Source of the DNA: Escherichia coli
GTDB taxonomy: Bacteria > Pseudomonadota > Gammaproteobacteria > Enterobacterales > Enterobacteriaceae
Length of the DNA stretch: 64,000 nucleotides
Assembly (NCBI RefSeq): GCF_030384885.1
Contig: NZ_CP128613.1
Direction: 5' to 3' (one strand)
This document shows positions 1 through 64,000 of this stretch, one piece after another (position 1 is the stretch's first letter; every line of letters starts with the position of its first letter). The translations under genes and the position numbers were made by a program. The notes beneath the pieces were generated by a model. The model did not search any database and had not been told where the DNA came from. It saw nothing but the letters and a program-made list of their open reading frames with translations.

Positions 1-1
1 T

Positions 2-67
2 TTCACCAAACCAGTCACTGGCGGCTATTATTTCGCGCCGTCGCTGGACAAGTTGATGGCGCTGTAA
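2..67 (+). CDS. 3' end of an upstream gene truncated by the window start (C-terminus ...FTKPVTGGYYFAPSLDKLMAL*); possibly yfeX by synteny
   Basis: Open frame from window edge to TAA at 65-67; convergent with yfeW; identity is inference from K-12 gene order only. Confidence 0.3.
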   Translation, partial: FTKPVTGGYYFAPSLDKLMAL

Positions 68-87
68 GCGCTTCTGATTCGATGATT

Positions 88-125
88 AAAGGCCAGCCAG
101 TATCACAACTGACTGGCCTTTTTAT
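88..125. terminator. Hairpin plus T-tract between the convergent upstream gene and yfeW (likely bidirectional terminator)
   Basis: ggccag...ctggcc inverted repeat followed by ttttt on plus strand. Confidence 0.4.
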
Positions 126-1426
126 TACTGCTTTAACGCCGCATACACCTGATCCACCACCCAACCATAAGTTGCAATCGGTAGCTGACCGCTTTCGAAC
201 ATATTGGGATTTTTTTGTGGATCGGCAACTGGTGAATGTGGCTTGTTGCTTAACATCACAATCGCCATATGATTCACCGGATCGATAACGGTCACCGTCC
301 CGGTCCAGCCAGTGTGACCGTAGGTTTGCGGGCTTGCCAGCGTGCCAAACGTCGGCGTCATGGTGGCATTACCATTCACGCGCCAGCCGAGGCCAAAAGT
401 AGCATCTTCCTTAGAGCTGGTGGTGAACATCTTCACCGTTTCCGCACTGAACAGCGTCACATCACCATAGCCGCCGCCGTTCAGCATCGTTTGCATTAAC
501 ACCGCAATATCGCCGGTATTGGAAAACAAACCTGCGTGCCCGGAAACGCCGCCCATCGAATAAAAGGCTTTTTCATCGTGCACCTGACCCCAGAGAGTGG
601 AGGTGCGGATATTCGGGAAGTGAATCACGCCATCGCGGGTATTGCCGTTCAGTTCCGTGGCGGCAATTTGCTGTGGTTTAAAGCCTTTCAGCAGCGGATT
701 AAACACCGTATGCGTCAGGCCGAGCGGGCGATAAATCGACTCTTCAACATAGCGGTCAAGCGGCTGACCAGTAACTGACTCGACGATAAATCCAAGCAGC
801 ATATAATCGACATCGCTGTAGATATGTTTGCTGCCGGGCTGATATTCCAGCGGCGTGCGCTTGATCATTTCCAGCGTCTGGCCTTTATCCTGGGAATATA
901 ACGCGCCCGCGACGGCTTTATTTGGGTATTGCGGGTCCGCCGGGAAACCGCCGCTGTGATGCAGCAGATCAGAAATCCGCAGCGTGTTTTTGCCTTTGAT
1001 GGTGTCATTTGGACTGTCGGCAAATCCCGGAATATATTTCGCAATCAGATCGTCAGGATGTAGTTTGCCTTCGCTCATTAGCTTTTGTAGGGCGAAGTTA
1101 GTGGCGTACATTTTTGTGTTTGAGGCCAGGTCATACAGCGTCTCGGTGGTTGCTTTTACTGGCTGCTTCATTAACACGCTGCCATCGTACTTTTTCGCCG
1201 CGCCCCAGGCTTTGCGATACACAATCTGATTATCTTTAATGATCAGCAGGTTAACGCTGGGATAACCGGCATCAACTTGCTGGCTAATCCAGCGATCCAT
1301 CTGGTTAAGCCGTTCCACATTGAACCCTGCTTTCTCTGGCGAACTTTCTGTCAGAACAGGGTATTTTGCGGCGCTGACGCTACAGCTGACAGCCAGCAGA
1401 GAAAAATAGAGCATTGTCCGTTTCAT
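125..1426 (-). CDS. yfeW: Penicillin-binding protein 4B / AmpH-like beta-lactamase-fold peptidase
   Basis: 433-aa ORF with signal peptide and beta-lactamase-fold sequence; lies directly downstream of murQ-murP as in E. coli. Confidence 0.8.
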   Translation of the reverse strand: MKRTMLYFSLLAVSCSVSAAKYPVLTESSPEKAGFNVERLNQMDRWISQQVDAGYPSVNLLIIKDNQIVYRKAWGAAKKYDGSVLMKQPVKATTETLYDLASNTKMYATNFALQKLMSEGKLHPDDLIAKYIPGFADSPNDTIKGKNTLRISDLLHHSGGFPADPQYPNKAVAGALYSQDKGQTLEMIKRTPLEYQPGSKHIYSDVDYMLLGFIVESVTGQPLDRYVEESIYRPLGLTHTVFNPLLKGFKPQQIAATELNGNTRDGVIHFPNIRTSTLWGQVHDEKAFYSMGGVSGHAGLFSNTGDIAVLMQTMLNGGGYGDVTLFSAETVKMFTTSSKEDATFGLGWRVNGNATMTPTFGTLASPQTYGHTGWTGTVTVIDPVNHMAIVMLSNKPHSPVADPQKNPNMFESGQLPIATYGWVVDQVYAALKQ

Positions 1427-1428
1427 AA

Positions 1429-2853
<1,425 letters not shown>

Positions 2854-2856
2854 GGG

Positions 2857-3753
2857 TTATTCCTTGTCTAAAACCTGACGAATAAAGCCGCCGTGTTGAT
2901 CCAGGCGTTTTTTAGCTTCTGCGGCATCGAGATTTTTCAGCACCATCACAATGGCCGTTTTGCAGTTGCGCTCGCAGGCAATTAACGCCGCTTCCGCTTG
3001 TTCGGCGTTACATCCGGTGGCGTTTTTAACGATATTGACCTGGCGCACATGCAATTTTTCGTTGGTGGCGACCACATCGACCATCAGGTTGCCGAACACT
3101 TTGCCGGATTTAATCATCAGCCCGGTAGAGAGCATATTGAGCACCAGTTTCTGCGCTGTGCCTGCTTTCATTCGCGAAGAACCGGTAACCACTTCGGCAC
3201 CAACCACCGGAGTAATAGCAAACTCAGCGGTGGTTGAAACGGCGCTCCCCGGATTACAGGAAATGCCCACTGTGCGGCAACCGAGTTGGCGTGCGTATTC
3301 CAGCCCGGCAATCACATACGGAGTGCGACCACTGGCAGCAATACCAACCACCACATCCTGTGCGGTTAAGCCGATATTTTTTAGATCGTTAACGCCACCT
3401 TCCCGGCTATCTTCTGCGCCTTCCACCGCGTGCTGAATGGCATATTCACCGCCAGCAATCAAACCAACCACCAGGCCCGGTTTGACGCCGTAGGTCGGCG
3501 GACATTCGCTGGCATCAAGAATACCCAGACGACCGGAAGTCCCCGCACCGATGTAAATCAGTCGACCGCCGCCGCTTACCTGGGCGTGGATAACATCGAT
3601 CGCTGCGGCGATATCCGGCAGTACACGCTCAACGGCGAGTGGTACGGTTTTATCTTCATCGTTGATAATCCGGCACATTTCCAGCGTTGATACGCGGTCA
3701 ATTTCAGCCGAAGCGGCGTTCGAGCCTTCGGTAATCATCTTTTCAAGTTGCAT
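2857..3753 (-). CDS. murQ: N-acetylmuramic acid 6-phosphate etherase
   Basis: 298-aa SIS-domain ORF recognised as MurQ; upstream of murP. Confidence 0.9.
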
Positions 3754-3916
3754 CGGTGGTGACCTTACTATTTACGATCAAATAATTGCAGATGGATGGA
3801 ATCATATATCCCGAATTGACAGACTTAAAGGAATCATTGAGTCTACACTCGCAGAGTGTGAAGAGCGTCATAAGAACTTAAGCGGAATTTTTGCTGCCAG
3901 CCCAGGAGAGTGGAAG

Positions 3917-4774
3917 ATGTTGTACCTGACGAAAATACGCAATGCAGAAAGTGAATTTACCGAGAACGAGCAAAAAATAGCTGACTTTCTGCAGGCTAAA
4001 GTGAGTGAGCTGAAATCCGTCTCTTCGCGCAAGATGGCGAAACAGCTCGGCATCAGCCAGTCGAGTATTGTGAAGTTTGCCCAAAAGCTCGGCGCGCAAG
4101 GATTTACTGAATTGCGTATGGCGTTAATTGGCGAATACAGTGCCAGCCGGGAGAAAACGAATGCCACGGCGCTGCACTTGCACAGTTCGATTACCAGTGA
4201 CGATTCGCTGGAAGTGATTGCCCGTAAACTGAATCGCGAAAAAGAGCTGGCACTGGAGCAAACCTGCGCCTTACTCGATTACGCGCGGCTGCAAAAAATC
4301 ATTGAGGTCATCAGTAAAGCGCCGTTTATCCAGATAACAGGCCTGGGCGGGTCGGCGCTGGTGGGGCGCGATCTTTCATTCAAACTGATGAAAATTGGTT
4401 ATCGCGTGGCCTGTGAAGCCGACACGCACGTACAAGCTACCGTTTCCCAGGCGTTGAAAAAAGGTGATGTACAAATCGCTATCTCTTACAGCGGCAGTAA
4501 AAAAGAGATTTTGCTATGCGCCGAGGCAGCGCGAAAGCAGGGGGCAACGGTGATTGCCATTACTTCACTGACTGACTCTCCGCTGCGGCGGTTGGCACAT
4601 TTCACCCTCGATACCGTTTCTGGTGAAACCGAATGGCGTAGCTCGTCGATGTCCACCCGCACGGCACAAAATTCGGTTACCGATTTACTGTTTGTTGGGC
4701 TGGTACAACTTAATGATGTCGAGTCATTGAAAATGATTGAGCGCAGCAGTGAGCTAACGCAACGCCTGAAATGA
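3917..4774 (+). CDS. murR: RpiR/SIS-family transcriptional repressor of murQP
   Basis: Track ORF 3662..4774 trimmed to ATG at 3917 ([14 protein letters not shown]...), giving 285 aa; divergent from murQ. Confidence 0.8.
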
Positions 4775-4902
4775 TGCATAAAGCAGCGACTGGATTGAGA
4801 TTTTCCTGAATTAGTGAGCTGATCCGCAGCAATATTTTGTTTATCCTGTATTTTCAGAGGGAATGGAGTGTAACGCTCTGTATTAACAAGGAGAGCATTA
4901 AA

Positions 4903-5694
4903 ATGGGTAAACTCACGGGCAAGACAGCACTGATTACGGGCGCATTGCAGGGAATTGGCGAAGGAATTGCCAGAACTTTTGCGCGTCATGGCGCAAACCT
5001 AATCTTGCTGGATATCTCCCCTGAGATCGAAAAGCTGGCGGACGAACTGTGTGGTCGTGGTCATCGCTGTACGGCGGTTGTCGCCGATGTGCGTGACCCG
5101 ACGTCGGTAGCCGCAGCTATCAAGCGCGCAAAGGAAAAAGAAGGGCGCATTGATATCCTGGTGAATAACGCAGGCGTTTGTCGTCTGGGCAGTTTCCTCG
5201 ATATGAGCGATGAAGATCGCGATTTCCATATTGATATCAATATAAAAGGCGTATGGAACGTCACGAAGGCGGTGCTGCCGGAGATGATTGCCCGCAAAGA
5301 TGGTCGCATTGTGATGATGTCTTCGGTCACTGGCGATATGGTGGCCGATCCGGGCGAAACGGCGTATGCCTTAACGAAAGCGGCGATTGTTGGCCTGACT
5401 AAATCGCTGGCGGTGGAGTACGCGCAGTCTGGTATTCGCGTTAACGCAATCTGCCCTGGATACGTTCGCACGCCAATGGCTGAAAGCATTGCCCGCCAGT
5501 CGAATCCGGAAGATCCAGAATCGGTGCTGACTGAAATGGCGAAAGCAATCCCGCTGCGTCGCCTCGCCGATCCGCTGGAAGTCGGCGAACTGGCGGCCTT
5601 CCTCGCATCCGATGAATCCAGCTATTTAACCGGTACACAGAATGTGATTGATGGCGGCAGCACACTGCCGGAGACGGTTAGCGTCGGCATCTGA
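4903..5694 (+). CDS. ucpA: Short-chain dehydrogenase/reductase (SDR) oxidoreductase
   Basis: Track ORF trimmed to ATG at 4903 preceded by aaggagag RBS; TGxxxGxG Rossmann motif (TGALQGIG); 263 aa. Confidence 0.75.
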   Translation: MGKLTGKTALITGALQGIGEGIARTFARHGANLILLDISPEIEKLADELCGRGHRCTAVVADVRDPTSVAAAIKRAKEKEGRIDILVNNAGVCRLGSFLDMSDEDRDFHIDINIKGVWNVTKAVLPEMIARKDGRIVMMSSVTGDMVADPGETAYALTKAAIVGLTKSLAVEYAQSGIRVNAICPGYVRTPMAESIARQSNPEDPESVLTEMAKAIPLRRLADPLEVGELAAFLASDESSYLTGTQNVIDGGSTLPETVSVGI

Positions 5695-5997
5695 TTCACC
5701 TCTGTTTCCTCCCTGCATGTGTGGGGAGGATTTCGTCTTGAACTAAGTTCACCAGGCTATTTTATTTGTCATTTTGGCCCCGGGCAGTGCTCGAAATCCT
5801 CACGTACTATGTGTACGCTCCGGTTTCTCCGCGCTGTTCGTGTCCAAACTGACTGCAACAATTACGCCTGTTGAACCAAGTTCTTATTCCCTTTTCAACT
5901 TCCAAATCACCAAACGGTATATAAAACCGTTACTCCTTTCACGTCCGTTATAAATATGATGACTAATAGAAAGTCATTTAATTAATAAGGGTGCGCA

Positions 5998-7014
5998 ATG
6001 GCCGTTAACTTACTGAAAAAGAACTCACTCGCGCTGGTCGCTTCTCTGCTGCTGGCGGGCCATGTACAGGCAACGGAACTGCTGAACAGTTCTTATGACG
6101 TCTCCCGCGAGCTCTTTGCCGCCCTGAATACCCCGTTTGAGCAACAATGGGCGAAAGATAACGGTGGCGACAAGCTAACGATTAAACAATCTCATGCCGG
6201 GTCATCAAAACAGGCGCTGGCGATTTTGCAGGGCTTAAAAGCAGACGTTGTCACTTATAACCAGGTGACCGACGTGCAGATCCTGCATGATAAAGGCAAG
6301 CTGATCCCGGCTGACTGGCAGTCGCGCCTGCCGAATAACAGCTCGCCGTTTTACTCCACCATGGGCTTCCTGGTGCGAAAGGGCAACCCGAAGAATATCC
6401 ATGACTGGAACGATCTGGTGCGCTCCGACGTGAAGCTGATTTTCCCGAACCCAAAAACCTCCGGTAACGCGCGTTATACCTATCTGGCGGCATGGGGTGC
6501 AGCGGATAAAGCCGACGGTGGCGACAAAGCCAAAACCGAACAGTTTATGACTCAGTTCCTGAAAAACGTGGAAGTGTTCGATACCGGCGGTCGTGGCGCG
6601 ACCACTACTTTTGCCGAGCGCGGGCTGGGCGATGTGCTGATTAGCTTCGAATCGGAAGTGAACAACATCCGCAAGCAGTATGAAGCGCAGGGCTTTGAAG
6701 TGGTGATTCCGAAAACCAACATTCTGGCGGAATTCCCGGTAGCGTGGGTCGATAAAAACGTGCAGGCCAACGGTACGGAAAAAGCGGCAAAAGCTTACCT
6801 GAACTGGCTCTACAGCCCACAGGCGCAAACGATCATTACCGATTATTACTACCGCGTGAATAACCCGGAAGTCATGGACAAACTGAAAGACAAATTCCCG
6901 CAGACCGAGCTGTTTCGCGTGGAAGATAAATTTGGCTCCTGGCCGGAAGTGATGAAAACCCACTTCAACAGCGGCGGCGAGTTAGACAAGCTGTTAGCGG
7001 CGGGGCGTAACTAA
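5998..7014 (+). CDS. cysP: Thiosulfate/sulfate ABC transporter periplasmic binding protein
   Basis: 338-aa ORF with signal peptide; first gene of the cysPUWA(M) cluster. Confidence 0.9.
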
Positions 7015-7847
7015 TGTTTGCAGTTTCTTCCAGACGCGTGCTGCCGGGCTTTACCTTAAGCCTCGGCACCAGTCTGCTGTTTGTGTGCCTGATTTTGCTG
7101 CTGCCGCTCTCCGCACTGGTGATGCAACTGGCTCAGATGAGCTGGGCGCAGTACTGGGAGGTGATCACCAACCCGCAGGTGGTCGCGGCCTATAAAGTGA
7201 CGCTGCTGTCGGCGTTTGTGGCATCGATTTTTAACGGCGTTTTCGGCCTGCTGATGGCGTGGATTTTAACCCGCTATCGCTTTCCGGGCCGCACGCTGCT
7301 TGATGCGCTGATGGATTTACCGTTTGCGCTACCAACGGCGGTAGCAGGTTTAACGCTGGCTTCGCTCTTTTCCGTGAACGGTTTTTACGGCGAGTGGCTG
7401 GCGAAGTTTGATATCAAAGTCACCTACACCTGGCTTGGTATCGCGGTGGCGATGGCCTTTACCAGCATTCCGTTTGTGGTGCGCACCGTGCAGCCGGTGC
7501 TGGAGGAGTTGGGCCCGGAATATGAAGAAGCGGCAGAAACGCTCGGCGCAACGCGCTGGCAGAGTTTCTGCAAAGTGGTGCTGCCGGAGCTTTCTCCGGC
7601 GCTGGTGGCGGGCGTGGCGCTGTCGTTTACCCGTAGTCTCGGTGAGTTTGGTGCGGTGATTTTTATCGCCGGGAACATCGCCTGGAAGACGGAAGTGACG
7701 TCGCTGATGATTTTTGTTCGCTTACAGGAGTTTGATTACCCGGCGGCGAGCGCAATTGCTTCGGTGATCCTCGCTGCATCCCTGCTGCTGCTGTTCTCAA
7801 TTAACACTCTGCAAAGTCGCTTTGGTCGGCGTGTGGTAGGTCATTAA
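7014..7847 (+). CDS. cysU: Sulfate/thiosulfate ABC transporter permease
   Basis: 277-aa membrane ORF; start overlaps cysP stop (taATG). Confidence 0.9.
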   Translation: MFAVSSRRVLPGFTLSLGTSLLFVCLILLLPLSALVMQLAQMSWAQYWEVITNPQVVAAYKVTLLSAFVASIFNGVFGLLMAWILTRYRFPGRTLLDALMDLPFALPTAVAGLTLASLFSVNGFYGEWLAKFDIKVTYTWLGIAVAMAFTSIPFVVRTVQPVLEELGPEYEEAAETLGATRWQSFCKVVLPELSPALVAGVALSFTRSLGEFGAVIFIAGNIAWKTEVTSLMIFVRLQEFDYPAASAIASVILAASLLLLFSINTLQSRFGRRVVGH

Positions 7848-8722
7848 TGGCGGAAGTGACACAGTTGAAGCGTTATGACGCGCGCCCGATTAACTGGGGC
7901 AAATGGTTTTTGATTGGCACCGGAATGCTGGTTTCGGCGTTCATCCTGCTGGTGCCGATGATTTACATTTTCGTGCAGGCATTCAGCAAAGGGCTGATGC
8001 CGGTTTTACAGAATCTGGCTGATCCGGACATGCTACATGCCATCTGGCTAACGGTGATGATTGCGCTGATTGCCCTCCCGGTAAACCTGGTGTTCGGGAT
8101 TCTGCTGGCCTGGCTGGTGACGCGCTTTAACTTCCCCGGACGCCAGTTGCTGCTGACGCTGCTGGACATTCCGTTTGCTGTGTCGCCGGTGGTTGCCGGT
8201 CTGGTCTATCTGCTTTTCTACGGCTCTAACGGCCCGCTCGGCGGCTGGCTGGATGAACATAATCTGCAAATTATGTTCTCCTGGCCGGGAATGGTGCTGG
8301 TCACCATCTTCGTGACCTGTCCGTTTGTGGTGCGCGAGCTGGTGCCAGTGATGTTAAGCCAGGGCAGCCAGGAAGACGAAGCGGCGATTTTGCTTGGCGC
8401 GTCTGGCTGGCAGATGTTCCGGCGCGTCACGCTGCCGAACATCCGCTGGGCGCTGCTTTATGGCGTGGTGCTGACCAACGCCCGCGCGATTGGCGAGTTT
8501 GGTGCGGTGTCGGTGGTTTCCGGCTCGATTCGCGGCGAAACACTTTCGCTGCCGTTACAGATTGAATTGCTGGAGCAGGACTACAACACCGTCGGCTCCT
8601 TTACCGCCGCGGCGCTGTTGACGCTGATGGCGATTATCACCCTGTTTTTAAAGAGTATGTTGCAGTGGCGCCTGGAGAATCAGGAAAAACGCGCGCAACA
8701 GGAGGAACATCATGAGCATTGA
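7847..8722 (+). CDS. cysW: Sulfate/thiosulfate ABC transporter permease
   Basis: 291-aa membrane ORF; start overlaps cysU stop. Confidence 0.9.
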
Positions 8723-9809
8723 GATTGCCAATATTAAGAAGTCGTTTGGTCGCACCCAGGTGCTGAACGATATCTCACTGGATATTCCTTCTGGTCAGAT
8801 GGTCGCATTGCTGGGGCCGTCCGGTTCCGGGAAAACCACGCTGCTGCGGATTATCGCCGGGCTGGAGCATCAAACCAGCGGGCATATTCGTTTCCACGGC
8901 ACCGACGTCAGCCGCCTGCATGCACGCGATCGTAAAGTCGGTTTCGTGTTTCAGCATTACGCGCTGTTCCGCCATATGACGGTGTTCGACAATATCGCCT
9001 TTGGCCTGACGGTGCTGCCGCGTCGCGAGCGCCCGAATGCCGCGGCGATCAAAGCGAAAGTGACAAAATTACTGGAAATGGTGCAGCTTGCCCATCTGGC
9101 GGATCGTTATCCGGCGCAGCTTTCCGGCGGTCAGAAACAGCGTGTGGCGCTGGCGCGCGCGCTGGCTGTCGAACCGCAAATTCTGCTGCTTGATGAACCG
9201 TTTGGCGCGCTGGATGCGCAGGTGCGTAAAGAGCTGCGTCGCTGGCTGCGTCAACTTCATGAAGAGCTGAAATTCACCAGTGTGTTCGTGACCCATGACC
9301 AGGAAGAGGCGATGGAAGTCGCCAACCGCGTAGTGGTGATGAGCCAGGGCAATATCGAACAGGCTGATGAACCCGATCAGGTCTGGCGCGAACCGGCGAC
9401 CCGTTTTGTGCTGGAGTTTATGGGCGAAGTAAACCGCTTGCAGGGAACGATTCGCGGAGGGCAGTTCCACGTTGGCGCACATCGCTGGCCGCTGGGATAT
9501 ACCCCTGCGTACCAGGGGCCGGTGGATCTCTTCCTGCGCCCGTGGGAAGTGGATATCAGCCGCCGCACCAGCCTCGATTCGCCGCTGCCGGTACAGGTGC
9601 TGGAAGCCAGCCCGAAAGGCCACTACACCCAATTAGTCGTGCAGCCGCTGGGGTGGTATGAAGATCCGCTCACCGTGGTAATGCGTGGCGATGATGCGCC
9701 AGTGCGCGGCGATCGTTTGTTCGTCGGGCTGCAACATGCGCGGCTGTATAACGGCGACGAGCGTATTGAAACCCGCGATGAGGAACTTGCTCTCGCACAA
9801 AGCGCCTGA
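8712..9809 (+). CDS. cysA: Sulfate/thiosulfate ABC transporter ATP-binding protein
   Basis: 365-aa ORF with Walker A (GPSGSGKTT) and ABC signature (LSGGQKQR); 11-nt overlap with cysW. Confidence 0.9.
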
Positions 9810-9830
9810 TAGGTTGAGTGAATGTTAAAC

Positions 9831-9864
9831 GCCCGGAGGCGCTTCCCGCGATCCGGGCTTTTTA
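9831..9864 (+). terminator. Rho-independent terminator-like hairpin after cysA
   Basis: gcccgga...tccgggc stem followed by ttttt. Confidence 0.45.
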
Positions 9865-9885
9865 ATGGCAAGGTTTTGTAACCTG

Positions 9886-9920
9886 TAGGCCTGATAAGAC
9901 GGTAAACGTCGCATCAGGCA
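9886..9920. repeat. REP (repetitive extragenic palindrome) element
   Basis: gcctgataagacg...cgtcgcatcaggc palindromic REP-type sequence in the cysA-cysM spacer. Confidence 0.5.
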
Positions 9921-9942
9921 ACACCACGTATGGACAGAGATC

Positions 9943-10854
9943 GTGAGTACATTAGAACAAACAATAGGCAATACGCCTCTGGTGAAATTACAACGAATGG
10001 GGCCGGATAACGGCAGTGAAGTGTGGTTAAAGCTGGAAGGCAATAATCCAGCCGGTTCGGTGAAAGATCGTGCGGCGCTTTCGATGATCGTCGAGGCGGA
10101 AAAGCGCGGGGAAATTAAACCGGGTGATGTGTTAATCGAAGCCACCAGTGGTAACACCGGGATTGCGCTGGCAATGATTGCCGCGCTAAAAGGCTATCGC
10201 ATGAAATTGCTGATGCCCGATAACATGAGCCAGGAGCGTCGCGCGGCGATGCGTGCCTACGGTGCGGAGCTGATTCTGGTCACCAAAGAGCAGGGCATGG
10301 AAGGCGCGCGCGATCTGGCGCTGGAAATGGCAAATCGTGGGGAAGGCAAGCTGCTCGATCAGTTCAACAATCCCGATAATCCCTATGCACATTACACCAC
10401 CACCGGGCCGGAAATCTGGCAGCAAACCGGCGGTCGCATTACCCATTTTGTCTCCAGCATGGGGACGACCGGTACGATTACCGGTGTGTCGCGCTTTATG
10501 CGCGAGCAATCCAAATCGGTGACCATTGTCGGCCTGCAGCCGGAAGAGGGCAGCAGCATTCCCGGCATTCGTCGCTGGCCTGAGGAATATCTGCCAGGCA
10601 TCTTCAACGCTTCGCTGGTGGATGAGGTGCTGGATATTCATCAGCGCGATGCGGAAAACACCATGCGCGAACTGGCAGTGCGGGAAGGGATTTTCTGCGG
10701 TGTAAGTTCCGGCGGCGCGGTTGCCGGAGCACTGCGGGTGGCAAAAGCCAACCCCGGCGCTGTAGTGGTGGCGATCATCTGCGATCGCGGCGATCGCTAC
10801 CTTTCTACCGGGGTGTTTGGGGAAGAGCACTTTAGTCAGGGGGCGGGGATTTAA
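9943..10854 (+). CDS. cysM: Cysteine synthase B (O-acetylserine sulfhydrylase B)
   Basis: 303-aa ORF beginning GTG (MSTLEQTIGNTPLVKL...), PLP lysine motif region. Confidence 0.9.
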   Translation: MSTLEQTIGNTPLVKLQRMGPDNGSEVWLKLEGNNPAGSVKDRAALSMIVEAEKRGEIKPGDVLIEATSGNTGIALAMIAALKGYRMKLLMPDNMSQERRAAMRAYGAELILVTKEQGMEGARDLALEMANRGEGKLLDQFNNPDNPYAHYTTTGPEIWQQTGGRITHFVSSMGTTGTITGVSRFMREQSKSVTIVGLQPEEGSSIPGIRRWPEEYLPGIFNASLVDEVLDIHQRDAENTMRELAVREGIFCGVSSGGAVAGALRVAKANPGAVVVAIICDRGDRYLSTGVFGEEHFSQGAGI

Positions 10855-10856
10855 GA

Positions 10857-11225
10857 TTATTGTGCAGGCACCGTTTTATCCGTCTGCGCAATTAAAGCAT
10901 GTAAAAAAGGTTGCGCGTTTTCATCGCTCTTACCGGGCATCTTCACGATATACGGCTTCCCGGTAATCGATGATGACGAAGCAACCTTATCAATAAATTG
11001 CTCAGCAGTATCAATACGATTACGGGTATTGCCCAGCTTCAGACGCAAATGGGAAACCGCTTCATCGCAGGTATGTTCATCGCCGTTGCGCACAAATATC
11101 AAATCCTTTTTCTGTGCTAATCCCTCCAGCATGGCGTTGATGCGGGCTTCTTCGTGGGCGGTTAACTTCGCGTAAGCGGGGAGTGTCATTAGCAGCGTAA
11201 TGACCAGACAAATGATTTTCTTCAT
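10857..11225 (-). CDS. yfeK: Secreted protein of unknown function
   Basis: 122-aa ORF with N-terminal signal peptide; convergent with cysM with only a 2-nt gap. Confidence 0.65.
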
Positions 11226-11250
11226 TGAATTACCTTATCCTTGTTTTGTG

Positions 11251-11316
<66 letters not shown>

Positions 11317-11329
11317 GAGAAAAAATTAA

Positions 11330-12181
11330 ATGAGTAGTTTGTTGTTGTTTAACGATAAGAGCAGGGCATTGCAGGCGGATATCGTCGCCGTGCAGTCGCA
11401 GGTAGTGTACGGCAGCGTAGGCAACAGCATTGCCGTGCCTGCTATCAAACAGAACGGCCTGAATGTCTTTGCCGTGCCGACGGTATTGCTGAGCAATACG
11501 CCGCATTATGACACTTTCTACGGTGGTGCGATTCCGGACGAATGGTTTAGCGGTTATTTGCGTGCGCTTCAGGAGCGTGATGCGCTGCGCCAGCTGCGCG
11601 CTGTCACCACGGGCTATATGGGAACGGCATCGCAAATCAAAATCCTTGCCGAGTGGCTGACTGCGCTACGCAAAGACCATCCTGACTTATTGATTATGGT
11701 CGATCCGGTGATTGGCGATATTGATAGCGGAATTTATGTCAAACCTGACCTTCCTGAGGCATACCGACAATATTTACTGCCTCTGGCGCAGGGTATTACG
11801 CCTAATATCTTTGAGCTGGAAATCCTGACCGGTAAAGATTGCCGCGATCTCGACAGCGCCATTGCTGCCGCAAAAAGTCTGCTTTCAGACACATTAAAAT
11901 GGGTGGTGATTACCAGTGCCTCCGGTAACGAAGAAAATCAGGAGATGCAGGTGGTGGTGGTCAGTGCCGACAGCGTGAATGTCATTTCCCATTCTCGGGT
12001 AAAGACGGATCTTAAAGGAACAGGCGATCTGTTTTGCGCCCAGCTTATCAGTGGCTTGTTGAAAGGTAAGGAATTAACTGACGCGGTACATAGCGCGGGA
12101 TTACGCGTGCTGGAGGTGATGCGCTATACCCAGCAGCATGGTAGTGATGAATTGATTTTGCCGCCGCTGACTGAAGCATAA
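11330..12181 (+). CDS. pdxK: Pyridoxal/pyridoxine/pyridoxamine kinase
   Basis: 283-aa ribokinase-fold ORF recognised as PdxK; convergent with crr. Confidence 0.85.
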
Positions 12182-12210
12182 AAAAATGGCGCCGATGGGC
12201 GCCATTTTTC
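12182..12210. terminator. Bidirectional rho-independent terminator between pdxK and crr
   Basis: aaaaaa-tggcgcc-gat-gggcgcca-ttttt hairpin flanked by A- and T-tracts. Confidence 0.6.
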
Positions 12211-12223
12211 ACTGCGGCAAGAA

Positions 12224-12733
12224 TTACTTCTTGATGCGGATAACCGGGGTTTCACCCACAGTCACGCTACCGGACAGTTTGATCAGTTCTTTGATTTCGT
12301 CCATGTTGGAGATAACAACCGGAGTCAGGGTAGACTTGGCTTTCTCTTCCAGCAGCGGCAGATCGAATTCAATCACGGTATCACCAACTTTCACGCGCTG
12401 ACCTTCTTCAGCAATACGCTTGAAGCCTTCGCCTTTCAGTTCAACGGTGTCGATACCGAAGTGGACGAACAGTTCAACGCCGCTATCAGATTCGATAGAG
12501 AACGCGTGGTTGGTCTCAAAGATTTTACCAATGGTGCCGTCTACAGGCGCGACCATTTTGTTACCAGTTGGTTTGATAGCAATACCATCACCAACGATTT
12601 TTTCCGCAAAAACGACATCCGGCACGTCTTCGATATTGACGATCTCGCCAGAGAGCGGAGCAATGATCTCAATAGTTCCGGTATCCTTCTTGTCGTCGGA
12701 AACCAGAGATTTCAGTTTATCGAACAAACCCAT
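12224..12733 (-). CDS. crr: PTS glucose-specific EIIA component (EIIA-Glc)
   Basis: 169-aa ORF recognised essentially full-length as Crr. Confidence 0.95.
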
Positions 12734-12773
12734 GATCTTCTCCTAAGCAGTAAATTGGGCCGCATCTCGTGGA

Positions 12774-14501
12774 TTAGCAGATTGTTTTTTCTTCAATGAA
12801 CTTGTTAACCAGCGTCATTAACTCGTCCGTTGTCGGTTGAGCAAGAGCCTGCTCTGCTAACACCTTCGCATCTTCGAAGTTCGTGTTACGGATAATCTTC
12901 TTAATGCGCGGGATAGAAATGGCGCTCATAGAGAATTCGTCCAGACCCATCCCCAGCAACAGAAGTGTAGCACGTTCATCGCCAGCAAGCTCACCACACA
13001 TGCCAGTCCATTTGCCTTCAGCATGAGAAGCATCAATAACTTGCTTGATCAAGTTCAGCACGGACGGTGACATTGGCTGGTAAAGGTGTGAAATCATATC
13101 ATTACCACGGTCAACTGCCAGAGTGTACTGCGTTAAATCATTGGTGCCGATACTAAAGAAATCAACTTCTTTGGCTAAATGACGTGCAATTGTTGCGGCA
13201 GCCGGTGTTTCCACCATTACGCCGATTTCAATTGACTCGTCAAACGCTTTACCTTCGTCGCGCAGTTCCTGTTTGTAGATTTCGATCTCTTTGCGCAGTG
13301 CACGCACTTCTTCAACAGAGATGATCATCGGGAACATGATGCGCAATTTACCGAAAGCAGAGGCACGCAGGATAGCGCGGAGCTGATCGCGCAGGATCTC
13401 TTTACGATCCATCGCGATACGGATAGCGCGCCAGCCGAGGAACGGGTTCTCTTCTTTCGGGAAGTTCATGTATGGCAGCTCTTTGTCGCCGCCGATGTCC
13501 ATGGTACGAACGATAACCGCTTGTGAGCCACACGCTTCAGCTACTGCTTTGTAAGCAGCAAACTGTTCTTCTTCAGTGGGCAGCGCGTCGCGGTCCATGA
13601 ACAGGAACTCAGTACGATAAAGACCAACGCCTTCAGCGCCGTTACGCTCAGCACCTTCAACGTCACGAACCGTACCGATGTTAGCGCACACTTCTACCTG
13701 GTGACCGTCCAGCGTAATAGCTGGCAGATCTTTCAGTTTAGCAAGCTCTGCTTTTTCAGAAGCCACTTGCTCCTGAACAGCGCGCATTTTATCAATAACT
13801 TCGTTGGTTGGATTGACGTAAACCTGATTATTTACGGCATCCAGAATCAGATAGTCGTCATTTTTCACCTGAGAGGTGACGCTACCGGTACCCACGATAG
13901 CAGGCAGTTCCAGAGAACGCGCCATGATAGAGGTGTGGGAAGTACGGCCACCCGCGTCGGTGATGAAACCCAGCACCTTCTTCAGGTTCAGCTGTGCGGT
14001 TTCGGACGGCGTCAGATCAGCGGCAACCAGAATGACTTCATCCTGAATGGCGCTCAGGTCGATAATCTTCAGGCCCAGGATGTTGCGCAGCAGGCGCTTA
14101 CCGATATCACGTACGTCAGCCGCACGTTCTTTCAGGTATTCATCATCCAGCTCTTCCAGGGCAGAAGCCTGACCTTCGATAACTTCATGAGCAGCTGCGT
14201 CAGCTGTCATGTGCTTATCTTTAATCAGGGCTATGATTTCCTGCTCCAGCTCCTCATCTTCGAGTAGCATAATATGCCCTTCAAAGATGGCTTCTTTTTC
14301 TTCACCGAACGTTTCACCAGCTTTCGTTTTGATCGTTTCCAGCTGGGCTGATGCCTTGGCACGACCGCTCAGAAAACGTTCAACTTCCTGATCAACCTGG
14401 TCGGCAGAAATTTTTTTCCGGTCAATGACAATTTCGTCTTCTTTCAGAAGCAGAGCTTTACCGAAAGCGATACCCGGGGATGCTAAAATGCCTGAAATCA
14501 T
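12774..14501 (-). CDS. ptsI: PTS enzyme I (phosphoenolpyruvate-protein phosphotransferase)
   Basis: 575-aa ORF recognised as PtsI; sits between ptsH and crr. Confidence 0.95.
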
Positions 14502-14545
14502 AACCCTACCTTACTTGTGACTGATTTTTAAAAGAACCCGGGAAA

Positions 14546-14803
14546 TTACTCGAGTTCCGCCATCAGTTTAACCAGATGTTCAACCGCTTTCTGTTCGTCT
14601 TCGCCTTCTGCGGAGATAGTCACAACGGTACCTTGAGTCAGGCCCAGAGTCTGCAGTTTAAACAGGCTTTTCGCGCTGGCGCTTTTGCCGTTGGAAGTCA
14701 CAGTAATTTCAGAAGTGAAGCCCTTAGCTTCTTTTACAAACTGGGCAGCAGGGCGGGTGTGCAGACCGTTCGGAGCGGTAATGGTAACTTCTTGCTGGAA
14801 CAT
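14546..14803 (-). CDS. ptsH: PTS phosphocarrier protein HPr
   Basis: 85-aa [25 protein letters not shown]... with active-site His15. Confidence 0.95.
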
Positions 14804-15186
14804 TGTATTTCCCCAACTTATAGGTTTAGTGTTGTGGAACTAAAGTCTAGCCTGGCGGTTCGACTTTAGCCTGTATTGTTAGCGCCAGTTTTTAACAGAC
14901 GCGACGCACGAAGAGCGCAATACAGTCCTTTGCTGGCGGGTGTTGACCGCTGACGTTTCGTACGTCATTAAACATTATGCCGCTAAAGGAAGAATTGAAC
15001 CAAATCATAAAATCGATTCAGCTATGGCTTTTCCTGTAACGATTAATTTCGCGCATCAAAATAATTAGTCTGGTTAAATACCAGTTCCGACAGGCTGAAT
15101 CAATGCCAGGAGGGGCGAAAGTTTGAAGCAGGCCACAAAAAAGCACCTGAAAAGGTGCTTTTTTACGCATTTTTAACAAGCTGGCA

Positions 15187-16158
15187 TTACTGTTGCAATT
15201 CTTTCTCAGTGAAGAGATCGGCAAACAATGCGGTGCTTAAATAACGCTCACCCGATGACGGTAGAATAACCACAATATTCTTGTTGGTAAAGCTTTCATC
15301 TTCTTGTAGTTTCAACGCTGCAGCAACAGCCGCTCCAGAAGAGATACCTGCAAGAATACCTTCCTCTTCCATCAGACGACGCGCGGTAGAAATAGCTTCT
15401 TCATTGGTGATGCCAATGACTTTATCGACCAGTTTGAGATCAAGGTTAGCCGGGATAAAACCAGCGCCAATCCCCTGAATTTTATGCGGGCCAGGTTTAA
15501 TCTCTTCACCTGCCAGCGCCTGGGCGATAACCGGAGAATCGGTTGGCTCCACGGCGACAGAGATGAGATCAGTCTTGCCTTTGGTGCCTTTAATGTAGCG
15601 GCTGACGCCGGTCAGCGTACCGCCAGTCCCAACACCAGCAATAAATACATCAACCTGACCGTCGGTATCTTCCCAGATCTCCGGACCGGTGGTTTTTTCG
15701 TGAATTTCAGGGTTTGCCGGATTGCTGAATTGTTGCAGCAGTAGGTATTTCTCTGGATTGCTGGCGACAATTTCTTCTGCTTTTTGGATTGCGCCTTTCA
15801 TGCCTTTAGCACCTTCGGTCAGCACCAGGTTTGCACCTAACGCTTTCAGCAGCTTGCGGCGTTCAATACTCATGGTTTCTGGCATGGTCAGGGTGAGTTT
15901 GTAACCGCGAGCGGCAGCCACATAGGCCAGTGCAATCCCGGTATTACCGCTGGTTGGTTCAACCAGTTCAACGCCTGGTTTCAGCACGCCGCGCTTTTCG
16001 GCATCCCAAATCATGTTGGCACCGATACGGCACTTAACGCTGAAGCTGGGGTTACGGGATTCCACCTTCGCCAGAATGCGTCCGTTACCGATGCGATTCA
16101 GGCGAACCAGCGGCGTGTGACCGATAGTCAGCGAGTTATCTTCAAAAATCTTACTCAT
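15187..16158 (-). CDS. cysK: Cysteine synthase A (O-acetylserine sulfhydrylase A)
   Basis: 323-aa PLP-dependent ORF recognised as CysK. Confidence 0.95.
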
Positions 16159-16342
16159 GGCCTGTCCTTAACTGTATGAAATTGGGATACAACAGGTAGC
16201 ATACCCGCTCAGAGAATATGCGGAAGTAAGGATTTAGCATATCTATATGCAGAAGGGAAATAATGACATGCAAGATGGAATAAGGGGTGGCATAAGCCAC
16301 CCCTGTTTCACACAAACGGTTTACAAAATAACCGGTAGATTG

Positions 16343-17104
16343 TTACCGCCACATCGCGTGTTTATCGCGATAGCAATCGACCCACATCGCCGTCGCGCCA
16401 CAAACGGCAACGGGCATAATGAACAGATTAAGCAGCGGGATCATCGTAAACAGGCTGGTTAAAGCACCAAACTGCATATTGGTGATTTTGCGTGTGCGCA
16501 GGGCGGTGCGCATCTCTTTAAACGGCACTTTGTGGTTATCGAAGGGGTAATCGCAATACTGGATGGCTAACATCCAGGCGCTAAACAGGAACCACAGTAC
16601 CGGTGCGACGGTTTGCCCAATGCCAGGGATGAAGTAAAGAATTAGCAATACAATTGCGCGCGGCAGATACCAGGCAAATTTTTGCCATTCGCGTTTCATG
16701 ATTCGCGGCACATCTTTCATGATACCGAAAATTCCGGTATCTGGCGGTGTAGCGCCAGTCAGTCTTGCTTCCAGTTGTTCAGCCAATAAACCGTTGAACG
16801 GAGCAGCAATCCAGTTAGCAATCGTTGAGAAGAAATAGCCAAACACTAACAGCACAGAGATGACAGCCAGGGGCCACAACAGATAGCTCAGCCATTGTAA
16901 CCAGTCCGGAACATAACTCATGAGAGTCGGGATCCAGACATCGAGTTGCGTAAAGAGCCACCAGAATGCGCCCCCCATCAACAAAATATTGACCAGCAGC
17001 GGTAAAATAACGAAACGCCGAATCCCAGGTTGCGAGACGAGCTTCCAGCCTTGCGCAAAATAGTAAAAACCGCTGCGTGGGGCAGATGTGAATGATGAAA
17101 CCAT
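16343..17104 (-). CDS. cysZ: Sulfate transporter CysZ
   Basis: 253-aa polytopic membrane ORF recognised as CysZ; divergent from zipA. Confidence 0.9.
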
Positions 17105-17333
17105 AATCAGGATGAGCTCCTTTTGACCAATCCCAGGAAAATTCTGCGTATTTTACCGGGTAATTGCGCAATGGACAGTTAGGATATGTTCGAAAAAACA
17201 GCAAAAAGCACGATTTCATCTATCTTTGTGCTGTGAAAGTTAATAGTGCACTTGCACTTGAGGTAATCGGCAAATACTCTTAGTGAGTAAATGTTTGCCG
17301 TGGTGGCAAGGTGTTAGAACAACAGAGAATATA

Positions 17334-18332
17334 ATGATGCAGGATTTGCGTCTGATATTAATCATTGTTGGCGCGATCGCCATAATCGCTTTACTGGTAC
17401 ATGGTTTCTGGACCAGCCGTAAAGAACGATCTTCTATGTTCCGCGATCGGCCATTAAAACGAATGAAGTCAAAACGTGACGACGATTCTTATGACGAGGA
17501 TGTCGAAGATGATGAGGGCGTTGGTGAGGTTCGTGTTCACCGCGTGAATCATGCCCCGGCTAACGCCCAGGAGCATGAGGCTGCTCGTCCGTCGCCGCAA
17601 CACCAGTACCAACCGCCTTATGCGTCTGCGCAGCCGCGTCAACCGGTCCAGCAGCCGCCTGAAGCGCAGGTACCGCCGCAACATGCTCCGCGTCCAACGC
17701 AGCCGGTGCAGCAACCCGTGCAGCAGCCTGCCTATCAGCCTCAGCCTGAACAGCCGTTGCAGCAGCCAGTTTCGCCACAGGTCGCGTCAGCGCCGCAGCC
17801 AGTGCATTCAGCGCCGCAACCGGCACAACAGGCTTTCCAGCCTGCAGAACCCGTAGCGGCACCACAGCCTGAGCCTGTCGCGGAACCGACTCCAGTTGTG
17901 GATAAGCCGAAGCGCAAAGAAGCAGTGATCATCATGAACGTCGCGGCGCATCACGGTAGCGAGCTAAACGGTGAACTGCTTCTTAACAGCATTCAACAAG
18001 CGGGCTTCATTTTTGGCGATATGAATATTTACCATCGTCATCTTAGCCCGGATGGCAGCGGCCCGGCGTTATTCAGCCTGGCGAATATGGTGAAACCGGG
18101 AACCTTCGATCCTGAAATGAAGGATTTCACTACTCCGGGTGTCACTATCTTTATGCAGGTACCGTCTTACGGTGACGAGCTGCAGAACTTTAAGCTGATG
18201 CTGCAATCTGCGCAGCATATTGCCGATGAAGTGGGCGGTGTAGTGCTTGACGATCAGCGCCGTATGATGACTCCGCAGAAATTGCGCGAGTACCAGGACA
18301 TCATCCGCGAAGTCAAAGACGCCAACGCCTGA
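17334..18332 (+). CDS. zipA: Cell division protein ZipA (FtsZ-interacting)
   Basis: Track ORF trimmed to [18 protein letters not shown]...; N-terminal TM helix, long P/Q-rich linker, C-terminal FtsZ-binding domain; 332 aa here. Confidence 0.9.
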
Positions 18333-18363
18333 TACACTTAAGGCAAATTAACTCCTCTTCGAA

Positions 18364-18385
18364 CCCCCGCTTGTCGGGGGTTTTT
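18364..18385 (+). terminator. Rho-independent terminator-like hairpin after zipA
   Basis: cccccgcttgtcggggg followed by ttttt. Confidence 0.5.
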
Positions 18386-18393
18386 AGCATTGA

Positions 18394-20418
<2,025 letters not shown>

Positions 20419-20419
20419 G

Positions 20420-20638
20420 ATGGAAAAAGAGCAGCTGATTGAAATAGCCAATACGATAATGCCGTTTGGCAAATACAAAGGGCGTCGCTTAATCGACCTG
20501 CCGGAGGAGTATCTTCTGTGGTTTGCCCGCAAAGATGAGTTCCCGGCAGGGAAGCTCGGTGAGCTAATGCAAATCACGCTGCTGATTAAAACCGAGGGGC
20601 TGACGCAACTGGTCCAGCCCCTGAAACGCCCACTTTAA
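20420..20638 (+). CDS. ypeB: Small conserved protein (DUF3820-like)
   Basis: 72-aa ORF MEKEQLIEIANTIMPFGKYKGRRL... starting 2 nt after the ligA stop; track ORF 20327.. is an in-frame upstream extension overlapping ligA. Confidence 0.6.
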   Translation: MEKEQLIEIANTIMPFGKYKGRRLIDLPEEYLLWFARKDEFPAGKLGELMQITLLIKTEGLTQLVQPLKRPL

Positions 20639-21633
20639 GCTTTATCGGCGCTGCTTTCCTGCTGCGCCTGTAACTGTTCGGTCTGGCGTTTGTATCGACG
20701 CGCCAGCACCGCACAGACCATCAATTGGATCTGATGGAAAATCATCAGAGGCAGCACCATCATACCGATCACCGATGTGGGGAACAGAATGTTTGCCATC
20801 GGGATGCCATTTGCCAGACTCTTTTTCGAACCACAAAAGACGATAGTAATTTCATCTGCCTTATTGAAGCCCAGTCGGCGTGCCATAAAGACGTTAACTA
20901 CAATCACGATAGCCAGAAGAACGCAGCTAACCACCACGATAAATAGCAATGATCCCCAGCCAACTTTATGCCAGATGCCGTTAACGACGGCTTCGCTGAA
21001 CGCAGTATAAACCACCAACAGAATGGACGTCTGGTCAGTTTTCGCAATCCATTTTTTATTTCGTGATACCCAGTTGCCAATCCAAGGGCGAGAAAGATGT
21101 CCCAGCACAAATGGCAGCAACAGTTGCAGCATAATTTTACCGACCTGCTCAAGGCTGCCCCCTGCACCGTGAACATTCATCACCAGACCAACCAGCAATG
21201 GTGAAAGGAAAATCCCCAGCAGGCTGGATGCTGACGCAGAACAAACCGCCGCCGCGACGTTACCGCCCGCCATTGACGTGAAGGCGATTGCAGACTGCAC
21301 GGTCGCGGGGAGAATGCACAAGTAGAGAAAACCGGAGTAGAGCATCGGGTCGACATTTACCGGTTTCCACCAGGCAAACAGCACGCCCAAAATTGGGAAC
21401 AGCACGAAGGTGCTGCACATTACCCACAAATGCAGTCGCCAATGACCACCGCCTGCAATAATCGCCTCTCGCGATAACTTCGCGCCGTGCATAAAGAACA
21501 GCAGAGCAATGGCTGCGGTAGTCAGATTTTCAAAGAAGGGAACGAAATCGCCCCTGGCCGGAAAGAAAGAGGCCAGCAACACCACCGTGATCAGGGTTAA
21601 GGTGAAAGGATCGAGGATACGAAAAAGTTTCAT
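20635..21633 (-). CDS. yfeH: Bile acid:sodium symporter (BASS) family membrane transporter
   Basis: 332-aa polytopic membrane ORF; divergent from the LysR regulator yfeR. Confidence 0.75.
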   Translation of the reverse strand: MKLFRILDPFTLTLITVVLLASFFPARGDFVPFFENLTTAAIALLFFMHGAKLSREAIIAGGGHWRLHLWVMCSTFVLFPILGVLFAWWKPVNVDPMLYSGFLYLCILPATVQSAIAFTSMAGGNVAAAVCSASASSLLGIFLSPLLVGLVMNVHGAGGSLEQVGKIMLQLLLPFVLGHLSRPWIGNWVSRNKKWIAKTDQTSILLVVYTAFSEAVVNGIWHKVGWGSLLFIVVVSCVLLAIVIVVNVFMARRLGFNKADEITIVFCGSKKSLANGIPMANILFPTSVIGMMVLPLMIFHQIQLMVCAVLARRYKRQTEQLQAQQESSADKA

Positions 21634-21722
21634 AAAGACTCCAGATGATCGATGGTTCTATTGTGCTTCTTCCAGTTTGAGAAATAAAATTGATTTATTG
21701 CATCCATTCATGAAGAAAAAAG

Positions 21723-22649
21723 ATGAATTATTCTTTAAAGCAATTAAAGGTTTTCGTCACAGTAGCGCAGGAGAAAAGTTTTAGTCGTGCAGGAGAGCGT
21801 ATCGGCCTGAGCCAGTCGGCAGTGAGTCACAGTGTGAAGGAGCTGGAAAATCATACTGGTGTTCGCCTGCTGGACAGAACCACGCGTGAAGTGGTGCTTA
21901 CAGATGCAGGGCAGCAGTTGGCTTTGCGTCTTGAGCGACTGCTGGATGAACTTAACAGCACGTTGCGCGATACCGGGCGTATGGGGCAACAACTGAGCGG
22001 AAAAGTTCGGGTCGCTGCCAGCCAGACCATTTCCGCGCATCTTATTCCGCAATGCATTGCTGAAAGCCATCGCCGCTATCCAGATATTCAGTTTGTCCTG
22101 CACGATCGTCCGCAGCAGTGGGTGATGGAAAGTATTCGCCAGGGAGATGTCGATTTTGGCATCGTCATCGATCCAGGCCCAGTGGGCGATCTGCAATGTG
22201 AAGCGATTCTTTCCGAGCCTTTCTTTCTGCTTTGCCATCGCGATAGCGCTTTGGCCGTGGAAGATTATGTACCCTGGCAAGCATTACAGGGAGCGAAATT
22301 GGTGTTGCAGGATTACGCGTCAGGCAGCCGACCGCTGATTGACGCAGCGCTGGCGCGCAATGGTATTCAGGCGAATATTGTGCAGGAGATTGGTCATCCG
22401 GCGACGCTGTTCCCGATGGTAGCCGCAGGCATCGGCATCAGTATTCTTCCCGCACTGGCGCTACCATTGCCTGAAGGTAGCCCGCTGGTGGTAAAGCGCA
22501 TTACGCCGGTGGTTGAACGCCAGTTGATGCTGGTGCGCAGGAAGAACCGTTCACTTTCCACCGCCGCTGAAGCGTTATGGGACGTAGTACGAGACCAGGG
22601 CAATGCGCTAATGGCTGGGCGGGAAGGGGATCCGTTGTATCAGATATAG
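21723..22649 (+). CDS. yfeR: LysR-family transcriptional regulator
   Basis: 308-aa ORF with N-terminal HTH ([14 protein letters not shown]) and LysR substrate-binding domain. Confidence 0.75.
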
Positions 22650-22687
22650 AGTGAATTCATACTGCCGGGAGCTCCGGCAGTAATCAA

Positions 22688-23452
22688 TCAAAAATTAAAT
22701 TTGATGGAGTAGATTATCGCATCCTGGTAAAAATCTTCGCCCAGTTTGTCATCCGCATAACGATACTGAATCCCTGTGGTGATGTGTGAAGTTGCATTCC
22801 ACCAAAGTGCGACGGCACCATTCAGACCTTCTTTGCCGCCATTACCTGCCGCGTAGGTGGCATCACGATCAAACTCGTACTCGTTCCAGTTGGTGAGGGT
22901 GAATTTCTCACTGCCCAGCATAAAGCTGTAACCTGCAACCCAACCGGCGACATAACCGTTATCGCCGGTATAATAGGTTTGGTCTGTATAGCGTTTTGCA
23001 AAGAACGGTTTGAACCACCAACCGCTGCCGGTGAAATTGTAGCCGATCCCGTAAAGGAACATATCGTCATGGAAATTCACACGATTCGCAGAACCGTAGG
23101 TGCCATACGCATGCAAGTAGAGATTAAATCCGGTGTCACCCAGGTAAATACGGTTGGTATTTTTAAATGTATAACGCTGCTCGCTACCCTGTTTATCATG
23201 ACGATCATTATAAAAGTTTTCCCAGTCGAAGAACCCGTACATTTCTCCCCAACTAAAGTTAGCGCCGCCTTCCAGTTCCAGATATCCAAAATCATCTTTG
23301 TGTGATTTGGTCGACGATTTCTCAGTGGTTCTGCTAGTCCAGTCAAGATAATGAATACCTATATCAGCAAAACCGCCTTTAAATTCTGCATGGGATACTG
23401 CTGGTATCGCCAATACAGAAGAGAGTGTCAGAGTAAAAAGATGTTTTTTCAT
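22688..23452 (-). CDS. yfeN: Outer-membrane beta-barrel protein (Tsx/OmpK-like)
   Basis: 254-aa ORF with signal peptide, aromatic-rich, C-terminal Phe; coordinates taken from track. Confidence 0.65.
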   Translation of the reverse strand: MKKHLFTLTLSSVLAIPAVSHAEFKGGFADIGIHYLDWTSRTTEKSSTKSHKDDFGYLELEGGANFSWGEMYGFFDWENFYNDRHDKQGSEQRYTFKNTNRIYLGDTGFNLYLHAYGTYGSANRVNFHDDMFLYGIGYNFTGSGWWFKPFFAKRYTDQTYYTGDNGYVAGWVAGYSFMLGSEKFTLTNWNEYEFDRDATYAAGNGGKEGLNGAVALWWNATSHITTGIQYRYADDKLGEDFYQDAIIYSIKFNF

Positions 23453-23700
23453 AGCATAATTCCCTATGCCGATCGTTATTAGTTGATTGCTTAATAAAAA
23501 GGTTGATTAAAAGCGGCATATTGTTAATGCAAGGGAAAGGAGAGTACCAATACAGTTTTTTCAGCCTATTAATAGTGAAAAAATATAAATATATCGATAT
23601 CGAATAACTATCGGATACATGAAAAAAGTGTATTGGTATGAGGTAGGGCAATCTCGTTATAAAAAGGCGTTAGATTCCACCCTACAAAAAAAGGATATAT

Positions 23701-24534
23701 ATGTATCAGGCTCAGTTTTCTCATAACCCACTGTATTGCGTAGATATTATCAAGACTTATAAACCTGATTTCACGCCACGAGTGGCCTTTATTTTAGGTT
23801 CCGGGCTGGGCGCGCTGGCCGATCAGATTGAGAACGCGGTCGCAATTTCCTACGAAAAGCTGCCTGGGTTCCCGGTAAGTACCGTACACGGTCATGCGGG
23901 TGAGCTGGTGCTGGGTTATCTCCAGGGGGTGCCAGTGGCGTGCATGAAAGGTCGCGGACATTTCTACGAAGGTCGTGGGATGACCATCATGACGGATGCA
24001 ATCCGTACCTTTAAGTTGCTGGGCTGCGAGTTGCTGTTCTGCACCAATGCGGCTGGCTCACTGCGTCCTGAAGTGGGGGCCGGCAGTCTGGTCGCATTGA
24101 AAGATCACATCAACACCATGCCGGGAACGCCGATGGTGGGTCTTAATGATGAACGTTTTGGTGAGCGCTTCTTCTCGCTGGCGAATGCCTACGATGCGGA
24201 ATACCGCGCACTGTTACAAAAAGTGGCGAAAGAAGAGGGGTTCCCTCTGACGGAGGGCGTGTTCGTCTCGTATCCGGGGCCGAATTTCGAGACTGCGGCG
24301 GAAATTCGCATGATGCAAATTATTGGTGGGGATGTTGTTGGTATGTCTGTGGTGCCTGAGGTTATTTCAGCTCGCCATTGCGAACTTAAAGTCGTTGCGG
24401 TCTCTGCGATTACCAACATGGCGGAAGGTCTGAGTGACGTGAAGCTTTCTCATGCCCAAACGCTGGCAGCAGCGGAACTCTCAAAGCAAAACTTTATTAA
24501 TCTTATTTGCGGCTTTCTGCGCAAAATTGCCTGA
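23701..24534 (+). CDS. xapA: Xanthosine phosphorylase (purine nucleoside phosphorylase II)
   Basis: 277-aa PNP-family ORF recognised as XapA. Confidence 0.9.
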   Translation: MYQAQFSHNPLYCVDIIKTYKPDFTPRVAFILGSGLGALADQIENAVAISYEKLPGFPVSTVHGHAGELVLGYLQGVPVACMKGRGHFYEGRGMTIMTDAIRTFKLLGCELLFCTNAAGSLRPEVGAGSLVALKDHINTMPGTPMVGLNDERFGERFFSLANAYDAEYRALLQKVAKEEGFPLTEGVFVSYPGPNFETAAEIRMMQIIGGDVVGMSVVPEVISARHCELKVVAVSAITNMAEGLSDVKLSHAQTLAAAELSKQNFINLICGFLRKIA

Positions 24535-24594
24535 GTAAAACAACAATAAACGGCCTCACTGAGTGAGGCCATATGATGCGACAAGGAAACGATT

Positions 24595-25851
24595 ATGAGC
24601 ATCGCTTTGCGCTTAAAGGTAATGTCTTTTTTGCAATATTTTATCTGGGGGAGCTGGCTGGTTACCCTCGGTTCTTACATGATTAATACCCTTCATTTCA
24701 CCGGCGCTAATGTTGGCATGGTTTACAGTTCCAAAGGGATCGCCGCGATTATTATGCCTGGTATAATGGGGATCATCGCAGACAAATGGCTGCGTGCAGA
24801 ACGTGCATACATGCTGTGTCACCTGGTGTGTGCAGGCGTACTTTTTTATGCGGCATCCGTAACTGATCCGGATATGATGTTTTGGGTGATGTTAGTCAAT
24901 GCGATGGCGTTTATGCCGACTATTGCGTTATCGAACAGCGTCTCTTATTCCTGTCTTGCCCAGGCAGGGCTTGACCCGGTGACCGCTTTCCCGCCCATTC
25001 GCGTTTTTGGTACGGTGGGGTTCATTGTCGCCATGTGGGCAGTAAGCCTGCTGCATCTGGAATTGAGTAGTCTGCAACTGTATATCGCGTCCGGTGCGTC
25101 ATTGCTGCTGTCGGCTTATGCGCTGACTTTGCCGAAGATTCCGGTTGCGGAGAAAAAAGCGACTACATCGCTTGCCAGCAAGCTGGGTCTGGATGCCTTC
25201 GTGCTGTTTAAAAATCCACGCATGGCTATCTTTTTCCTCTTCGCCATGATGCTGGGTGCGGTGCTGCAAATTACCAACGTTTTTGGCAACCCGTTCCTGC
25301 ATGATTTCGCCCGTAATCCTGAGTTTGCTGATAGCTTCGTGGTGAAATATCCGTCCATTTTACTGTCAGTTTCACAGATGGCTGAAGTCGGTTTCATTCT
25401 GACGATACCGTTCTTTTTGAAGCGTTTCGGTATTAAAACCGTCATGCTGATGAGTATGGTGGCGTGGACGCTGCGCTTTGGCTTCTTTGCCTATGGCGAT
25501 CCATCACCAACCGGGTTTATTTTGCTGTTGCTGTCGATGATTGTTTACGGTTGTGCATTCGATTTCTTCAATATTTCTGGTTCGGTCTTTGTCGAACAGG
25601 AAGTTGATTCCAGCATTCGTGCCAGCGCCCAGGGCCTTTTTATGACGATGGTAAATGGCGTCGGCGCATGGGTTGGCTCGATTCTGAGCGGTATGGCAGT
25701 GGATTACTTCTCGGTGGATGGCGTAAAAGATTGGCATACCATTTGGCTGATGTTTGCAGGGTATGCTCTTTTCCTCGCAGTGATATTTTTCTTTGGGTTT
25801 AAATATAACCATGACCCTGAAAAGATAACGCATCGTTCAGTTACACATTAA
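24595..25851 (+). CDS. xapB: Xanthosine permease (MFS nucleoside:H+ symporter)
   Basis: 418-aa 12-TM ORF downstream of xapA. Confidence 0.9.
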   Translation: MSIALRLKVMSFLQYFIWGSWLVTLGSYMINTLHFTGANVGMVYSSKGIAAIIMPGIMGIIADKWLRAERAYMLCHLVCAGVLFYAASVTDPDMMFWVMLVNAMAFMPTIALSNSVSYSCLAQAGLDPVTAFPPIRVFGTVGFIVAMWAVSLLHLELSSLQLYIASGASLLLSAYALTLPKIPVAEKKATTSLASKLGLDAFVLFKNPRMAIFFLFAMMLGAVLQITNVFGNPFLHDFARNPEFADSFVVKYPSILLSVSQMAEVGFILTIPFFLKRFGIKTVMLMSMVAWTLRFGFFAYGDPSPTGFILLLLSMIVYGCAFDFFNISGSVFVEQEVDSSIRASAQGLFMTMVNGVGAWVGSILSGMAVDYFSVDGVKDWHTIWLMFAGYALFLAVIFFFGFKYNHDPEKITHRSVTH

Positions 25852-25903
25852 AAGGATTCGCAGCTCTGTTCCTTGGGGCTGCTTTTATGATAAAGGTTAA
25901 TTA

Positions 25904-26062
25904 GTGAAAGATATTTTATTTTCTTCTGGCGTTGGTTTTGGCATTGGTGCTTTGTTTACAATCGTGCGATTACCTATTCCTGTTCCAAATGTATTGCCGG
26001 GTATATTATCCATCGTGTTTATGTATGTCGGATATCTGGTGGTGAAATACTTTATGCCATGA
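25904..26062 (+). CDS. Small hydrophobic protein, XapX-like (52 aa, GTG start)
   Basis: My own translation: MKDILFSSGVGFGIGALFTIVRLPIPVPNVLPGILSIVFMYVGYLVVKYFMP*; below the 60-aa cutoff of the track; aagg about 8 nt upstream; I recall a XapX-domain family of small membrane proteins next to xapB. Confidence 0.45.
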   Translation: MKDILFSSGVGFGIGALFTIVRLPIPVPNVLPGILSIVFMYVGYLVVKYFMP

Positions 26063-26102
26063 TAATTTAATACGATGTATTTTTTATATGGAGCACTTAA
26101 TT

Positions 26103-26987
26103 ATGGAACGCGTATATAGAACAGATCTTAAGTTGCTCCGTTATTTTCTTGCCGTAGCGGAAGAGTTGCATTTTGGTCGCGCAGCAGCGCGTTTAAATAT
26201 GTCTCAGCCTCCGCTCAGTATTCATATTAAAGAGCTGGAAAATCAACTCGGCACGCAGCTTTTTATTCGCCATTCGCGCAGCGTCGTACTGACACACGCG
26301 GGCAAAATCTTGATGGAAGAATCGCGTCGATTGCTGGTGAATGCAAATAATATATTGGCTCGGGTTGAACAAATAGGTCGGGGAGAAGCAGGGCGGATTG
26401 AACTCGGGGTTGTGGGAACGGCAATGTGGGGACGGATGCGCCCGGTTATGCGGCGATTCCTTAGAGAAAATCCTAACGTTGAAGTTCTGTTTCGCGAAAA
26501 GATGCCCGCGATGCAAATGGCCTTGCTGGAACGCCGCGAACTTGATGCCGGGATCTGGCGAATGGCGACAGAACCACCGACTGGTTTTACCAGCTTACGG
26601 TTGCATGAATCGGCGTTTCTGGTGGCGATGCCTGAAGAGCATCATCTCTCATCATTTTCCACCGTCCCGCTGGAAGCGCTACGTGACGAGTATTTCGTTA
26701 CAATGCCGCCCGTGTACACTGACTGGGATTTTTTGCAGCGAGTTTGCCAGCAGGTGGGATTTTCACCGGTTGTTATTCGCGAAGTTAATGAACCGCAAAC
26801 GGTACTCGCCATGGTCAGTATGGGTATTGGTATCACATTGATAGCGGACAGCTACGCGCAGATGAACTGGCCCGGTGTCATATTCCGTCCGCTCAAAGAA
26901 CGCATCCCGGCAGACTTATATATTGTTTATGAAACGCAGCAGGTGACGCCCGCGCTGGTTAAACTGCTGGCGGCGTTGGCGCAGTAG
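26103..26987 (+). CDS. xapR: LysR-family activator of xapAB
   Basis: Track ORF trimmed to MERVYRTDLKLLRYF... giving 294 aa. Confidence 0.85.
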   Translation: MERVYRTDLKLLRYFLAVAEELHFGRAAARLNMSQPPLSIHIKELENQLGTQLFIRHSRSVVLTHAGKILMEESRRLLVNANNILARVEQIGRGEAGRIELGVVGTAMWGRMRPVMRRFLRENPNVEVLFREKMPAMQMALLERRELDAGIWRMATEPPTGFTSLRLHESAFLVAMPEEHHLSSFSTVPLEALRDEYFVTMPPVYTDWDFLQRVCQQVGFSPVVIREVNEPQTVLAMVSMGIGITLIADSYAQMNWPGVIFRPLKERIPADLYIVYETQQVTPALVKLLAALAQ

Positions 26988-27017
26988 ATGAGAGGCACGG
27001 GAACTGCCGGACATAGT

Positions 27018-27044
27018 TGGTCTGATAAGCGAAGCGCATCAGGC
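27018..27044. repeat. REP-like palindrome
   Basis: ctgataagcgaagcgcatcag palindromic sequence typical of REP elements. Confidence 0.4.
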
Positions 27045-27057
27045 AATTTCGCAAATT

Positions 27058-27114
27058 GCAGATAGCAAAAAAGCGCCTTTAGGGCGCTTTTTTACATTGG
27101 TGGGTCGTGCAGGA
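27058..27114. repeat. 57-bp direct repeat copy 1 (terminator hairpin plus 17-nt 3' end of tRNA-Lys)
   Basis: Identical to 27214..27270; contains aaaaaagcgcctttagggcgctttttt and tggtgggtcgtgcagga. Confidence 0.8.
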
Positions 27115-27213
27115 TGACTCGCTTCGCTCGCCCTTCGGGCCGTCGCCGCGAGCGGCTCCGTTGTTTCGCTGCGCTCAACTCGAACCTGCTGCAGGTTCGA
27201 ATCTTTGAGTATC

Positions 27214-27270
27214 GCAGATAGCAAAAAAGCGCCTTTAGGGCGCTTTTTTACATTGGTGGGTCGTGCAGGA
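27214..27270. repeat. 57-bp direct repeat copy 2 (overlaps the genuine lysV 3' end and its terminator)
   Basis: Exact 57/57 identity with 27058..27114 by direct comparison. Confidence 0.8.
27223..27250 (-). terminator. Rho-independent terminator of the valU-valX-valY-lysV operon
   Basis: On minus strand gcgcc-ctaaa-ggcgc hairpin followed by tttttt immediately after lysV CCA. Confidence 0.7.
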
Positions 27271-27329
27271 TTCGAACCTGCGACCAATTGATTAAAAGTC
27301 AACTGCTCTACCAACTGAGCTAACGACCC
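27254..27329 (-). tRNA. lysV: tRNA-Lys (UUU)
   Basis: Reverse complement reads GGGTCGTTAGCTCAGTTGGTAGAGCAGTTGACTTTTAATCAATTGGTCGCAGGTTCGAATCCTGCACGACCCACCA. Confidence 0.9.
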
Positions 27330-27333
27330 GAAG

Positions 27334-27409
27334 TGGTGGGTGATGACGGGATCGAACCGCCGACCCCCTCCTTGTAAGGGAGGTGCTCTCCCAGCTGAGC
27401 TAATCACCC
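27334..27409 (-). tRNA. valY: tRNA-Val (UAC)
   Basis: Reverse complement reads GGGTGATTAGCTCAGCTGGGAGAGCACCTCCCTTACAAGGAGGGGGTCGGCGGTTCGATCCCGTCATCACCCACCA; 4 nt from lysV. Confidence 0.9.
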
Positions 27410-27455
27410 ACTTCGGTACTTCACATTTTTACAAGAAATCTAGCTGGCGAGAAAG

Positions 27456-27531
27456 TGGTGGGTGATGACGGGATCGAACCGCCGACCCCCTCCTTGTAAG
27501 GGAGGTGCTCTCCCAGCTGAGCTAATCACCC
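27456..27531 (-). tRNA. valX: tRNA-Val (UAC)
   Basis: Second identical tRNA-Val copy. Confidence 0.9.
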
Positions 27532-27574
27532 ACTTCTCAATTTCTTGCTACACGGCGGAGACTACATAAGTAGT

Positions 27575-27650
27575 TGGTGGGTGATGACGGGATCGAACCG
27601 CCGACCCCCTCCTTGTAAGGGAGGTGCTCTCCCAGCTGAGCTAATCACCC
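27575..27650 (-). tRNA. valU: tRNA-Val (UAC)
   Basis: Third identical tRNA-Val copy, first gene of the operon. Confidence 0.9.
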
Positions 27651-27908
27651 CCGCTGTGTGGAGTCGCATTATAGGGAGAGTTCAAAATGAGTCAACGCAT
27701 TTTCTAAAGAAATTGTTCGTTCGTCGTAAATTTAAGCAAGATGATCGCAAAACAGACCGTGTTGCGCAATTTCTCAACGAAAACAATAATGCATCATGTA
27801 GCAACCCGAACTACATTGAGGAATCAGGCGGGAGTGATAGAATATCGCCCACTCAATTTTTCCAGGATTTGCCGGTTGTCGGCATCTTTCTAAACGTAAG
27901 GCCATTTC

Positions 27909-29324
27909 ATGAAAATCAAAACTCGCTTCGCGCCAAGCCCAACAGGCTATCTGCACGTTGGCGGCGCGCGTACTGCTCTTTACTCCTGGCTTTTTGCACG
28001 TAACCACGGCGGTGAGTTCGTGCTGCGTATTGAAGACACCGATCTTGAGCGTTCCACGCCGGAAGCTATCGAAGCCATTATGGATGGTATGAACTGGCTG
28101 AGCCTGGAGTGGGATGAAGGTCCGTACTTCCAGACCAAACGTTTTGATCGCTACAACGCGGTGATCGATCAGATGCTGGAAGAGGGCACAGCTTATAAAT
28201 GCTATTGCTCTAAAGAGCGCCTGGAAGCGCTGCGTGAAGAGCAAATGGCAAAAGGTGAGAAACCACGTTATGACGGTCGTTGCCGCCACAGCCATGAGCA
28301 TCACGCTGATGATGAACCGTGCGTTGTACGTTTTGCTAACCCGCAGGAAGGTTCCGTTGTTTTTGACGATCAGATCCGTGGTCCGATCGAGTTCAGCAAC
28401 CAGGAGCTTGATGATCTGATTATCCGTCGTACCGATGGTTCCCCGACCTATAACTTCTGTGTGGTTGTCGATGACTGGGATATGGAAATCACCCACGTTA
28501 TCCGTGGCGAAGACCATATCAACAACACGCCACGCCAGATCAACATTCTTAAAGCCCTGAAAGCGCCGGTACCGGTTTACGCGCACGTTTCTATGATCAA
28601 CGGCGATGACGGTAAAAAACTGTCCAAACGTCACGGGGCGGTCAGCGTAATGCAGTATCGTGATGATGGTTATCTGCCTGAAGCACTGCTGAACTATCTG
28701 GTGCGTCTGGGCTGGTCCCACGGCGATCAGGAAATCTTCACTCGTGAAGAGATGATTAAATACTTCACTCTGAATGTCGTCAGCAAATCTGCCAGTGCGT
28801 TCAACACCGACAAGCTGCTGTGGCTGAACCATCACTACATTAACGCGTTGCCGCCGGAGTATGTTGCTACTCATTTACAGTGGCACATTGAGCAGGAAAA
28901 TATCGATACCCGTAACGGCCCGCAGCTGGCTGATCTGGTGAAACTGCTGGGCGAACGCTGCAAGACGCTGAAAGAGATGGCTCAGAGCTGCCGTTATTTC
29001 TACGAAGATTTTGCTGAGTTCGATGCCGACGCCGCGAAAAAACATCTGCGTCCGGTAGCGCGTCAGCCGCTGGAAGTGGTTCGTGACAAACTGGCCGCGA
29101 TTACTGACTGGACCGCTGAAAACGTTCATCACGCTATTCAGGCGACGGCGGATGAGCTGGAAGTGGGTATGGGCAAAGTTGGTATGCCGCTGCGTGTCGC
29201 CGTAACCGGTGCGGGGCAATCTCCGGCACTGGATGTTACCGTTCACGCAATCGGTAAGACCCGCAGTATCGAGCGTATCAACAAAGCGCTGGCTTTTATT
29301 GCGGAACGCGAAAATCAGCAGTAA
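27909..29324 (+). CDS. gltX: Glutamyl-tRNA synthetase
   Basis: 471-aa class I aaRS with HVGG (HIGH-type) and KLSKR (KMSKS-type) motifs; divergent from the tRNA operon. Confidence 0.95.
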
Positions 29325-29342
29325 TTAGCGCATAAAAGATAA

Positions 29343-29371
29343 ACGGCAGGAGAGATACCCCTGCCGTTTTT
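29343..29371. terminator. Rho-independent terminator after gltX
   Basis: cggcagg...cctgccg hairpin followed by tttttt. Confidence 0.6.
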
Positions 29372-29374
29372 TAT

Positions 29375-29767
29375 TTATTCTGATTCATCTATGTCGAGAC
29401 GAGCAAGGAAATGACGAATTCCTTCACGTGACAAAAATTGCGCAACTTTTTCCTGCTCACTGTGAGTCATGTTGTCTATTGCGCTGATGATTTGCCGATA
29501 AGCGGGAGTGCGAATCCCCGGTGCATATTCGGCAAGGGGTTCTTCGGCTTCCAGAAGCATCGGCGTGTTATGGAAGGCTGGTGTATTCTGAATAAACTCG
29601 CAAACTTGCGTATCGATCAGAATAAGTCTGGCGCGACCGCCTTTCACGCCGGGAAATTTTTCCGTTTTCCAGCCTTTCTCTCTGATCCAACGGTTAACAG
29701 TTTGTTTAGCCACACCGAGGCATTCCGCCAGTTCTTCGGTGGTCATTTTATTGCGTAATCTTTTCAT
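29375..29767 (-). CDS. yfeD: Small putative DNA-binding protein, paralog of YfeC
   Basis: 130-aa ORF; N-terminal HTH-like segment clearly similar to the adjacent yfeC product. Confidence 0.7.
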   Translation of the reverse strand: MKRLRNKMTTEELAECLGVAKQTVNRWIREKGWKTEKFPGVKGGRARLILIDTQVCEFIQNTPAFHNTPMLLEAEEPLAEYAPGIRTPAYRQIISAIDNMTHSEQEKVAQFLSREGIRHFLARLDIDESE

Positions 29768-29768
29768 A

Positions 29769-30128
29769 TTATTTGCTATCGCGAATCCCTAAGCGTTGTA
29801 ATAACCCGATAATCCCTTCCCGCAGAAGCAAGGATGTAAACTGTTTTTGTTCAACTGGCGTCATCTCTTTCGCCAGTGTCACCAGTAACACTTCAAGCGG
29901 CGTATCACCAGACAGGGCAGGTGCTTCTCCCTGACCTTCCGGACGTTCAGCATTGCGAATATATTCACGAACCTGTTCATTGACGTGAACCAGTCTGGCT
30001 TTGCCACCCTGGACGCCTGGTTTTGGTGACGTCGTCCAGCCTTCCTTGCGTACCCATTTATTAATGGTCTGACGGCTATAACCGGTCAGTCTGGCAAGTT
30101 CATCTGGCGTCATCCTCTCCTTGAACAT
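29769..30128 (-). CDS. yfeC: Small putative DNA-binding protein, paralog of YfeD
   Basis: 119-aa ORF immediately upstream of yfeD (1-nt gap), same strand. Confidence 0.7.
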   Translation of the reverse strand: MFKERMTPDELARLTGYSRQTINKWVRKEGWTTSPKPGVQGGKARLVHVNEQVREYIRNAERPEGQGEAPALSGDTPLEVLLVTLAKEMTPVEQKQFTSLLLREGIIGLLQRLGIRDSK

Positions 30129-30348
30129 AACAATTCCCTGAATGTATGTAGGTCTATTAGCGGTTCATTTTATAACACCACTTTACAGGAAACCGTGACA
30201 TGAATAACTACTGAATGCGAGCGGTTTTCCAAAATTGTTCATTTGCCTGATTTTTCAGCGATTGAAACTACACGCTGCAATTTGCCGTTGACACATTCGG
30301 GCGGAATTCATATGATGCCGCCCGTCAACTCGACAAGCTTTACGTGAT

Positions 30349-30424
<76 letters not shown>

Positions 30425-30463
30425 AATTTTGCACCCAGCAAATTTGGTACGTAAACGACTCGT

Positions 30464-30539
<76 letters not shown>

Positions 30540-30546
30540 AATTTCA

Positions 30547-30575
30547 AACCCTCGCTGTAAAGCGGGGGTTTTTTG
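30547..30575 (+). terminator. Terminator-like hairpin after alaW
   Basis: ccctcgc-tgtaaa-gcggggg followed by tttttt. Confidence 0.5.
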
Positions 30576-30745
30576 TCTCTGCCTTTTGCCGCTTTTGTAA
30601 TACAGTCTACATCCTGGCAGTGCCGTGTGGTGAATGCATCACTGACTGAAAAAACAGCAACAGGCTGGCCCCTGTTTGCTTCGCGATGCGAATAAACTTA
30701 TTATTTGTGTGCCTGAAAACCCCGATCAGTGAGAGTAGTGTACTC

Positions 30746-32935
30746 ATGTTTGTGGAGCATAACCTGATAAAAAATATCAAGATATTCACACTAGCGTTTA
30801 CGCTCACCGTGGTACTTATTCAGCTATCCCGTTTTATTTCGCCACTTGCCGTTATCCATTCCAGTTATATCTTTTTGGCGTGGATGCCACTGTGCGTAAT
30901 GCTGGCAATCTTGTTTATCTTTGGCTGGCGCGGTGTCGTTCCTGTTTTAGGCGGGATGTTTTGCACCAATCTGTGGAATTTTCATCTCTCTTTTTTACAG
31001 AACTCCGTCATGCTCGGCAGCCAGACGTTTGCAGTCCTGTGTGCCTGTGCAATATTACGCTGGCAATTGGGAACGCGTTGGCGTTATGGTTTGACCAGCC
31101 GATACGTCTGGCAACGTCTCTTCTGGCTTGGTTTGGTGGCACCGATTGGCATCAAATGCAGCATGTATCTTGTGGGGAATTTCTTTGATTTTCCGCTAAA
31201 GATATCTACCTTTTTCGGCGATGCGGATGCCATTTTCACGGTCGTTGATTTGCTAAGCCTTTTCACCGCAGTGCTGATTTACAACATGCTGTTTTACTAT
31301 CTCACCCGCATGATTGTAAGTCCCCACTTTGCGCAGATCCTGTGGCGCAGGGATATCGCTCCGTCGTTGAGCAAAGAGAAACGCGTATTTACCTTAAGCT
31401 GGCTGGCAGCTCTTAGCGTGCTGCTACTTCTGATGTGTACACCGTATGAAAATGACTTCATTGCCGGTTACCTGGTACCTGTTTTCTTTATCATCTTTAC
31501 CCTCGGGGTCGGTAAGCTTCGCTATCCGTTTTTAAATCTCACCTGGGCTGTTTCAACGCTTTGCCTTCTGAATTACAACCAGAACTTTTTGCAAGGGGTA
31601 CAAACCGAATATTCGCTGGCATTTATTCTCGCGGTGCTGATTTCCTTTAGTGTTTGCCTGCTCTATATGGTGCGCATTTATCATCGTAGTGAATGGCTTA
31701 ACCGACGCTGGCATTTGCAGGCGCTGACCGATCCGTTAACGCTCTTACCCAACTTTCGCGCGTTGGAACAAGCACCAGAGCAAGAGGCTGGCAAGAGTTT
31801 TTGCTGCCTGCGTATTGATAACCTTGAGTTTATGAGTCGTCATTACGGGTTAATGATGCGCGTTCACTGTATCCGCTCAATTTACCGTACGTTAATGCCG
31901 CTGATGCAGGAAAACGAAAAGTTGTATCAATTGCCGGGGAGTGAACTGCTATTAGTACTGAGCGGGCCGGAAACGGAAGGGCGACTCCAGCATATGGTTA
32001 ACATCCTGAATAGTCGGCAAATTCACTGGAACAATACCGGGCTGGATATGGGCTATGGTGCTGCCTGGGGGCGTTTTGATGGAAATCAGGAAACCCTGCA
32101 ACCCTTGTTGGGGCAGTTAAGCTGGCTGGCGGAGCAATCCTGCGCACATCATCATGTGCTGGCGCTGGATAGCAGAGAGGAGATGGTTTCCGGGCAGACC
32201 ACTAAACAGGTGCTATTGCTGAATACCATTCGCACGGCGTTAGATCAGGGGGATTTGCTGCTCTACGCCCAGCCAATTCGCAACAAAGAGGGTGAAGGTT
32301 ATGATGAGATCCTCGCGCGACTGAAATATGACGGCGGCATTATGACCCCGGATAAGTTTCTGCCCCTTATTGCTCAGTTTAACCTTAGCGCGCGTTTTGA
32401 TTTGCAAGTGCTGGAATCCCTGTTGAAGTGGCTGGCAACACACCCCTGCGACAAGAAAGGTCCGCGCTTTTCAGTCAATTTAATGCCGCTCACGCTGCTG
32501 CAAAAAAATATTGCCGGGCGGATTATTCGTCTGTTTAAGCGTTATCACATCTCCCCGCAGGCGGTCATTCTTGAGATCACCGAGGAACAGGCGTTTTCTA
32601 ACGCAGAAAGCAGTATGTACAACATCGAGCAGCTGCATAAGTTTGGTTTCCGGATTGCGATTGATGATTTTGGCACCGGCTATGCCAACTACGAACGGCT
32701 AAAGCGTTTGCAGGCTGATATCATTAAAATTGATGGCGTCTTTGTGAAAGATATCGTCACGAACACGCTGGATGCGATGATTGTGAGATCAATTACCGAT
32801 CTGGCGAAAGCGAAGTCATTGAGTGTGGTCGCGGAGTTTGTCGAGACGCCACAGCAGCAGGCGCTATTGCATAAGCTCGGGGTGCAATATCTGCAAGGGT
32901 ATTTGATTGGTCGCCCTCAGCCATTAGCTGATTAA
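30746..32935 (+). CDS. pdeA: c-di-GMP phosphodiesterase with degenerate GGDEF and EAL domains and N-terminal MASE membrane domain
   Basis: Track ORF trimmed to MFVEHNLIKNI... giving 729 aa; multi-TM N-terminus and EAL-type C-terminus. Confidence 0.75.
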   Translation: MFVEHNLIKNIKIFTLAFTLTVVLIQLSRFISPLAVIHSSYIFLAWMPLCVMLAILFIFGWRGVVPVLGGMFCTNLWNFHLSFLQNSVMLGSQTFAVLCACAILRWQLGTRWRYGLTSRYVWQRLFWLGLVAPIGIKCSMYLVGNFFDFPLKISTFFGDADAIFTVVDLLSLFTAVLIYNMLFYYLTRMIVSPHFAQILWRRDIAPSLSKEKRVFTLSWLAALSVLLLLMCTPYENDFIAGYLVPVFFIIFTLGVGKLRYPFLNLTWAVSTLCLLNYNQNFLQGVQTEYSLAFILAVLISFSVCLLYMVRIYHRSEWLNRRWHLQALTDPLTLLPNFRALEQAPEQEAGKSFCCLRIDNLEFMSRHYGLMMRVHCIRSIYRTLMPLMQENEKLYQLPGSELLLVLSGPETEGRLQHMVNILNSRQIHWNNTGLDMGYGAAWGRFDGNQETLQPLLGQLSWLAEQSCAHHHVLALDSREEMVSGQTTKQVLLLNTIRTALDQGDLLLYAQPIRNKEGEGYDEILARLKYDGGIMTPDKFLPLIAQFNLSARFDLQVLESLLKWLATHPCDKKGPRFSVNLMPLTLLQKNIAGRIIRLFKRYHISPQAVILEITEEQAFSNAESSMYNIEQLHKFGFRIAIDDFGTGYANYERLKRLQADIIKIDGVFVKDIVTNTLDAMIVRSITDLAKAKSLSVVAEFVETPQQQALLHKLGVQYLQGYLIGRPQPLAD

Positions 32936-32996
32936 CAGGCGTAAAAAAAGCAGGGAATTATCCCCGGCTTTTGTGGCTGATGACAAACAGAAAAAT

Positions 32997-33025
32997 GCCT
33001 GATGCGCTACGCTTATCAGGCCTAC
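32997..33025. repeat. REP element
   Basis: gcctgatgcgctacgcttatcaggcctac, classic REP palindrome, flanked on both sides by hairpin-T-tract terminators. Confidence 0.55.
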
Positions 33026-33037
33026 ATGGAATTGAAG

Positions 33038-33055
33038 CCGGGGAATTATCCCCGG
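33038..33055. other. Palindrome ccGGGGaattatCCCCgg matching the GGGG(N6)CCCC target preference of IS186; unoccupied here
   Basis: Sequence read directly; a degenerate copy GGG-aattat-CCCC lies at about 32953..32965. Confidence 0.5.
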
Positions 33056-33077
33056 CTTTTTAATTAATGAATTGGAC

Positions 33078-34280
33078 TTACAGCACCAGTGCTGCGATTG
33101 ACGCAGACAGCACACTCACCAGAGTAGAGCCGTAAACCAGTTTCAGACCGAAGCGAGAAACCACGTTACCTTGCTCTTCATTCAGGCCTTTAACCGCACC
33201 GGCGATAATCCCGATAGAAGAGAAGTTAGCGAAGGAAACCAGGAACACGGAGATGATGCCTTCAGCACGCGGAGAGAGCGTGGAAGCGATTTTCTGCAGA
33301 TCCATCATCGCAACGAACTCGTTGGAAACCAGTTTGGTCGCCATAATACTGCCCACCTGCAGTGCTTCACTGGAAGGAACACCCATCACCCACGCAACCG
33401 GATAGAAGATGTAGCCCAGGATGCCCTGGAAGGAGATGCTGTAGCCAAACCAGCCAGTCACAGTGGCAAACAGTGCGTTCAGCGCAGCGATCAGGGCGAT
33501 AAAGCCGATCAGCATCGCGGCAACGATAATGGCAACTTTGAAACCTGCCAGAATGTATTCACCCAGCATTTCGAAGAAGCTCTGACCTTCGTGCAGGTTG
33601 GACATCTGAATGTTTTCTTCACTGGCATCAACACGGTAAGGGTTGATCAGCGACAGCACGATAAAGGTGCTGAACATGTTCAGTACCAGCGCCGCAACGA
33701 CGTATTTCGGCTCCAGCATCGTCATGTATGCACCAACGATGGACATCGACACGGTGGACATCGCCGTAGCTGCCATGGTGTACATACGATTGCGGGAGAT
33801 TTTGCCGAGGATATCTTTATAGGCAATAAAGTTTTCAGACTGACCCAGAATCAGAGAGCTGACGGCGTTGAAGGATTCCAGTTTGCCCATACCGTTGACT
33901 TTGGAGAGCAGGAAACCAATTGCGCGGATAATCACCGGCAACACGCGAATGTGCTGGAGAATACCGATCAGCGCAGAGATAAAGACGATTGGGCACAGCA
34001 CTTTCAGGAAGAAGAATGCCAGGCCTTGATCATTCATGCTACCAAAGACGAAGTTAGTCCCTTCGTTGGCAAATCCGAGCAGTTTCTCAAACATTTCGGA
34101 GAAGCCTTTCACGAAGCCCAAACCAACGTCGGAGTTCAGGAAGAACCACGCCAGTAACACTTCGATAACAAGCAGTTGAATAACATAACGGATACGAATT
34201 TTTTTGCGGTCGCTGCTTACCAGCAGTGCGAGAATCGCAACAACGGCAAGTGCCAGTACAAAATGAAGGACGCGGTCCAT
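33078..34280 (-). CDS. nupC: Nucleoside:H+ symporter (CNT family)
   Basis: Track ORF trimmed to [20 protein letters not shown]... giving 400 aa. Confidence 0.9.
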
Positions 34281-34552
34281 ATTTGCTCCAAATATGAGGC
34301 AGGTTAAATTTCCGTGCACATTCTATGTAACATGGTTAAGGAAAACGAGATCTGACACACACTATAATGACGTCCTGTGACAAGCTTCAAAAATAGTGAG
34401 CTGTCATACATTTCTGCTATGTTGTGTATGGAAGCTGAAAGTTATGTAAATGTGCTAACATTAAACATAATCACAACATTCAAGTCATCAATCTTTTCGT
34501 CGTCATAATTCTGGTCTATCAAAGAAATCATCACAATCCACTTAAATGAATT

Positions 34553-34575
34553 TGATAATCATTCTCGTTTGTCAT
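34553..34575. promoter_or_regulatory. Fur-box-like sequence in the mntH promoter
   Basis: tgataatcattctcgtttgtcat resembles the GATAATGATAATCATTATC Fur consensus. Confidence 0.4.
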
Positions 34576-34581
34576 AGCATG

Positions 34582-34604
34582 AAACATAGCAAAGGCTATG
34601 TTTT
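34582..34604. promoter_or_regulatory. MntR operator-like palindrome
   Basis: aaacatagc-aaag-gctatgtttt inverted repeat 12 nt upstream of the mntH start codon. Confidence 0.55.
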
Positions 34605-34606
34605 AG

Positions 34607-35854
<1,248 letters not shown>

Positions 35855-35882
35855 TTCAACTGGCGTCGTACCAGGCATCACT

Positions 35883-35971
35883 GGCGGATGCGGCGTAAAA
35901 CGCCTCATCCGCCCTACGCGTTAAAGAGACGGTTTGTAGGCCTGATAAGACGCACTAGCGTCGCATCAGGC
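35883..35971. repeat. Pair of REP elements (BIME-like)
   Basis: ggcggatgcggcgtaaaacgcctcatccgcc and gcctgataagacgcactagcgtcgcatcaggc palindromes between mntH and ypeC. Confidence 0.5.
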
Positions 35972-35995
35972 ATTGTGCTCCATTGGCGAATGTGT

Positions 35996-36322
35996 TTAAT
36001 GGCGGTGTCCATGTCCGCGGCCTTTTCCGCGATGATCGTCACGATCGCGCCAGCCTTCACGATAGCCACGCTCATACGCTTTACGCTTATCCCAGCCACG
36101 GTGGTAGCCATTATCATGACGCCACCAGCGGTTTTTACGCCATTCATAATTGCGATGCCAGTAGTCACGGTCGCGCCAGTGACCACCGTCCCAGTAATTA
36201 CCGTAATGATCGCGATCGCCAATTTGTAATTTGATTGATGGCAGTAGGGTGATTTCACCTGCGTTTGCCGCAAGCGGGGTAAATGCCATCAGGGCGGCCG
36301 CCAGAAACAGTGACCTGAACAT
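35996..36322 (-). CDS. ypeC: Small secreted His/Arg/Trp-rich protein (DUF2502)
   Basis: 108-aa ORF with signal peptide [21 protein letters not shown] and repetitive RD/RW/HR-rich mature part. Confidence 0.7.
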
Positions 36323-36436
36323 TGTTATTCTCCTTCACGATCGAAGCCGTCAGCGGCCTGTTAACGCAATATTACGGGGAGGTAAAGCCCCGTATCATCG
36401 CCATAACTCTTAAATCATAAAGGAGAGCATTTTTTG

Positions 36437-37693
36437 CTAAACGTTATCGTGGGGTGGCTGTTGCTTCGGACGATTGACCATCATCATCGGCTTACCTGCT
36501 AATAACAGCCATGCCGGAAGCATGACGATACAGAGCAGCGGTAGCAATGTGGTATTGGGTACAACGACTGCCGCCATAAAAAGACTTAACCAGCCATCGC
36601 GTGTTACCACCAGCACGATGCCGAGAATAGCGCAGGAAACGGTTATTGCCGCCGGGACAGCGGGAACGTGCTCATGCAGCATCAATCCTAATGCCACGCC
36701 GACAAACACTGCCGGGAATATTCGCCCACCGCGAAAGCCGCTGGCGGCAGCAACCACGAGAGCGGCAAGTTTAATCACCGCCAGCAAAAAGTAATCGCTG
36801 GTGCTGAAAGCCTGATTTGCCACCATCTGCTGCATCTCATCCAGCCCTTTAAATAGCGAAACCGGTCCAGCAATAACCCCCAGAATACCGAGAATAAATC
36901 CGCCAACTCCCAGCATTAGCACCGGATTTTTAATCTGATGCATCATCGCGTGCAACCGTGGCAGACACCATACGGCAACCATCCCTGCTGCGATGGCAAT
37001 CGCCGCCACAATTGCACCGCTGAGAATATCGGTCATCTCCATCTGCCCATAATGCGCAATGGGCAGCGAAAAATGAGGATGGAAAAACAATCCGGTGGTT
37101 AGCGCACCAGCCGCCGCCGCCATTAACGGCGCAAAGAGACGATCCCATAGCGGGACTTCACTACTGCCATTTAAGGTTTGCGAAAATATCAACGCCGCCG
37201 CAACAGGTGTGCCAAACAGCGCGCCGATAGTTCCGGCAGAGGCTAAAATAGTCCATTCCATCCGGTTGACGCGCGGTAACAGACGAGCGCCTATCGCAAC
37301 CGCAAGGGCGATATTGACGGTCATGATCGGATGTTCCGGCCCGAGACTGACGCCGCCAGCAAGACCAAGAATTAATGCTACGATAAGTCCTGGTAGCGCA
37401 GAGGGCGGAACGGGTGCGCCGATCAGCGGTTCACAGGCGGGGTCTGGTCCAGCATGCCCCTGGCTGAAACGGATAACCAACCCCACCGCAATACCTGTTA
37501 GCGTTAATATGGCGATGATCCAGAAAGGTGAATCCTGGGCTATCCCCAGAGTTCCCGGCAGTCGTTGCCAGAGCAAATTCTGTAATACCGAGGCGATTTT
37601 CATCACCACAATCAGAATAAGACTGGACGCAATCCCAATTGCCACGGCGGGGAGTGATAATAACAACATGGTTCTGGCTCGCGGATGGAGCAT
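36437..37693 (-). CDS. yfeO: ClC-family-like putative ion channel/transporter
   Basis: 418-aa polytopic membrane ORF. Confidence 0.7.
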
Positions 37694-37896
37694 GTTCTAT
37701 TCCTTATGCAGGGTCAGATACTTAGTTTGCCCAGCTTGCTAAAAGGCATCGCTGCAATTGGTGCTGAAACGATAAAGTAATTGTGTGACCCAGATCGATA
37801 TTTACAGGGAGCCTGCCTTTCCGGCGTTGTTGTTATGCCCCCAGGTATTTACAGTGTGAGAAAGAATTATTTTGACTTTAGCGGAGCAGTTGAAGA

Positions 37897-38862
37897 ATGA
37901 CAAAGTATGCATTAGTCGGTGATGTGGGCGGCACCAACGCACGTCTTGCTCTGTGTGATATTGCCAGTGGTGAAATCTCGCAGGCTAAGACCTATTCAGG
38001 GCTTGATTACCCGAGCCTCGAAGCGGTCATTCGCGTTTATCTTGAAGAACATAAGGTCGAGGTGAAAGACGGCTGTATTGCCATCGCTTGCCCCATTACC
38101 GGTGACTGGGTGGCAATGACCAACCATACCTGGGCGTTCTCAATTGCCGAAATGAAAAAGAATCTCGGTTTTAGCCATCTGGAAATTATTAACGATTTTA
38201 CCGCTGTATCGATGGCGATCCCGATGCTGAAAAAAGAGCATCTGATTCAGTTTGGTGGCGCAGAACCAGTCGAAGGTAAGCCTATTGCGGTTTACGGTGC
38301 CGGAACGGGGCTTGGGGTTGCGCATCTGGTTCATGTTGATAAACGCTGGGTAAGCTTGCCAGGCGAAGGCGGTCACGTTGATTTTGCGCCGAATAGTGAA
38401 GAAGAGGCCATTATCCTCGAAATACTGCGTGCAGAAATTGGTCATGTTTCGGCAGAGCGCGTGCTTTCTGGCCCTGGTCTGGTGAATTTGTATCGCGCGA
38501 TTGTGAAAGCCGACAACCGCCTGCCAGAAAATCTCAAGCCAAAAGATATTACCGAACGTGCGCTGGCTGACAGCTGCACCGATTGCCGCCGCGCGTTGTC
38601 GCTGTTTTGCGTCATTATGGGCCGTTTTGGCGGCAATCTGGCGCTCAATCTCGGGACATTTGGCGGCGTGTTTATTGCCGGTGGTATCGTGCCGCGCTTC
38701 CTTGAGTTCTTCAAAGCCTCTGGTTTCCGTGCCGCATTTGAAGATAAAGGGCGCTTTAAAGAATATGTCCATGATATTCCGGTGTATCTCATCGTCCATG
38801 ACAATCCGGGCCTTCTCGGCTCCGGCGCACATTTACGCCAGACCTTAGGCCACATTCTGTAA
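37897..38862 (+). CDS. glk: Glucokinase
   Basis: 321-aa [24 protein letters not shown]... recognised as Glk. Confidence 0.95.
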
Positions 38863-39080
38863 ATCCTTCCTGTCAAATCGGGAGATAACTCTCCCGATAA
38901 TCTTTTAAATCAAACAGTTAATCCTATTTTTCTTTGTGTCCCCTCACAAGGCCGACCTGCGTCACACTTCCGTACAGCGGGATTAATTCTCCAGTAAATG
39001 CATTATTTGTCTGGTAACGGCGATTTGTTTTGCACGTTCATAATTTCACTCATCAACTATCACTGAACGAGGAATTAACG

Positions 39081-39407
39081 ATGAGTAAGAAACTGATTGC
39101 CTTATGTGCCTGCCCAATGGGCCTGGCTCACACCTTTATGGCCGCTCAGGCGCTGGAAGAAGCGGCGGTAGAAGCCGGTTATGAAGTGAAAATTGAAACC
39201 CAGGGTGCGGACGGCATCCAGAATCGTCTGACCGCGCAGGATATCGCCGAAGCGACCATCATCATCCACTCCGTGGCGGTTACCCCGGAAGATAACGAAC
39301 GTTTCGAATCACGCGACGTTTATGAAATCACTTTGCAGGACGCAATTAAAAACGCTGCGGGCATCATCAAAGAAATCGAAGAGATGATTGCCGCTGAACA
39401 ACAGTAA
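39081..39407 (+). CDS. fryB: PTS fructose-like EIIB component
   Basis: Track ORF trimmed to MSKKLIALCACPMGLAHTFMAAQ... giving 108 aa; EIIB-Fru CxxCP cysteine motif; gagg RBS. Confidence 0.8.
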   Translation: MSKKLIALCACPMGLAHTFMAAQALEEAAVEAGYEVKIETQGADGIQNRLTAQDIAEATIIIHSVAVTPEDNERFESRDVYEITLQDAIKNAAGIIKEIEEMIAAEQQ

Positions 39408-39428
39408 TATTCGACAGGGATAATTGTT

Positions 39429-40676
39429 ATGGCCATTAAAAAACGCAGTGCAACCGTTGTGCCTGGCGCATCCGGTGCGGCAGCGGCAATTAAGAATCCG
39501 CAGGCCTCTAAAACCAGCTTCTGGGGTGAGCTCCCGCAGCATGTGATGTCAGGGATTTCACGCATGGTGCCAACCTTAATTATGGGCGGTGTGATCCTCG
39601 CTTTCAGCCAGTTGATTGCTTATAGCTGGCTTAAAATTCCTGCGGATATCGGCATCATGGATGCTCTTAATAGCGGGAAATTCTCCGGTTTCGACCTCTC
39701 CTTACTGAAGTTTGCCTGGCTGTCACAGTCCTTTGGTGGCGTGCTGTTTGGCTTTGCCATACCGATGTTTGCCGCTTTTGTGGCGAACTCCATCGGCGGC
39801 AAACTGGCATTCCCGGCTGGTTTTATCGGCGGCTTGATGTCTACCCAGCCGACGCAACTGCTGAACTTCGATCCCAGCACGATGCAATGGGCGACCTCTT
39901 CGCCGGTGCCGTCCACCTTCATTGGTGCCCTGATTATTTCTATCGTTGCGGGTTACCTTGTGAAGTGGATGAACCAGAAAATCCAGTTACCGGATTTCCT
40001 GTTAGCGTTCAAAACCACATTTTTGCTACCGATTCTTTCCGCCATTTTTGTCATGCTGGCGATGTACTACGTCATCACCCCATTTGGTGGCTGGATCAAC
40101 GGCGGTATTCGTGCCGTGCTGACTGCCGCAGGTGAGAAGGGCGCGCTAATGTATGCGATGGGTATCGCAGCAGCGACAGCAATCGACCTTGGTGGCCCGA
40201 TCAACAAAGCAGCAGGTTTCGTTGCCTTCAGCTTTACCACTGACCACGTATTACCGGTCACCGCACGTTCTATCGCTATCGTTATTCCACCGATTGGTCT
40301 GGGTCTGGCGACCATTATTGACCGTCGTTTAACCGGCAAACGCCTGTTCAACGCTCAGCTTTATCCGCAGGGTAAAACCGCCATGTTCCTTGCCTTTATG
40401 GGGATCAGTGAGGGTGCGATTCCGTTTGCGCTGGAAAGCCCCATCACCGCTATTCCGTCCTATATGGTTGGCGCGATTGTCGGCTCAACCGCCGCTGTCT
40501 GGCTGGGTGCAGTTCAATGGTTCCCGGAATCTGCTATCTGGGCATGGCCGCTGGTCACTAACCTCGGTGTCTATATGGCGGGGATCGCGCTGGGAGCAAT
40601 CATTACTGCGCTGATGGTGGTGTTCCTGCGTCTGATGATGTTCCGTAAAGGCAAATTGTTAATCGATAGCCTGTAA
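39429..40676 (+). CDS. fryC: PTS fructose-like EIIC component
   Basis: 415-aa polytopic membrane ORF downstream of fryB. Confidence 0.8.
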
Positions 40677-40690
40677 GAAGGACAATCCAG

Positions 40691-41776
40691 ATGACATTAC
40701 TCGCTTCGCTGCGCGACTGGCTTAAGGCGCAACAACTGGATGCAGTGCTTCTCTCCTCACGGCAGAACAAACAGCCGCATCTGGGGATCTCCACCGGATC
40801 AGGTTATGTGCTGATTAGTCGTGAAAGTGCGCACATTCTGGTGGATTCGCGCTATTACGCGGATGTAGAAGCCCGCACCCAGGGCTACCAGCTGCATTTG
40901 CTTGATGCGACGCACACGCTTACCACTATCGTCAGGCAAATCATTGCCGATGAGCAGTTGCAAACGCTCGGTTTTGAAGGCCAGCAGGTAAGTTGGGAAA
41001 CCGCGCACCGCTGGCAGTCTGAACTCAATGCGAAACTGGTAAGCGCCACGCCGGATGTGCTGCGGCAAATCAAAACGCCAGAGGAGGTGGAGAAAATCCG
41101 CCTCGCCTGTGGGATTGCCGATCGCGGTGCAGAGCATATTCGCCGCTTTATTCAGGCGGGGATGAGCGAATGCGAGATAGCCGCTGAACTGGAGTGGTTT
41201 ATGCGCCAGCAGGGCGCAGAAAAAGCCTCTTTCGATACCATTGTCGCCAGTGGCTGGCGTGGGGCGCTGCCGCACGGCAAAGCCAGCGACAAGATTGTTG
41301 CAGCGGGCGAGTTTGTCACTCTTGATTTTGGTGCGCTGTATCAGGGCTACTGCTCTGATATGACGCGTACCTTGCTGGTGAATGGCGAAGGGGTGAGCGC
41401 CGAATCTCACCCGCTGTTTGATGTGTATAACATTGTCCTGCAGGCACAGCTCGCGGCAATCTCCGCGATTCGCCCCGGCGTGCGCTGCCAACAGGTTGAC
41501 GACGCCGCGCGCCGGATCATTACAGAAGCCGGTTATGGTGACTATTTTGGTCACAACACTGGTCATGCCATCGGCATTGAAGTCCATGAAGAGCCGCGTT
41601 TTTCACCGCAGGACACCACGACGCTACAGCCAGGGATGTTACTGACCGTGGAGCCGGGGATTTATTTGCCAGGGCGAGGTGGCGTGCGCATCGAAGATGT
41701 CGTGCTGGTTACCCCGCAAGGCGCGGAAGTGCTCTACGCCATGCCAAAAACAGTGTTGCTCACGGGAGAGGCATAA
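40691..41776 (+). CDS. ypdF: Xaa-Pro aminopeptidase (M24 family)
   Basis: 361-aa ORF with M24 metal-ligand motifs ([13 protein letters not shown]). Confidence 0.8.
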
Positions 41777-42813
41777 TGGATTTATCGCTATTAAAAGCGT
41801 TGAGCGAGGCAGATGCGATCGCCTCCTCGGAACAGGAAGTGCGGCAGATCCTGCTGGATGAAGCGGATCGACTGCAAAAAGAAGTGCGATTTGATGGCCT
41901 GGGATCGGTGCTGATCCGCCTCAATGAATCGACAGGTCCGAAGGTGATGATCTGTGCGCATATGGACGAAGTGGGATTTATGGTGCGTAGCATCTCCCGC
42001 GAAGGGGCGATTGATGTCCTGCCAGTTGGCAATGTGCGCATGGCTGCCCGCCAGCTTCAGCCAGTACGGATCACTACTCGTGAAGAGTGCAAAATTCCCG
42101 GTTTGCTCGATGGCGAACGGCAGGGGAATGACGTCAGCGCCATGCGCGTGGACATTGGTGCGCGCTCGTATGACGAAGTGATGCAGGCAGGTATTCGTCC
42201 GGGCGATCGTGTCACGTTTGATACCACTTTTCAGGTTCTCCCTCACCAGCGAGTGATGGGTAAAGCCTTTGATGACCGCCTCGGTTGCTACCTGCTGGTG
42301 ACGTTACTACGTGAGCTGCACAACGCCGAGCTGCCTGCGGAAGTGTGGCTGGTGGCAAGTTCCAGCGAAGAGGTGGGATTACGCGGCGGGCAAACCGCCA
42401 CCCGCGCGGTGTCGCCGGACATCGCCATTGTGCTTGATACCGCCTGCTGGGCGAAAAACTTTGATTATGGCGCGGCTAACCATCGCCAGATTGGTAACGG
42501 CCCGATGCTGGTGTTAAGCGACAAGTCGCTGATTGCGCCGCCAAAACTTACCGCGTGGATCGAAACCGTCGCGGCAGAAATTGGCGTGCCGTTGCAGGCC
42601 GATATGTTCAGCAACGGCGGAACGGACGGCGGGGCGGTGCATTTAACCGGCACTGGCGTACCCACAGTGGTGATGGGGCCAGCAACCCGCCACGGACATT
42701 GCGCCGCATCGATTGCCGACTGCCGCGACATTTTGCAGATGCAGCAGCTTTTATCTGCCCTTATTCAACGTCTTACCCGTGAGACGGTTGTTCAACTGAC
42801 GGATTTCAGATGA
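41776..42813 (+). CDS. ypdE: M42-family aminopeptidase
   Basis: 345-aa ORF; start overlaps ypdF stop. Confidence 0.8.
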
Positions 42814-42837
42814 TCTCCTGATTAACCCGGAGCGGTT

Positions 42838-45333
42838 ATGTTAACGATTCAATTTCTCTGTCCTTTGCCAAACGGCCTGCATGCTCGTCCGGCGTGGGAA
42901 CTTAAAGAGCAGTGCAGCCAGTGGCAAAGCGAAATCATCTTCATTAACCATCGCCAGAACGTAAAGGCCGATGCCAAAAGTTCGCTGGCGCTGATTGGCA
43001 CCGGCACCTTATTTAATGACAGTTGCAGCCTGAACATTAGCGGCAGCGATGAAGAGCAGGCGCGGCGCGTGCTGGAAGAGTACATCCAGGTGCGCTTTAT
43101 CGACAGCGACAGCGTCCAGCCGACGCAGGCAGAACTGACGGCACATCCACTGCCGCGTTCATTAAGCCGCCTGAACCCTGATTTACTGTACGGCAATGTG
43201 CTGGCAAGCGGCGTCGGCGTGGGTACGTTGACCCTGCTACAGAGCAACAGCCTCGACAGTTATCGGGCAATCCCGGCTAGTGCGCAAGACTCCACCTGGC
43301 TGGAACACAGCCTGGCAACGCTTGCCGAGCAACTGAACCAGCAGTTGCGCGAGCGTGACGGCGAAAGCAAAACTATCCTCAGCGCCCATTTATCGCTGAT
43401 TCAGGATGATGAATTTGCAGGGAATATCCGTCGCCTGATGGCAGAACAGCATCAGGGGCTGGGGGCTGCGATCATCAGCAATATGGAGCAGGTTTGCGCC
43501 AAGCTTTCTGCCTCTGCCAGCGATTATCTGCGCGAGCGGGTCAGCGACATTCGTGATATCAGCGAACAATTGCTGCATATCACCTGGCCGGAACTGAAGC
43601 CGCGTAATAATCTGGTGCTCGAAAAACCGACCATTCTGGTGGCTGAAGATTTAACCCCTAGCCAGTTTTTGAGCCTCAATTTAAAAAATCTTGCGGGCAT
43701 GATTCTGGAGAAAACCGGGCGCACCTCGCATACTCTGATTCTGGCCCGCGCCTCGGCGATCCCCGTACTGAGCGGCCTGCCGCTGGATGCCATTGCTCGC
43801 TATGCCGGGCAACCGGCGGTGCTTGACGCCCAGTGCGGCGTGCTGGCTATTAATCCTGATGACGCGGTGGGTGGTTATTATCAGGTTGCGCAGACGCTGG
43901 CGGATAAACGCCAGAAACAACAGGCGCAGGCCGCCGCGCAGCTGGCCTATTCCCGTGATAACAAGCGCATTGATATCGCGGCGAATATTGGCACCGCTCT
44001 GGAAGCGCCTGGCGCGTTTGCCAACGGCGCGGAAGGTGTCGGGCTGTTTCGTACCGAAATGCTCTATATGGAGCGCGACAGTGCGCCGGACGAACAGGAA
44101 CAGTTTGAAGCATACCAACAGGTGCTACTGGCGGCGGGCGACAAGCCGATTATTTTCCGCACGATGGACATCGGCGGCGATAAAAGCATTCCTTACCTCA
44201 ACATTCCCCAGGAAGAGAACCCGTTCCTCGGCTATCGCGCGGTACGAATTTACCCGGAATTTGCTGGCCTGTTCCGCACTCAACTGCGGGCTATTTTGCG
44301 TGCCGCCAGTTTCGGCAACGCCCAGCTGATGATCCCGATGGTTCACAGCCTCGATCAGATCTTATGGGTGAAGGGCGAGATCCAAAAAGCGATCGTTGAG
44401 CTTAAACGCGATGGCCTGCGTCATGCAGAGTCGATTACGCTGGGTATCATGGTGGAAGTACCGTCGGTGTGCTACATCATCGACCACTTCTGCGATGAGG
44501 TCGATTTCTTCAGTATCGGTTCTAACGATATGACCCAGTATCTGTATGCGGTCGATCGTAATAACCCGCGCGTATCGCCGCTGTATAACCCGATTACGCC
44601 ATCGTTCCTGCGCATGTTGCAGCAGATTGTTACCACTGCGCATCAGCGCGGCAAATGGGTAGGTATTTGCGGTGAACTGGGCGGTGAAAGTCGTTATCTG
44701 CCGCTACTGCTTGGACTGGGCCTGGATGAGCTGAGTATGAGTAGCCCGCGTATTCCGGCGGTGAAAAGCCAGCTTCGTCAACTGGATAGCGAGGCGTGTC
44801 GGGAACTGGCGCGTCAGGCATGTGAATGCCGCAGTGCGCAGGAAATTGAAGCGTTACTCACCGCCTTTACGCCGGAAGAAGACGTTCGCCCACTGCTGGC
44901 GCTGGAGAATATCTTTGTTGATCAGGCCTTTAGCAATAAAGAGCAGGCGATCCAGTTCCTGTGCGGCAACCTTGGCGTTAACGGGCGTACTGAACATCCG
45001 TTTGAGCTGGAAGAAGATGTCTGGCAGCGGGAAGAGATTGTCACTACTGGCGTTGGTTTTGGCGTGGCGATCCCGCACACCAAATCTCAGTGGATCCGTC
45101 ATTCCAGTATCAGCATTGCCCGGCTGGTGAAACCGGTTGACTGGCAGTCAGAAATGGGCGAAGTCGAACTGGTGATCATGCTGACGCTGGGCGCTAACGA
45201 AGGGATGAACCATGTGAAAGTCTTCTCGCAGCTGGCGCGCAAACTGGTGAATAAAAACTTCCGCCAGTCGTTGTTTGCCGCGCAAGATGCACAAAGCATC
45301 CTGACGCTGCTGGAAACGGAATTAACCTTCTGA
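42838..45333 (+). CDS. fryA: PTS multiphosphoryl transfer protein (fused HPr-like, enzyme I-like and EIIA domains)
   Basis: 831-aa ORF; N-terminal HPr-like segment (GLHARPA), central region paralogous to ptsI in this same window, C-terminal EIIA-Fru-like domain. Confidence 0.85.
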   Translation: MLTIQFLCPLPNGLHARPAWELKEQCSQWQSEIIFINHRQNVKADAKSSLALIGTGTLFNDSCSLNISGSDEEQARRVLEEYIQVRFIDSDSVQPTQAELTAHPLPRSLSRLNPDLLYGNVLASGVGVGTLTLLQSNSLDSYRAIPASAQDSTWLEHSLATLAEQLNQQLRERDGESKTILSAHLSLIQDDEFAGNIRRLMAEQHQGLGAAIISNMEQVCAKLSASASDYLRERVSDIRDISEQLLHITWPELKPRNNLVLEKPTILVAEDLTPSQFLSLNLKNLAGMILEKTGRTSHTLILARASAIPVLSGLPLDAIARYAGQPAVLDAQCGVLAINPDDAVGGYYQVAQTLADKRQKQQAQAAAQLAYSRDNKRIDIAANIGTALEAPGAFANGAEGVGLFRTEMLYMERDSAPDEQEQFEAYQQVLLAAGDKPIIFRTMDIGGDKSIPYLNIPQEENPFLGYRAVRIYPEFAGLFRTQLRAILRAASFGNAQLMIPMVHSLDQILWVKGEIQKAIVELKRDGLRHAESITLGIMVEVPSVCYIIDHFCDEVDFFSIGSNDMTQYLYAVDRNNPRVSPLYNPITPSFLRMLQQIVTTAHQRGKWVGICGELGGESRYLPLLLGLGLDELSMSSPRIPAVKSQLRQLDSEACRELARQACECRSAQEIEALLTAFTPEEDVRPLLALENIFVDQAFSNKEQAIQFLCGNLGVNGRTEHPFELEEDVWQREEIVTTGVGFGVAIPHTKSQWIRHSSISIARLVKPVDWQSEMGEVELVIMLTLGANEGMNHVKVFSQLARKLVNKNFRQSLFAAQDAQSILTLLETELTF

Positions 45334-45335
45334 CG

Positions 45336-46193
45336 TTAGCCCTGAAAACGGGCGCTGTACTCTCCCGGCGTCAGGCCAAACTGACGCCGGAAGACGCGAC
45401 AAAAATAGTCGCTGTCCGGAAAGCCGCAACGCTGCGCCACTTCATGAATCGACAGATGATATTTCTGCAAAATCATCCTCGCCTTCGCCATTCGCACCCA
45501 ACGCACATATTCGATAAAACGCATTGTTCCATGCTGCGCAAACAGTTTTGACAGATGATTGGGCGTGATATTAAAAAACTGCGCCACGTTCTCACGGGTG
45601 AGCGGCTGGGCATAATTATCCTGAACCCAGTTACAAATGCTGTGATAGAGAAAATCGCCGCGCGGCTGCGAATTACCCGGCGGCATATTCACCACGTTGC
45701 GGCAAAGATGCAGCAAACTTAACACCAGCGGCTGAATGATATTCTGCTCCAGCGGCGAACGGCTAAGATGGGTGAGGGCAGTAAGCATTGCTTCACCTTC
45801 GCCGCGTTGCAGGCTGGGAAGTTGGATCTGGCGAACCGGATGCAACAACGACGTGGTGCGGCTATCGTAATACGATAAACCAAGCCAGGTCGGCGCGAAC
45901 ACCAGACTTAACAGCATTACCGGTTTGTTGTTGACCGGTAAATTAGCCGCGCGCGCTGGAATAAACAGCATTTCTCCTTCCACCATACGTTGTTGCTTTG
46001 CTTCCAGCTGATTGCCGTATTCGCCGCGTAGCACGATATCCAGACGGGGAAAATCAATACATAAACTGCCCACTGGCAATGAGGCGGGCTGGCTGGCAAA
46101 CCAGACGCGCCCAAGGAGTTGCGGGTTAAGCACCAGGCCGCTGAACAGATCGGCGAAAAATTGTTGATCGGCGGGCAAGCCTGTTGCTTTCAT
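45336..46193 (-). CDS. ypdC: AraC-family transcriptional regulator
   Basis: 285-aa ORF with C-terminal AraC-type HTH. Confidence 0.75.
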   Translation of the reverse strand: MKATGLPADQQFFADLFSGLVLNPQLLGRVWFASQPASLPVGSLCIDFPRLDIVLRGEYGNQLEAKQQRMVEGEMLFIPARAANLPVNNKPVMLLSLVFAPTWLGLSYYDSRTTSLLHPVRQIQLPSLQRGEGEAMLTALTHLSRSPLEQNIIQPLVLSLLHLCRNVVNMPPGNSQPRGDFLYHSICNWVQDNYAQPLTRENVAQFFNITPNHLSKLFAQHGTMRFIEYVRWVRMAKARMILQKYHLSIHEVAQRCGFPDSDYFCRVFRRQFGLTPGEYSARFQG

Positions 46194-46204
46194 GAAAATC
46201 CCGA

Positions 46205-46939
46205 TTACAGATGCATTAACTGCCTGAATTCTTTTACTTTGCTACGGCTGACCGGCACTTCAAAATCCAGATCTTTCAGTCGCAGAATGTAGGTGTTATT
46301 AAACCACGGTTCGATTTCGCGGATTTTGTTCAGATTGACACAAAATGAGCGATGGCAGCGGAAAAAATGCGACGGCGGCAGCTTGCTGCAAAACTCGGTA
46401 ATGTTCATCGGCATTACGTAGGATTCACGCCGCGTATAGACAAAGGTCATTTTCTCGTGCGCTTCGGCGTAATAGATATCGTTAATTGGCGTGACGATGA
46501 TTCGCTCATCTTTCACCAGATTAATGGTGTCATTCTCACGCGTTACCGTCGCGGCAGGCGTACTGCTGGTCTGCTGTTGTTGCCAGGCTGCTTCCAGTTT
46601 TTGCAGCATCCCGGTAATGCGTGATTCCTGATACGGTTTGAGAATGTAGTCAAACGCTTCCAGTTCAAACGCTTCTACCGCATGTTCTTTCCACGCGGTG
46701 ATGAACACAATAAACGGTTTATGGGCGAACTGGCTGATGTTTTGCGCCAGCAACACACCATCCAGCGACGGAATATTGATATCCAGAAAAATGGCGTCGA
46801 CGCGGTTATGCTGCAAAAACTTCAACACGTCCAGACCGTCGTCAAAGGTGCCGACAATCTCCATCTGGCTGTGCTCTTTAATTAGCCAGCTCAGTTCCTG
46901 TTGTGCCAGGAATTCGTCTTCAACAATGATGACTTTCAC
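46205..46939 (-). CDS. ypdB: LytTR-family response regulator
   Basis: Track ORF (TTG start) trimmed to GTG giving MKVIIVEDEF...; receiver domain plus LytTR DNA-binding domain; 244 aa. Confidence 0.8.
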   Translation of the reverse strand: MKVIIVEDEFLAQQELSWLIKEHSQMEIVGTFDDGLDVLKFLQHNRVDAIFLDINIPSLDGVLLAQNISQFAHKPFIVFITAWKEHAVEAFELEAFDYILKPYQESRITGMLQKLEAAWQQQQTSSTPAATVTRENDTINLVKDERIIVTPINDIYYAEAHEKMTFVYTRRESYVMPMNITEFCSKLPPSHFFRCHRSFCVNLNKIREIEPWFNNTYILRLKDLDFEVPVSRSKVKEFRQLMHL

Positions 46940-46953
46940 AATATCACTCCGGC

Positions 46954-48651
46954 TCAAAGCAATAACGTAGCCTGTGAGGCGACAGGGGTGCGTTGGTTAG
47001 GAATGTAAAACGCAATTTCCGTTCCTGGTTCCAGGCGGCGGATATGCAGCCCCTCGCCATACAATAACTTCACGCGATGATGGACATTCAGCAGGCCAAT
47101 TTTATTGCCCGGCATTTCGTTCGCTTCGACCCGCTCAATGACTTTTGGATCGATGCCGTGCCCGGTATCTCGCACCGCAATGCGTACCCGATTACCGCAC
47201 TCTGCAACGCTGATGGTGACAACGCCTTTACCTTTGCAAGGCTGAATACCGTGGACAATGGCGTTCTCCACTAAAGGCTGGATCAGCAGGCTGGGAATGC
47301 AGCAATTCACCTCTTCATCAATATCATAGATAACCGTCAGCTTGTCGCCAAAGCGGGCCTGCTCAATGGCAATATAGTCTTTAATTTGATACAGCTCTTT
47401 TTTGATATCGATTTGCTCATCGTCTTTTAATTCAATGTTATAGCGCAGATAACGCGACAGATTAAAGATCAGCTGGCGAGCGGTATCCGGATTCAGACGG
47501 ATCGACGATGAGATAGCATTCAGAGCATTAAACAGGAAATGGGGATTAATTTTGCTTTGCAGAGCGCGAAGCTCTGCCTTATTTGCCATTTCACGTAGTT
47601 GCTCGGCGCGTGAAACCTCCAGTTGGGTGGAGATGATTTGCGACAGACCGACCGCCATTTCCTGTAATGACGAGGTGATCTGATGTGCGTGGCAGTAGTA
47701 AATTTTCAGCGTCCCGGTCACGACCCCTTTCTCCCAAAGCGGGATCACCAGCATCGAGTGGATTTCCGGTGTACGGTGGGCTTCATCATTGTTTTTAATA
47801 ATGATTTTTCCGTAATTCATTGCCTGACGCGTTGTTGGGCTGATGAAATCATCGCCATTCTGATAGTTGTGTTCACCTACGCCAACATAGGCCAGCACAT
47901 GATCGGTGTTGGTAATCGCTACCGCATCGGCGTGAATATCATCGCGGATAATTTCACAAACTTTGCGTAATGACTCGCTATTGACATGGCGAAACAGCGG
48001 CAGCGTTTTGTTGGCGATATCCAGCGCCAGCTTGGCCTGCCGCGCGGCGCTGGCCTCTTTTTCGCCCTCAACGCTTTGTACCAGCAACACAATAAAGCCG
48101 ATACAAACGCTGCCGAGGATCATCGGAATCCCGATTTTGGAGACGATATCAATCCCCAGTGCAGTGGTGGGTGCCCAGACAATCACCAGGATCATCGTCA
48201 ACGTTTCACATAACATGCCACCGAGAATACCGACGCGCCAGCGCTGTGCTTTGGGGATTTTCAGGTTGATCCAGCCTGATATGCAACCCGCGAGAATACT
48301 GGTGATAAAGCACGGAATTGCCGTCACGCCGCCGATGTCGATTAAATAACGGTGAATACCCGCAATCACACCGGTAATGATGCCTACCCACGGGCCAAAT
48401 AGAATTCCGCCTGACATCACCGCGATAATACGCACATTAACCAGCGAGCCTTCTACGGGCACGCCGGACCAGGTGCTGAACAGGGCGAACAGCGAGAAAA
48501 TGGCGGTAACGGCGAGCAGCTCTTTTGGGGAGTGCGCCGACTTGTGCAACAGTTCGCGAAACAGGCGGATACGGATGAGAAAGAACAGGCAGATAAGCAT
48601 TAACGCTGCCCGATCGAAGACCGCCAGCAGCATGTTGAATATTTCGTGCAC
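46954..48651 (-). CDS. ypdA: LytS-type sensor histidine kinase
   Basis: 565-aa ORF with multi-TM sensing domain, GAF-like region and HisKA_3/HATPase domains. Confidence 0.8.
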
Positions 48652-49027
48652 GGGTGACTCTGAATAAGGATTAAACCTCTATGATAGGTAACCTGAAGGC
48701 CGATGACCAGCAGGCCGTTTTTGAGGAAAGACCACAATTTTAAAAGGGGATTGAAAGTTAAATGGTGTATTAGCAATGCATCTCTTAATAATGCATATCT
48801 GTTTGGTAAATTTATTGAAATTATAATGTTAATAAATTGAGTGGTAATTTTCTTGTTAGCGTAGATAAATTTCCTGTTTTTAAAGCGGAGTTCCTCATTT
48901 AAGGCTATTAACAAAAATGTTCTAAAACGCTGGACAGACAGAAATTAATCAGGCTATTTTCAAAACAGCCACCATCGTGGCAGCGTCGCTCGGACGGTCC
49001 GGGCGCTCACGTTAATCTGAGGAAATT

Positions 49028-50266
49028 ATGGCTGACACTCGCCCTGAACGTCGCTTTACGCGTATTGATCGTCTCCCACCCTACGTTTTTAACATTACCG
49101 CTGAACTGAAAATGGCTGCGCGTCGGCGCGGCGAAGATATTATCGATTTCAGTATGGGTAACCCGGACGGTGCGACCCCGCCGCATATCGTCGAAAAATT
49201 ATGTACGGTGGCCCAGCGACCGGACACGCATGGTTATTCCACCTCGCGTGGTATTCCGCGGTTACGTCGCGCCATTTCCCGCTGGTATCAGGATCGCTAC
49301 GACGTCGAGATCGACCCGGAATCAGAGGCTATCGTCACCATTGGCTCGAAAGAGGGGCTGGCGCATCTGATGCTGGCGACGCTGGATCACGGTGACACTG
49401 TACTGGTGCCTAATCCAAGCTACCCGATTCATATTTACGGCGCGGTGATTGCCGGGGCGCAGGTACGCTCAGTGCCGCTGGTGGACGGTGTCGATTTCTT
49501 CAACGAACTGGAACGCGCCATTCGCGAAAGTTATCCGAAACCGAAGATGATGATCCTCGGCTTCCCGTCGAACCCAACCGCGCAATGCGTGGAACTGGAA
49601 TTCTTTGAGAAGGTTGTGGCGCTGGCGAAACGCTACGATGTGCTGGTGGTCCATGACCTGGCCTATGCCGATATCGTCTACGATGGCTGGAAAGCGCCGT
49701 CAATTATGCAGGTGCCGGGTGCACGAGACGTGGCGGTCGAGTTCTTTACGCTGTCGAAAAGCTACAACATGGCGGGCTGGCGTATCGGCTTTATGGTCGG
49801 TAACAAAACGCTGGTCAGTGCGTTGGCACGTATTAAAAGCTATCACGATTACGGTACTTTTACGCCGTTGCAGGTGGCGGCGATTGCGGCACTGGAGGGC
49901 GATCAACAGTGCGTGCGCGATATTGCCGAACAGTACAAACGCCGCCGCGATGTACTGGTTAAAGGGCTGCATGAAGCAGGCTGGATGGTCGAAATGCCGA
50001 AGGCTTCGATGTATGTCTGGGCGAAAATCCCGGAACCATATGCGGCCATGGGCTCACTGGAATTTGCCAAGAAACTGCTTAACGAAGCGAAGGTCTGTGT
50101 CTCTCCAGGGATTGGCTTTGGCGACTACGGCGACACCCATGTCCGCTTTGCGCTGATTGAAAACCGCGACCGTATACGCCAGGCGATTCGTGGAATTAAA
50201 GCGATGTTCCGTGCCGACGGTTTACTACCCGCCAGCAGCAAACATATTCACGAAAACGCGGAATAA
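49028..50266 (+). CDS. alaC: Glutamate-pyruvate aminotransferase (class I aminotransferase)
   Basis: 412-aa PLP aminotransferase ORF recognised as AlaC/YfdZ. Confidence 0.85.
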
Positions 50267-50284
50267 ACACCATCGCCAGAAATG

Positions 50285-50313
50285 CAAACAGGAGCCAGAT
50301 GGCTCCTGTTTTT
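50285..50313. terminator. Bidirectional terminator between alaC and ypdK
   Basis: aaacaggagccagatggctcctgttttt: hairpin flanked by A- and T-tracts. Confidence 0.6.
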
Positions 50314-50330
50314 CATTGCACAGTTTGCTT

Positions 50331-50402
50331 TTAGATCATCAGGGCAAAAGTACCGGCCCAAACGATGACCATAAAAGAAATGCCCATAAAGAAATATTTC
50401 AC
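50331..50402 (-). CDS. ypdK: 23-aa hydrophobic microprotein (GTG start)
   Basis: My own translation of the minus strand: MKYFFMGISFMVIVWAGTFALMI*; ggagag RBS about 7 nt upstream; matches my memory of E. coli YpdK. Confidence 0.5.
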   Translation of the reverse strand: MKYFFMGISFMVIVWAGTFALMI

Positions 50403-50756
50403 TTTACATCTCTCCGCGTAATTACTGTTACGCCTGAATGACTTCATTACACCTGATACAGTGAGTTGACACCGGGCAAAACGACATTGAAAGTCCATAT
50501 TTTACCGTGGGCATCACCCCAGAATTCTGAGCTAAACTGCTCGAGACGGCGCTAATGTACGCCTAAAACTGAAACGAGACAAGAGGCATTTTCTTATTTA
50601 CTTTTAGTAACTTACAGGTGTCTCATATCGGCGACAGTTTAATTTCTGACGGTAATAATTAGAGATTCAGCGAAGGAAAAAACCTTAAGAAAAAAGCCAT
50701 AAAAACCATGAGGTTATTATGGCTGATTTGAGGAGGGAAAGAGTAAGAGCAGTTTG

Positions 50757-51677
50757 TTAAATGTATAACGACGATTCTCCCACCGGGCGCGTTTTAAAGC
50801 GACGGTGGATCCAGAGGTACTGCTCCGGTGCGCGCATAATCTCTTTCTCGATAATCTTGTTCATATAGGCAGCGGCTTGATTTTCATCTGCCGGGTAGCC
50901 TTCCATTTCAGGGGTGATGAACAACCGATATCCGCTGTAATCCGTTTTTCTGACCATCGTTACGGTCAACATGGCTGCGCCAGAGAGACGAGAGAGGACA
51001 TAGGTGCCATTGGTTGTAGCAACATTTTCTACCGCAAAGAACGGTGCGAAGGAGCTACCTTTACGACCATAATCCTGATCGGGAGCAAACCATACGGCTT
51101 CACCTTTCTTCAGCGCACCGACAATACCGCGCAGATTATTTCTGCCGATCATCGCTTTGTTAGAGCGCATGCGACCACGGGTCTGCACCCATTCCATCAG
51201 CTGATTATTATGCGGACGATAGGTGGCCATCATTGGCTGACATAGTCCCATCACGCGGCCGCCCAATTCCAGCGACATAAAATGGACGCCGACAACCATC
51301 ACGCCACGATTCTGCAGTTGTGCGCGTTTGAGGTTATCCAGCCCTTCAACATCAAACCATTTACGTACGCGACTGTCGGGCCAGAACCATGCCATGCCGG
51401 TTTCTACCAGCGCCATGCCGAGTGAACGAAAGTTTTCGGCAATCATCTTCTCGCGCTCTTCAGCAGAATGCTGTGGGAAACAAAGTTCCAGGTTCTTACG
51501 GGCGATAGATTCACGACGTTTCAGGAATGGTCGCGCCATCGTGCCGATACGCGTGCCGAGAAAACAGAGAACAGGGTAAGGAAGCTGTACCCAAAGCCAG
51601 AGTACACCAAGCCCAAACCATGTGAGCCAGTAGCGAGGATGTAGAAACTCGCGGGAAAATTTGCATTTTGGAAACAT
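50757..51677 (-). CDS. lpxP: Lipid A biosynthesis palmitoleoyltransferase (cold-induced)
   Basis: Track ORF trimmed to MFPKCKFSREFLHPRYWLTW... giving 306 aa. Confidence 0.8.
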   Translation of the reverse strand: MFPKCKFSREFLHPRYWLTWFGLGVLWLWVQLPYPVLCFLGTRIGTMARPFLKRRESIARKNLELCFPQHSAEEREKMIAENFRSLGMALVETGMAWFWPDSRVRKWFDVEGLDNLKRAQLQNRGVMVVGVHFMSLELGGRVMGLCQPMMATYRPHNNQLMEWVQTRGRMRSNKAMIGRNNLRGIVGALKKGEAVWFAPDQDYGRKGSSFAPFFAVENVATTNGTYVLSRLSGAAMLTVTMVRKTDYSGYRLFITPEMEGYPADENQAAAYMNKIIEKEIMRAPEQYLWIHRRFKTRPVGESSLYI

Positions 51678-52030
51678 AGTTACCTTCTGTAGATACGAAT
51701 TGTTGTATCGCAGAAGATTCCATGTCGACAGCGGTACACTCAATTGATTGGGCCATCATGTACGACAATGGTTCCTGTAAAGAGTGTAAAGACTAGTCAG
51801 GACATAACCACGAGGAGCATGAATGCGGTGCTTTTACTTTATCACTGGCTGACTGCTTTCAGCTACTGATTATTTATCGTGCAAAGTAAATATTTTTTTC
51901 GCACATTACAGTCTTGCATTTAACGTGCTGTTTTCATTAATACTTAGCAAAAATTGCCAGAGGTTAAGGATTGTCTTACTATTAAAGTGACTGAAGTTAC
52001 AGGTTTTTTAGCGCGGCAGGAGGTTGAGCT

Positions 52031-52273
52031 ATGATTTATTTATGGATGTTTCTCGCCCTGTGTATTGTCTGCGTAAGCGGATACATCGGTCAGGTACTGA
52101 ACGTGGTCTCGGCGGTCTCTTCTTTCTTCGGCATGGTGATCCTCGCTGCACTCATTTACTACTTCACCATGTGGTTAACTGGCGGTAATGAACTAGTGAC
52201 GGGGATATTTATGTTTCTTGCCCCGGCTTGTGGCTTGATGATTCGCTTTATGGTGGGGTATGGCAGGCGGTAG
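52031..52273 (+). CDS. yfdY: Small inner-membrane protein (DUF2545)
   Basis: 80-aa ORF with two predicted TM helices. Confidence 0.6.
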   Translation: MIYLWMFLALCIVCVSGYIGQVLNVVSAVSSFFGMVILAALIYYFTMWLTGGNELVTGIFMFLAPACGLMIRFMVGYGRR

Positions 52274-52349
52274 TAGTTCAGGATGGATCATTTGGGCAGG
52301 TGCTCACATCATCAACAGATATGATTGTTCACCTGCCATGTGACAGACG

Positions 52350-52625
52350 CTATCGCACAGGATGAATAAGATAATTCGCCTTTGTCGGAAAAGGGGGCGT
52401 GATGTCTTCTGTGAGATTTAATGGTGGCGCATCTTCTCTCATCTTAAACAAAATCGCCTGTGATGGTTGAAGTTTTGTAGAATGAGTTGTCGTCATCACT
52501 GACGTTTTTTCTGTCTCTTTATAGCTCGTCTCACTTCCACCACCAGAAATGGAAAATGCAAAAACATTGCATGCCATAATAGAGACCAATAAAAATAAGC
52601 TAAAAAGCATTAAGTTTACTTTCAT
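52350..52625 (-). CDS. ypdI: Small exported protein / putative lipoprotein
   Basis: 91-aa ORF with lipoprotein-type signal (LLVSIMAC). Confidence 0.55.
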   Translation of the reverse strand: MKVNLMLFSLFLLVSIMACNVFAFSISGGGSETSYKETEKTSVMTTTHSTKLQPSQAILFKMREDAPPLNLTEDITPPFPTKANYLIHPVR

Positions 52626-52767
52626 AGAAAGTTATCCTGAGAATGGCTCACTGAGAACCTACGATGTTATGGCTGTATTTACATTTAATTAATCAGTATT
52701 TACATCGATATAATAAATGACATCTCTTTGTGGTATATAAGAATAGTTCTCTGCGACAGGAAGCATA

Positions 52768-52785
52768 TTCCTACAATTGTAAGAC
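52768..52785. promoter_or_regulatory. EvgA-box-like 18-bp inverted repeat upstream of yfdX
   Basis: TTCCTACA-AT-TGTAAGAC; resembles the TTCYTACA..TGTARGAA EvgA box as I recall it. Confidence 0.5.
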
Positions 52786-52805
52786 TAAAATACTTCTTGC
52801 GATAA

Positions 52806-52823
52806 TAACTACAACTGTAAGAT
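52806..52823. promoter_or_regulatory. Second, weaker EvgA-box-like repeat upstream of yfdX
   Basis: TAACTACA-AC-TGTAAGAT. Confidence 0.4.
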
Positions 52824-52920
52824 AACCCTTTCAAAATGACCGTTGCTCTCTGATTTCTCATTTCATGCTCACCCAATATGATGGCGGCGTTTTCTAAAAC
52901 TGTTAAAGAATGAGGTAAGT

Positions 52921-53553
52921 ATGAAACGTTTAATTATGGCTACGATGGTCACAGCGATTTTGGCATCATCAACTGTATGGGCTGCTGATAATGCACCGGT
53001 AGCAGCACAACAGCAAACTCAGCAAGTTCAGCAAACCCAGAAAACTGTAGCAGCAGAGCGTATCTCTGAACAGGGTTTATATGCGATGCGTGACGTGCAG
53101 GTAGCGCGCCTGGCTCTGTTTCATGGCGATCCGGAAAAGGCAAAAGAACTGACCAATGAAGCTTCAGCTTTGCTGTCAGATGACAGTACTGAATGGGCAA
53201 AGTTCGCTAAGCCAGGTAAAAAGACCAATATCAATGATGACCAATATATTGTCATTAATGCATCTGTCGGAATTTCTGAGAGTTATGTAGCGACACCAGA
53301 AAAAGAAGCAGCGATAAAAATTGCGAATGAAAAAATGGCGAAAGGAGATAAAAAGGGCGCAATGGAAGAGCTTCGCCTGGCCGGTGTTGGCGTAATGGAA
53401 AACCAATATCTGATGCCGCTTAAACAGACTCGTAATGCACTTGCTGATGCGCAGAAACTGCTTGATAAAAAGCAATACTACGAGGCAAACCTGGCGCTTA
53501 AAGGTGCGGAAGATGGAATCATCGTCGATAGCGAAGCACTGTTTGTGAACTAA
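52921..53553 (+). CDS. yfdX: Periplasmic protein YfdX (EvgA-regulon member)
   Basis: 210-aa ORF with signal peptide [21 protein letters not shown]. Confidence 0.8.
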
Positions 53554-53606
53554 TGCTGACAGGCAGCATATTGAAGTAAAAGATTTTACTCCCTCCAGGC
53601 GACAAT

Positions 53607-53644
53607 TTTTTATGACCACAATACGACCGATTGTGGTCATAAAA
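53607..53644. repeat. Perfect 15-bp inverted repeat with 7-nt loop
   Basis: ttttatgaccacaat-acgaccg-attgtggtcataaaa, 54 nt downstream of the yfdX stop. Confidence 0.7.
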
Positions 53645-53797
53645 TTATTTGGCGCTCGCGGTTCTATAAACACGCATTTTCTATTCCTCAAAGTAAACAT
53701 TAATAATCCCGTGTCATCACGAAATCATTGTTTATGTTATGTTTTATGGTACGATTTAAAAATCGTAATCATTTCCCTAACTGTAAATCACAATCGC

Positions 53798-53815
53798 TTC
53801 TTACAGTTGTAAGAA
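53798..53815. promoter_or_regulatory. Perfect EvgA-box-like palindrome upstream of frc
   Basis: TTCTTACA-GT-TGTAAGAA, about 250 nt upstream of the frc start. Confidence 0.55.
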
Positions 53816-54066
53816 TAACATCACAAATGTCGCGGCTCTCTCTGATTACCGCAAACCAATATTTATCATATTCTTCTTTTCGTCCTCACTACTTACCATG
53901 CAAAAAGGAATTGGAAGTGGCGATGAAATGATTTCCAGCACTTGATACAGGAATTTAAAAATATCGAGTGCAGCTACGACGATATTTTGCGGATTATTTA
54001 TAGAGGGCGTTATGCCTTAAATAAACGCTAAATTAACATATATTTAATTAACTAATAGGTATTGCT

Positions 54067-55317
54067 ATGTCAACTCCACTTCAAGGAATTAAAGTTCTCG
54101 ATTTCACCGGTGTGCAATCTGGCCCATCTTGTACTCAGATGCTGGCGTGGTTTGGCGCTGACGTCATTAAAATTGAACGTCCCGGCGTTGGTGACGTAAC
54201 GCGTCGCCAGCTGCGAGATATTCCTGATATCGATGCACTTTACTTCACCATGCTTAACAGCAACAAACGTTCTATTGAATTAAATACCAAAACAACGGAA
54301 GGCAAAGAGGTAATGGAAAAGCTGATCCGCGAAGCTGATATCTTGGTCGAGAACTTTCATCCAGGGGCTATTGATCACATGGGCTTCACCTGGGAGCATA
54401 TTCAGGAAATCAACCCACGTCTGATTTTTGGTTCGATCAAAGGGTTTGATGAGTGTTCGCCTTATGTGAATGTAAAAGCCTATGAAAACGTTGCTCAGGC
54501 AGCGGGTGGCGCGGCATCCACTACGGGTTTTTGGGACGGCCCGCCGCTGGTAAGCGCTGCAGCGTTGGGTGACAGCAACACCGGAATGCATTTGCTGATC
54601 GGTTTACTTGCTGCTTTGCTGCATCGCGAAAAAACGGGGCGTGGGCAACGAGTTACCATGTCAATGCAGGATGCCGTGTTGAACCTTTGCCGCGTGAAAT
54701 TACGTGACCAGCAGCGCCTCGATAAGCTGGGTTATCTGGAAGAATACCCGCAGTATCCGAATGGCACATTTGGCGACGCAGTACCACGCGGTGGTAATGC
54801 GGGTGGTGGCGGTCAGCCTGGCTGGATCCTGAAATGTAAAGGCTGGGAAACCGATCCTAACGCCTATATTTATTTCACTATTCAGGAGCAAAACTGGGAA
54901 AACACCTGTAAAGCTATCGGCAAACCAGAATGGATTACCGATCCGGCATACAGTACAGCTCATGCCCGACAGCCACATATTTTCGATATTTTTGCTGAAA
55001 TCGAAAAATACACTGTCACTATTGATAAACATGAAGCGGTGGCCTATTTGACTCAGTTTGATATTCCTTGTGCACCGGTTTTAAGTATGAAAGAAATTTC
55101 ACTTGATCCCTCTTTGCGCCAAAGTGGCAGTGTTGTCGAAGTGGAGCAACCGTTGCGTGGAAAATATCTGACAGTTGGTTGTCCAATGAAATTCTCTGCC
55201 TTTACGCCGGATATTAAAGCTGCGCCGCTATTAGGTGAACATACCGCTGCTGTATTGCAGGAGCTGGGTTATAGCGACGATGAAATTGCTGCAATGAAGC
55301 AAAACCACGCCATCTGA
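54067..55317 (+). CDS. frc: Formyl-CoA:oxalate CoA-transferase
   Basis: 416-aa family III CoA-transferase ORF recognised as Frc/YfdW. Confidence 0.9.
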
Positions 55318-55370
55318 TATTAACGGGGGCTTCTGGCTCCCAATTTATAAAAATTTCGAGGTTATTAATC

Positions 55371-57065
55371 ATGTCAGATCAACTTCAAATGACAGATGGT
55401 ATGCATATCATCGTTGAAGCATTAAAACAGAATAATATTGACACTATTTATGGTGTTGTAGGTATTCCTGTGACGGATATGGCGCGCCATGCCCAGGCGG
55501 AAGGCATTCGTTATATTGGTTTTCGTCATGAGCAATCTGCAGGCTATGCGGCTGCGGCAAGCGGTTTTCTTACCCAAAAGCCAGGGATCTGCCTGACCGT
55601 TTCTGCGCCAGGATTCCTCAATGGTTTGACCGCATTGGCCAACGCAACAGTAAATGGTTTTCCGATGATCATGATCAGCGGCTCCAGCGATCGCGCGATC
55701 GTTGATCTCCAGCAAGGTGATTATGAAGAGCTGGACCAAATGAATGCGGCAAAACCCTATGCCAAAGCGGCATTCCGCGTTAACCAGCCGCAGGATCTTG
55801 GCATTGCGTTGGCACGCGCTATCCGGGTCTCCGTTTCGGGTCGCCCTGGCGGTGTTTATCTTGATTTGCCAGCAAATGTCCTGGCTGCGACGATGGAAAA
55901 GGACGAGGCATTAGCCACTATTGTTAAAGTTGAAAACCCATCGCCAGCGTTATTGCCATGCCCGAAGTCAGTCACTAGTGCAATTTCGCTGTTAGCAAAA
56001 GCAGAACGGCCATTAATTATCCTTGGTAAAGGCGCGGCGTATTCACAAGCTGATGAGCAGCTTCGTGAGTTTATTGAAAGTACCCAGATTCCATTCCTGC
56101 CAATGTCTATGGCGAAAGGGATCCTGGAAGATACGCATCCACTTTCTGCGGCGGCTGCGCGTTCGTTTGCGCTGGCAAATGCTGATGTTGTCATGCTTGT
56201 TGGGGCGCGACTGAATTGGTTACTGGCGCACGGTAAAAAAGGATGGGCGGCAGATACACAGTTTATTCAACTGGATATAGAACCGCAGGAAATTGACAGC
56301 AATCGACCCATTACTGTGCCAGTCGTTGGCGATATTGCATCCAGTATGCAAGGTATGCTGGCAGAACTGAAACAAAACACATTTACGACTCCACTGGTGT
56401 GGCGCGATATTTTAAATATCCACAAGCAGCAAAATGCGCAAAAAATGCATGAAAAGTTAAGTACAGATACCCAACCATTAAATTACTTTAATGCATTGAG
56501 TGCGGTGCGCGATGTATTGCGCGAGAACCAGGATATTTATTTAGTTAATGAAGGGGCAAATACCCTGGATAATGCACGAAATATTATTGATATGTATAAA
56601 CCACGTCGTCGTCTGGATTGTGGCACCTGGGGTGTCATGGGCATCGGTATGGGCTATGCCATCGGTGCTAGCGTGACCTCTGGTTCTCCGGTTGTCGCCA
56701 TTGAAGGTGATAGTGCTTTTGGTTTCAGTGGGATGGAGATTGAAACGATTTGTCGATATAACCTGCCGGTGACAATCGTTATTTTTAATAATGGCGGCAT
56801 CTACAGAGGAGACGGTGTTGATCTCAGTGGCGCTGGTGCACCATCACCAACAGATCTATTGCACCATGCAAGGTATGACAAATTAATGGATGCATTTCGT
56901 GGCGTTGGATATAACGTCACCACGACAGATGAACTTCGTCATGCTTTAACCACCGGTATTCAGTCGCGCAAACCGACCATTATTAATGTGGTCATCGACC
57001 CAGCAGCAGGAACTGAAAGTGGCCATATTACCAAACTTAACCCAAAACAAGTCGCTGGTAATTAA
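55371..57065 (+). CDS. oxc: Oxalyl-CoA decarboxylase (ThDP-dependent)
   Basis: 564-aa ORF with ThDP-binding motif ([31 protein letters not shown]). Confidence 0.9.
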
Positions 57066-57133
57066 ATACTGACATCGTCTCCTCTTGCCAACTCATTATC
57101 GATGGTGAGGGGACCCTTATCGGAAATACTATT

Positions 57134-58078
57134 ATGCTAACATTTTTTATTGGCGATTTATTGCCTATTATCGTAATCATGCTGTTGGGTTATTTTAGCG
57201 GCAGACGAGAAACTTTTTCAGAAGATCAAGCCCGGGCATTTAATAAACTGGTATTAAACTACGCTCTTCCTGCGGCCCTATTTGTTTCTATTACCCGGGC
57301 AAACAGGGAAATGATTTTTGCGGACACTCGCCTGACCCTTGTATCACTTGTGGTTATTGTCGGATGTTTCTTTTTCTCCTGGTTTGGTTGCTACAAATTT
57401 TTTAAACGTACCCATGCAGAAGCAGCAGTATGTGCATTAATTGCAGGTTCACCTACCATTGGATTCCTGGGGTTTGCAGTTCTCGACCCTATTTATGGTG
57501 ATTCCGTATCAACAGGTTTAGTGGTAGCAATTATTTCTATTATTGTTAACGCAATTACTATTCCTATTGGTCTGTATTTGCTGAATCCCTCCTCAGGAGC
57601 GGATGGTAAGAAGAATAGCAATCTGAGCGCGTTAATCTCTGCGGCAAAGGAGCCAGTCGTATGGGCACCTGTTCTGGCAACGATCTTGGTGTTGGTTGGG
57701 GTAAAAATTCCGGCAGCATGGGATCCAACCTTTAATCTGATTGCGAAGGCTAACTCAGGGGTAGCGGTATTCGCTGCGGGGTTGACTCTGGCTGCACATA
57801 AATTCGAGTTCAGTGCTGAAATTGCTTATAACACCTTCCTGAAGCTGATTCTGATGCCACTGGCACTGCTTCTCGTTGGTATGGCATGTCATTTGAACAG
57901 CGAACATCTGCAGATGATGGTACTGGCAGGCGCATTACCGCCGGCATTCTCCGGAATCATTATTGCCAGCCGGTTTAATGTCTACACCCGCACTGGTACA
58001 GCGTCATTGGCTGTTAGCGTGCTGGGTTTTGTCGTCACGGCTCCCTTGTGGATTTATGTCAGTCGACTGGTTTCATAA
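57134..58078 (+). CDS. yfdV: AEC-family membrane transporter
   Basis: 314-aa polytopic ORF. Confidence 0.75.
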
Positions 58079-58151
58079 TTAATCATGTTATTAATTTTCA
58101 TAAATGCCGAAGAGTCTTTTCACCTTCGGCTTTTTTTCAAGGCATAAGCAA

Positions 58152-59297
58152 ATGACCAATAATGAATGCAAAGGGCCGTTTGAAGGCTTATTAGTTATCG
58201 ATATGACGCATGTCCTTAATGGGCCTTTCGGAACTCAACTTCTTTGTAATATGGGCGCAAGGGTAATTAAAGTTGAGCCGCCAGGTCATGGTGATGATAC
58301 CCGCACATTTGGTCCCTATGTGGATGGACAGTCACTCTATTACAGTTTTATTAATCATGGCAAAGAGAGTGTGGTTCTTGATTTAAAGAATGATCACGAT
58401 AAAAGCATATTTATAAATATGCTTAAACAAGCGGATGTATTAGCTGAGAATTTTCGCCCAGGTACAATGGAAAAACTGGGGTTTTCATGGGAAACGCTAC
58501 AAGAAATCAACCCGCGTCTCATCTATGCTTCATCGTCAGGTTTTGGGCATACTGGCCCGCTAAAAGATGCTCCTGCCTACGATACCATCATTCAGGCAAT
58601 GAGCGGGATAATGATGGAAACGGGATACCCTGATGCTCCGCCTGTGCGCGTGGGTACCTCTCTTGCGGATTTATGTGGCGGTGTCTATTTATTCAGTGGA
58701 ATCGTGAGTGCGCTTTATGGCCGCGAAAAAAGCCAGCGAGGGGCGCATGTCGATATCGCGATGTTTGATGCCACTCTGAGTTTTCTGGAGCATGGACTGA
58801 TGGCATATATCGCGACAGGGAAGTCACCACAACGTCTGGGAAATCGTCACCCCTACATGGCACCTTTTGATGTTTTCGATACTCAGGATAAACCAATTAC
58901 GATTTGTTGTGGTAATGACAAGCTTTTTTCTGCGTTATGCCAGGCACTGGATCTGACGGAACTTGTTGATGATCCCCGATTTATCAGCAATATTTTACGC
59001 GTACAAAACCAGGCTATTCTTAAACAATATATTGAGCGGACGTTAAAAACGCAGGCAGCTGAAGTTTGGTTAGCCAGAATACATGAAGTTGGTGTACCCG
59101 TAGCGCCGTTATTAAGTGTGGCTGAGGCCATTAATTTGCCACAAACTCAGGCGAGAAATATGTTGATTGAAGCCGGGGGAATAATGATGCCGGGTAATCC
59201 GATAAAAATCAGCGGCTGCGCGGACCCGCATGTTATGCCGGGAGCGGCAACGCTCGACCAGCATGGGGAACAAATTCGCCAGGAATTCTCATCGTAA
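58152..59297 (+). CDS. yfdE: Acetyl-CoA:oxalate CoA-transferase (family III)
   Basis: Track ORF trimmed to MTNNECKGPFEGLLVIDMTHVLNGPFG... giving 381 aa; paralogous to frc. Confidence 0.8.
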   Translation: MTNNECKGPFEGLLVIDMTHVLNGPFGTQLLCNMGARVIKVEPPGHGDDTRTFGPYVDGQSLYYSFINHGKESVVLDLKNDHDKSIFINMLKQADVLAENFRPGTMEKLGFSWETLQEINPRLIYASSSGFGHTGPLKDAPAYDTIIQAMSGIMMETGYPDAPPVRVGTSLADLCGGVYLFSGIVSALYGREKSQRGAHVDIAMFDATLSFLEHGLMAYIATGKSPQRLGNRHPYMAPFDVFDTQDKPITICCGNDKLFSALCQALDLTELVDDPRFISNILRVQNQAILKQYIERTLKTQAAEVWLARIHEVGVPVAPLLSVAEAINLPQTQARNMLIEAGGIMMPGNPIKISGCADPHVMPGAATLDQHGEQIRQEFSS

Positions 59298-59352
59298 ATG
59301 TTAGATGTGCTGGTAAATAGCTCCCACATTTGAACATTGTGGGAGCCGCTAT

Positions 59353-62300
59353 TTAGTCATTTTGTTGACAGAAAACCGCAATCTCCTGGTCTAACTCTGC
59401 AATGTGTTCTTTAACAGAGTTCAGCAACTTAAGAATTTCAGGCTTGCTGTCATCTGAAACGGGCGTTATTTCTAACTGGTGGCTAAGATTAATCAACTTT
59501 TGCAAATTCAGGATGTTAGCCGCACCGTGGATGCGATGAATACACTGATGGAAAGTTCTGTTATCGCCAGCTTCTAACGCATGAAACGCAGCGGGTAGAT
59601 CTTTATGCGTTTCATGCTGGAAAGTCATGAGAATCTCCTGCATCAGTTGTAGATCGTTCGCCGTATTATTTTTCAGGGCCTCGATATCAAGGTGGCGATA
59701 CTGAGGTGCAATATGCGCAACCTGGTGTAACTGACTTAAATGTGTTTTCAGTACATCCAGGGTTAACGGTTTGAACAAACATAAGTTCATGCCGCAATTT
59801 AACCCTTTGTCGCGTTCATTAGCCTGTGCGTTGGCCGTAAGCCCCCAGACGGGTAAAGAATAATGTTGCTCACGGAGTTTGCGGGTCAACTCAAAACCAT
59901 CCATATTCGGCATATTAACGTCAGTAATAAACAGATCATAATGCTGCATACTGACTTTGTGTAGCGCCTGTACACCATCAGAGGCTTCATCAACATCATA
60001 CCCTAATAGGTTTAGCTGGCGTTTGAGTAAAAGTCTGTTTGTCGGATGATCATCCGCGATTAATATGTTTAATTTTTCAGGCAGTGTGACGGGTTGTTCT
60101 GGTTTTGCCTCGACAGTCGCCACTTGCTGGGTAATTTCTACCGGGATTGTGATTGTAAAAGTCGTTCCTATGCCGGGATGACTTTCTAATGACAAATCGC
60201 CCTGCATGTTTTTGATTAATTCTTTGCAGATCATGAGGCCTAAACCAGAACCTGTTTGCTGACGACCTGCTGTTGTTTGGCTATAGCGTTTAAACAGTTG
60301 TTGTTGTTCTTCCTGCGATAATCCGCTTCCGGTGTCCATAATCGTCATTTTGATAACAGCGTGGTAGTCATCAATATGAACCAGGGAAGTCGTAATTTTT
60401 ACTGCCCCCTCGGTGGTAAATTTAAGGGCATTACTCAGTAAATTAGACAGCACCTGCTTAAATGCTTGAGGGTCGATTTTAACCAGGTAGCGTTCAGGAA
60501 GCGTACTGCTGCAATTTAATGCGATGGATTTGCTTGCAGCAATCGCACCGAAAGAATGACAAGTGTTCTGGACTAAAGCAGGGATATCGACCCATTGTGG
60601 TTGAAGTTGATAGTTACCCGATTCAATTTTGTCGACATCAAGGATTTCACCAATTAAGCCGAGGAGCGACTGTCCGGTGGCGTAAGCAAGTGAAATCGCC
60701 TCCACACGTTGCTCCTTGCTAAGACCTGAACCCGACAGAAGTTCCAGGAAGCCCATAATGGAGCTTATTGGTGTTCTTATTTCGTGACTCATTGTTGCCA
60801 GGAACTGGCTTTTTGCGACAGTTGCATTGATAGCTTTATTTCTTTCTACTTCGAGTGCATGAATTAAATCACGCGTCTCGGTAATATCTTGCCAACCACA
60901 AATATATACTGCATTGTCACTTGCAGGTAAATTGCATAATGTATGCCAATGATTAATGCATCTTTTTTCAATACCATTATTAATTTCAAAAACTTGGCTA
61001 TATATTGTTCTGTTTTCTTTTGTTTCTGCTGTGACTTCATGCACATTAGAAAAAACATCTTTAAAGGGGGAGTCACTGTTTTCTAATGGTAACATTGCAT
61101 TTTTGTAGTAATCAGCAGTGAAATAATGTTCAAATGCACTATTGTGACTAATGACATTACCTTGCCAGTTTACAACATAAGTTGGATTCGGTAAGGAATC
61201 CGAGAGTGCTTTCCGGAATGATATTTGGTTTTCTAAATCACCCTGAATTACCTTACGACGACGAACTGAGCGTAACAGGTAGAATCCCCATAAAAGGCTA
61301 CTGCCAACTAATAAAACGGATAAAGTCGTAACAATGTAAAATTGCTCACTATAGAGGTCCCATGTGTCAATGGTCACATTGGGCATTTTGATCCATTTTT
61401 CCGTCAGGCGCAGAACTTCGCTTGGGGGAATTGCATTCAATGCTTTATTAATAATATCCTTAAGTTCTGGTTCTCCGCGAGGAAAAGCGAACGAAAGCGA
61501 TGCATTCTCAACGCCGGGAATAAGAAAATGATAAAGCTCATTAGGATAGTAATGGTCGATCATGTAACGCGAATTTAGCTGTGTCGCGACCAGGGCATCA
61601 AGTTCACCTTCCTTAACCTTGTGAAATGCAGCGCTAGCATTATCGACTTGTATCCACTCAACCTCCGGATACATCTCTTTCAATTGCGAATGAAGCTCAT
61701 AATAATATGGAATGGCAACTTTCATTCCTTTTTTTAAAGTTTGTTCACTATCAGGCGCTTTTTGCATGACGAAAACGTAAGGCGTTGTTATGAATGCTTC
61801 AGCAAATAAAACATTATTTTCTCGATCTTCACTATAAATAGCACCAGGTAAGATATCCCATCCATCGGGATTAAGCTGTGTTCCGGCATGGATATTGTGT
61901 GAAACGGTGATCGGAGAAAATTTTAAACCTGTTTGCAATGTAATAATATTAAGAATATCCCCCATAACGCCCCGAACCGAGCCATTTTCATCAGTCATAG
62001 AATAGGGGGGCGAGTAAGGATTTTCCAGCACCCTTAATTCGGGATGCTGCTTAATCCACAGTTTTTCATGTTCAGTGAGTTCTAATGGTTTGTTCAGAAA
62101 GGCCAGGTTCCCTGTATCAAGCCAATTTTGTGATACTTCATAGCGAACTTCATTTGTTAAAGCATCGACAAATCGATTGAGTACTTCATTAAGAACAACT
62201 GATTCTTTTCTGGTTAAGAAGAAATTATATTGGCGCGGTGTACTATAATAATTTACTACATTTAAGGAGTGAGTAAAATATCGGGAAATCATACTACTGG

Positions 62301-62946
62301 TAATGATGTTACTACCCATAAAGTAATCATTATGTCCGGTAGAAACGGATGCCAATGCCTGATATAAATTTGTAAAAGAGATAATTGTTGCTTTGGGAAA
62401 TGATTGGTGAATTACCTCGTCGGGGGGGTAATTTGCTACTCGCGCAATATTCACTGGTTTCGGCGAGGTTAGCGGTCGCATTGAATCGTGGAGGGTGGTG
62501 ACCAGCGCCGGAAAGGTAATTATCAATGGTTTGGTTGCAGCAATGTCCTCATTAACAGGCGGCGAAGCAACTAAATGTGATAACACGATATCGACTTCAC
62601 CTTCTTCCAGCGCGTCCATTGCTTTTTGATGATTAGGGTATTCCCGGAGTGTTAATTTGATATTTAATGCTTTTTTTAAAAGATTTAAATAATCAGCATT
62701 AATACCACGAACCCGTTGCTGCGAATCGGTATGCAATAATGTCGCTGTTTTTGACTTGTGTACTGCAATCACAAGATTTTTTTTGCTTGCCAGCCAACGC
62801 AACTCCTTGTTGCTCAGACGCAGTGGATCAAGTGTGACACGATTGTTACTACTGATGCCACGATATTCAATGTAATCTTCGTCTGCGAAACTTATAGTCG
62901 ACCAAAGACAACAAGAGAGAAGAAAAAAATAGGTTAAAAACTTCAT
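59353..62946 (-). CDS. evgS: Hybrid sensor histidine kinase EvgS
   Basis: Track ORF trimmed to MKFLTYFFLLSCCLW... giving 1197 aa; two periplasmic binding-protein domains, HisKA, HATPase, receiver and HPt domains. Confidence 0.9.
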   Translation of the reverse strand: MKFLTYFFLLSCCLWSTISFADEDYIEYRGISSNNRVTLDPLRLSNKELRWLASKKNLVIAVHKSKTATLLHTDSQQRVRGINADYLNLLKKALNIKLTLREYPNHQKAMDALEEGEVDIVLSHLVASPPVNEDIAATKPLIITFPALVTTLHDSMRPLTSPKPVNIARVANYPPDEVIHQSFPKATIISFTNLYQALASVSTGHNDYFMGSNIITSSMISRYFTHSLNVVNYYSTPRQYNFFLTRKESVVLNEVLNRFVDALTNEVRYEVSQNWLDTGNLAFLNKPLELTEHEKLWIKQHPELRVLENPYSPPYSMTDENGSVRGVMGDILNIITLQTGLKFSPITVSHNIHAGTQLNPDGWDILPGAIYSEDRENNVLFAEAFITTPYVFVMQKAPDSEQTLKKGMKVAIPYYYELHSQLKEMYPEVEWIQVDNASAAFHKVKEGELDALVATQLNSRYMIDHYYPNELYHFLIPGVENASLSFAFPRGEPELKDIINKALNAIPPSEVLRLTEKWIKMPNVTIDTWDLYSEQFYIVTTLSVLLVGSSLLWGFYLLRSVRRRKVIQGDLENQISFRKALSDSLPNPTYVVNWQGNVISHNSAFEHYFTADYYKNAMLPLENSDSPFKDVFSNVHEVTAETKENRTIYSQVFEINNGIEKRCINHWHTLCNLPASDNAVYICGWQDITETRDLIHALEVERNKAINATVAKSQFLATMSHEIRTPISSIMGFLELLSGSGLSKEQRVEAISLAYATGQSLLGLIGEILDVDKIESGNYQLQPQWVDIPALVQNTCHSFGAIAASKSIALNCSSTLPERYLVKIDPQAFKQVLSNLLSNALKFTTEGAVKITTSLVHIDDYHAVIKMTIMDTGSGLSQEEQQQLFKRYSQTTAGRQQTGSGLGLMICKELIKNMQGDLSLESHPGIGTTFTITIPVEITQQVATVEAKPEQPVTLPEKLNILIADDHPTNRLLLKRQLNLLGYDVDEASDGVQALHKVSMQHYDLFITDVNMPNMDGFELTRKLREQHYSLPVWGLTANAQANERDKGLNCGMNLCLFKPLTLDVLKTHLSQLHQVAHIAPQYRHLDIEALKNNTANDLQLMQEILMTFQHETHKDLPAAFHALEAGDNRTFHQCIHRIHGAANILNLQKLINLSHQLEITPVSDDSKPEILKLLNSVKEHIAELDQEIAVFCQQND

Positions 62947-62950
62947 GTGG

Positions 62951-63565
62951 TTAGCCGATTTTGTTACGTTGCGCAAATGTGTAAAGATCCATCAGTGATT
63001 TACATTCTAATTTTTCCATCAGGCGACTTTTATAAGTGCTGACAGTTTTGTTGCTGATGAACATTTTCTCGGCAATGTCATTGTTATCTTTGCCATCGAG
63101 GATATAGCGCATGACACTAATTTCTTGTTTCGATAAGGAGTCGAGTTTTTGCTGGTCGGACGTTAAACTTCCAACAAATCGATTGAGAGAGAAGGGGAAA
63201 TAGCAGTAGCCATTTTTTGCTGCTTCAATAGCCGCAATGATATTGTTCATGCCCTCTTTTTTACTGACGAATCCATTAGCGCCAGCATCAGCACAATGTT
63301 TCCCGTAAAAATGGTCATTTTTAGCGGAGACGATAATAATAATTCCGCTATATTGGCGCTTCCTCAGTGTTTCTAACACCTGGATACCGTTAACTCCGGG
63401 GATATCGACGTCAATGATGACGATATCAGGCTTAAGTGTTTCCACCCGTTGAACGGCGCTTCCGCCTTCAGTCAACTCGGCTAAGATTTCAATATCGTTT
63501 TTGATCAATAAATTACGAATTGCTGCGATAGCAAGAGGATGGTCATCAATAATTATTGCATTCAT
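62951..63565 (-). CDS. evgA: NarL/FixJ-family response regulator EvgA
   Basis: 204-aa ORF MNAIIIDDHPLAIAAIRNLL... with receiver domain and LuxR-type HTH. Confidence 0.9.
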   Translation of the reverse strand: MNAIIIDDHPLAIAAIRNLLIKNDIEILAELTEGGSAVQRVETLKPDIVIIDVDIPGVNGIQVLETLRKRQYSGIIIIVSAKNDHFYGKHCADAGANGFVSKKEGMNNIIAAIEAAKNGYCYFPFSLNRFVGSLTSDQQKLDSLSKQEISVMRYILDGKDNNDIAEKMFISNKTVSTYKSRLMEKLECKSLMDLYTFAQRNKIG

Positions 63566-63789
63566 AGATTATTCCCTTTGCAATGAAGCATCTCCCTTCT
63601 CCCTGTAGTAATACAGACATAAGGCATCATCTCATTTTCTCAATAAAAATAAGAAAATTTGCGCTTCCTTTAAGATAATTCGGTAAGTATACCATATAAA
63701 TAGTCAGCATAAATAAAATGTCAACAATAAATTCAGGGATAATACCGCTAACTTATAGTTTCAAATGATTACTATAAGGCTTCTCATTA

Positions 63790-63807
63790 ATCCTACAGGC
63801 GTAAGAA
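63790..63807. promoter_or_regulatory. EvgA-box-like inverted repeat in the evgA-emrK divergent promoter region
   Basis: ATCCTACA-GG-CGTAAGAA. Confidence 0.45.
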
Positions 63808-63980
63808 TTGTATTGCAAAAGTCACGGTTCAGTCCTCTGTTGTATCTTCTGCAACTCCTTTAAATTAGGCCTCCAACGTTCCTGGGATAATGTGTAACAC
63901 ATGCACTGTGTTTGATATGAAGAATGAATACTCTTTTCATTCAATTCATAAATTTCATCTATGCGAAATGAGAGATAATA

Positions 63981-64000
63981 GTGGAACAGATTAATTCAAA
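63981..64000 (+). CDS. emrK: First codons of a multidrug efflux membrane-fusion protein gene, truncated by the window end
   Basis: gtg gaa cag att aat tca reads (M)EQINS, consistent with my memory of the EmrK N-terminus; divergent from evgA. Confidence 0.35.

Follow-up and report, generated by a model that had tools for sequence, protein, structure and literature searches.

The fry operon of Escherichia coli: a PTS with two aminopeptidases, and what its relatives suggest about the substrate

Which substrate would call for a sugar PTS and two aminopeptidases encoded side by side? The question is raised by positions 39081–45333 of a 64,000-nucleotide stretch of Escherichia coli DNA (GCF_030384885.1, NZ_CP128613.1; hereafter the window), where five tightly packed genes are called on the + strand in the order fryB-fryC-ypdF-ypdE-fryA. 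The locus is the annotated K-12 operon fryBC-ypdFE-fryA (b2387–b2383), whose genes are given as a single operon in PMC2731931. The fry operon is textbook-annotated and therefore finding it is not news. The linkage of PTS and peptidases is not a new observation either: it is contained in the K-12 annotation, and all three M42 paralogues of E. coli are located in PTS operons. The operon is one of several "fructose-like" orphan PTS systems of E. coli. A comparison of 80 related loci suggests, from gene association, the import of a mannose-linked amino acid or small peptide, not of fructose.

Gene content and catalytic motifs

The five genes are real and not a chance pattern, with long open reading frames, located exactly where the first-pass annotation had placed them, and very strong family matches (Table 1). 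The segment is 100% identical to that of E. coli 2013C-4282 (NZ_CP027579.1), which is annotated with fryB, fryC, ypdF, ypdE, and "ptsP", the RefSeq/PGAP name of the gene called fryA in K-12. The locus is present in 5424 of 5426 complete E. coli genomes. The four gene junctions measure 21, 14, −1, and 24 nt. At the third of them the stop codon TAA of ypdF (41774–41776) shares its final A with the start codon ATG of ypdE (41776–41778) in the sequence TAATG, the overlap noted in the first-pass annotation. Promoter-like and terminator-like sites inside the operon are not more frequent than in shuffled sequence; together with the short junctions, this speaks against the independent transcription of the peptidase genes that had been named as a possible objection to their coupling with the PTS.

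Table 1 Features of the fry locus, in coordinates of the window
Feature	Position	Strand	Description
Terminator-like hairpin after glk	38877–38898	+	9-bp stem with 5 G-C pairs; consensus match
CRP-like site GCCGA-N6-TCACA	38951–38966	+	Only GA and TCACA positions conserved
Conserved 36-bp block TTAATTCTCCAGTAAATGCATTATTTGTCTGGTAAC	38983–39018	+	Overlaps the −35 position; candidate YpdC operator
Predicted −10 hexamer CATAAT of the fryB promoter	39039–39044	+	At least 90% conserved in 36 loci
fryB	39081–39407	+	Fru-type PTS EIIB, 108 aa; phospho-cysteine motif C11 (CPMGLAHT)
fryC	39429–40676	+	PTS EIIC permease, 415 aa; founding member of a distinct subfamily
ypdF	40691–41776	+	M24B (Xaa-Pro type) aminopeptidase, 361 aa; solved structure 5CNX
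ypdE	41776–42813	+	M42 (TET-type) aminopeptidase, 345 aa; start overlaps ypdF stop
fryA	42838–45333	+	Multiphosphoryl transfer protein, 831 aa; HPr + EI + EIIA-Fru
ypdC	45336–46193	−	AraC-family regulator; convergent on fryA, 2-nt spacer

FryB matches Pfam PTS_IIB (1e-19) and the FRU IIB models (TIGR00829, 92 bits, cutoff 76.85), and its Cys11 lies in the CPxGxAHT motif of EIIB proteins of the Fru family (fructose-mannitol superfamily, TC 4.A.2). FryC matches PTS_EIIC (3e-14), scores 157.0 bits on the fructose-specific EIIC model TIGR01427, which has a cutoff of 157.55, and is 28% identical to the IIC domain of FruA. YpdF consists of Creatinase_N and Peptidase_M24 (4e-73) and has all the metal ligands of an M24B enzyme (D212, D223, H292, E321, E335). 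YpdE matches Peptidase_M42 (2e-85), contains the M42 metal-binding motifs HMDE62, FDDR165, SEEVG197, LDT220, and RHGH305, is near-identical to structure 1YLO (Shigella SF2450), and matches TET structures at E 1e-49. According to PMC3511314, which cites Zheng et al. 2005, the activity of YpdE has been characterised in vitro; deblocking aminopeptidases are cited in the same paper. Pfam resolves FryA into PTS-HPr, three EI domains, and EIIA_2, in agreement with the domain order read in the first pass. The phosphorylation sites of this HPr/EI/EIIA protein are H15 (GLHARPA), H298 (GRTSHTLILAR), C611 (CGE), and H747 (GVAIPH).

Phospho-transfer and metal-ligand motifs are intact across the five proteins, and purifying selection acts on each of the five genes: dN/dS relative to K-12 is 0.02–0.13, with the maximum of 0.13 in ypdF. 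E. albertii and S. dysenteriae have lineage-fixed in-frame deletions in ypdF, and C. amalonaticus has a frameshift in fryA. Therefore, the fry system is dispensable in some lineages.

A transporter subfamily and its partner enzymes

A scan of 100,044 species genomes returned 80 loci with a FryC at least 50% identical, the level of identity found within the FryC subfamily; identity to the IIC domains of FruA, FrvB, FrwC, and MngA is 25–30%. The FryC-like clade is recovered in 60 of 60 bootstraps, and its hosts belong to Enterobacterales, Clostridia, Erysipelotrichia, Negativicutes, and Fusobacteriota. Sixty loci encode an M24 peptidase together with an M42 or M20 peptidase (the latter of the Sapep/PepV type), 17 encode a GH38 enzyme, one has a lyase only, and two are cut by contig ends. 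The module defined here as a FryC-subfamily EIIC with M24 and M42 or M20 includes the E. coli fry locus. The order IIB-IIC-M24-M42 is kept in a Sodalis-like enterobacterium (YpdF 60% identical) and in clostridial and erysipelotrich genomes (45–46%). Between E. coli and a clostridial locus, FryB is 76% and FryC 63% identical, and the clostridial M42 protein scores 484 bits on the NCBI YpdE equivalog model (cutoff 412). As judged by synteny, the coupling of PTS and peptidases is conserved across four phyla, which argues against the second objection considered in the first pass, that the peptidases are unrelated to the PTS.

It is very unlikely that FryBC is a plain fructose-like sugar PTS, as annotated, and that the aminopeptidases are housekeeping passengers without a role on its substrate. 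FryBC does belong to the Fru family at the family level, as reflected in the FRU IIB matches of FryB and the near-cutoff TIGR01427 score of FryC; a 2023 review describes it as "fructose-like"; and YpdF is 42–43% identical to housekeeping M24 peptidases of the PapA/YqhT type that have no PTS neighbour. However, the M24 gene is located immediately 3′ of fryC in 60 of the 80 loci, from four phyla, no 1-phosphofructokinase belongs to the module, and partner swaps involve GH38 and mannose-6-phosphate isomerase, not fructose enzymes. The PfkB genes present at four loci were rejected as module members, since they belong to a neighbouring ABC-transporter cluster.

The peptidase and GH38 types of locus are intermixed in the transporter tree, and the partners are interchangeable: monophyly of the peptidase-linked or of the GH38-linked FryC members is recovered in 0 of 60 bootstraps, and in Streptobacillus a lyase occupies the exact position of GH38 in the sister Leptotrichia loci. 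The GH38 partners are full-length MngB homologues (29–30% identity, 95% coverage), and in NCBIfam they match mannosylglycerate hydrolase and nothing else. Of the 24 peptidase loci outside Enterobacterales, 23 encode a PLP β-lyase of the PatB/MalY family, which reaches or exceeds the cutoff of TIGR04350 (PatB family) and has PatB, cysteine-S-conjugate β-lyases, and MalY as its closest solved relatives. The lyase encoded after fryA in the Sodalis-like enterobacterium is 65% identical to MalY but 29% identical to the clostridial lyase, and therefore the lyases were recruited at least twice. Type I phosphomannose isomerase adjoins the module in only five loci of the survey, all of the peptidase/lyase type, and in three of these it directly follows the lyase on the same strand. 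None of the Enterobacteriaceae loci of the survey has a lyase, GH38, or isomerase; neither the window nor any of the 32 enterobacterial loci encodes GH38, and no PatB/MalY-family lyase is encoded between fryA and ypdC in the window. AlaC, encoded 3.7 kb away, was rejected as the missing lyase, being a true alanine transaminase with only 23% identity.

These neighbourhoods point, tentatively and with a chance somewhat short of even, to fry as an activator-dependent private PTS for a conjugate of α-mannose with an amino acid or peptide, which YpdF and YpdE would trim. Phosphate would pass from PEP through His298 of EI, His15 of HPr, and His747 of EIIA in FryA to Cys11 of FryB and on to the FryC-bound substrate, so that FryBC would import and phosphorylate a small sugar–amino-acid or sugar–peptide conjugate. 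Judging by the partner genes, the sugar is most likely α-mannosyl, and the product would therefore carry a mannose-6-phosphate linkage; the likeliest aglycone is Ser or Thr within a short Pro-containing peptide. In the cytoplasm, the peptide would be trimmed by the Xaa-Pro-specific M24B enzyme YpdF and the broad M42 enzyme YpdE. The sugar phosphate would then be freed by the PLP β-lyase in most relatives, a chemistry likewise read from gene neighbourhood, or by GH38 α-mannosidase in others, and phosphomannose isomerase would direct it into glycolysis. The proposed pathway is incomplete in E. coli, because the operon is without its own lyase, GH38, and mannose-6-phosphate isomerase. The E. coli operon may have lost the final bond-breaking enzyme, and the cell could borrow one from elsewhere (MalY, MetC, or MngB) or halt at the glyco-amino acid. 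The 27% identity of FryC to MngA, which is not specifically close, speaks against a mannoside, and so does the adjacency of phosphomannose isomerase in no more than five loci. The first-pass idea that peptidases and PTS act together on a glycopeptide-like substrate gains support from the survey; the substrate itself we infer.

Non-enzymatically glycated peptides (Amadori or Heyns products, such as fructosyl- or mannosaminyl-peptides), with the M42 enzyme as a "deblocking" aminopeptidase, are a highly improbable alternative. In their favour, FryBC is a Fru-family transporter, Salmonella and Enterococcus are known to catabolise glycated amino acids through a PTS, and deblocking activity occurs in some M42 enzymes of archaea. 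However, a FrlB/GfrE-type deglycase or fructosamine kinase is found in none of the 80 loci, and GH38 and the β-lyase would have no role on N-linked glycation products.

The identity of the lyase raises the possibility of a sulfur-linked substrate for the same architecture. PatB-family enzymes are characterised as C–S, not C–O, lyases, and no precedent for the β-elimination of O-glycosyl serine was found in the literature. The imported compound would then be a cysteine S-conjugate that carries a sugar, such as a peptide of the form Cys-Gly or Cys-Xaa from a glutathione adduct; the peptidases would produce the cysteine conjugate, which the C–S lyase would split into thio-sugar phosphate, pyruvate, and ammonia in a mercapturate-like manner. 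Besides the relatives of the lyase, this fits the M20 partner of the C. difficile-type loci, a Sapep/PepV dipeptidase that matches the "Cys-Gly-3M3SH dipeptidase" model below the cutoff. M20 and lyase together form the enzyme pair of the staphylococcal thioalcohol pathway. Such a substrate is nevertheless quite unlikely: in nature, S-glycosyl cysteine conjugates are a rarity beside O-mannosyl Ser/Thr, the GH38 partners within the same transporter subfamily favour ordinary O-glycosides, and the E. coli operon is without a lyase.

An extension of the mannosyl-conjugate reading, unlikely as a whole, is that FryBC-type PTSs indicate a cross-phylum pathway, so far unrecognised, for feeding on O-mannosylated, Pro/Ser/Thr-rich glycopeptides, in which the PLP β-lyase eliminates mannose-6-phosphate from Ser or Thr. 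Phosphorylation would take place at entry, M24 and M42 or M20 peptidases would remove the flanking residues, and deglycosylation would proceed without a glycosidase.

Promoter region and the regulator YpdC

The stop of glk is at 38862, and the terminator-like hairpin separates glk from the fry promoter region. Upstream of fryB in 36 enterobacterial loci with different upstream genes, the motif GA-N6-TCACAnTTC shows conservation of at least 90%, and the site in the window is putatively assigned to CRP. The conserved block has the 90% consensus TnAnnnnTCCnGnnAnnGCnTnnTTnnTCnGnTAA in 36 enterobacterial loci, which occurs only once in the 64 kb of the window, where 0.01 matches are expected. Co-occurrence makes the block a candidate operator for the AraC-type YpdC: 29 of 32 enterobacterial fry loci have an AraC homologue next to them, with or without ypdAB, and in one locus it lies upstream on the same strand. 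YpdC is probably the cognate regulator of the operon. The fryB promoter has no good −35 element; because the −35 is poor, a generic promoter scan missed the CATAAT hexamer. The poor −35 fits an activator-dependent promoter. Transcription probably requires YpdC, bound at the block according to the proposed pairing, plus CRP, and this requirement would account for the silence of the operon under laboratory conditions.

The first-pass annotation described ypdABC as an adjacent cluster transcribed on the opposite strand. As to strand and position this holds: ypdC, ypdB, and ypdA are all on the − strand, convergent with the operon, and ypdC, separated by an 11-nt gap, is part of the ypdABC transcription unit. 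However, only ypdC co-travels with the module, and ypdAB, which accompany it in 10–11 of 32 enterobacterial loci, are a late neighbour.

These neighbours bear on the suggestion that fry of E. coli is a largely silent remnant, from which the bond-breaking enzyme and the catabolic pathway are gone and a side role is retained. FryA could supply an alternative EI and HPr, or a signal linked to PEP/pyruvate could be coupled to the neighbouring pyruvate sensor YpdAB via the co-transcribed ypdC, embedded as it is in the ypdABC unit. The lack of bond-breaking partners in Enterobacteriaceae loci and the decay alleles of ypdF and fryA agree with a remnant. In addition, no inducing condition has been reported, fry is absent from a transcriptome atlas of 43 carbon sources, and YpdC of K-12 has zero ChIP-exo peaks (PMC8464067), a result that speaks neither for nor against the operator assignment. 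However, a remnant is improbable in view of the purifying selection and intact catalytic motifs of all five genes, the near-universal presence of this core locus in E. coli, the rarity of ypdAB beside it, and the conservation of the promoter block over 36 species, which is hard to reconcile with a dead operon.

Significance and comparison with known systems

The comparative pattern is that of one transporter subfamily whose partners alternate between α-mannosidase and peptidase/β-lyase, with an occasional phosphomannose isomerase. It narrows the substrate question to a few purchasable or synthesisable compounds and nominates YpdC and its operator. If the mannosyl-conjugate reading is true, the nutrient class would consist of mannose-bearing amino acids or peptides derived from glycoproteins of fungi, actinobacteria, or the host, and gut Enterobacteriaceae, Fusobacteriota, and Clostridia, C. 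difficile among them, would all use it. A PLP β-lyase acting on Ser/Thr glycans would be a new enzymatic route for O-glycan release, and an O-mannosyl glycopeptide pathway would hint at the roles of MalXY and other M42-containing orphan PTS operons.

The K-12 operon with ypdC (b2382) is the same locus between glk and ypdC, with identical gene order and lengths, 95–98% nucleotide identity per gene, and 96–99% protein identity. There is no structural difference, but the window allele is unusually divergent at synonymous sites (dS 0.15–0.20). The orphan PTS operons frvABXR and sgcXBCQAER of E. coli each include an M42 paralogue (FrvX, SgcX); unlike fry, they have neither an M24 partner nor a private EI/HPr. 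FrvB is 25% identical to FryC, whereas sgc, which has no known substrate (PMC13343008), has a galactitol-type IIC.

In mngRAB, a Fru-family PTS phosphorylates an α-mannoside at uptake and a cytoplasmic enzyme frees mannose-6-phosphate (PMC2815779). The layout of a PTS with an MngB-like GH38 is shared by the 17 GH38 loci of the FryC subfamily. By contrast, E. coli fry has peptidases in place of GH38, separate IIB and IIC, and its own EI/HPr, and its EIIC is not orthologous to MngA, which falls outside the FryC clade in 60 of 60 bootstraps.

In malXY, a PTS permease (the IIBC protein MalX) is co-transcribed with a PatB-family PLP lyase, the β C–S lyase MalY, for which we know of no physiological substrate. 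MalX is a Glc-family IIBC, and malXY is without peptidases. Modules that combine a FryC-type PTS and peptidases with a PatB/MalY lyase do not include E. coli fry. The staphylococcal thioalcohol pathway differs from them in its uptake by a peptide transporter, not a PTS, and in the lack of sugar and phosphorylation. Its enzyme pair, the Cys-Gly-3M3SH dipeptidase and PatB C–S lyase, is also that of the C. difficile-type modules, where the counterparts are an M20 dipeptidase of the Sapep/PepV type and, after it, a PatB lyase that would act on a conjugated amino acid.

Operon structure and sequence conservation

The five genes of the fry operon lie on the plus strand exactly at the positions and in the domain order claimed by the first-pass annotation, and the Pfam assignments agree. 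The overlap that it placed between the two peptidase genes and the opposite orientation of the ypdABC cluster are likewise correct: the last base of the ypdF stop codon TAA (41774–41776) is the first base of the ypdE start codon ATG. The remaining junctions are 21, 14, and 24 nucleotides long, with a Shine-Dalgarno sequence at each. As for separate transcription of the peptidase genes, promoter-like and terminator-like sites within the operon are no more frequent than in shuffled sequences, and fryBC-ypdF-ypdE-fryA was listed as a single operon in 2009 (PMC2731931). The stop codons of the convergent fryA and ypdC are 2 nucleotides apart (45331–45338), with no terminator at the junction. Therefore, transcription from each side must continue into the opposing coding region, and the operon and its putative regulator could interfere with each other at the level of transcription.

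Features of the fry locus, in window coordinates
Feature	Position	Strand	Description
CRP-like site GA-N6-TCACAnTTC	38954–38969		Conserved in 36-species alignment
36-bp block TnAnnnnTCCnGnnAnnGCnTnnTTnnTCnGnTAA	38983–39018		Conserved in 36-species alignment; single occurrence in the window
CATAAT	39039–39044		Conserved in 36-species alignment; without a usable -35
fryB	39081–39407	+	PTS_IIB
fryC	39429–40676	+	PTS_EIIC
ypdF	40691–41776	+	Creatinase_N and Peptidase_M24 (4e-73)
ypdE	41776–42813	+	Peptidase_M42 (2e-85)
fryA	42838–45333	+	PTS-HPr, three EI domains, EIIA_2
ypdC, ypdB, ypdA		-	

The fry stretch is 100% identical to that of E. coli 2013C-4282 and is found in 5424 of 5426 complete E. 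coli genomes. As a feature, the operon is already known: it corresponds to b2387–b2383 of K-12, where the last gene is named fryA, and is annotated as fryB, fryC, ypdF, ypdE, and 'ptsP' in 2013C-4282. The RefSeq/PGAP name 'ptsP' (positions 11758–14253 of the compared contig L001) recurs in many other genomes; however, the gene is fryA, encoding HPr-EI-EIIA, and not the nitrogen-PTS EI-Ntr gene ptsP. Structures of YpdF (5CNX) and the Shigella orthologue of YpdE (1YLO) have been solved, and the aminopeptidase activity of YpdE was characterized in 2005, as cited in PMC3511314. All three E. coli M42 paralogues are located in PTS operons (frvABXR, sgcXBCQAER, and fry). Full-text literature searching for fry, ypdE, ypdF, ypdC, and the lyase-containing homologues returned no data on substrates, phenotypes, or regulators, and Listeria lmo0398-0402 appeared in the literature searched in transcriptome lists only.

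The catalytic motifs at C11 of FryB, H15, H298, C611, and H747 of FryA, and D212, D223, H292, E321, and E335 of YpdF, together with the metal-binding motifs of YpdE, are all intact. Relative to K-12, the dN/dS ratio is 0.02–0.06 for fryB, fryC, ypdE, fryA, and ypdC and 0.13 for ypdF; all six genes are under purifying selection, and ypdF is the least constrained. The identity of ypdF between E. coli and Citrobacter is 73%, compared with 88–94% for neighbouring genes; by both measures, it is the fastest-evolving gene of the operon. It carries in-frame deletions that differ by lineage (proteins P0030 and P0035): 41 residues of the catalytic domain in E. albertii (24 contigs), 57 residues in Shigella dysenteriae (113 contigs), and sporadic singletons in E. 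coli. The fryA gene of Citrobacter amalonaticus (locus L022, 13411–15776) is apparently frameshifted, with a 493-residue HPr-EI reading frame and the IIA part in another frame.

The operon is at least 99% identical in only two of the 5426 genomes and 90–95% identical in 2052. The dS relative to K-12 is 0.15–0.30 from fryC through alaC (39429–50266) and approximately 0.09–0.10 in glk, fryB, and ypdB. Since the high values extend to ypdA and alaC, the divergence is regional, and the idea that the fry locus itself is unusually divergent within E. coli was rejected. This pattern suggests a mosaic region composed of old alleles or recombination tracts.

Promoter and candidate regulator

A generic promoter scan upstream of fryB identified nothing convincing; the promoter was revealed by cross-species alignment alone. 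In the 260 base pairs preceding fryB from 36 enterobacterial species with differing upstream genes, conservation is limited to the last ~130 base pairs. Judged from sequence, the layout of the conserved elements is that of an activator-dependent catabolic promoter; each pairing of a factor with a site is putative.

An AraC-family homologue of YpdC adjoins 29 of 32 enterobacterial fry loci, whereas ypdAB is present in only 10–11 of them (Escherichia, some Citrobacter, and Pseudocitrobacter). In a Sodalis-like locus, the AraC gene is upstream of the module on the same strand, and in Salmonella arizonae and diarizonae (L026 and L027) the operon and ypdC are followed directly by alaC, without ypdAB. 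Hence, YpdC most likely belongs to the module as its regulator and was captured later into the ypdABC transcription unit. Under the tested conditions, K-12 yielded no ChIP-exo peaks for YpdC (PMC8464067); this would be expected without the inducer but does not count as support for the assignment. No ypdC homologue adjoins the fry locus of C. amalonaticus (L022), and no other Salmonella genome is among the 80 loci kept in the survey described below.

Coupling of FryC-type transporters to peptidases

YpdF was searched against 1.84 billion representative proteins, and the contigs behind the matches were read. The Sodalis-like enterobacterium (60% identity to YpdF) encodes AraC, IIB, IIC, M24, M42, and HPr-EI-IIA, followed by a 391-residue PLP enzyme. 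The order PRD regulator, IIA, IIB, IIC, M24, M42, PLP enzyme is found both in a clostridial lineage from metagenomes (46%) and in an erysipelotrich (45%), and a Rahnella locus consists of LacI, M20, IIB, IIC, and M24. The E. coli and clostridial loci are 76% identical in FryB and 63% in FryC, and the clostridial M42 passes the NCBI equivalog model for YpdE. This PLP enzyme is a PatB-family C-S lyase (TIGR04350; scores of 357 and 348 bits, cutoff 340). AlaC, encoded 3.7 kb downstream in E. coli, was rejected as the missing PLP enzyme: it is a bona fide alanine transaminase (NF006033, 883 bits) and 23% identical to the module's Aminotran_1_2 enzyme, and thus not its orthologue. Nor is every close homologue of YpdF linked to a PTS: the Gracilibacillus and Clostridiaceae MAG copies belong to housekeeping aroQ-M24-efp clusters without a PTS, and these M24 proteins, 42–43% identical to YpdF, are as similar to it as PTS-linked ones.

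A FryC alignment was scanned over 100,044 species, each represented by a single genome, and 80 loci with at least 50% identity were kept; their architectures were determined by tblastn mapping, ORF clustering, and Pfam.

Architectures of the 80 FryC-subfamily loci
Architecture	Loci	Taxa
IIB-IIC-M24-M42-FryA, without lyase	31	Enterobacterales: Escherichia, Citrobacter, Salmonella arizonae/diarizonae, Kluyvera, Enterobacter, Lelliottia, Pluralibacter, Hafnia, Serratia
IIB-IIC-M24-M42-FryA and lyase	1	Sodalis-like enterobacterium
Start of enterobacterial module, rest beyond contig ends	2	Enterobacter MAGs (L036, L042)
PRD-IIA-IIB-IIC-M24-M42-lyase	14, and 1 ending at contig end	Clostridia, Erysipelotrichia
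M20-PRD-IIA-IIB-IIC-M24-lyase	8	C. difficile, Pelosinus, Lucifera, Caloramator, others
M24-lyase	1	Geosporobacter
LacI-M20-IIB-IIC-M24	2	Rahnella
PRD-IIA-IIB-IIC-lyase	1	Streptobacillus
IIC, then directly 845–934-residue GH38 alpha-mannosidase	17	Hungatella, Fusobacteriota, S. suis, BVAB1, Peptoniphilaceae, Tissierellia
IIB-IIC alone, contig end soon after IIC	2	E. albertii (L015), Buttiauxella (L032)

The lyase is present in 23 of 24 peptidase-type loci outside Enterobacterales, and the sole exception stops at a contig edge. The M20 partners are Sapep/PepV dipeptidases. The GH38 partners are full-length homologues of MngB (29–30% identity over 95% coverage), and mannosylglycerate hydrolase is the sole NCBIfam model that they match. 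A type I phosphomannose isomerase gene adjoins five peptidase/lyase loci; in three, it comes after the lyase in the same orientation, and in C. difficile and a relative it is divergent. The neighbours of GH38-type loci were rejected as a clue to the aglycone, with no recurrent gene outside PRD regulator-IIA-IIB-IIC-GH38. One typical Enterobacteriaceae locus clusters with Pluralibacter while recorded as 'Chryseobacterium sp. 18061' (L035, CACSKA010000002.1), which is probably a mislabelled or contaminated assembly.

FryBC is still called 'fructose-like' in a 2023 review (PMC10305011). That the operon encodes a plain fructose-like PTS with the peptidases as mere passengers is very improbable, as it is contradicted by the PTS-peptidase synteny across phyla and by the lack of a module-linked 1-phosphofructokinase; a fructose-1-phosphate kinase link was rejected because PfkB in four clostridial loci is part of an adjacent ABC-transporter cluster. 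The proposal that the coupling may indicate a glycopeptide-like substrate was broadly right.

FryC-like EIICs form one clade in 60 of 60 bootstrap replicates and are 25–30% identical to the IIC domains of FruA, FrvB, FrwC, and MngA. One subclade (58/60) intermixes the M20-type, Rahnella-type, and lyase-only loci with most GH38-type loci; the rest of the clade comprises M42-type loci and the GH38 loci of Hungatella. Neither all peptidase-linked nor all GH38-linked members were monophyletic in any of the 60 replicates. Streptobacillus groups with Leptotrichia, and the position after IIC is occupied by a lyase in the former and GH38 in the latter. The Sodalis-like lyase gene after fryA (L002 12717–13892, equivalent to L045) encodes a protein 65% identical to E. 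coli MalY and 29% to the clostridial lyase; PatB-family lyases have therefore been recruited to FryC-type transporters more than once.

Proposed substrate and relation to known pathways

Because its partners alternate between an MngB-like alpha-mannosidase and the peptidase/beta-lyase set, sometimes with mannose-6-phosphate isomerase, the FryC subfamily most simply recognizes an alpha-mannosyl group whose aglycones differ or are processed differently, as suggested by gene association. On the same grounds, the peptidase set points to an aglycone that is an amino acid or a peptide. The constant member of this set is the Xaa-Pro-specific M24B enzyme, which fits the Pro/Ser/Thr-rich context of protein O-mannosylation. 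The lyase in the GH38 position suggests that the sugar-amino acid link would be cut by beta-elimination to sugar phosphate, pyruvate (or 2-oxobutyrate), and ammonia. There is precedent in MngA/MngB, which phosphorylates a mannoside at entry and then frees mannose-6-phosphate (PMC2815779). Glycated peptides are a very improbable substrate, with no deglycase in any of the 80 loci.

The E. coli operon contains no lyase, GH38, or isomerase; MalY, MetC, or MngB would complete the pathway, or it would end differently. That the E. coli operon is a remnant, silent or put to another use, would suit the missing final enzyme and the lack of a known inducing condition; this reading fits poorly with purifying selection and is considered rather unlikely. 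Together with the conserved promoter, this selection argues that the operon is still used. What the analysis adds is a substrate hypothesis for this orphan PTS that is specific enough to be tested, along with a candidate regulator-operator pair.

The staphylococcal pathway for Cys-Gly conjugates offers a parallel to the lyase family and to the Sapep-type dipeptidase. The linking atom of the fry conjugate would be oxygen or sulfur; a sulfur-linked substrate, which would follow the same scheme with different chemistry alone, is considered unlikely. Where the Firmicute loci encode a PRD regulator and a free IIA, E. coli has an AraC regulator and a private HPr-EI-IIA protein. MalY (L097 3458–4630) is co-transcribed with MalX, a different PTS permease, and this PTS-lyase pairing may follow the same logic as the fry-type modules.

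Follow-up and report, generated by a model that had tools for sequence, protein, structure and literature searches.

The ypdK gene and its reading frame

The window, a stretch of 64,000 nucleotides of Escherichia coli DNA, carries the small gene ypdK on its minus strand at 50331-50402. Translation reads from a GTG (50402-50400) through 23 codons (GTG AAA TAT TTC TTT ATG GGC ATT TCT TTT ATG GTC ATC GTT TGG GCC GGT ACT TTT GCC CTG ATG ATC) to a TAA stop (50333-50331) and gives the product MKYFFMGISFMVIVWAGTFALMI. A Shine-Dalgarno sequence, GGAGAG (50410-50415, minus strand), ends 7 nt 5' of the GTG, with its GGAG core 9 nt from the start codon; CGGAG is invariant in 52 of 52 and 49 of 49 aligned Enterobacteriaceae leaders.

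This is an already annotated E. coli gene and not a new one. The RefSeq CDS 'ypdK, membrane protein YpdK' (WP_010723117.1) corresponds exactly to 50331-50402 (locus 3092-3163), the coordinates having been taken from a record 100% identical to the window in which ypdK is flanked by alaC and lpxP. The peptide matches the NCBIfam equivalog family NF033437 ('YpdK') with 57.5 bits against a cut-off of 30, residues 1-23 aligning with profile positions 1-23, and no Pfam family was found for it. Compared with YpdK of E. coli K-12 (NF033437, WP_010723117.1), coordinates, sequence, GTG start and context are the same. The 521 nt around ypdK were matched in 5422 of 5426 complete E. coli genomes, and every sampled row was annotated ypdK. 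The gene has reportedly been annotated since the small-protein screens of 2008, and tagged YpdK protein is said to have been detected by Hemm et al.

The first-pass annotation had read a 23-aa GTG-initiated peptide with a ggagag ribosome binding site on the minus strand and had called it YpdK. The reading agrees with the sequence, and the name is borne out by the RefSeq CDS at identical coordinates and by the NF033437 match; a micro-gene of this kind is recognisable from raw sequence alone. That the peptide was described as invisible to the open reading frame track is a matter of threshold, since at a minimum of 20 aa the frame is listed, its ORF then running for 55 aa from an upstream ATG (50498).

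That longer ORF was rejected as the coding unit, its upstream portion being unconserved, and the in-frame stop present at codon -2 in 30 loci rules out a longer N-terminus. An internal start at M6 was likewise discarded, as K2 and Y3 are invariant and the Shine-Dalgarno spacing suits the GTG. There is also an out-of-frame ATG (50409-50407, minus strand), 7 nt 5' of the GTG, which is kept in 42 of 54 Enterobacteriaceae loci. A stop follows it directly in E. coli (TAA) and in ten others, forming an ATG-TAA or ATG-TGA 'start-stop' (window 50404-50409), and in 30 other loci the same bases give an in-frame TGA at codon -2. This ATG lies only 2 nt from GGAG and so is probably not a start; as a coding start it was rejected, its frame being open in 67 of 67 sequences but with a pN/pS of 2.1.

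Conservation and coding evidence

Comparative loci were collected through AlaC rather than YpdK to avoid bias, from 80 species-representative genomes of Enterobacteriaceae, Erwiniaceae, Yersiniaceae and Pectobacteriaceae, and gave 79 loci with sufficient sequence. An intact YpdK frame was found directly downstream of, and convergent with, alaC in 74 of the 79, so that the disruption in close relatives which the first-pass annotation had named as the outcome that would speak against its call was not what the comparison returned. All 74 intact copies start with GTG and have a GGAG-type Shine-Dalgarno sequence (10-14 nt upstream in families other than Enterobacteriaceae), and their length is 23 aa (54 copies) or 24 aa (20 copies).

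A 23-codon ORF on its own is no better than chance, and it is the comparative evidence that makes ypdK real. Across 67 distinct ypdK ORF sequences the column entropy at codon positions 1, 2 and 3 was 0.57, 0.18 and 1.13, and pooled pN/pS was 0.27 in the ypdK frame, compared with 1.16 and 2.11 in the shifted frames. Purifying selection acts on the YpdK sequence in at least three Enterobacterales families. Although the peptide barely exceeds one helix, eleven of its 23 residues show little or no variation across three families (K/R2, Y3, M6, G7, S9, W15, G17, T18, F19, L21 and M22 among 40 distinct peptides). Within E. coli, the 101 nt comprising the Shine-Dalgarno sequence and ORF are ≥ 99% identical in 5422 of 5423 records and the surrounding 521 nt in 173 of 5423, with a median of one place per genome.

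Erwinia endophytica (locus L063) provides a natural example of ypdK loss. A decayed copy lies approximately 60 to 170 nt downstream of the alaC stop, where the C-terminal half (NWVGVFYLML*) remains; the N-terminal half, GTG and Shine-Dalgarno sequence are gone and an in-frame TAG is present. Among the alaC-anchored loci, ypdK was wholly absent from Buttiauxella brennerae, Lonsdalea, Symbiopectobacterium and an oddly labelled contig. This contig (L079, NZ_AUIE01000007.1), titled Pseudomonas resinovorans DSM 21078, has an AlaC 91% identical to that of E. coli, unexpected in a Pseudomonas, and may reflect contamination, mislabelling or horizontal transfer.

Neighbours and the predicted shared terminator

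On the plus strand alaC ends at 50266, facing ypdK, and between the two stops lies a hairpin (50286-50311, GC core 50289-50308), 22 nt 3' of the ypdK stop, with alaC on its opposite side. The core consists of CAGGAGCC/GGCTCCTG, with a T-run at 50309-50313 on the plus strand and TTTGCATTT at 50288-50280 on the minus strand. Fold energies were -24.3 kcal/mol (z -4.0) on the minus strand and -21.5 kcal/mol (z -3.45) on the plus strand. Among compact loci, with no more than 160 nt between the two stops, all 69 distinct inter-stop sequences contain a hairpin, with paired changes from CAGGAGCC/GGCTCCTG to CAGGCGCC/GGCGCCTG; it is near-identical across Enterobacteriaceae, and Erwiniaceae have a different GC-rich stem in the same place. 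With a GC-rich stem-loop and a T-tract on each strand, the element has the make-up of a bidirectional intrinsic terminator common to ypdK and alaC, and termination is predicted in both directions. The first-pass annotation had placed the end of ypdK beside a bidirectional terminator, with which the folding of both strands agrees. A simple terminator scan did not list this shared hairpin, probably because the stem runs on, through A-T pairs, into the T-tract.

Extra DNA separates the ypdK and alaC stops in some loci, so the shared-terminator arrangement is not universal. It amounts to approximately 700 bp in Serratia (L069, L076 and L080) and occurs also in L026, L031 and L041; in L026 and L031 the 150 to 211 bp between the stops include a long palindromic element.

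The upstream side of ypdK is far from constant. Only Escherichia, some Citrobacter, Salmonella and Enterobacter have lpxP on that side, and clustering of the nearest upstream ORFs from all loci gave 36 unrelated clusters. Judged by gene order, the conserved partner of ypdK is alaC, convergent and with a shared predicted terminator, and not lpxP. The description of the gene as lying between alaC and lpxP is therefore true in the window, but the lpxP half of it is not conserved among genera. The constant neighbour alaC is annotated as alanine transaminase, which is not a membrane protein.

Directly after the lpxP stop there is a hairpin followed by a T-run (50690-50724, minus strand; AGCCATAA...TTATGGCT and then TTTTTT), which is probably the terminator of lpxP itself and the upstream boundary of the ypdK unit. 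The annotated sRNA Tpke70 (PMC6172242 Supplementary Data) maps from 50693 on the plus strand, with one mismatch over its first 45 nt; with an annotated length of 436 nt it would extend to approximately 51128, antisense to the 3' part of lpxP. As Tpke70 opens with the reverse complement of the post-lpxP hairpin, this 'sRNA' may begin at a bidirectional terminator. Tpke70 was rejected as a ypdK mRNA since it lies on the opposite strand and starts at 50693.

Candidate promoter and transcription unit

Approximately 215 nt upstream of the GTG were aligned for 49 Enterobacteriaceae sequences. Besides CGGAG, the only invariant non-coding blocks in this alignment are CTTGT and GTACATTAG, at a fixed spacing. 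The second contains a candidate -10 hexamer, TACATT (50554-50559, minus strand), in which block T, A, A, T, T and A are invariant in 49 of 49 sequences. A candidate -35 hexamer, TTGTCT (50577-50582, minus strand), lies 17 nt from it, with TTG invariant in 49 of 49 and the spacing fixed. A GTAnATT[AT] motif was found in 70 of 74 loci, and Erwiniaceae and Serratia keep a GTAnATTAGC block. TTGTCT-17-TACATT is thus a candidate ypdK promoter, called from consensus and conservation; with 8 of 12 consensus matches it fell under the threshold of the promoter scan (9 of 12). Upstream of the -35 there is an A/T-rich tract (50588-50610, minus strand), conserved in the alignment as ACTAAAAnTAAATAAAAAAAT, which resembles an UP element and may act as one.

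Transcription from this promoter would start approximately 7 nt after the -10 hexamer, near 50547, giving a predicted leader of approximately 145 nt in E. coli, the same as the median across species. This is close to the boundary at -148 indicated by the tiling array discussed below. Since the upstream neighbour varies (36 clusters) while the promoter block is invariant, ypdK appears to be its own transcription unit.

The motif CTCTATA(C/A)TCAG was considered as a sigma-S-like promoter and rejected, being present in only 29 of 54 leaders, degenerate in Escherichia and inside the predicted transcript. It occurs in loci L013 to L054 (window equivalent 50452-50470, minus strand), 46 to 58 nt before the GTG in 28 of 29 distinct leaders and 69 nt before it in one, and is also degenerate in the Citrobacter freundii group. 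As it lies directly 3' of a long-range leader helix described below, its role may be that of an RNA element or of a second promoter. Approximately 40 nt upstream of the -35 is an inverted repeat, TGTCGC-N6-GAGACA (50619-50636, minus strand), whose second arm is GCGACA in other strains and which is retained across genera with paired changes (TGTCGT...ACGACA in L008). The repeat might bind a regulator or form a hairpin.

Structure of the leader

The predicted leader contains two helices that have changed in a paired manner. The first abuts the Shine-Dalgarno sequence (50416-50433, minus strand; GCGTAA/TTACGC with a 6-nt loop in E. coli). It was found with RNAalifold, and an alignment-free search showed a stem of 4-7 bp ending at the base before GGAG in 47 of 49 distinct Enterobacteriaceae leaders. 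Arm sequences differ and loops are unconserved between these leaders, and all four RNAalifold pairs show double-sided changes, with 96.4% of cells paired. The second is a long-range helix between GGGGTGATGC (5' strand, 50511-50520, minus) and the GGTGTCAACTC region (3' strand, 50463-50472, minus), found with RNAalifold and pair counts. It has eight pairs, with 92% of cells paired and double-sided changes in five, and in E. coli three of the eight pairs are G-U wobbles. Taken together, the 12 leader pairs over 49 sequences were 93.5% paired, compared with 28 to 58% when the partner was slid. They had 62 double-sided changes, compared with 21 ± 3 in shuffles, and their covariation score was reached by none of 500 shuffles.

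No Rfam family matched the leader, two sub-threshold matches attributed to chance being returned at E ≤ 1 in 49900-51000, and no tRNA was found there. The structured, conserved leader may be the one item at this locus that is undescribed.

Two further structures were rejected. A helix sequestering the Shine-Dalgarno sequence with codons 3-6, seen in the E. coli fold, had a z of only -1.95, and the variable base of GGAGNG showed no covariation. A 5'-proximal leader hairpin has arms that, by eye, vary in a paired way, but its energies were no better than those of shuffles (mean z -0.53).

The long-range helix surrounds a segment that is variable or deleted between genera. In other genera this segment (50473-50510, minus strand) holds a hairpin of the GAGAnAATTCTC type, from which the present E. 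coli differs, and it is absent in the E. coli representative of the comparative set (L002) and in Pseudocitrobacter. A 29-aa ORF (50428-50517) that starts in the 5' strand of the helix and crosses the variable segment is unconserved.

Evidence of expression

A tiling-array study named ypdK among 18 ORFs of Hemm et al., and its supplement lists a same-strand transcript (2494795-2494997) over ypdK (2494943-2495014), which was up 1.06 log2 after UV. The 5' boundary of this transcript lies 148 nt upstream of ypdK, approximately at window position 50550, within the limited resolution of such boundaries. No LexA box that could explain the UV response was seen by eye at ypdK.

In Supplementary Table 1 of the PIRT-Seq study, ypdK is listed under 'Ribo-ret only', that is, with a start-site signal in retapamulin profiling, and without signal in the fusion assay or in proteomics. 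An initiation signal is therefore on record, which answers to the translation signal whose absence, according to the first-pass annotation, would count against the gene. Table S1 of a survey of enterobacterial microproteins (PMC11188072) contains YpdK clusters from six genera (Citrobacter, Escherichia, Kosakonia, Erwinia, Pantoea and Yersinia); their peptides begin with V (GTG), and a transmembrane segment is predicted in them.

The YpdK peptide and its proposed role

YpdK has a GRAVY of 1.73, residues 3-23 have a mean hydropathy of 1.99 and K2 is the only charged residue. By composition it is predicted to be a single-pass membrane peptide with one bilayer-spanning hydrophobic stretch, in agreement with the single-TM peptide proposed in the first-pass annotation. 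It is highly probable, on the evidence as a whole, that ypdK is transcribed as a gene of its own and encodes a single-helix inner-membrane peptide of 23 residues. According to this model, transcription would proceed from the gene's own promoter, TTGTCT-17-TACATT, starting near 50547, and would end at the hairpin that also terminates the convergent alaC. The predicted transcript would be approximately 265 nt long, including the structured leader of approximately 145 nt, and ribosomes would initiate at the GTG through the GGAG 9 nt upstream. YpdK would then span the inner membrane, presumably with its N-terminus (fMet-Lys) in the cytoplasm.

AcrZ, MgtS, MgrB, PmrR and SgrT are small inner-membrane regulators of Enterobacterales, and KdpF and CydX are small subunits of complexes. 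All of them have known partners, and the genes of several lie within the partner's operon or next to it. YpdK is like them in having fewer than 50 residues and one hydrophobic helix, in coming from similar screens and in belonging to the same bacteria. It is unlike them in being encoded by a monocistronic unit that stands alone and in having 23 residues, which is essentially just the helix. No paper on a function, partner or phenotype of YpdK was found in the literature searched. A report on YohP (27 aa), a model small membrane protein, indicates that such peptides can insert post-translationally via SRP (PMC7549839); YohP resembles YpdK in size class and composition.

From its composition and by analogy with other small enterobacterial membrane proteins, YpdK may insert into the inner membrane and pack against a larger protein there through Y3, M6, G7, S9, W15, G17, T18, F19 and M22, and so might tune the partner's activity or stability in the manner of AcrZ, MgtS, MgrB, KdpF or CydX. 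Our best guess at what the peptide does is that it modulates a larger inner-membrane protein by helix packing. The remark in the first-pass annotation that peptides of this kind often modulate membrane proteins is reasonable as an analogy. The invariant positions are not confined to a single side of the helix (mean resultant 0.21). This spread is better explained by contacts around several sides of a buried helix, or by a homo-oligomer, than by one contact face, and it counts against a simple one-sided helix-helix interface. Searches for what orphan small membrane proteins bind, or for novel control by leader RNAs, could reasonably include ypdK.

An ATG start is one G-to-A change away but occurs in no intact copy (0 of 74). 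As synonymous sites are near saturation (pS 0.61), this points to selection for a weak start. The universal GTG, together with the structured leader, suggests that the amount of YpdK is kept low or regulated.

Possible control by the leader and alternative explanations

The leader might itself be a cis-regulatory element, undescribed so far, that tunes synthesis of the peptide to a signal, with the GTG as part of the same dosage control. This is a possibility that we advance tentatively. The element would comprise approximately 145 nt behind an invariant promoter, with at least two covarying helices; it is kept from Escherichia to Erwinia and Serratia and belongs to no Rfam family.

A second explanation is that the transcript is a dual-function RNA, in which the structured leader of approximately 145 nt acts itself, by base-pairing or by titrating a protein, and the peptide is a second product. 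SgrS/SgrT and Spot 42/SpfP are examples of such RNAs. The leader is twice as long as the ORF, and the promoter and both helices are conserved with covariation across genera in an RNA without an Rfam match. However, no single-stranded seed is conserved across all families, half of the leader is variable or deleted between genera, and no evidence of a target or of Hfq or ProQ was found, which makes this explanation improbable. Since the peptide is under strong selection, any role of the RNA would be an addition to the membrane peptide rather than its replacement.

YpdK could also be a membrane-damaging peptide like those of type I toxin systems, with translation restrained by the structured 5' UTR. 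The mRNAs of tisB, dinQ and zorO, like that of ypdK, combine a long, structured 5' UTR with a very short ORF for a hydrophobic product, and both the weak start codon kept everywhere and the rise of the transcript after UV might be taken the same way. Type I toxin loci are patchy and multi-copy; ypdK, in contrast, is single-copy and has been inherited vertically at a single syntenic position in three families. It has no evident overlapping antisense gene (Tpke70, the only sRNA annotated nearby, lies > 140 nt upstream of the predicted start and runs away from it, and the convergent alaC ends at the hairpin between the two stops), no LexA box was seen by eye, and its Shine-Dalgarno sequence is not sequestered in the conserved structure. 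A toxin-like role is accordingly unlikely, and more so than a dual-function RNA.

That the ORF has no functional product and is conserved only as part of an RNA or terminator element beside alaC might be argued from its tiny size, its place next to a highly conserved terminator and its absence from proteomics and the PIRT-Seq fusion assay, but this is scarcely credible given that the codon-position test contradicts a non-coding explanation (third-position variation and a pN/pS of 0.27 in the ypdK frame only), that start codon, Shine-Dalgarno sequence and length are conserved in 74 species, that the Erwinia endophytica copy shows what loss looks like and that a Ribo-RET signal is on record.

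The reading of ypdK as a leader peptide or attenuator uORF was rejected, the predicted terminator lying 22 nt after the stop and the next gene, alaC, being convergent.

Follow-up and report, generated by a model that had tools for sequence, protein, structure and literature searches.

The window, a stretch of 64,000 nucleotides, is a segment of the E. coli chromosome that carries yfdY, ypdI, yfdX, frc-oxc-yfdV-yfdE, evgS-evgA and emrK. Gene names and positions follow RefSeq, in which an identical strain and K-12 are annotated. The gene yfdY (52031-52273) is on the plus strand. It is followed by ypdI (52350-52625, minus strand), which encodes a lipoprotein of 91 amino acids and is divergent from yfdX. 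The yfdX gene (52921-53553, plus strand) encodes a periplasmic protein of the YfdX family (Pfam PF10938, E = 1.5e-44). Further along the plus strand are frc, also named yfdW (54067-55317), and the operon frc-oxc-yfdV-yfdE (54067-59297; Mullins 2013), whose products are a formyl-CoA transferase, an oxalyl-CoA decarboxylase, a transporter and an acetyl-CoA:oxalate CoA-transferase, respectively. On the minus strand are evgS (59353-62946), the gene of a sensor kinase, and evgA (62951-63565), the gene of the response regulator that would act on the boxes described below. An earlier note, made from the sequence of this DNA, had remarked that the regulator and its candidate targets are co-localized, and this is borne out, with evgS-evgA at 59353-63565 and evgA 6-10 kb from the boxes at 52768, 52806 and 53798. 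The allele of the region found in this strain is a minority one, since an identity of at least 99% is seen in only 16-23 of about 5400 genomes.

Between yfdX and frc there is a perfect hairpin with a 15-bp stem (53608-53644, plus strand), found in both the inverted-repeat listing and the terminator scan. The stem is kept in Y. vastinensis despite diverged flanks. This hairpin is terminator-like and, judged by its sequence, would separate the transcription units of yfdX and frc.

The EvgA boxes

The pattern TTCYTACA-NN-TGTARGAA (TTCYTACANNTGTARGAA) was scanned over the whole 64-kb window with up to 3 mismatches allowed. It has four matches, compared with 0.46 expected from dinucleotide shuffles, and none of 100 shuffles reached four. 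All four are located within spacers of known EvgA targets. Box 1, TTCCTACAATTGTAAGAC (52768-52785, listed without a strand), has one mismatch, while box 2, TAACTACAACTGTAAGAT (52806-52823, plus strand), has three; the two are 38 bp apart, centre to centre. The EvgA box of the frc (yfdW) promoter, TTCTTACAGTTGTAAGAA (53798-53815, plus strand), matches without any mismatch. The fourth box, ATCCTACAGGCGTAAGAA (63790-63807, plus strand), which has two mismatches, lies in the evgA-emrK spacer and is that of the emrK promoter. The inverted repeats at 52768, 52806 and 53798, which the earlier note had listed, are real: the sequence and the pattern scan agree on all three, and the copy at 53798 is perfect, as had been claimed.

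In ten E. coli lineages, all 48 specified box positions are constant, and of 754 intergenic positions elsewhere 102 vary (p = 0.0026). Within the boxes, variation is confined to the central NN, where 3 of 6 positions differ between lineages. The half-sites of box 1 are invariant in these lineages, its central N alone being variable, and the frc box is invariant as well; the 28 bp upstream of the frc box are a substitution hot spot. Compared with the spacer around them, the boxes are under purifying selection. K-12 has half-sites identical to those described here in all three boxes. The boxes are also retained in Y. vastinensis and Buttiauxella, box 2 being kept in the Y. vastinensis copy. The frc box and the next 34 nt form the best conserved stretch of the 513-bp yfdX-frc spacer, out to Y. 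vastinensis. These 34 nt, TAACATCACAAATGTCGCGGCTCTCTCTGATTAC (53816-53849, plus strand), include CTCTGATT at 53840-53847 and hardly differ between E. coli and Y. vastinensis.

Another palindrome, TACGATTTAAAAATCGTA (53749-53766), in which two symmetrical positions are changed relative to K-12, was considered as the site of a second regulator. It was rejected, as CFT073, L013 and Y. vastinensis do not keep the palindrome intact.

Promoter geometry

EvgA promoters have a common rigid layout, which is composed of the box, a proximal element and a -10-like hexamer. The proximal element, TCYTATT/CTCTGATT, is located 25-32 nt after the box, and the hexamer 53-54 nt after it. In seven of seven promoters a TAnnnT starts 53 or 54 nt after the box, which is matched by none of 3000 shuffles and none of 3000 random shifts. 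Layout columns C9, T26, C27 and T31 are invariant across the promoters compared, and columns T26, C27, Y28, A30 and T31 are common to EvgA promoters. The promoter-proximal half-site is perfect (..GAA) in five of the six known promoters.

The layout, as defined in this analysis, consists of nine features drawn from six or seven promoters, some of which are perhaps paralogous (yfdX/frc, safA/ydeP), which would inflate the apparent conservation. The gadE promoter was left out, because no site with up to 3 mismatches is present upstream of gadE. Boxes read toward their gene have 8-9 of the nine features, and read the other way they have 1-5. Box 2 scores 9/9 toward yfdX and 2/9 in the opposite direction, the frc box scores 9/9, and the emrK box scores 8/9 toward emrK and 2/9 toward evgA. 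Autoregulation of evgA through the emrK box, another candidate, does not fit the layout with this last score. The yfdX promoters of Buttiauxella, which are outside the feature-defining set, have 8 of the 9 features.

In the yfdX promoter, the proximal element CTCTGATT (52848-52855, plus strand) is 25-32 nt after box 2. The same element is found at an identical offset in the frc promoter, in the Y. vastinensis copies and in the yfdX promoters of Buttiauxella. The predicted core promoter of yfdX, TTCTCA-16-TATGAT (52855-52882, plus strand), was found by a sigma-70 consensus scan, independently of the layout. Its -10 hexamer is 54-59 nt after box 2, TATGATGGCGG is conserved in Y. vastinensis, and transcription is predicted to start at about 52889, giving a leader of 32 nt. 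In the frc promoter, the predicted EvgA-dependent -10 hexamer is TATTCT (53869-53874, plus strand), which is in the register of 54-59 nt after the box and is replaced by TATTAT in Y. vastinensis. An alternative frc -10 is TATCAT at 53864-53869. The predicted start of frc is at about 53881, with a leader of about 186 nt.

Folding of this 186-nt leader is no better than that of shuffles (z = -1.53). A search for RNA elements in 52200-54150 gave no Rfam family at gathering score and one match at chance level (E = 0.38). A 15-codon ORF at 53899 was also rejected, as it lacks a Shine-Dalgarno sequence and is missing from L013 and Y. vastinensis. A proximal sigma-70-like promoter region of frc, TTTATA-17/18-AATAAA (53997-54026, plus strand), can be read from the sequence. 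By genomic SELEX, an RpoD-holoenzyme site TTTATA-18-AATAAT has been reported in the yfdX-frc spacer (Shimada 2014).

A different register, with a -10-like TATTTT/TGATTA at 28-34 nt after the box, is less likely, because yfdX, frc and emrK have no T-A start at that distance, whereas all seven promoters fit 53/54. In the 53/54 register the centre of the box would be near -74. The proximal element would then lie just upstream of the -35 position, where it may be touched by an additional EvgA protomer or belong to the core promoter.

Box 1 and the predicted ypdI promoter

The layout score of box 1 is 8/9 toward ypdI, on the minus strand, and 2/9 toward yfdX. In the ypdI direction, the layout columns give a promoter-proximal element, TTCTTATA (52736-52743, minus strand), 25-32 nt after box 1, and a TAnnnT located 53 nt after the box on the minus strand gives the predicted ypdI -10 hexamer, TATTAT (52710-52715). 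The start of ypdI is predicted at about 52702 on the minus strand. From its register, box 1 is probably the site of the divergent ypdI promoter rather than of the yfdX promoter. The earlier note had placed two boxes upstream of yfdX; this is right for box 2, with its 9/9, and probably not for box 1, the register and orientation of which suit the divergent ypdI promoter.

In an evgS-constitutive mutant, the reported log2 induction is 8.37 for frc, 6.97 for yfdX and 2.75 for ypdI, and ypdI is reported to be 5.5-fold up alongside the EvgA regulon on exposure to GSH. We tentatively describe the ypdI-yfdX spacer as a pair of divergent EvgA-dependent promoters, each with its own box in the regulon-wide register, an arrangement to which we give slightly less than even odds. 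If it is correct, ypdI is a direct EvgA target so far unassigned, likely the seventh, and multi-site occupancy by EvgA of the kind seen with BvgA is suggested. We regard ypdI as a candidate additional direct target, the induction of which is modest and could be indirect. Box 1, set for ypdI, may also aid yfdX as an upstream site.

A possible but doubtful alternative is that both boxes act only on yfdX, as tandem activator sites, and that the induction of ypdI is indirect or due to read-through. The literature that we examined names only yfdX and yfdWUVE as targets of these repeats, box 1 is closer to the consensus than box 2, and the induction of ypdI (log2 2.75) is far below that of yfdX (6.97). 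Moreover, Y. vastinensis keeps a degraded equivalent of box 1 without an adjoining ypdI. However, tandem sites for yfdX do not account for the scores of box 1 in the two directions (2/9 toward yfdX and 8/9 toward ypdI), for the TATTAT at the exact register, or for the perfect promoter-proximal half-site (..GAA), which box 1 has only in the ypdI direction. In addition, ypdI is induced along with the EvgA regulon in two data sets that are independent of each other.

About 8% of E. coli genomes have a 38-bp duplication in this region that produces a third box. This box is unregistered and lies between the ypdI and yfdX promoters, neither register being disturbed.

Base composition and H-NS

The earlier note had described the intergenic regions as AT-rich. 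The computed GC content agrees for the ypdI-yfdX spacer (0.342) and the yfdX-frc spacer (0.349), as compared with 0.45-0.48 in yfdX and frc and 0.497 in the window, but not for the yfdY-ypdI spacer (0.461), at the left end of the span that had been described. The AT excess of the two spacers is modest, because other promoter spacers in the window are AT-rich too (GC 0.378-0.390). Low GC is also a property of the genes between ypdI and evgA, both included (0.38-0.48, with GC3 of 0.36-0.45; ypdI has a GC of 0.384 and a GC3 of 0.359), while the GC3 of yfdY, alaC, ypdA and fryA is about 0.60-0.63. The block 52274-64000 has a GC content of 0.429, compared with 0.515 for 1-50000. What stands out in composition is therefore a low-GC block that spans at least 11.7 kb, from ypdI to emrK, and its description as an islet has to be abandoned.

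Xenogeneic silencing of yfdX and frc by H-NS is the weakest part of the interpretation; it may take place, on the basis of published binding in vitro. Sites for H-NS were found in the yfdX-frc and emrK-evgA spacers by genomic SELEX (Shimada 2014), and in published gel shifts H-NS binds the evgA promoter, the promoters of ydeP and ydeO being bound too. EvgA would then act by counter-silencing of H-NS. In the literature we found neither an H-NS site for the ypdI-yfdX spacer nor derepression of yfdX or frc by loss of H-NS, and yfd, frc and oxc are not mentioned in the paper on binding of H-NS to the evgA promoter.

The low GC of the spacers could instead be ordinary promoter composition, with H-NS having no real silencing role at yfdX and frc. 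This we consider unlikely. It would agree with the GC of the other spacers in the window, which is only slightly above that of these two, with the lack of in-vivo derepression data in the literature, and with the absence of the ypdI-yfdX spacer from the RpoD tables with H-NS marks in Shimada 2014. Against it stand the GC3 of the ypdI-to-emrK block, which is 0.36-0.45 while that of its neighbours is about 0.6, the in-vitro mapping of H-NS to the yfdX-frc and emrK-evgA spacers, and the binding of H-NS to the evgA, ydeP and ydeO promoters.

Distribution of the module

The locus is core in E. coli, being present in 5423 of 5426 complete genomes, and no integrase, transposase or tRNA is annotated from lpxP to emrY. 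In Y. vastinensis, the module yfdX-frc-oxc-yfdV-yfdE-evgS-evgA, which has 80-96% amino-acid identity to that of E. coli, adjoins arsRBC and a type I-F CRISPR-Cas locus. The homology between E. coli and Y. vastinensis stops about 25 bp to the left of box 1. Buttiauxella keeps yfdX-evgSA with an EvgA-type box 121 bp before yfdX, and no gene was found there after the evgA-side box. The distribution scan, which gave only nine loci, is incomplete as a picture because it relies on exact peptide words.

Horizontal acquisition of the module, as the earlier note had proposed, is plausible. Of the properties of a genomic island, an atypical composition and a different context in relatives, as in Y. vastinensis, were found; within-species variability and mobility genes were not, the locus being core and its borders free of such genes. 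The acquisition, if there was one, is ancient and now fixed, because nearly all E. coli genomes carry the locus. The arrangements in Y. vastinensis and Buttiauxella fit with old horizontal movement, and are evidence for a transfer of the yfdX-to-evgA module, along with its cis-elements, from one genus to another.

Control of yfdX and frc by EvgA

The observations as a whole are best explained if the palindromes are sites for EvgA~P that drive yfdX and frc through promoters of fixed geometry, a reading to which we assign a probability of about 0.9. At mildly acidic pH, EvgS would phosphorylate EvgA, a response regulator of the NarL/FixJ type, and dimers of EvgA~P would bind the 18-bp boxes. They would thereby switch on weak AT-rich promoters that have no good -35 and that are perhaps also covered by H-NS. 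This would result in two transcription units, yfdX from box 2 (52806) and frc-oxc-yfdV-yfdE from the perfect box (53798).

Published work supports this reading. A passage of Mullins 2013, citing Masuda & Church, places EvgA-bound inverted repeats before yfdX and yfdWUVE, and a passage of a review (PMC8147483), citing Itou 2009, gives the yfdX and frc promoters as bound by EvgA. Direct binding is cited second-hand in both. The yfdX promoter, as PyfdX-yfp, is a direct reporter of EvgA~P, and the emrK promoter is under direct regulation by EvgA (Roggiani 2017). In evgS-constitutive mutants, the genes with the strongest induction include frc, yfdX and oxc. The box matches thus agree with the published binding of EvgA and the evgS-dependent induction, which upholds the control by EvgA that the earlier note had suggested.

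It is very improbable that another regulator of the NarL/FixJ family, such as RcsB, and not EvgA, is the main user of the palindromes. RcsB and EvgA belong to the same protein family, and the TAAGAAT part of the box presumably resembles an RcsB half-site. In Klebsiella pneumoniae, RcsB has been reported to bind the yfdX promoter region and to be needed for the acid induction of yfdX. However, the induction of yfdX and frc in E. coli is tied to EvgS/EvgA in published work, and the same box is present at every known direct EvgA target, including emrK, which adjoins evgA. That the palindromes are chance matches in AT-rich DNA can be dismissed almost entirely, for although the match at 52806 has three mismatches and about 0.46 chance matches per window occur at such stringency, no shuffle gives four matches, variation spares the half-sites and affects the central NN positions, a fixed geometry follows downstream and the boxes are conserved across other genera.

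Comparison with known systems

The promoters of the K-12 EvgA regulon (ydeP, safA-ydeO, yegR, emrKY, yfdX and frc) have the same 18-bp repeat, with the same genes and the same regulator. The locus described here is the same system in another strain, and nothing essential is different. The EvgA box and regulon of K-12 reportedly go back to work by Masuda and Church in 2002 and 2003 and by Itou in 2009.

BvgA of Bordetella, which activates fha and ptx, is a homologue of EvgA. Promoters controlled by BvgA have a high-affinity inverted repeat far upstream, together with weaker sites that reach the -35 region. The EvgA promoters are similar in that the palindrome is upstream, with its centre placed near -74 by the predicted starts. 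They also have, abutting the -35, a TCYTA that resembles a half-site, being the core of TTCYTACA, and that follows the first half-site at a distance of exactly 42 bp. Unlike in the BvgA promoters, this proximal element is a putative site, which could instead belong to the core promoter.

In the kvhAS-yfdX-hdeDB locus of Klebsiella (Liu 2019), yfdX adjoins an evgAS-type two-component system among acid-stress genes, as it does here. The arrangement in Buttiauxella is like that in Klebsiella, yfdX-evgS-evgA being divergent from a gad-like decarboxylase gene, hdeB and hdeD. Unlike Klebsiella, E. coli and Y. vastinensis have the oxalate cassette frc-oxc-yfdV-yfdE separating yfdX from evgS, and this cassette has its own promoter with a box; furthermore, the direct regulator reported for yfdX of Klebsiella is RcsB, in contrast to E. 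coli. The gadE-mdtEF/hdeAB acid fitness island resembles the present locus in its low GC, its AT-rich promoters, the binding of H-NS in vitro and a dedicated activator. That island is silenced by H-NS, whereas silencing of yfdX and frc is putative here.

The regulation of yfdX and frc by EvgA is already known, and nothing is added here to that story. The earlier note had itself called it known biology, correctly, as EvgA repeats before yfdX and yfdWUVE were already published; a reading of the sequence alone has recovered a real regulon signature. We did not find in the literature the rigid layout with its proximal element and its register from the box to the -10, the assignment of box 1 to ypdI, or the 38-bp duplication with its third box. 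By its nine features, the layout tells apart the functional and the reverse orientation of every EvgA box. It gives predictions of start sites and could sharpen the prediction of EvgA sites in other Enterobacterales. The three-box allele could contribute to the strain-to-strain variation in the output of the EvgA regulon that was described by Roggiani 2017.

EvgA boxes and their target genes

The two palindromes upstream of yfdX, box 1 (52768-52785, TTCCTACAATTGTAAGAC) and box 2 (52806-52823, TAACTACAACTGTAAGAT), and the one upstream of frc (53798-53815, TTCTTACAGTTGTAAGAA), which an earlier note had described as EvgA-box-like, were found at exactly those positions by reading the sequence and by pattern scan. 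Box 1 has one mismatch to the consensus TTCYTACANNTGTARGAA, box 2 has three, and the frc box has none, so that it is a perfect copy as claimed. The whole 64-kb window contains only four matches at up to three mismatches, the fourth being the emrK box (63790-63807, ATCCTACAGGCGTAAGAA) in the evgA-emrK spacer. Dinucleotide shuffles gave a mean of 0.46 matches, and none of 100 reached four. In an alignment of the region from ten E. coli lineages, which are 3-6% divergent here, 0 of 48 specified box positions were variable, versus 102 of the remaining 754 positions in the two spacers (Fisher p = 0.0026). The unspecified central NN positions were variable in three of six cases (AT to AC in box 1, AC to GT in box 2). 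The frc box is invariant, though the 28 bp immediately upstream are a substitution hot spot.

The boxes lie in a locus that comprises lpxP (50757-51677, minus strand), yfdY (52031-52273, plus), ypdI (52350-52625, minus), yfdX (52921-53553, plus), frc (54067-55317, plus), oxc (55371-57065, plus), yfdV (57134-58078, plus), yfdE (58152-59297, plus), evgS (59353-62946, minus), evgA (62951-63565, minus) and emrK (start 63981, plus); regulator and candidate targets thus share the window, as the earlier note stated. The region is collinear, in reverse orientation, with K-12 MG1655 at 2.48-2.50 Mb, and strain 2013C-4282 is 100% identical around the boxes over 2.5 kb. A perfect hairpin with a 15-bp stem (53608-53644) is located 3' of yfdX and is kept even in the Yersinia copy, which fits two separate units, yfdX and frc-oxc-yfdV-yfdE, both of which have a box of their own.

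The PyfdX-yfp reporter has been described as "directly activated by phosphorylated EvgA", and PemrK likewise (Roggiani 2017). In evgS-constitutive mutants, frc, yegR and yfdX are among the most strongly induced genes (log2 8.37, 7.75 and 6.97, respectively). The palindromes are confirmed and, with half-sites invariant in ten lineages and published EvgA data in agreement, the proposed EvgA control of yfdX and frc is supported; this reading is correct and is already known biology, as the note itself remarked and the literature on the EvgA regulon bears out. The small additions made here are a regulon-wide promoter geometry, a probable assignment of box 1 to ypdI, a three-box allele and cross-genus mobility of the module; all four are leads for specialists and not discoveries.

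Two side observations concern the annotation. The 9-codon leader ORF evgL (MLHCKGNNL; 63562-63591, minus strand), b4781 in the K-12 annotation, is present and its stop overlaps the first codon of evgA; Gorelik 2024 reports translational coupling of this ORF under the control of CsrA. Rfam models identify two tRNA clusters, of four minus-strand and two plus-strand tRNAs, with an RtT element, at 27098-27650 and 30349-30536, which have no relation to the EvgA boxes.

A common layout of EvgA promoters

Nine layout features were defined on boxes read towards the gene, using three boxes of the window (yfdX box 2, frc, emrK) and three of K-12 (safA, ydeP, yegR). After the box, these promoters share C9 and A10, then G19, then T26-C27-Y28-(T/G)-A30-T31. 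The T26-T31 stretch is CTCTGATT in yfdX and frc, GTCCTATT in safA, GTCTTATT in ydeP and ATCCTATT in yegR, and in every promoter of the set positions 25-32 after the box form a TCYTATT/CTCTGATT element. These proximal elements are located at 52848-52855, 53840-53847 and 63832-63839, with another at 52736-52743 on the minus strand. Furthermore, a TAnnnT hexamer begins 53 or 54 nt after the box in 7/7 promoters, ypdI included, which was equalled by none of 3000 shuffles and none of 3000 random shifts. The yfdX hexamer is TATGAT (52877-52882), and a consensus scan independently predicts a promoter that consists of it and TTCTCA. Gene-facing orientations score 8-9 of nine, versus 1-5 for the reverse orientations of the same boxes, which have neither the proximal element nor the hexamer. 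The Buttiauxella yfdX promoters, which lie outside the feature-defining set, have 8/9 features, and the Yersinia copies have 9/9.

If the hexamer is the -10 element, the box centre would be near -74 and the TCYTA element at about -41 to -34; in an alternative, less likely register, the distance from box to -10 would be 28-34 nt. The EvgA half-site has TCYTA as its core, and the element occurs exactly 42 bp downstream of the first half-site, a distance of four helical turns. It could thus be a contact for a further EvgA protomer, as at BvgA-type promoters, or else part of the core promoter. The emrK box read towards evgA (63790-63807, minus strand) has 2/9 features, and a consensus-like TTGACA is found further on; evgA therefore seems to use a different, sigma-70-type promoter, apart from this box.

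Box 1 and ypdI

Box 1 scores 2/9 towards yfdX versus 8/9 on the minus strand towards ypdI, with TTCTTATA at 25-32 and TATTAT at 53-58 nt after the box. In that direction its perfect half-site TGTAGGAA is promoter-proximal, as in most known EvgA promoters. In an evgS-constitutive mutant, ypdI was up by log2 2.75, site inspection in that study being limited to genes above log2 4, and glutathione exposure raised it 5.5-fold, along with yfdX, yegR, ydeO, emrK, frc and oxc. By orientation and register, box 1 thus fits the divergent ypdI promoter (52702-52785, minus strand) better than that of yfdX. Together, orientation, register and induction lead us to propose that the ypdI-yfdX spacer contains a divergent pair of EvgA promoters with one box apiece, at a probability of roughly 0.45-0.65, because ypdI induction is modest and Yersinia keeps a degraded box 1 without ypdI. 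The ypdI gene evolves fast, with 42/276 columns variable among ten lineages and 71% amino-acid identity in a further copy of the locus (L013).

Strain CX04 carries a 38-bp tandem duplication (L007 509-626), equivalent to an insertion after 52770, whose length matches the spacing of the two boxes. A third, hybrid box, TAACTACAATTGTAAGAC, arises from it between boxes 1 and 2, and both outer box-to-promoter registers stay undisturbed. Full-length matches to the 118 bp of this allele occur in about 415 of 5426 complete E. coli genomes; in the remaining genomes the query aligns in two pieces covering 80 bp. The window strain itself has a minority allele of 52300-54120, with at least 99% identity in only 16-23 of about 5400 complete genomes and about 95% in most. 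An 8-2-8 palindrome, TACGATTTAAAAATCGTA (53749-53766), is situated 32 bp 5' of the frc box. K-12 and most lineages have TACGCTTTAAAAAGCGTA instead, with two symmetrical changes; as CFT073, L013 and Yersinia vastinensis have a broken palindrome here, it is probably not a conserved site.

Base composition, possible silencing and origin

The spacers are indeed AT-rich, as the earlier note held, with a GC content of 0.342 (ypdI-yfdX) and 0.349 (yfdX-frc); other promoter spacers in the window have 0.378-0.390. The extent of the islet was underestimated, since the genes from ypdI to evgA are also low in GC (GC3 0.36-0.45 versus 0.60-0.63 in yfdY, alaC, ypdA and fryA). The feature is a block that extends over no less than 11.7 kb (52274-64000, GC 0.429 versus 0.515 for 1-50000), with its left edge between yfdY and ypdI. 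By genomic SELEX, H-NS sites have been found in the yfdX-frc and emrK-evgA spacers, and an RNA-polymerase site, TTTATA-18-AATAAT, in the yfdX-frc spacer near 53997-54026; H-NS also binds the promoters of evgA, ydeP and ydeO. This indirect evidence makes xenogeneic silencing of yfdX and frc by H-NS a candidate.

The locus is core in E. coli (5423/5426 genomes), and the annotation has no mobility genes at its borders. Species-representative genomes were scanned with YfdX. Yersinia vastinensis IP38594 has the complete yfdX-frc-oxc-yfdV-yfdE-evgS-evgA module (L014 1-20612), with 80-96% amino-acid identity and conserved boxes, adjoining arsRBC and a type I-F CRISPR-Cas locus (csy3, cas6f). Homology to E. 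coli ends about 25 bp left of box 1; ypdI, yfdY and lpxP are absent, and an ORF-free stretch runs from about 2000 to 3900. In six Buttiauxella species (L015-L020; for example L016 7410-14559), yfdX is the immediate neighbour of evgS-evgA homologues and is divergent from hdeD (DUF308), hdeB (HdeA/B family) and a gad-like pyridoxal-dependent decarboxylase gene; frc and oxc are absent there. At a distance of 121 bp upstream of yfdX, four of these species (L016, L018-L020) carry an EvgA-type box with 2-3 mismatches; in the other two, a search allowing up to three mismatches gave no match. These arrangements show that regulator, yfdX and cis-elements travel together; E. coli and Yersinia have, in addition, the oxalate cassette, whose promoter carries a box of its own. 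With the low GC content, they support the suggested horizontal acquisition, of old origin. The last 54 residues of E. coli YfdX (100% amino-acid identity) are encoded on a 241-bp scaffold of Limosilactobacillus vaginalis DSM 5837, which almost certainly reflects contamination of the assembly with E. coli DNA.

Follow-up and report, generated by a model that had tools for sequence, protein, structure and literature searches.

The yfdX-frc locus and its palindrome

The DNA considered here is a 64-kb stretch of the Escherichia coli chromosome (the window, by which the whole stretch analyzed is meant), in which yfdX is followed by the oxalate genes frc and oxc and in which a long palindrome occupies the spacer between yfdX and frc. 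The features on which the analysis draws are listed below in window coordinates.

52350–52625, minus strand: ypdI, neighboring gene
52768–52785, plus strand: EvgA-box-type inverted repeat TTCCTACAATTGTAAGAC, 5′ of yfdX (pattern search; PMC3720670)
52921–53553, plus strand: yfdX coding sequence, 210 aa (ORF list; annotated in E. coli by RefSeq as "YfdX family protein"), with the hairpin in its 3′ UTR
53600–53606, plus strand: CGACAAT motif, directly 5′ of the stem (alignment)
53608–53622, plus strand: 5′ arm of the hairpin, TTTTATGACCACAAT (inverted-repeat search), invariant in eight E. coli strains
53623–53629, plus strand: loop ACGACCG, variable in E. coli and beyond
53630–53644, plus strand: 3′ arm of the hairpin, ATTGTGGTCATAAAA (inverted-repeat search)
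53645–53652, plus strand: U-rich tail TTATTTGG (terminator scan), in E. coli only
53653–53797, plus strand: stretch biased toward C over G, a candidate Rho loading region (C/G 1.53 over 150 nt)
53798–53815, plus strand: EvgA-box-type inverted repeat TTCTTACAGTTGTAAGAA, at the start of the separate frc-oxc-yfdVE promoter and kept in Yersinia (pattern search; PMC3720670)
54067–55317, plus strand: frc (formyl-CoA transferase), the next gene 3′ of the hairpin (ORF list; RefSeq annotation)
55371–57065, plus strand: oxc, neighboring gene 3′ of frc

The only gene transcribed across the hairpin site is yfdX, on the plus strand, and RefSeq has no annotated feature at that site. According to the part of PMC3720670 that cites Masuda and Church, EvgA binds inverted repeats 5′ of yfdX and, separately, 5′ of yfdWUVE; because yfdX and yfdWUVE have separate EvgA sites, the yfdX transcript is expected to end between 53553 and ~53800. 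A pattern search found three EvgA-box-type repeats (TTCYTACA-NN-TGTARGAA) in the window, where 0.03 were expected by chance, with one mismatch at 52768–52785, none at 53798–53815 and two at 63790–63807, the last of these lying near the window end. The first repeat is a candidate promoter for the transcript that would end at the hairpin, and the second is a candidate boundary of the yfdX transcription unit; frc would be reached only by read-through or from its own EvgA-dependent promoter.

The sequence-only reading had described a perfect 15-bp inverted repeat with a 7-nt loop at 53607–53644, downstream of yfdX. The repeat is real: the inverted-repeat search gives two arms of 15 nt each that are 100% complementary (15/15) and separated by 7 nt, beginning 55 nt past the yfdX stop and ~150 nt ahead of the frc EvgA-box promoter. 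Its start had been put one base too far to the left, at T53607, which faces T53645 and is unpaired; the true start is 53608. G-C pairs number just 4 of 15, and the stem begins at its base with six A-U pairs. Nine perfect hairpins in the window have stems of at least 10 bp, and this one has the longest; no stem of 12 bp or more arose in first-order Markov simulations of the window. Folding of the 3′ UTR, a check that had been proposed together with that description, gave −25.9 kcal/mol for a 71-nt RNA (z = −5.2), a stability equaled by 0 of 200 shuffles, and the hairpin is the only strong structure between 53553 and ~53800.

Each E. coli genome has a single copy of the hairpin; two places are listed for it only because the palindrome matches itself on both strands. 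A covariance model of the hairpin found no copies in the window or at other loci beyond the sites used to build it, and an Rfam scan of 52000–55000 with E values up to 10 returned only two matches, both at chance level and below their gathering thresholds (17.8 bits, E = 5.9, threshold 100; 17.5 bits, E = 9.5, threshold 50).

An outer helix, GGCG/CGCU, that the fold predicts around the stem was rejected, given that its G is replaced by C, T or A with no matching change in the partner. A small ORF at 53612–53812, beginning from an ATG in the left arm, was likewise rejected, as it meets a stop after four codons in Yersinia. The CGACAAT motif (53600–53606), 7 nt 5′ of the stem core, partly repeats the CCACAAT at the top of the left arm, and its pairing with ATTGTGG in the right arm would make a weak alternative helix; the alignment has the motif kept between E. 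coli and the distant lineage L024 (described below) and replaced in Yersinia.

Variation of the hairpin in E. coli and other lineages

The stretch 53400–54100 is 100% identical to its best match, E. coli strain 2013C-4282. Among 5,426 genomes searched, identity of at least 99% occurs in just 23 complete-genome records, 95–99% in 570 and 90–95% in 4,818, most genomes standing at 93–95%, and by this comparison the window belongs to a minority E. coli lineage. Such divergence among E. coli makes the yfdX-frc spacer useful for comparison, for which eight strains across the identity range were taken. Below the top pair, none of the 28 arm positions vary, against 66 of 476 positions in the remaining spacer (Fisher P = 0.017); in the loop and top pair, 3 of 9 columns are variable, and the loop variants found in E. 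coli are ACGACAG, ACTACAG and ACGATAG. The top (15th) pair is U·G in K-12 and most E. coli (A53630 to G), which gives 14 perfect pairs and a wobble, so that the perfect 15-bp stem first described, with its U-A pair, is the state of the window's minority lineage and a few others.

A double substitution was found lower in the stem. Strain JNE120442, in an otherwise K-12-like background, carries A to G at the seventh position of the left arm (53615) and T to C at the paired position (53637). Of 5,426 complete genomes, 257 match the resulting G-C allele exactly, most E. coli having A-U. For the single-step intermediates at 53615–53637 (G·U and A·C) there is no full-length exact match in complete genomes; the best full-length match reaches 98.5%, so the single record listed at 99% or above must be a partial alignment. 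In strain N3, which has the G-C background, the neighboring C-G pair (pair 8) has become U·G.

Loci of yfdX and frc outside E. coli came from a YfdX-based scan of species-representative genomes (9 loci) and from look-ups of YfdX relatives; the frc ribosome-binding block of the non-E. coli loci, scanned against metagenomes, had no matches. In Yersinia vastinensis and Y. alsatica, whose YfdX is 84% identical to that of E. coli, only the palindrome, the frc ribosome-binding region and the EvgA-box/promoter block can be aligned in an otherwise essentially unalignable spacer; the palindrome there has a different loop (ATGATTG) between two 14-nt arms that match E. coli exactly. The promoter block comprises the frc EvgA box and an adjoining TAACATCACAAAT block, both kept in Yersinia. 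L022 and L023, a Yersinia-like lineage (YfdX 83%), have G·U as the seventh pair. In L024, where YfdX is 67% identical, the upstream genes are others and the spacer is G+C-rich, the seventh pair is G-C and the top pair C-G, one C-G pair is added and the outer A-U pairs have decayed; the loop is ACGGAAC and the stem has 10–11 bp, against 15 in E. coli and 14 in Yersinia. The core CCACAA/UUGUGG is unchanged even there, at a CCACAA-to-TTGTGG distance of 11 nt in L024 and 9 nt in E. coli and Yersinia. A longer imperfect helix in L024 carries the hairpin at its tip, and 22 nt downstream lies a separate small hairpin with UUUUAUUAUG, a call at chance level (2 found, 1.0 expected).

More distant arrangements have other hairpins. 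A canonical terminator lies ~50 nt past yfdX in L033, in which frc and oxc are called as short fragments at 3311–4579 (149, 127, and 68 aa) and the oxalate genes 3′ of yfdX appear to be pseudogenes. In L027–L032 and L034–L036 (Klebsiella variicola and several enterobacterial lineages) the three genes yfdX, frc and oxc lie close together, with yfdX-frc spacers of ~115–125 nt that leave no room for an internal EvgA promoter and that carry a strong lineage-specific hairpin 25–40 nt before the frc start. The six genera with a ~120-nt yfdX-frc spacer each have a different hairpin there, four of them with z ≤ −2.5. The position of the hairpin is kept where its sequence is not, and E. coli, Yersinia, L024 and L033, in which a long spacer gives frc a promoter of its own, seem to show a derived state.

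Two records bear on the history of the cluster and of the data. IS1-type and IS3-type transposase genes lie at ~450–2300 upstream of yfdX in Y. alsatica (L018–L021); their position before the cluster, together with the 84% identity of YfdX to that of E. coli, suggests that yfdX-frc-oxc reached Yersinia by horizontal transfer. The final 54 residues of E. coli YfdX are encoded, at 100% identity, on a 241-bp scaffold assigned to Limosilactobacillus vaginalis DSM 5837 (NZ_GG693475.1), which most likely reflects contamination of that assembly with E. coli DNA.

Across lineages, pair 7 occurs as A-U, G·U and G-C in three independent lineages and pair 15 occurs across alleles as U-A, U·G and C-G, the pairs being kept through compensatory or wobble changes as in a conserved RNA structure. 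Comparison of both arms across strains for compensatory changes, which the sequence-only reading had put forward as a check, is in this way positive for a base-paired structure (pairs 7, 8 and 15). In eight distinct sequences, 93% of cells are paired, 2 pairs have changed on both sides and 8 of the 15 pairs never vary; 54 of 500 shuffles reach that level, a weak statistic because few pairs vary. The alignments demonstrate selection on pairing through recurrent independent changes at one pair, including the double substitution within the species. Conservation of the core and of CGACAAT exceeds the needs of a purely structural role, though strongly selected stems evolve slowly.

The K-12, L022 and N3 alleles are asymmetric as DNA, and their changes are G·U or U·G wobbles in plus-strand RNA and A·C mismatches in minus-strand RNA. 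The plus-strand fold is more stable than the minus-strand fold for every E. coli and Yersinia allele; the reverse is true for L024, in which one outer mismatch (C·A) would be a wobble on the minus strand. Strand assignment by wobbles, three for plus and one for minus, is suggestive only, and the plus strand is inferred from gene context together with the wobble alleles. We conclude that the palindrome is an RNA stem-loop in the yfdX 3′ UTR.

Terminator-like features and the yfdX 3′ end

The E. coli stem is followed by TTATTTGG (in RNA, UUAUUUGG), in which 5 of 8 positions are T (U), and a lenient terminator scan called the E. coli form on the plus strand only, with 15 pairs and the tail TTATTTGGCG. 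This U-rich tail is the sole feature that could support intrinsic termination. There is no U-tract in Yersinia (DNA CTCTCTGT; RNA tail CUCUCUGU, CTCTCTG) or in L024 (DNA GTCCTGTC; RNA tail GUCCUGUC), and a U-tract is, on this comparison, not a conserved part of the hairpin element. The polarity is also reversed with respect to canonical terminators, the 5′ arm holding the U-run and the 3′ arm the A-run (TTTTAT…ATAAAA); the eight other perfect hairpins of the window mostly show the usual terminator order of A-run, stem and T-run. The hairpin thus has the stable stem-loop that canonical terminators place at the end of a transcription unit (about 5–14 bp with a loop of 3–8 nt; here 15 bp and 7 nt) and lacks their A-rich 5′ and U-rich 3′ polarity. 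The stem with neither a U-rich tract nor a 5′ A-tract that marks protective stem-loops is present in full in Yersinia and L024, E. coli being intermediate. These features bear out the earlier view that this is not a typical intrinsic terminator, the weak tail being absent from Yersinia and L024; the accompanying remark that a clean T-tract is lacking is a fair description and fails as an absolute, considering that the E. coli tail passed the lenient scan.

The sequence downstream of the hairpin has a C/G ratio of 1.43–1.53 in E. coli, 1.6–2.0 in Yersinia and 0.91 in L024, to be read against a median of 0.93 and a 95th percentile of 1.39 for 150-nt windows across the whole stretch. Within the yfdX-frc spacer there is also a minus-strand terminator-like call at 53702–53729 (12 pairs, tail AATGTTTACT), where no known minus-strand gene ends. 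In the spacer, TGTTTATGTTATGTTTTA (53729–53746) resembles a PhoP-box direct repeat, TGTTTA-N5-TGTTTA; its first half differs in K-12 (TATTATGTTATGTTTTA), so that the resemblance is not conserved.

Rho-dependent transcripts, after trimming by exonucleases, end at stable stem-loops that have no U-tract and are followed by C-rich sequence, and such protective stem-loops can turn into intrinsic terminators by gaining U's (Dar and Sorek, PMC6061677). The best reading of the yfdX palindrome, and in our judgment a probable one, is that the hairpin forms and protects the 3′ end of the yfdX mRNA and that in E. coli it is in addition a weak, leaky, non-canonical intrinsic terminator. We infer this 3′-end function from a structure, a selection on pairing and a lack of any conserved U-tract that the comparisons themselves establish. 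The palindrome would be transcribed within the yfdX mRNA, on the plus strand, and fold into a 14–15-bp stem-loop in the 3′ UTR, the function of which would depend on base pairing. The yfdX transcript would be monocistronic and EvgA-induced, with a 3′ end formed or protected by the hairpin. In E. coli, where the stem runs into UUAUUUGG, intrinsic termination would probably be weak and leaky; in all lineages the hairpin would probably stop 3′-to-5′ exonucleases (PNPase, RNase II) that trim longer transcripts, which would probably be ended further downstream by Rho acting on the C-rich, G-poor stretch, while polymerases that read through would go on toward frc.

Mapped 3′ ends were sought in the Adams 2021, TERMITe, SMRT-Cappable-seq and TRS tables, which have no entry for a yfdX 3′ end (near MG1655 2,4936xx); the probable cause is low expression of yfdX in standard media, as the gene is acid- and EvgA-induced and barely expressed under those conditions. 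The table of Adams et al. (2021) does hold a position at MG1655 2,494,302 on the minus strand, labeled "internal" to yfdX (~53020 in the window), which is probably an internal transcription start site. Against the best reading stand this absence from the 3′-end tables, the weak shuffle statistic for covariation, the reversed U-run/A-run polarity, the minus-strand preference of the L024 fold and of its outer mismatch, the six A-U pairs at the stem base, which are poor for intrinsic termination, the missing C-over-G bias downstream in L024, and the invariant core and CGACAAT of L024, which hint at sequence-specific recognition.

Alternative roles and known counterparts

That last hint leads to the alternative that survives best, a sequence-specific RNA element that an RNA-binding protein or RNase would recognize or cleave (as in ProQ-type 3′-end binding or processing by RNase III or RNase E) and that would tune yfdX relative to frc-oxc or uncouple the two. 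It is unlikely, though not negligible. The 8 of 15 pairs that never vary, a core GNCCACAA/UUGUGGNC that is identical across otherwise unalignable spacers and the retention of CGACAAT between E. coli and L024 all speak for it, as does the arrangement in L024, where the hairpin tips a longer imperfect helix and the small UUUUAUUAUG hairpin downstream may terminate instead, although that call does not exceed chance. The loop, where a protein usually makes its main contact, varies freely in sequence and length, and no publication was found that links yfdX to ProQ, Hfq or RNase III datasets; a search of the literature on yfdX together with terminator, 3′ UTR, ProQ, Hfq or RNase III found no relevant link. 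RNase III substrates comprise about two helical turns, ~20 bp or more of dsRNA. The stems of 15 bp in E. coli, 14 in Yersinia and 10–11 in L024 fall below that, and the outer helix that would lengthen the E. coli stem is not conserved. A more specific form of the same idea, in which the core GNCCACAA/UUGUGGNC and CGACAAU would be read by an RNA-binding protein or ribonuclease in the EvgA acid response, setting the ratio of YfdX to Frc and Oxc through read-through or through stability of the yfdX segment, is improbable.

A canonical, efficient intrinsic terminator and nothing more would fit the plus-strand call of the lenient scan, with its 15 pairs and tail TTATTTGGCG, and the location, which is the expected one for a yfdX terminator and is occupied by a canonical terminator in L033. 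Against it, the U-rich stretch is missing in Yersinia and L024 despite conservation of the stem; the U-run/A-run polarity is opposite to that of the eight other hairpins of the window; and the bottom six pairs, all A-U, set the G+C-rich part of the stem 6 nt apart from the tail. The Term-seq tables have no 3′ end here, though low expression could explain this, and on balance we regard a purely canonical terminator as unlikely. In the sequence-only reading, the doubt about a clean terminator is justified and the idea of an RNA structure is supported. The simplest reading is still a hairpin at the yfdX 3′ end, close to the plain yfdX terminator that the sequence-only reading had wanted to go beyond.

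A double-stranded DNA operator for a dimeric transcription factor of frc or yfdX, which had been raised at the outset, is very unlikely. A long perfect palindrome with a variable center, and arms that are identical in E. coli and Yersinia amid diverged flanks, would suit such a site, and the half-sites contain TGACCA/TGGTCA, which may resemble TetR-family sites such as those of RutR. The 11-nt core distance of L024, set beside the 9 nt of both E. coli and Yersinia, argues against a dimeric operator of fixed spacing. The two-fold symmetry of the DNA is broken in K-12, L022 and N3 while the RNA wobbles are retained, and arms of 14–15 bp exceed typical half-sites. Near-matches to the half-site number 8 in the window, against 1.3 expected; six of them are other near half-sites with no inverted partner, five inside long ORFs. 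The site is not in a promoter, being centered ~180 bp upstream of the frc EvgA box and ~70 nt past yfdX.

Least credible of all is a hairpin or cruciform acting at the DNA level, be it a recombination site, a repeated extragenic palindrome, or something that a mobile element targets or has left behind. In its favor, a single-stranded DNA hairpin would be preserved by compensatory changes just as well, and the Yersinia locus is flanked by IS1- and IS3-type transposase genes. Against it, there is one site per E. coli genome and the covariance model finds no further copies in the window or at other loci, there is no phage match, the "plasmid" matches are mislabeled, chromosome-like records, there is no Rfam or REP-like match, and the position relative to yfdX is fixed in all lineages.

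The reading of the hairpin as one that protects the yfdX 3′ end has close counterparts among known elements. It resembles the protective stem-loops of Dar and Sorek in being a stable stem-loop 3′ of a gene, with no proper U-tract and no 5′ A-tract and with C-over-G-biased sequence after it, and the difference between UUAUUUGG in E. coli and the tails of Yersinia and L024 matches their switch by gain of U's; it differs in being known here from sequence alone, in L024 lacking the C-over-G bias and in a stem conserved beyond structural need. With canonical intrinsic terminators it shares a loop within the 3–8-nt range, a place at the end of a transcription unit, a U-rich stretch in E. coli and a pass in the lenient scan, but only 4 of its 15 pairs are G-C, its base consists of six A-U pairs, its U-run and A-run are reversed, and its tail UUAUUUGG is not the 7–9-nt U-tract of such terminators and is not kept in other lineages. 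Intercistronic hairpins can also stabilize mRNA, as the REP elements in malE-malF do. The yfdX hairpin is like these in lying between an upstream gene needed in abundance and downstream enzyme genes, where it is placed to stabilize the upstream segment, and the genera with a ~120-nt yfdX-frc spacer have a hairpin in the same place; unlike them, it does not belong to the REP family, the many copies per genome of REP/BIME elements being replaced by a single site, and because a separate promoter serves the downstream genes in E. coli, the spacer there is no longer purely intercistronic.

The hairpin is a previously unannotated element of an ordinary kind and not a new kind of system. If the 3′-end reading is true, it would fix the 3′ boundary of the yfdX transcription unit and would explain how yfdX is expressed apart from frc-oxc-yfdVE, with which it is often described as one five-gene "yfdXWUVE" operon. 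It would also provide a small, clear case, within a species and across genera, of a 3′-end hairpin kept by compensatory change while its U-tract comes and goes, such gain and loss of the U-tract being the switch between Rho-dependent and intrinsic termination that has been proposed from Term-seq data.

Follow-up and report, generated by a model that had tools for sequence, protein, structure and literature searches.

The closest described counterpart of the site considered here is the EvgA box of Escherichia coli K-12, located between the divergently arranged evgA and emrK genes. Direct binding of EvgA to the emrKY promoter is stated in two papers (PMC9496106, PMC8350985), and the emrK promoter is described as "directly regulated by EvgA" and as responding to EvgS1, a constitutively active variant, with induction (PMC5706723). 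In Shigella, an emrK-gfp reporter is silent when evgA is deleted (PMC6393483). All four papers cite Kato et al. 2000. An EvgA site is present at all directly regulated genes (PMC4283999), and EvgA-bound inverted repeats are marked before yfdX and yfdWUVE (PMC3720670). A printed box or consensus string was not found in literal text searches of the accessible literature. The comparisons below use TTCYTACA-N2-TGTARGAA (TTCYTACANNTGTARGAA), which we take to be the EvgA-box consensus and which reportedly goes back to Masuda and Church 2003. Checked empirically, it recovers sites upstream of safA, ydeP, yegR, yfdX and frc.

Two other systems are of interest for comparison. EvgAS is similar to the BvgAS system of Bordetella (PMC9496106, PMC10295115). 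There too, a NarL/FixJ-family regulator, BvgA, binds inverted heptad-like repeats, both ahead of its own operon and upstream of virulence or efflux genes. BvgAS is a paralogous phosphorelay and the source of the EvgAS name. Bvg promoters carry multiple cooperative low-affinity sites that extend toward the -35 element, whereas the evgA-emrK gap has a single 18-bp box; the sequence of the half-sites differs as well. The second system is RcsB, whose box (TAAGAATATTCCTA) has hexamer half-sites that resemble the TTCCTA and TAAGAA of the EvgA box, and whose DNA-binding domain belongs to the same GerE-type family. The half-sites of the RcsB box are, however, everted relative to those of the EvgA box.

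The window, meaning the whole 64,000-nucleotide stretch of DNA that was analysed, matches the chromosome of E. coli 2013C-4282 at 100% identity; this strain was isolated from human stool, and its RefSeq annotation supplied the gene coordinates (Table 1). The evgA-emrK gap of the window is a divergent intergenic region of 415 bp (63566-63980), bounded by both start codons, with a G+C content of 33% compared to 50% for the whole window. Within this gap, ATCCTACAGGCGTAAGAA is found at exactly 63790-63807. It forms an 18-bp imperfect inverted repeat, ATCCTACA-GG-CGTAAGAA, 174 bp from the start codon of emrK and 225 bp from that of evgA. The first-pass annotation had reported an EvgA-box-like site here, between the divergent evgA and emrK starts, and both the exact sequence and the annotated gene starts bear this out. 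All 18 bases are identical in the K-12 gap, as is the arrangement of the genes, and nothing at the site itself differs from K-12; the surrounding gap, in contrast, is an outlier haplotype that is 92.5% identical to its K-12 counterpart. The site very probably corresponds to the canonical EvgA operator already described between the divergent emrKY and evgAS operons. EvgA is a NarL/FixJ-family response regulator: it contains the Pfam domains Response_reg and GerE (a receiver domain and a GerE/LuxR-type helix-turn-helix) and is a full-length match to the PDB EvgA entries 5f64 and 8zwn (E about 1e-132). Its RefSeq accession, WP_000991370.1, is common to the source strain and K-12.

Table 1. Features of the evgA-emrK region and sister EvgA boxes, in window coordinates
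Feature	Position	Strand	Basis and remarks
EvgA box	63790..63807	.	Sequence, consensus match, matrix rank, conservation
Conserved flank TTGTATTGCAAAAG adjoining the box	63808..63821	+	Holds a putative weak -35, TTGCAA, 63813-63818
Putative emrK -10-like hexamer, TCTGTT	63836..63841	+	Predicted transcription start near 63848
emrK start, GTG, VEQINS...	63981..64000	+	RefSeq annotation and translation; window end cuts the gene off
evgA, ATG at 63565	62951..63565	-	RefSeq; Pfam domains; PDB matches
evgA sigma-70-type core promoter	63697..63724	-	-35 TTGACA 63724-63719; -10 TATTTA 63702-63697
evgL leader ORF, MLHCKGNNL	63562..63591	-	Sequence; stop codon overlaps evgA ATG
evgS	59353-62946	-	RefSeq annotation; ends at 59353
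Sister EvgA box upstream of frc, TTCTTACAGTTGTAAGAA	53798..53815	.	Consensus scan; 0 mismatches
Two sister EvgA boxes upstream of yfdX	52768-52785 and 52806-52823	.	Consensus scan; 1 mismatch and 3 mismatches, the latter promoter-proximal

The box agrees with the consensus at 14 of the 16 specified positions, the mismatches falling at positions 1 and 11. In Markov-1 simulations, matches with at most two mismatches are expected by chance 0.055 times per 64 kb, and at the gap's own base composition about 0.001 are expected in its 415 bp. The window contains three matches at this threshold and four with at most three mismatches, compared to 0.46 expected for the latter; none of 100 shuffles gave four. 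Each of the four is in the promoter region of a gene regulated by EvgA, and those other than the emrK site are found only upstream of yfdX and frc. In K-12 MG1655, the consensus gives one site each upstream of safA, ydeP and yegR, which we take to be under direct EvgA control. These three K-12 sites alone, none of which is present in the window, were used to build a symmetrised weight matrix. A motif scan with an EvgA matrix had been suggested as a check on the original call, and with this matrix the evgA-emrK site scores 18.4 bits and ranks second among the roughly 64,000 window positions; the four best matches are the sites at frc and emrK and the two at yfdX. Neither the consensus scan nor the matrix scan finds a second box-like site in the gap.

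The third codon positions of evgA are 89.8% identical to those of K-12. The box itself is within the best-conserved block of the gap, inside 35 bp (63787-63821) with zero differences from K-12. Of 5,426 complete E. coli genomes, 5,397 contain a match to a 34-bp query that spans the box, with exact matches in 4,889 records; both of the one-mismatch records that were inspected carry a G to T change at box position 9, in the unspecified spacer. A scan of species-representative genomes with EvgA recovers the divergent emrK-evgA arrangement in two more lineages. The first, L005, is a divergent lineage of Escherichia in which EvgA is 98% identical and the gap 85% identical, and its box, TTCCTACAGGTGTAAGAA, is a perfect consensus match. 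The second, Yersinia vastinensis, was unexpected; there EvgA is 94% identical and the gap 70% identical, and the box, TGCCTACACGTGTAAGAA, has one mismatch. The cores CCTACA and GTAAGAA are unchanged in E. coli, L005 and Y. vastinensis, and box positions 3-8 and 12-18 are invariant across them. The positions that vary are 9 (the spacer), 1 and 11 (each a T, as in the consensus, in L005 and Y. vastinensis) and 2 (in Y. vastinensis only). The longest run without any change in an alignment of the gap from four lineages is GTAAGAATTGTATT (63801-63814). An Rfam scan of the gap gave no match, and no known RNA element therefore explains the conservation.

A comparison of promoters suggests how the box may be used. 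Six EvgA-dependent promoters (emrK, safA, ydeP, yegR, frc and, at yfdX, the one next to the proximal box) were aligned on the box and oriented to the regulated gene. Counting after the box, CA occurs at offsets 9-10 and TC at offsets 26-27 in all six, and a TATTT-like, T-rich hexamer at offsets 29-34 is common to the aligned promoters, a spacing pattern that was recognised post hoc. The shared elements may be the end of a weak -35, an extended -10 position and a weak -10. Within the K-12 EvgA regulon (emrKY/evgAS, ydeP, safA-ydeO, yegR, yfdX, frc), the same core-promoter spacing is present at safA, ydeP, yegR and frc. The emrK promoter would accordingly be laid out as TTGCAA, a 17-bp spacer and TCTGTT, with a start near 63848 and the box centred at about -49.5. 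The proposed -10, TCTGTT, is very weak, without the conserved A at position 2; as TCTRTT, the element is kept in K-12, L005 and Y. vastinensis. A generic scan for sigma-70 promoters and terminators gave no sites in 63500-64000, and an activator-dependent emrK promoter fits this result. TATCTT (63843-63848) was also considered as the emrK -10 and was rejected, because K-12 reads TTTTTT at these positions.

In the mechanism proposed here, the 18-bp inverted repeat would be the operator of phosphorylated EvgA. Binding of a dimer to an inverted repeat is the norm in this family, and an EvgA dimer would presumably contact TCCTACA and GTAAGAA, two half-sites that mirror each other imperfectly. The box would abut the -35 position of the weak emrK promoter, and EvgA bound there could recruit RNA polymerase, so that emrKY would be switched on when EvgS senses mild acidity. 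That the box is the EvgA operator of emrKY, acting in this manner, is very probable. The first-pass annotation had proposed activation of the efflux operon by EvgA, and this part of it holds: the consensus, the matrix, conservation and geometry, along with the published evgA-dependence, leave emrK activation well supported.

Autoregulation, which that annotation had attributed to the same site, is on weaker ground. A 124-nt K-12 5'UTR construct, one of those in two papers on CsrA, implies an evgA start at 63689 (PMC11052181 supplement), for which a TTGACA/TATTTA promoter is correctly placed. A second, sigma-S start lies near 63679-63680, as derived from the -114 leader in PMC11210196; the sigma-S promoter is credited to Tanabe 1998. 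The centre of the box is located at -109.5 with respect to the first start and at about -119 with respect to the second, and in the box-aligned comparison the shared EvgA-promoter elements are absent in the evgA direction. Positive autoregulation of evgAS was reported by Tanabe 1998 and others, as cited in PMC11210196. However, reporters often show no induction of evgA under inducing conditions (PMC11210196, PMC6393483), and in macrophages emrK is induced while evgA expression is unchanged (PMC6393483). The box would be the only candidate operator for the reported autoregulation. With the box 110-120 bp upstream of the evgA starts, any effect on evgA would have to come from a remote position or through an unmapped promoter. 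Of the dual role first proposed, emrK activation thus stands, while the autoregulatory half is the weaker, with older reports and an awkward geometry behind it. The leader ORF evgL is described as a target of CsrA, with its translation coupled to that of evgA (PMC11210196). In the window its 9 codons are intact, and the TGA that ends them overlaps the ATG of evgA.

The source strain keeps the canonical EvgA-to-emrKY wiring despite an outlier evgS and intergenic haplotype. This wiring couples acid sensing to an efflux pump that is important for deoxycholate resistance and for Shigella survival inside macrophages. There is no new biology in the site. The gain is modest, and consists of a comparative footprint of tolerated box positions, a probable regulon-wide box centre near -49.5, and a clearer statement that the autoregulatory leg depends on weak geometry.

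A perfect 8-bp inverted repeat with an 11-nt gap, CTTATAGT ... ACTATAAG, is also present in this region (63752-63778), between the EvgA box and the evgA -35. Its half-sites TTATAGT/ACTAT are kept in K-12, in L005 and largely in Y. vastinensis, and its spacer varies. Each arm contains TATAGT, a -10-like hexamer, on opposite strands. We know of no regulator assigned to the palindrome TTATAGT-N13-ACTATAA. It may be that the EvgA box serves emrK only and that evgA is controlled via this palindrome, or that the palindrome represents the back-to-back TATAGT -10s of unmapped divergent promoters. We regard this as unlikely; if true, either version would revise the textbook "EvgA autoregulation" loop.

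It is very unlikely that the box exists mainly for autoregulation of evgAS, with emrK activation secondary or achieved through another site. The autoregulation credited to Tanabe 1998 and others in PMC11210196 would favour this improbable arrangement, as would the finding that in six of six EvgA-homologue loci the best matrix match lies just upstream of the evgA homologue, including in Hafnia, where the neighbouring gene encodes a permease and not EmrK. Against it are the distances from the evgA starts given above, with the shared spacing seen toward emrK and absent toward evgA, and the frequent failure of evgA transcription to respond to inducing conditions to which emrK responds. The gap has no second box-like site, and the matches at distant homologue loci score only 12-14, near the window background of 13.0.

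A further possibility is that the repeat is bound by another GerE/LuxR-family regulator, such as RcsB, acting alone or as a heterodimer with EvgA, so that EvgA would be insufficient. RcsB is a structural relative of EvgA, and TTCCTA and TAAGAA are similar to the half-sites of its box. But no match to the RcsB box with three or fewer mismatches is found in 63566-63980, matches to it are not enriched in the window as a whole (7 versus 3.7 expected), and the orientation of the half-sites is opposite. Direct binding is, moreover, attributed to EvgA in the literature (PMC9496106, PMC8350985, PMC5706723). Involvement of RcsB or a similar protein at this site would be very surprising. Finally, a functionless chance resemblance in AT-rich intergenic DNA, as might be suspected from the two mismatches and the low G+C content of the gap, is effectively refuted by the very small number of such sites expected there, the second rank by an independently built matrix, and consensus-respecting substitutions across lineages whose gaps are as low as 70% identical.

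Several smaller observations concern the sister boxes and the surrounding sequence. The two yfdX boxes are 38 bp apart, start to start, and the regulon spacing to the CTCTCTGATT core-promoter element is present only at the weaker, proximal box (three mismatches); this element is common to yfdX and frc. An RcsB-box-like sequence, GAAGCATATTCCTA (two mismatches, 52760-52773), overlaps the distal yfdX EvgA box via its TTCCTA half-site. Within the emrK leader region, a 40-aa minus-strand ORF (63822-63944) is taken as a mechanical ORF.

The outlier evgS-evgA-emrK haplotype is rare: the gap is at least 99% identical in 4 of 5,418 E. coli records and 90-95% identical in 5,396. The RefSeq protein accession of EvgS also differs between the source strain and K-12, and natural EvgS variation is known to alter acid responsiveness (PMC5706723). 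EvgS/EvgA have been described as confined to E. coli and Shigella (PMC9496106). The complete divergent emrK-evgA locus of Y. vastinensis IP38594, at 1449-3615 of a 590-kb contig, looks like a case of horizontal transfer; its gap lacks a 29-bp stretch in which the evgA transcription starts of K-12 lie. The first 114 EvgA residues are also encoded, at 100% identity, by a 398-bp contig labelled Rhizobium cauense; that assembly is almost certainly contaminated with E. coli DNA.

More distant EvgA homologues, 66-71% identical, are found in Hafnia, Klebsiella, an Enterobacter MAG and Buttiauxella. In these four loci, the best whole-locus matrix match is located 70-420 bp upstream of the gene encoding the homologue, with scores of 12-14 bits that are, as noted, close to background. 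Although not significant alone, these matches hint at an operator that was present ancestrally in front of the regulator gene. The sequence TTCCTACAGCTGTCATCC is identical in Klebsiella and Buttiauxella. The gene divergent from the evgA homologue encodes an HlyD/EmrK-like protein in Enterobacter and an amino-acid permease in Hafnia.
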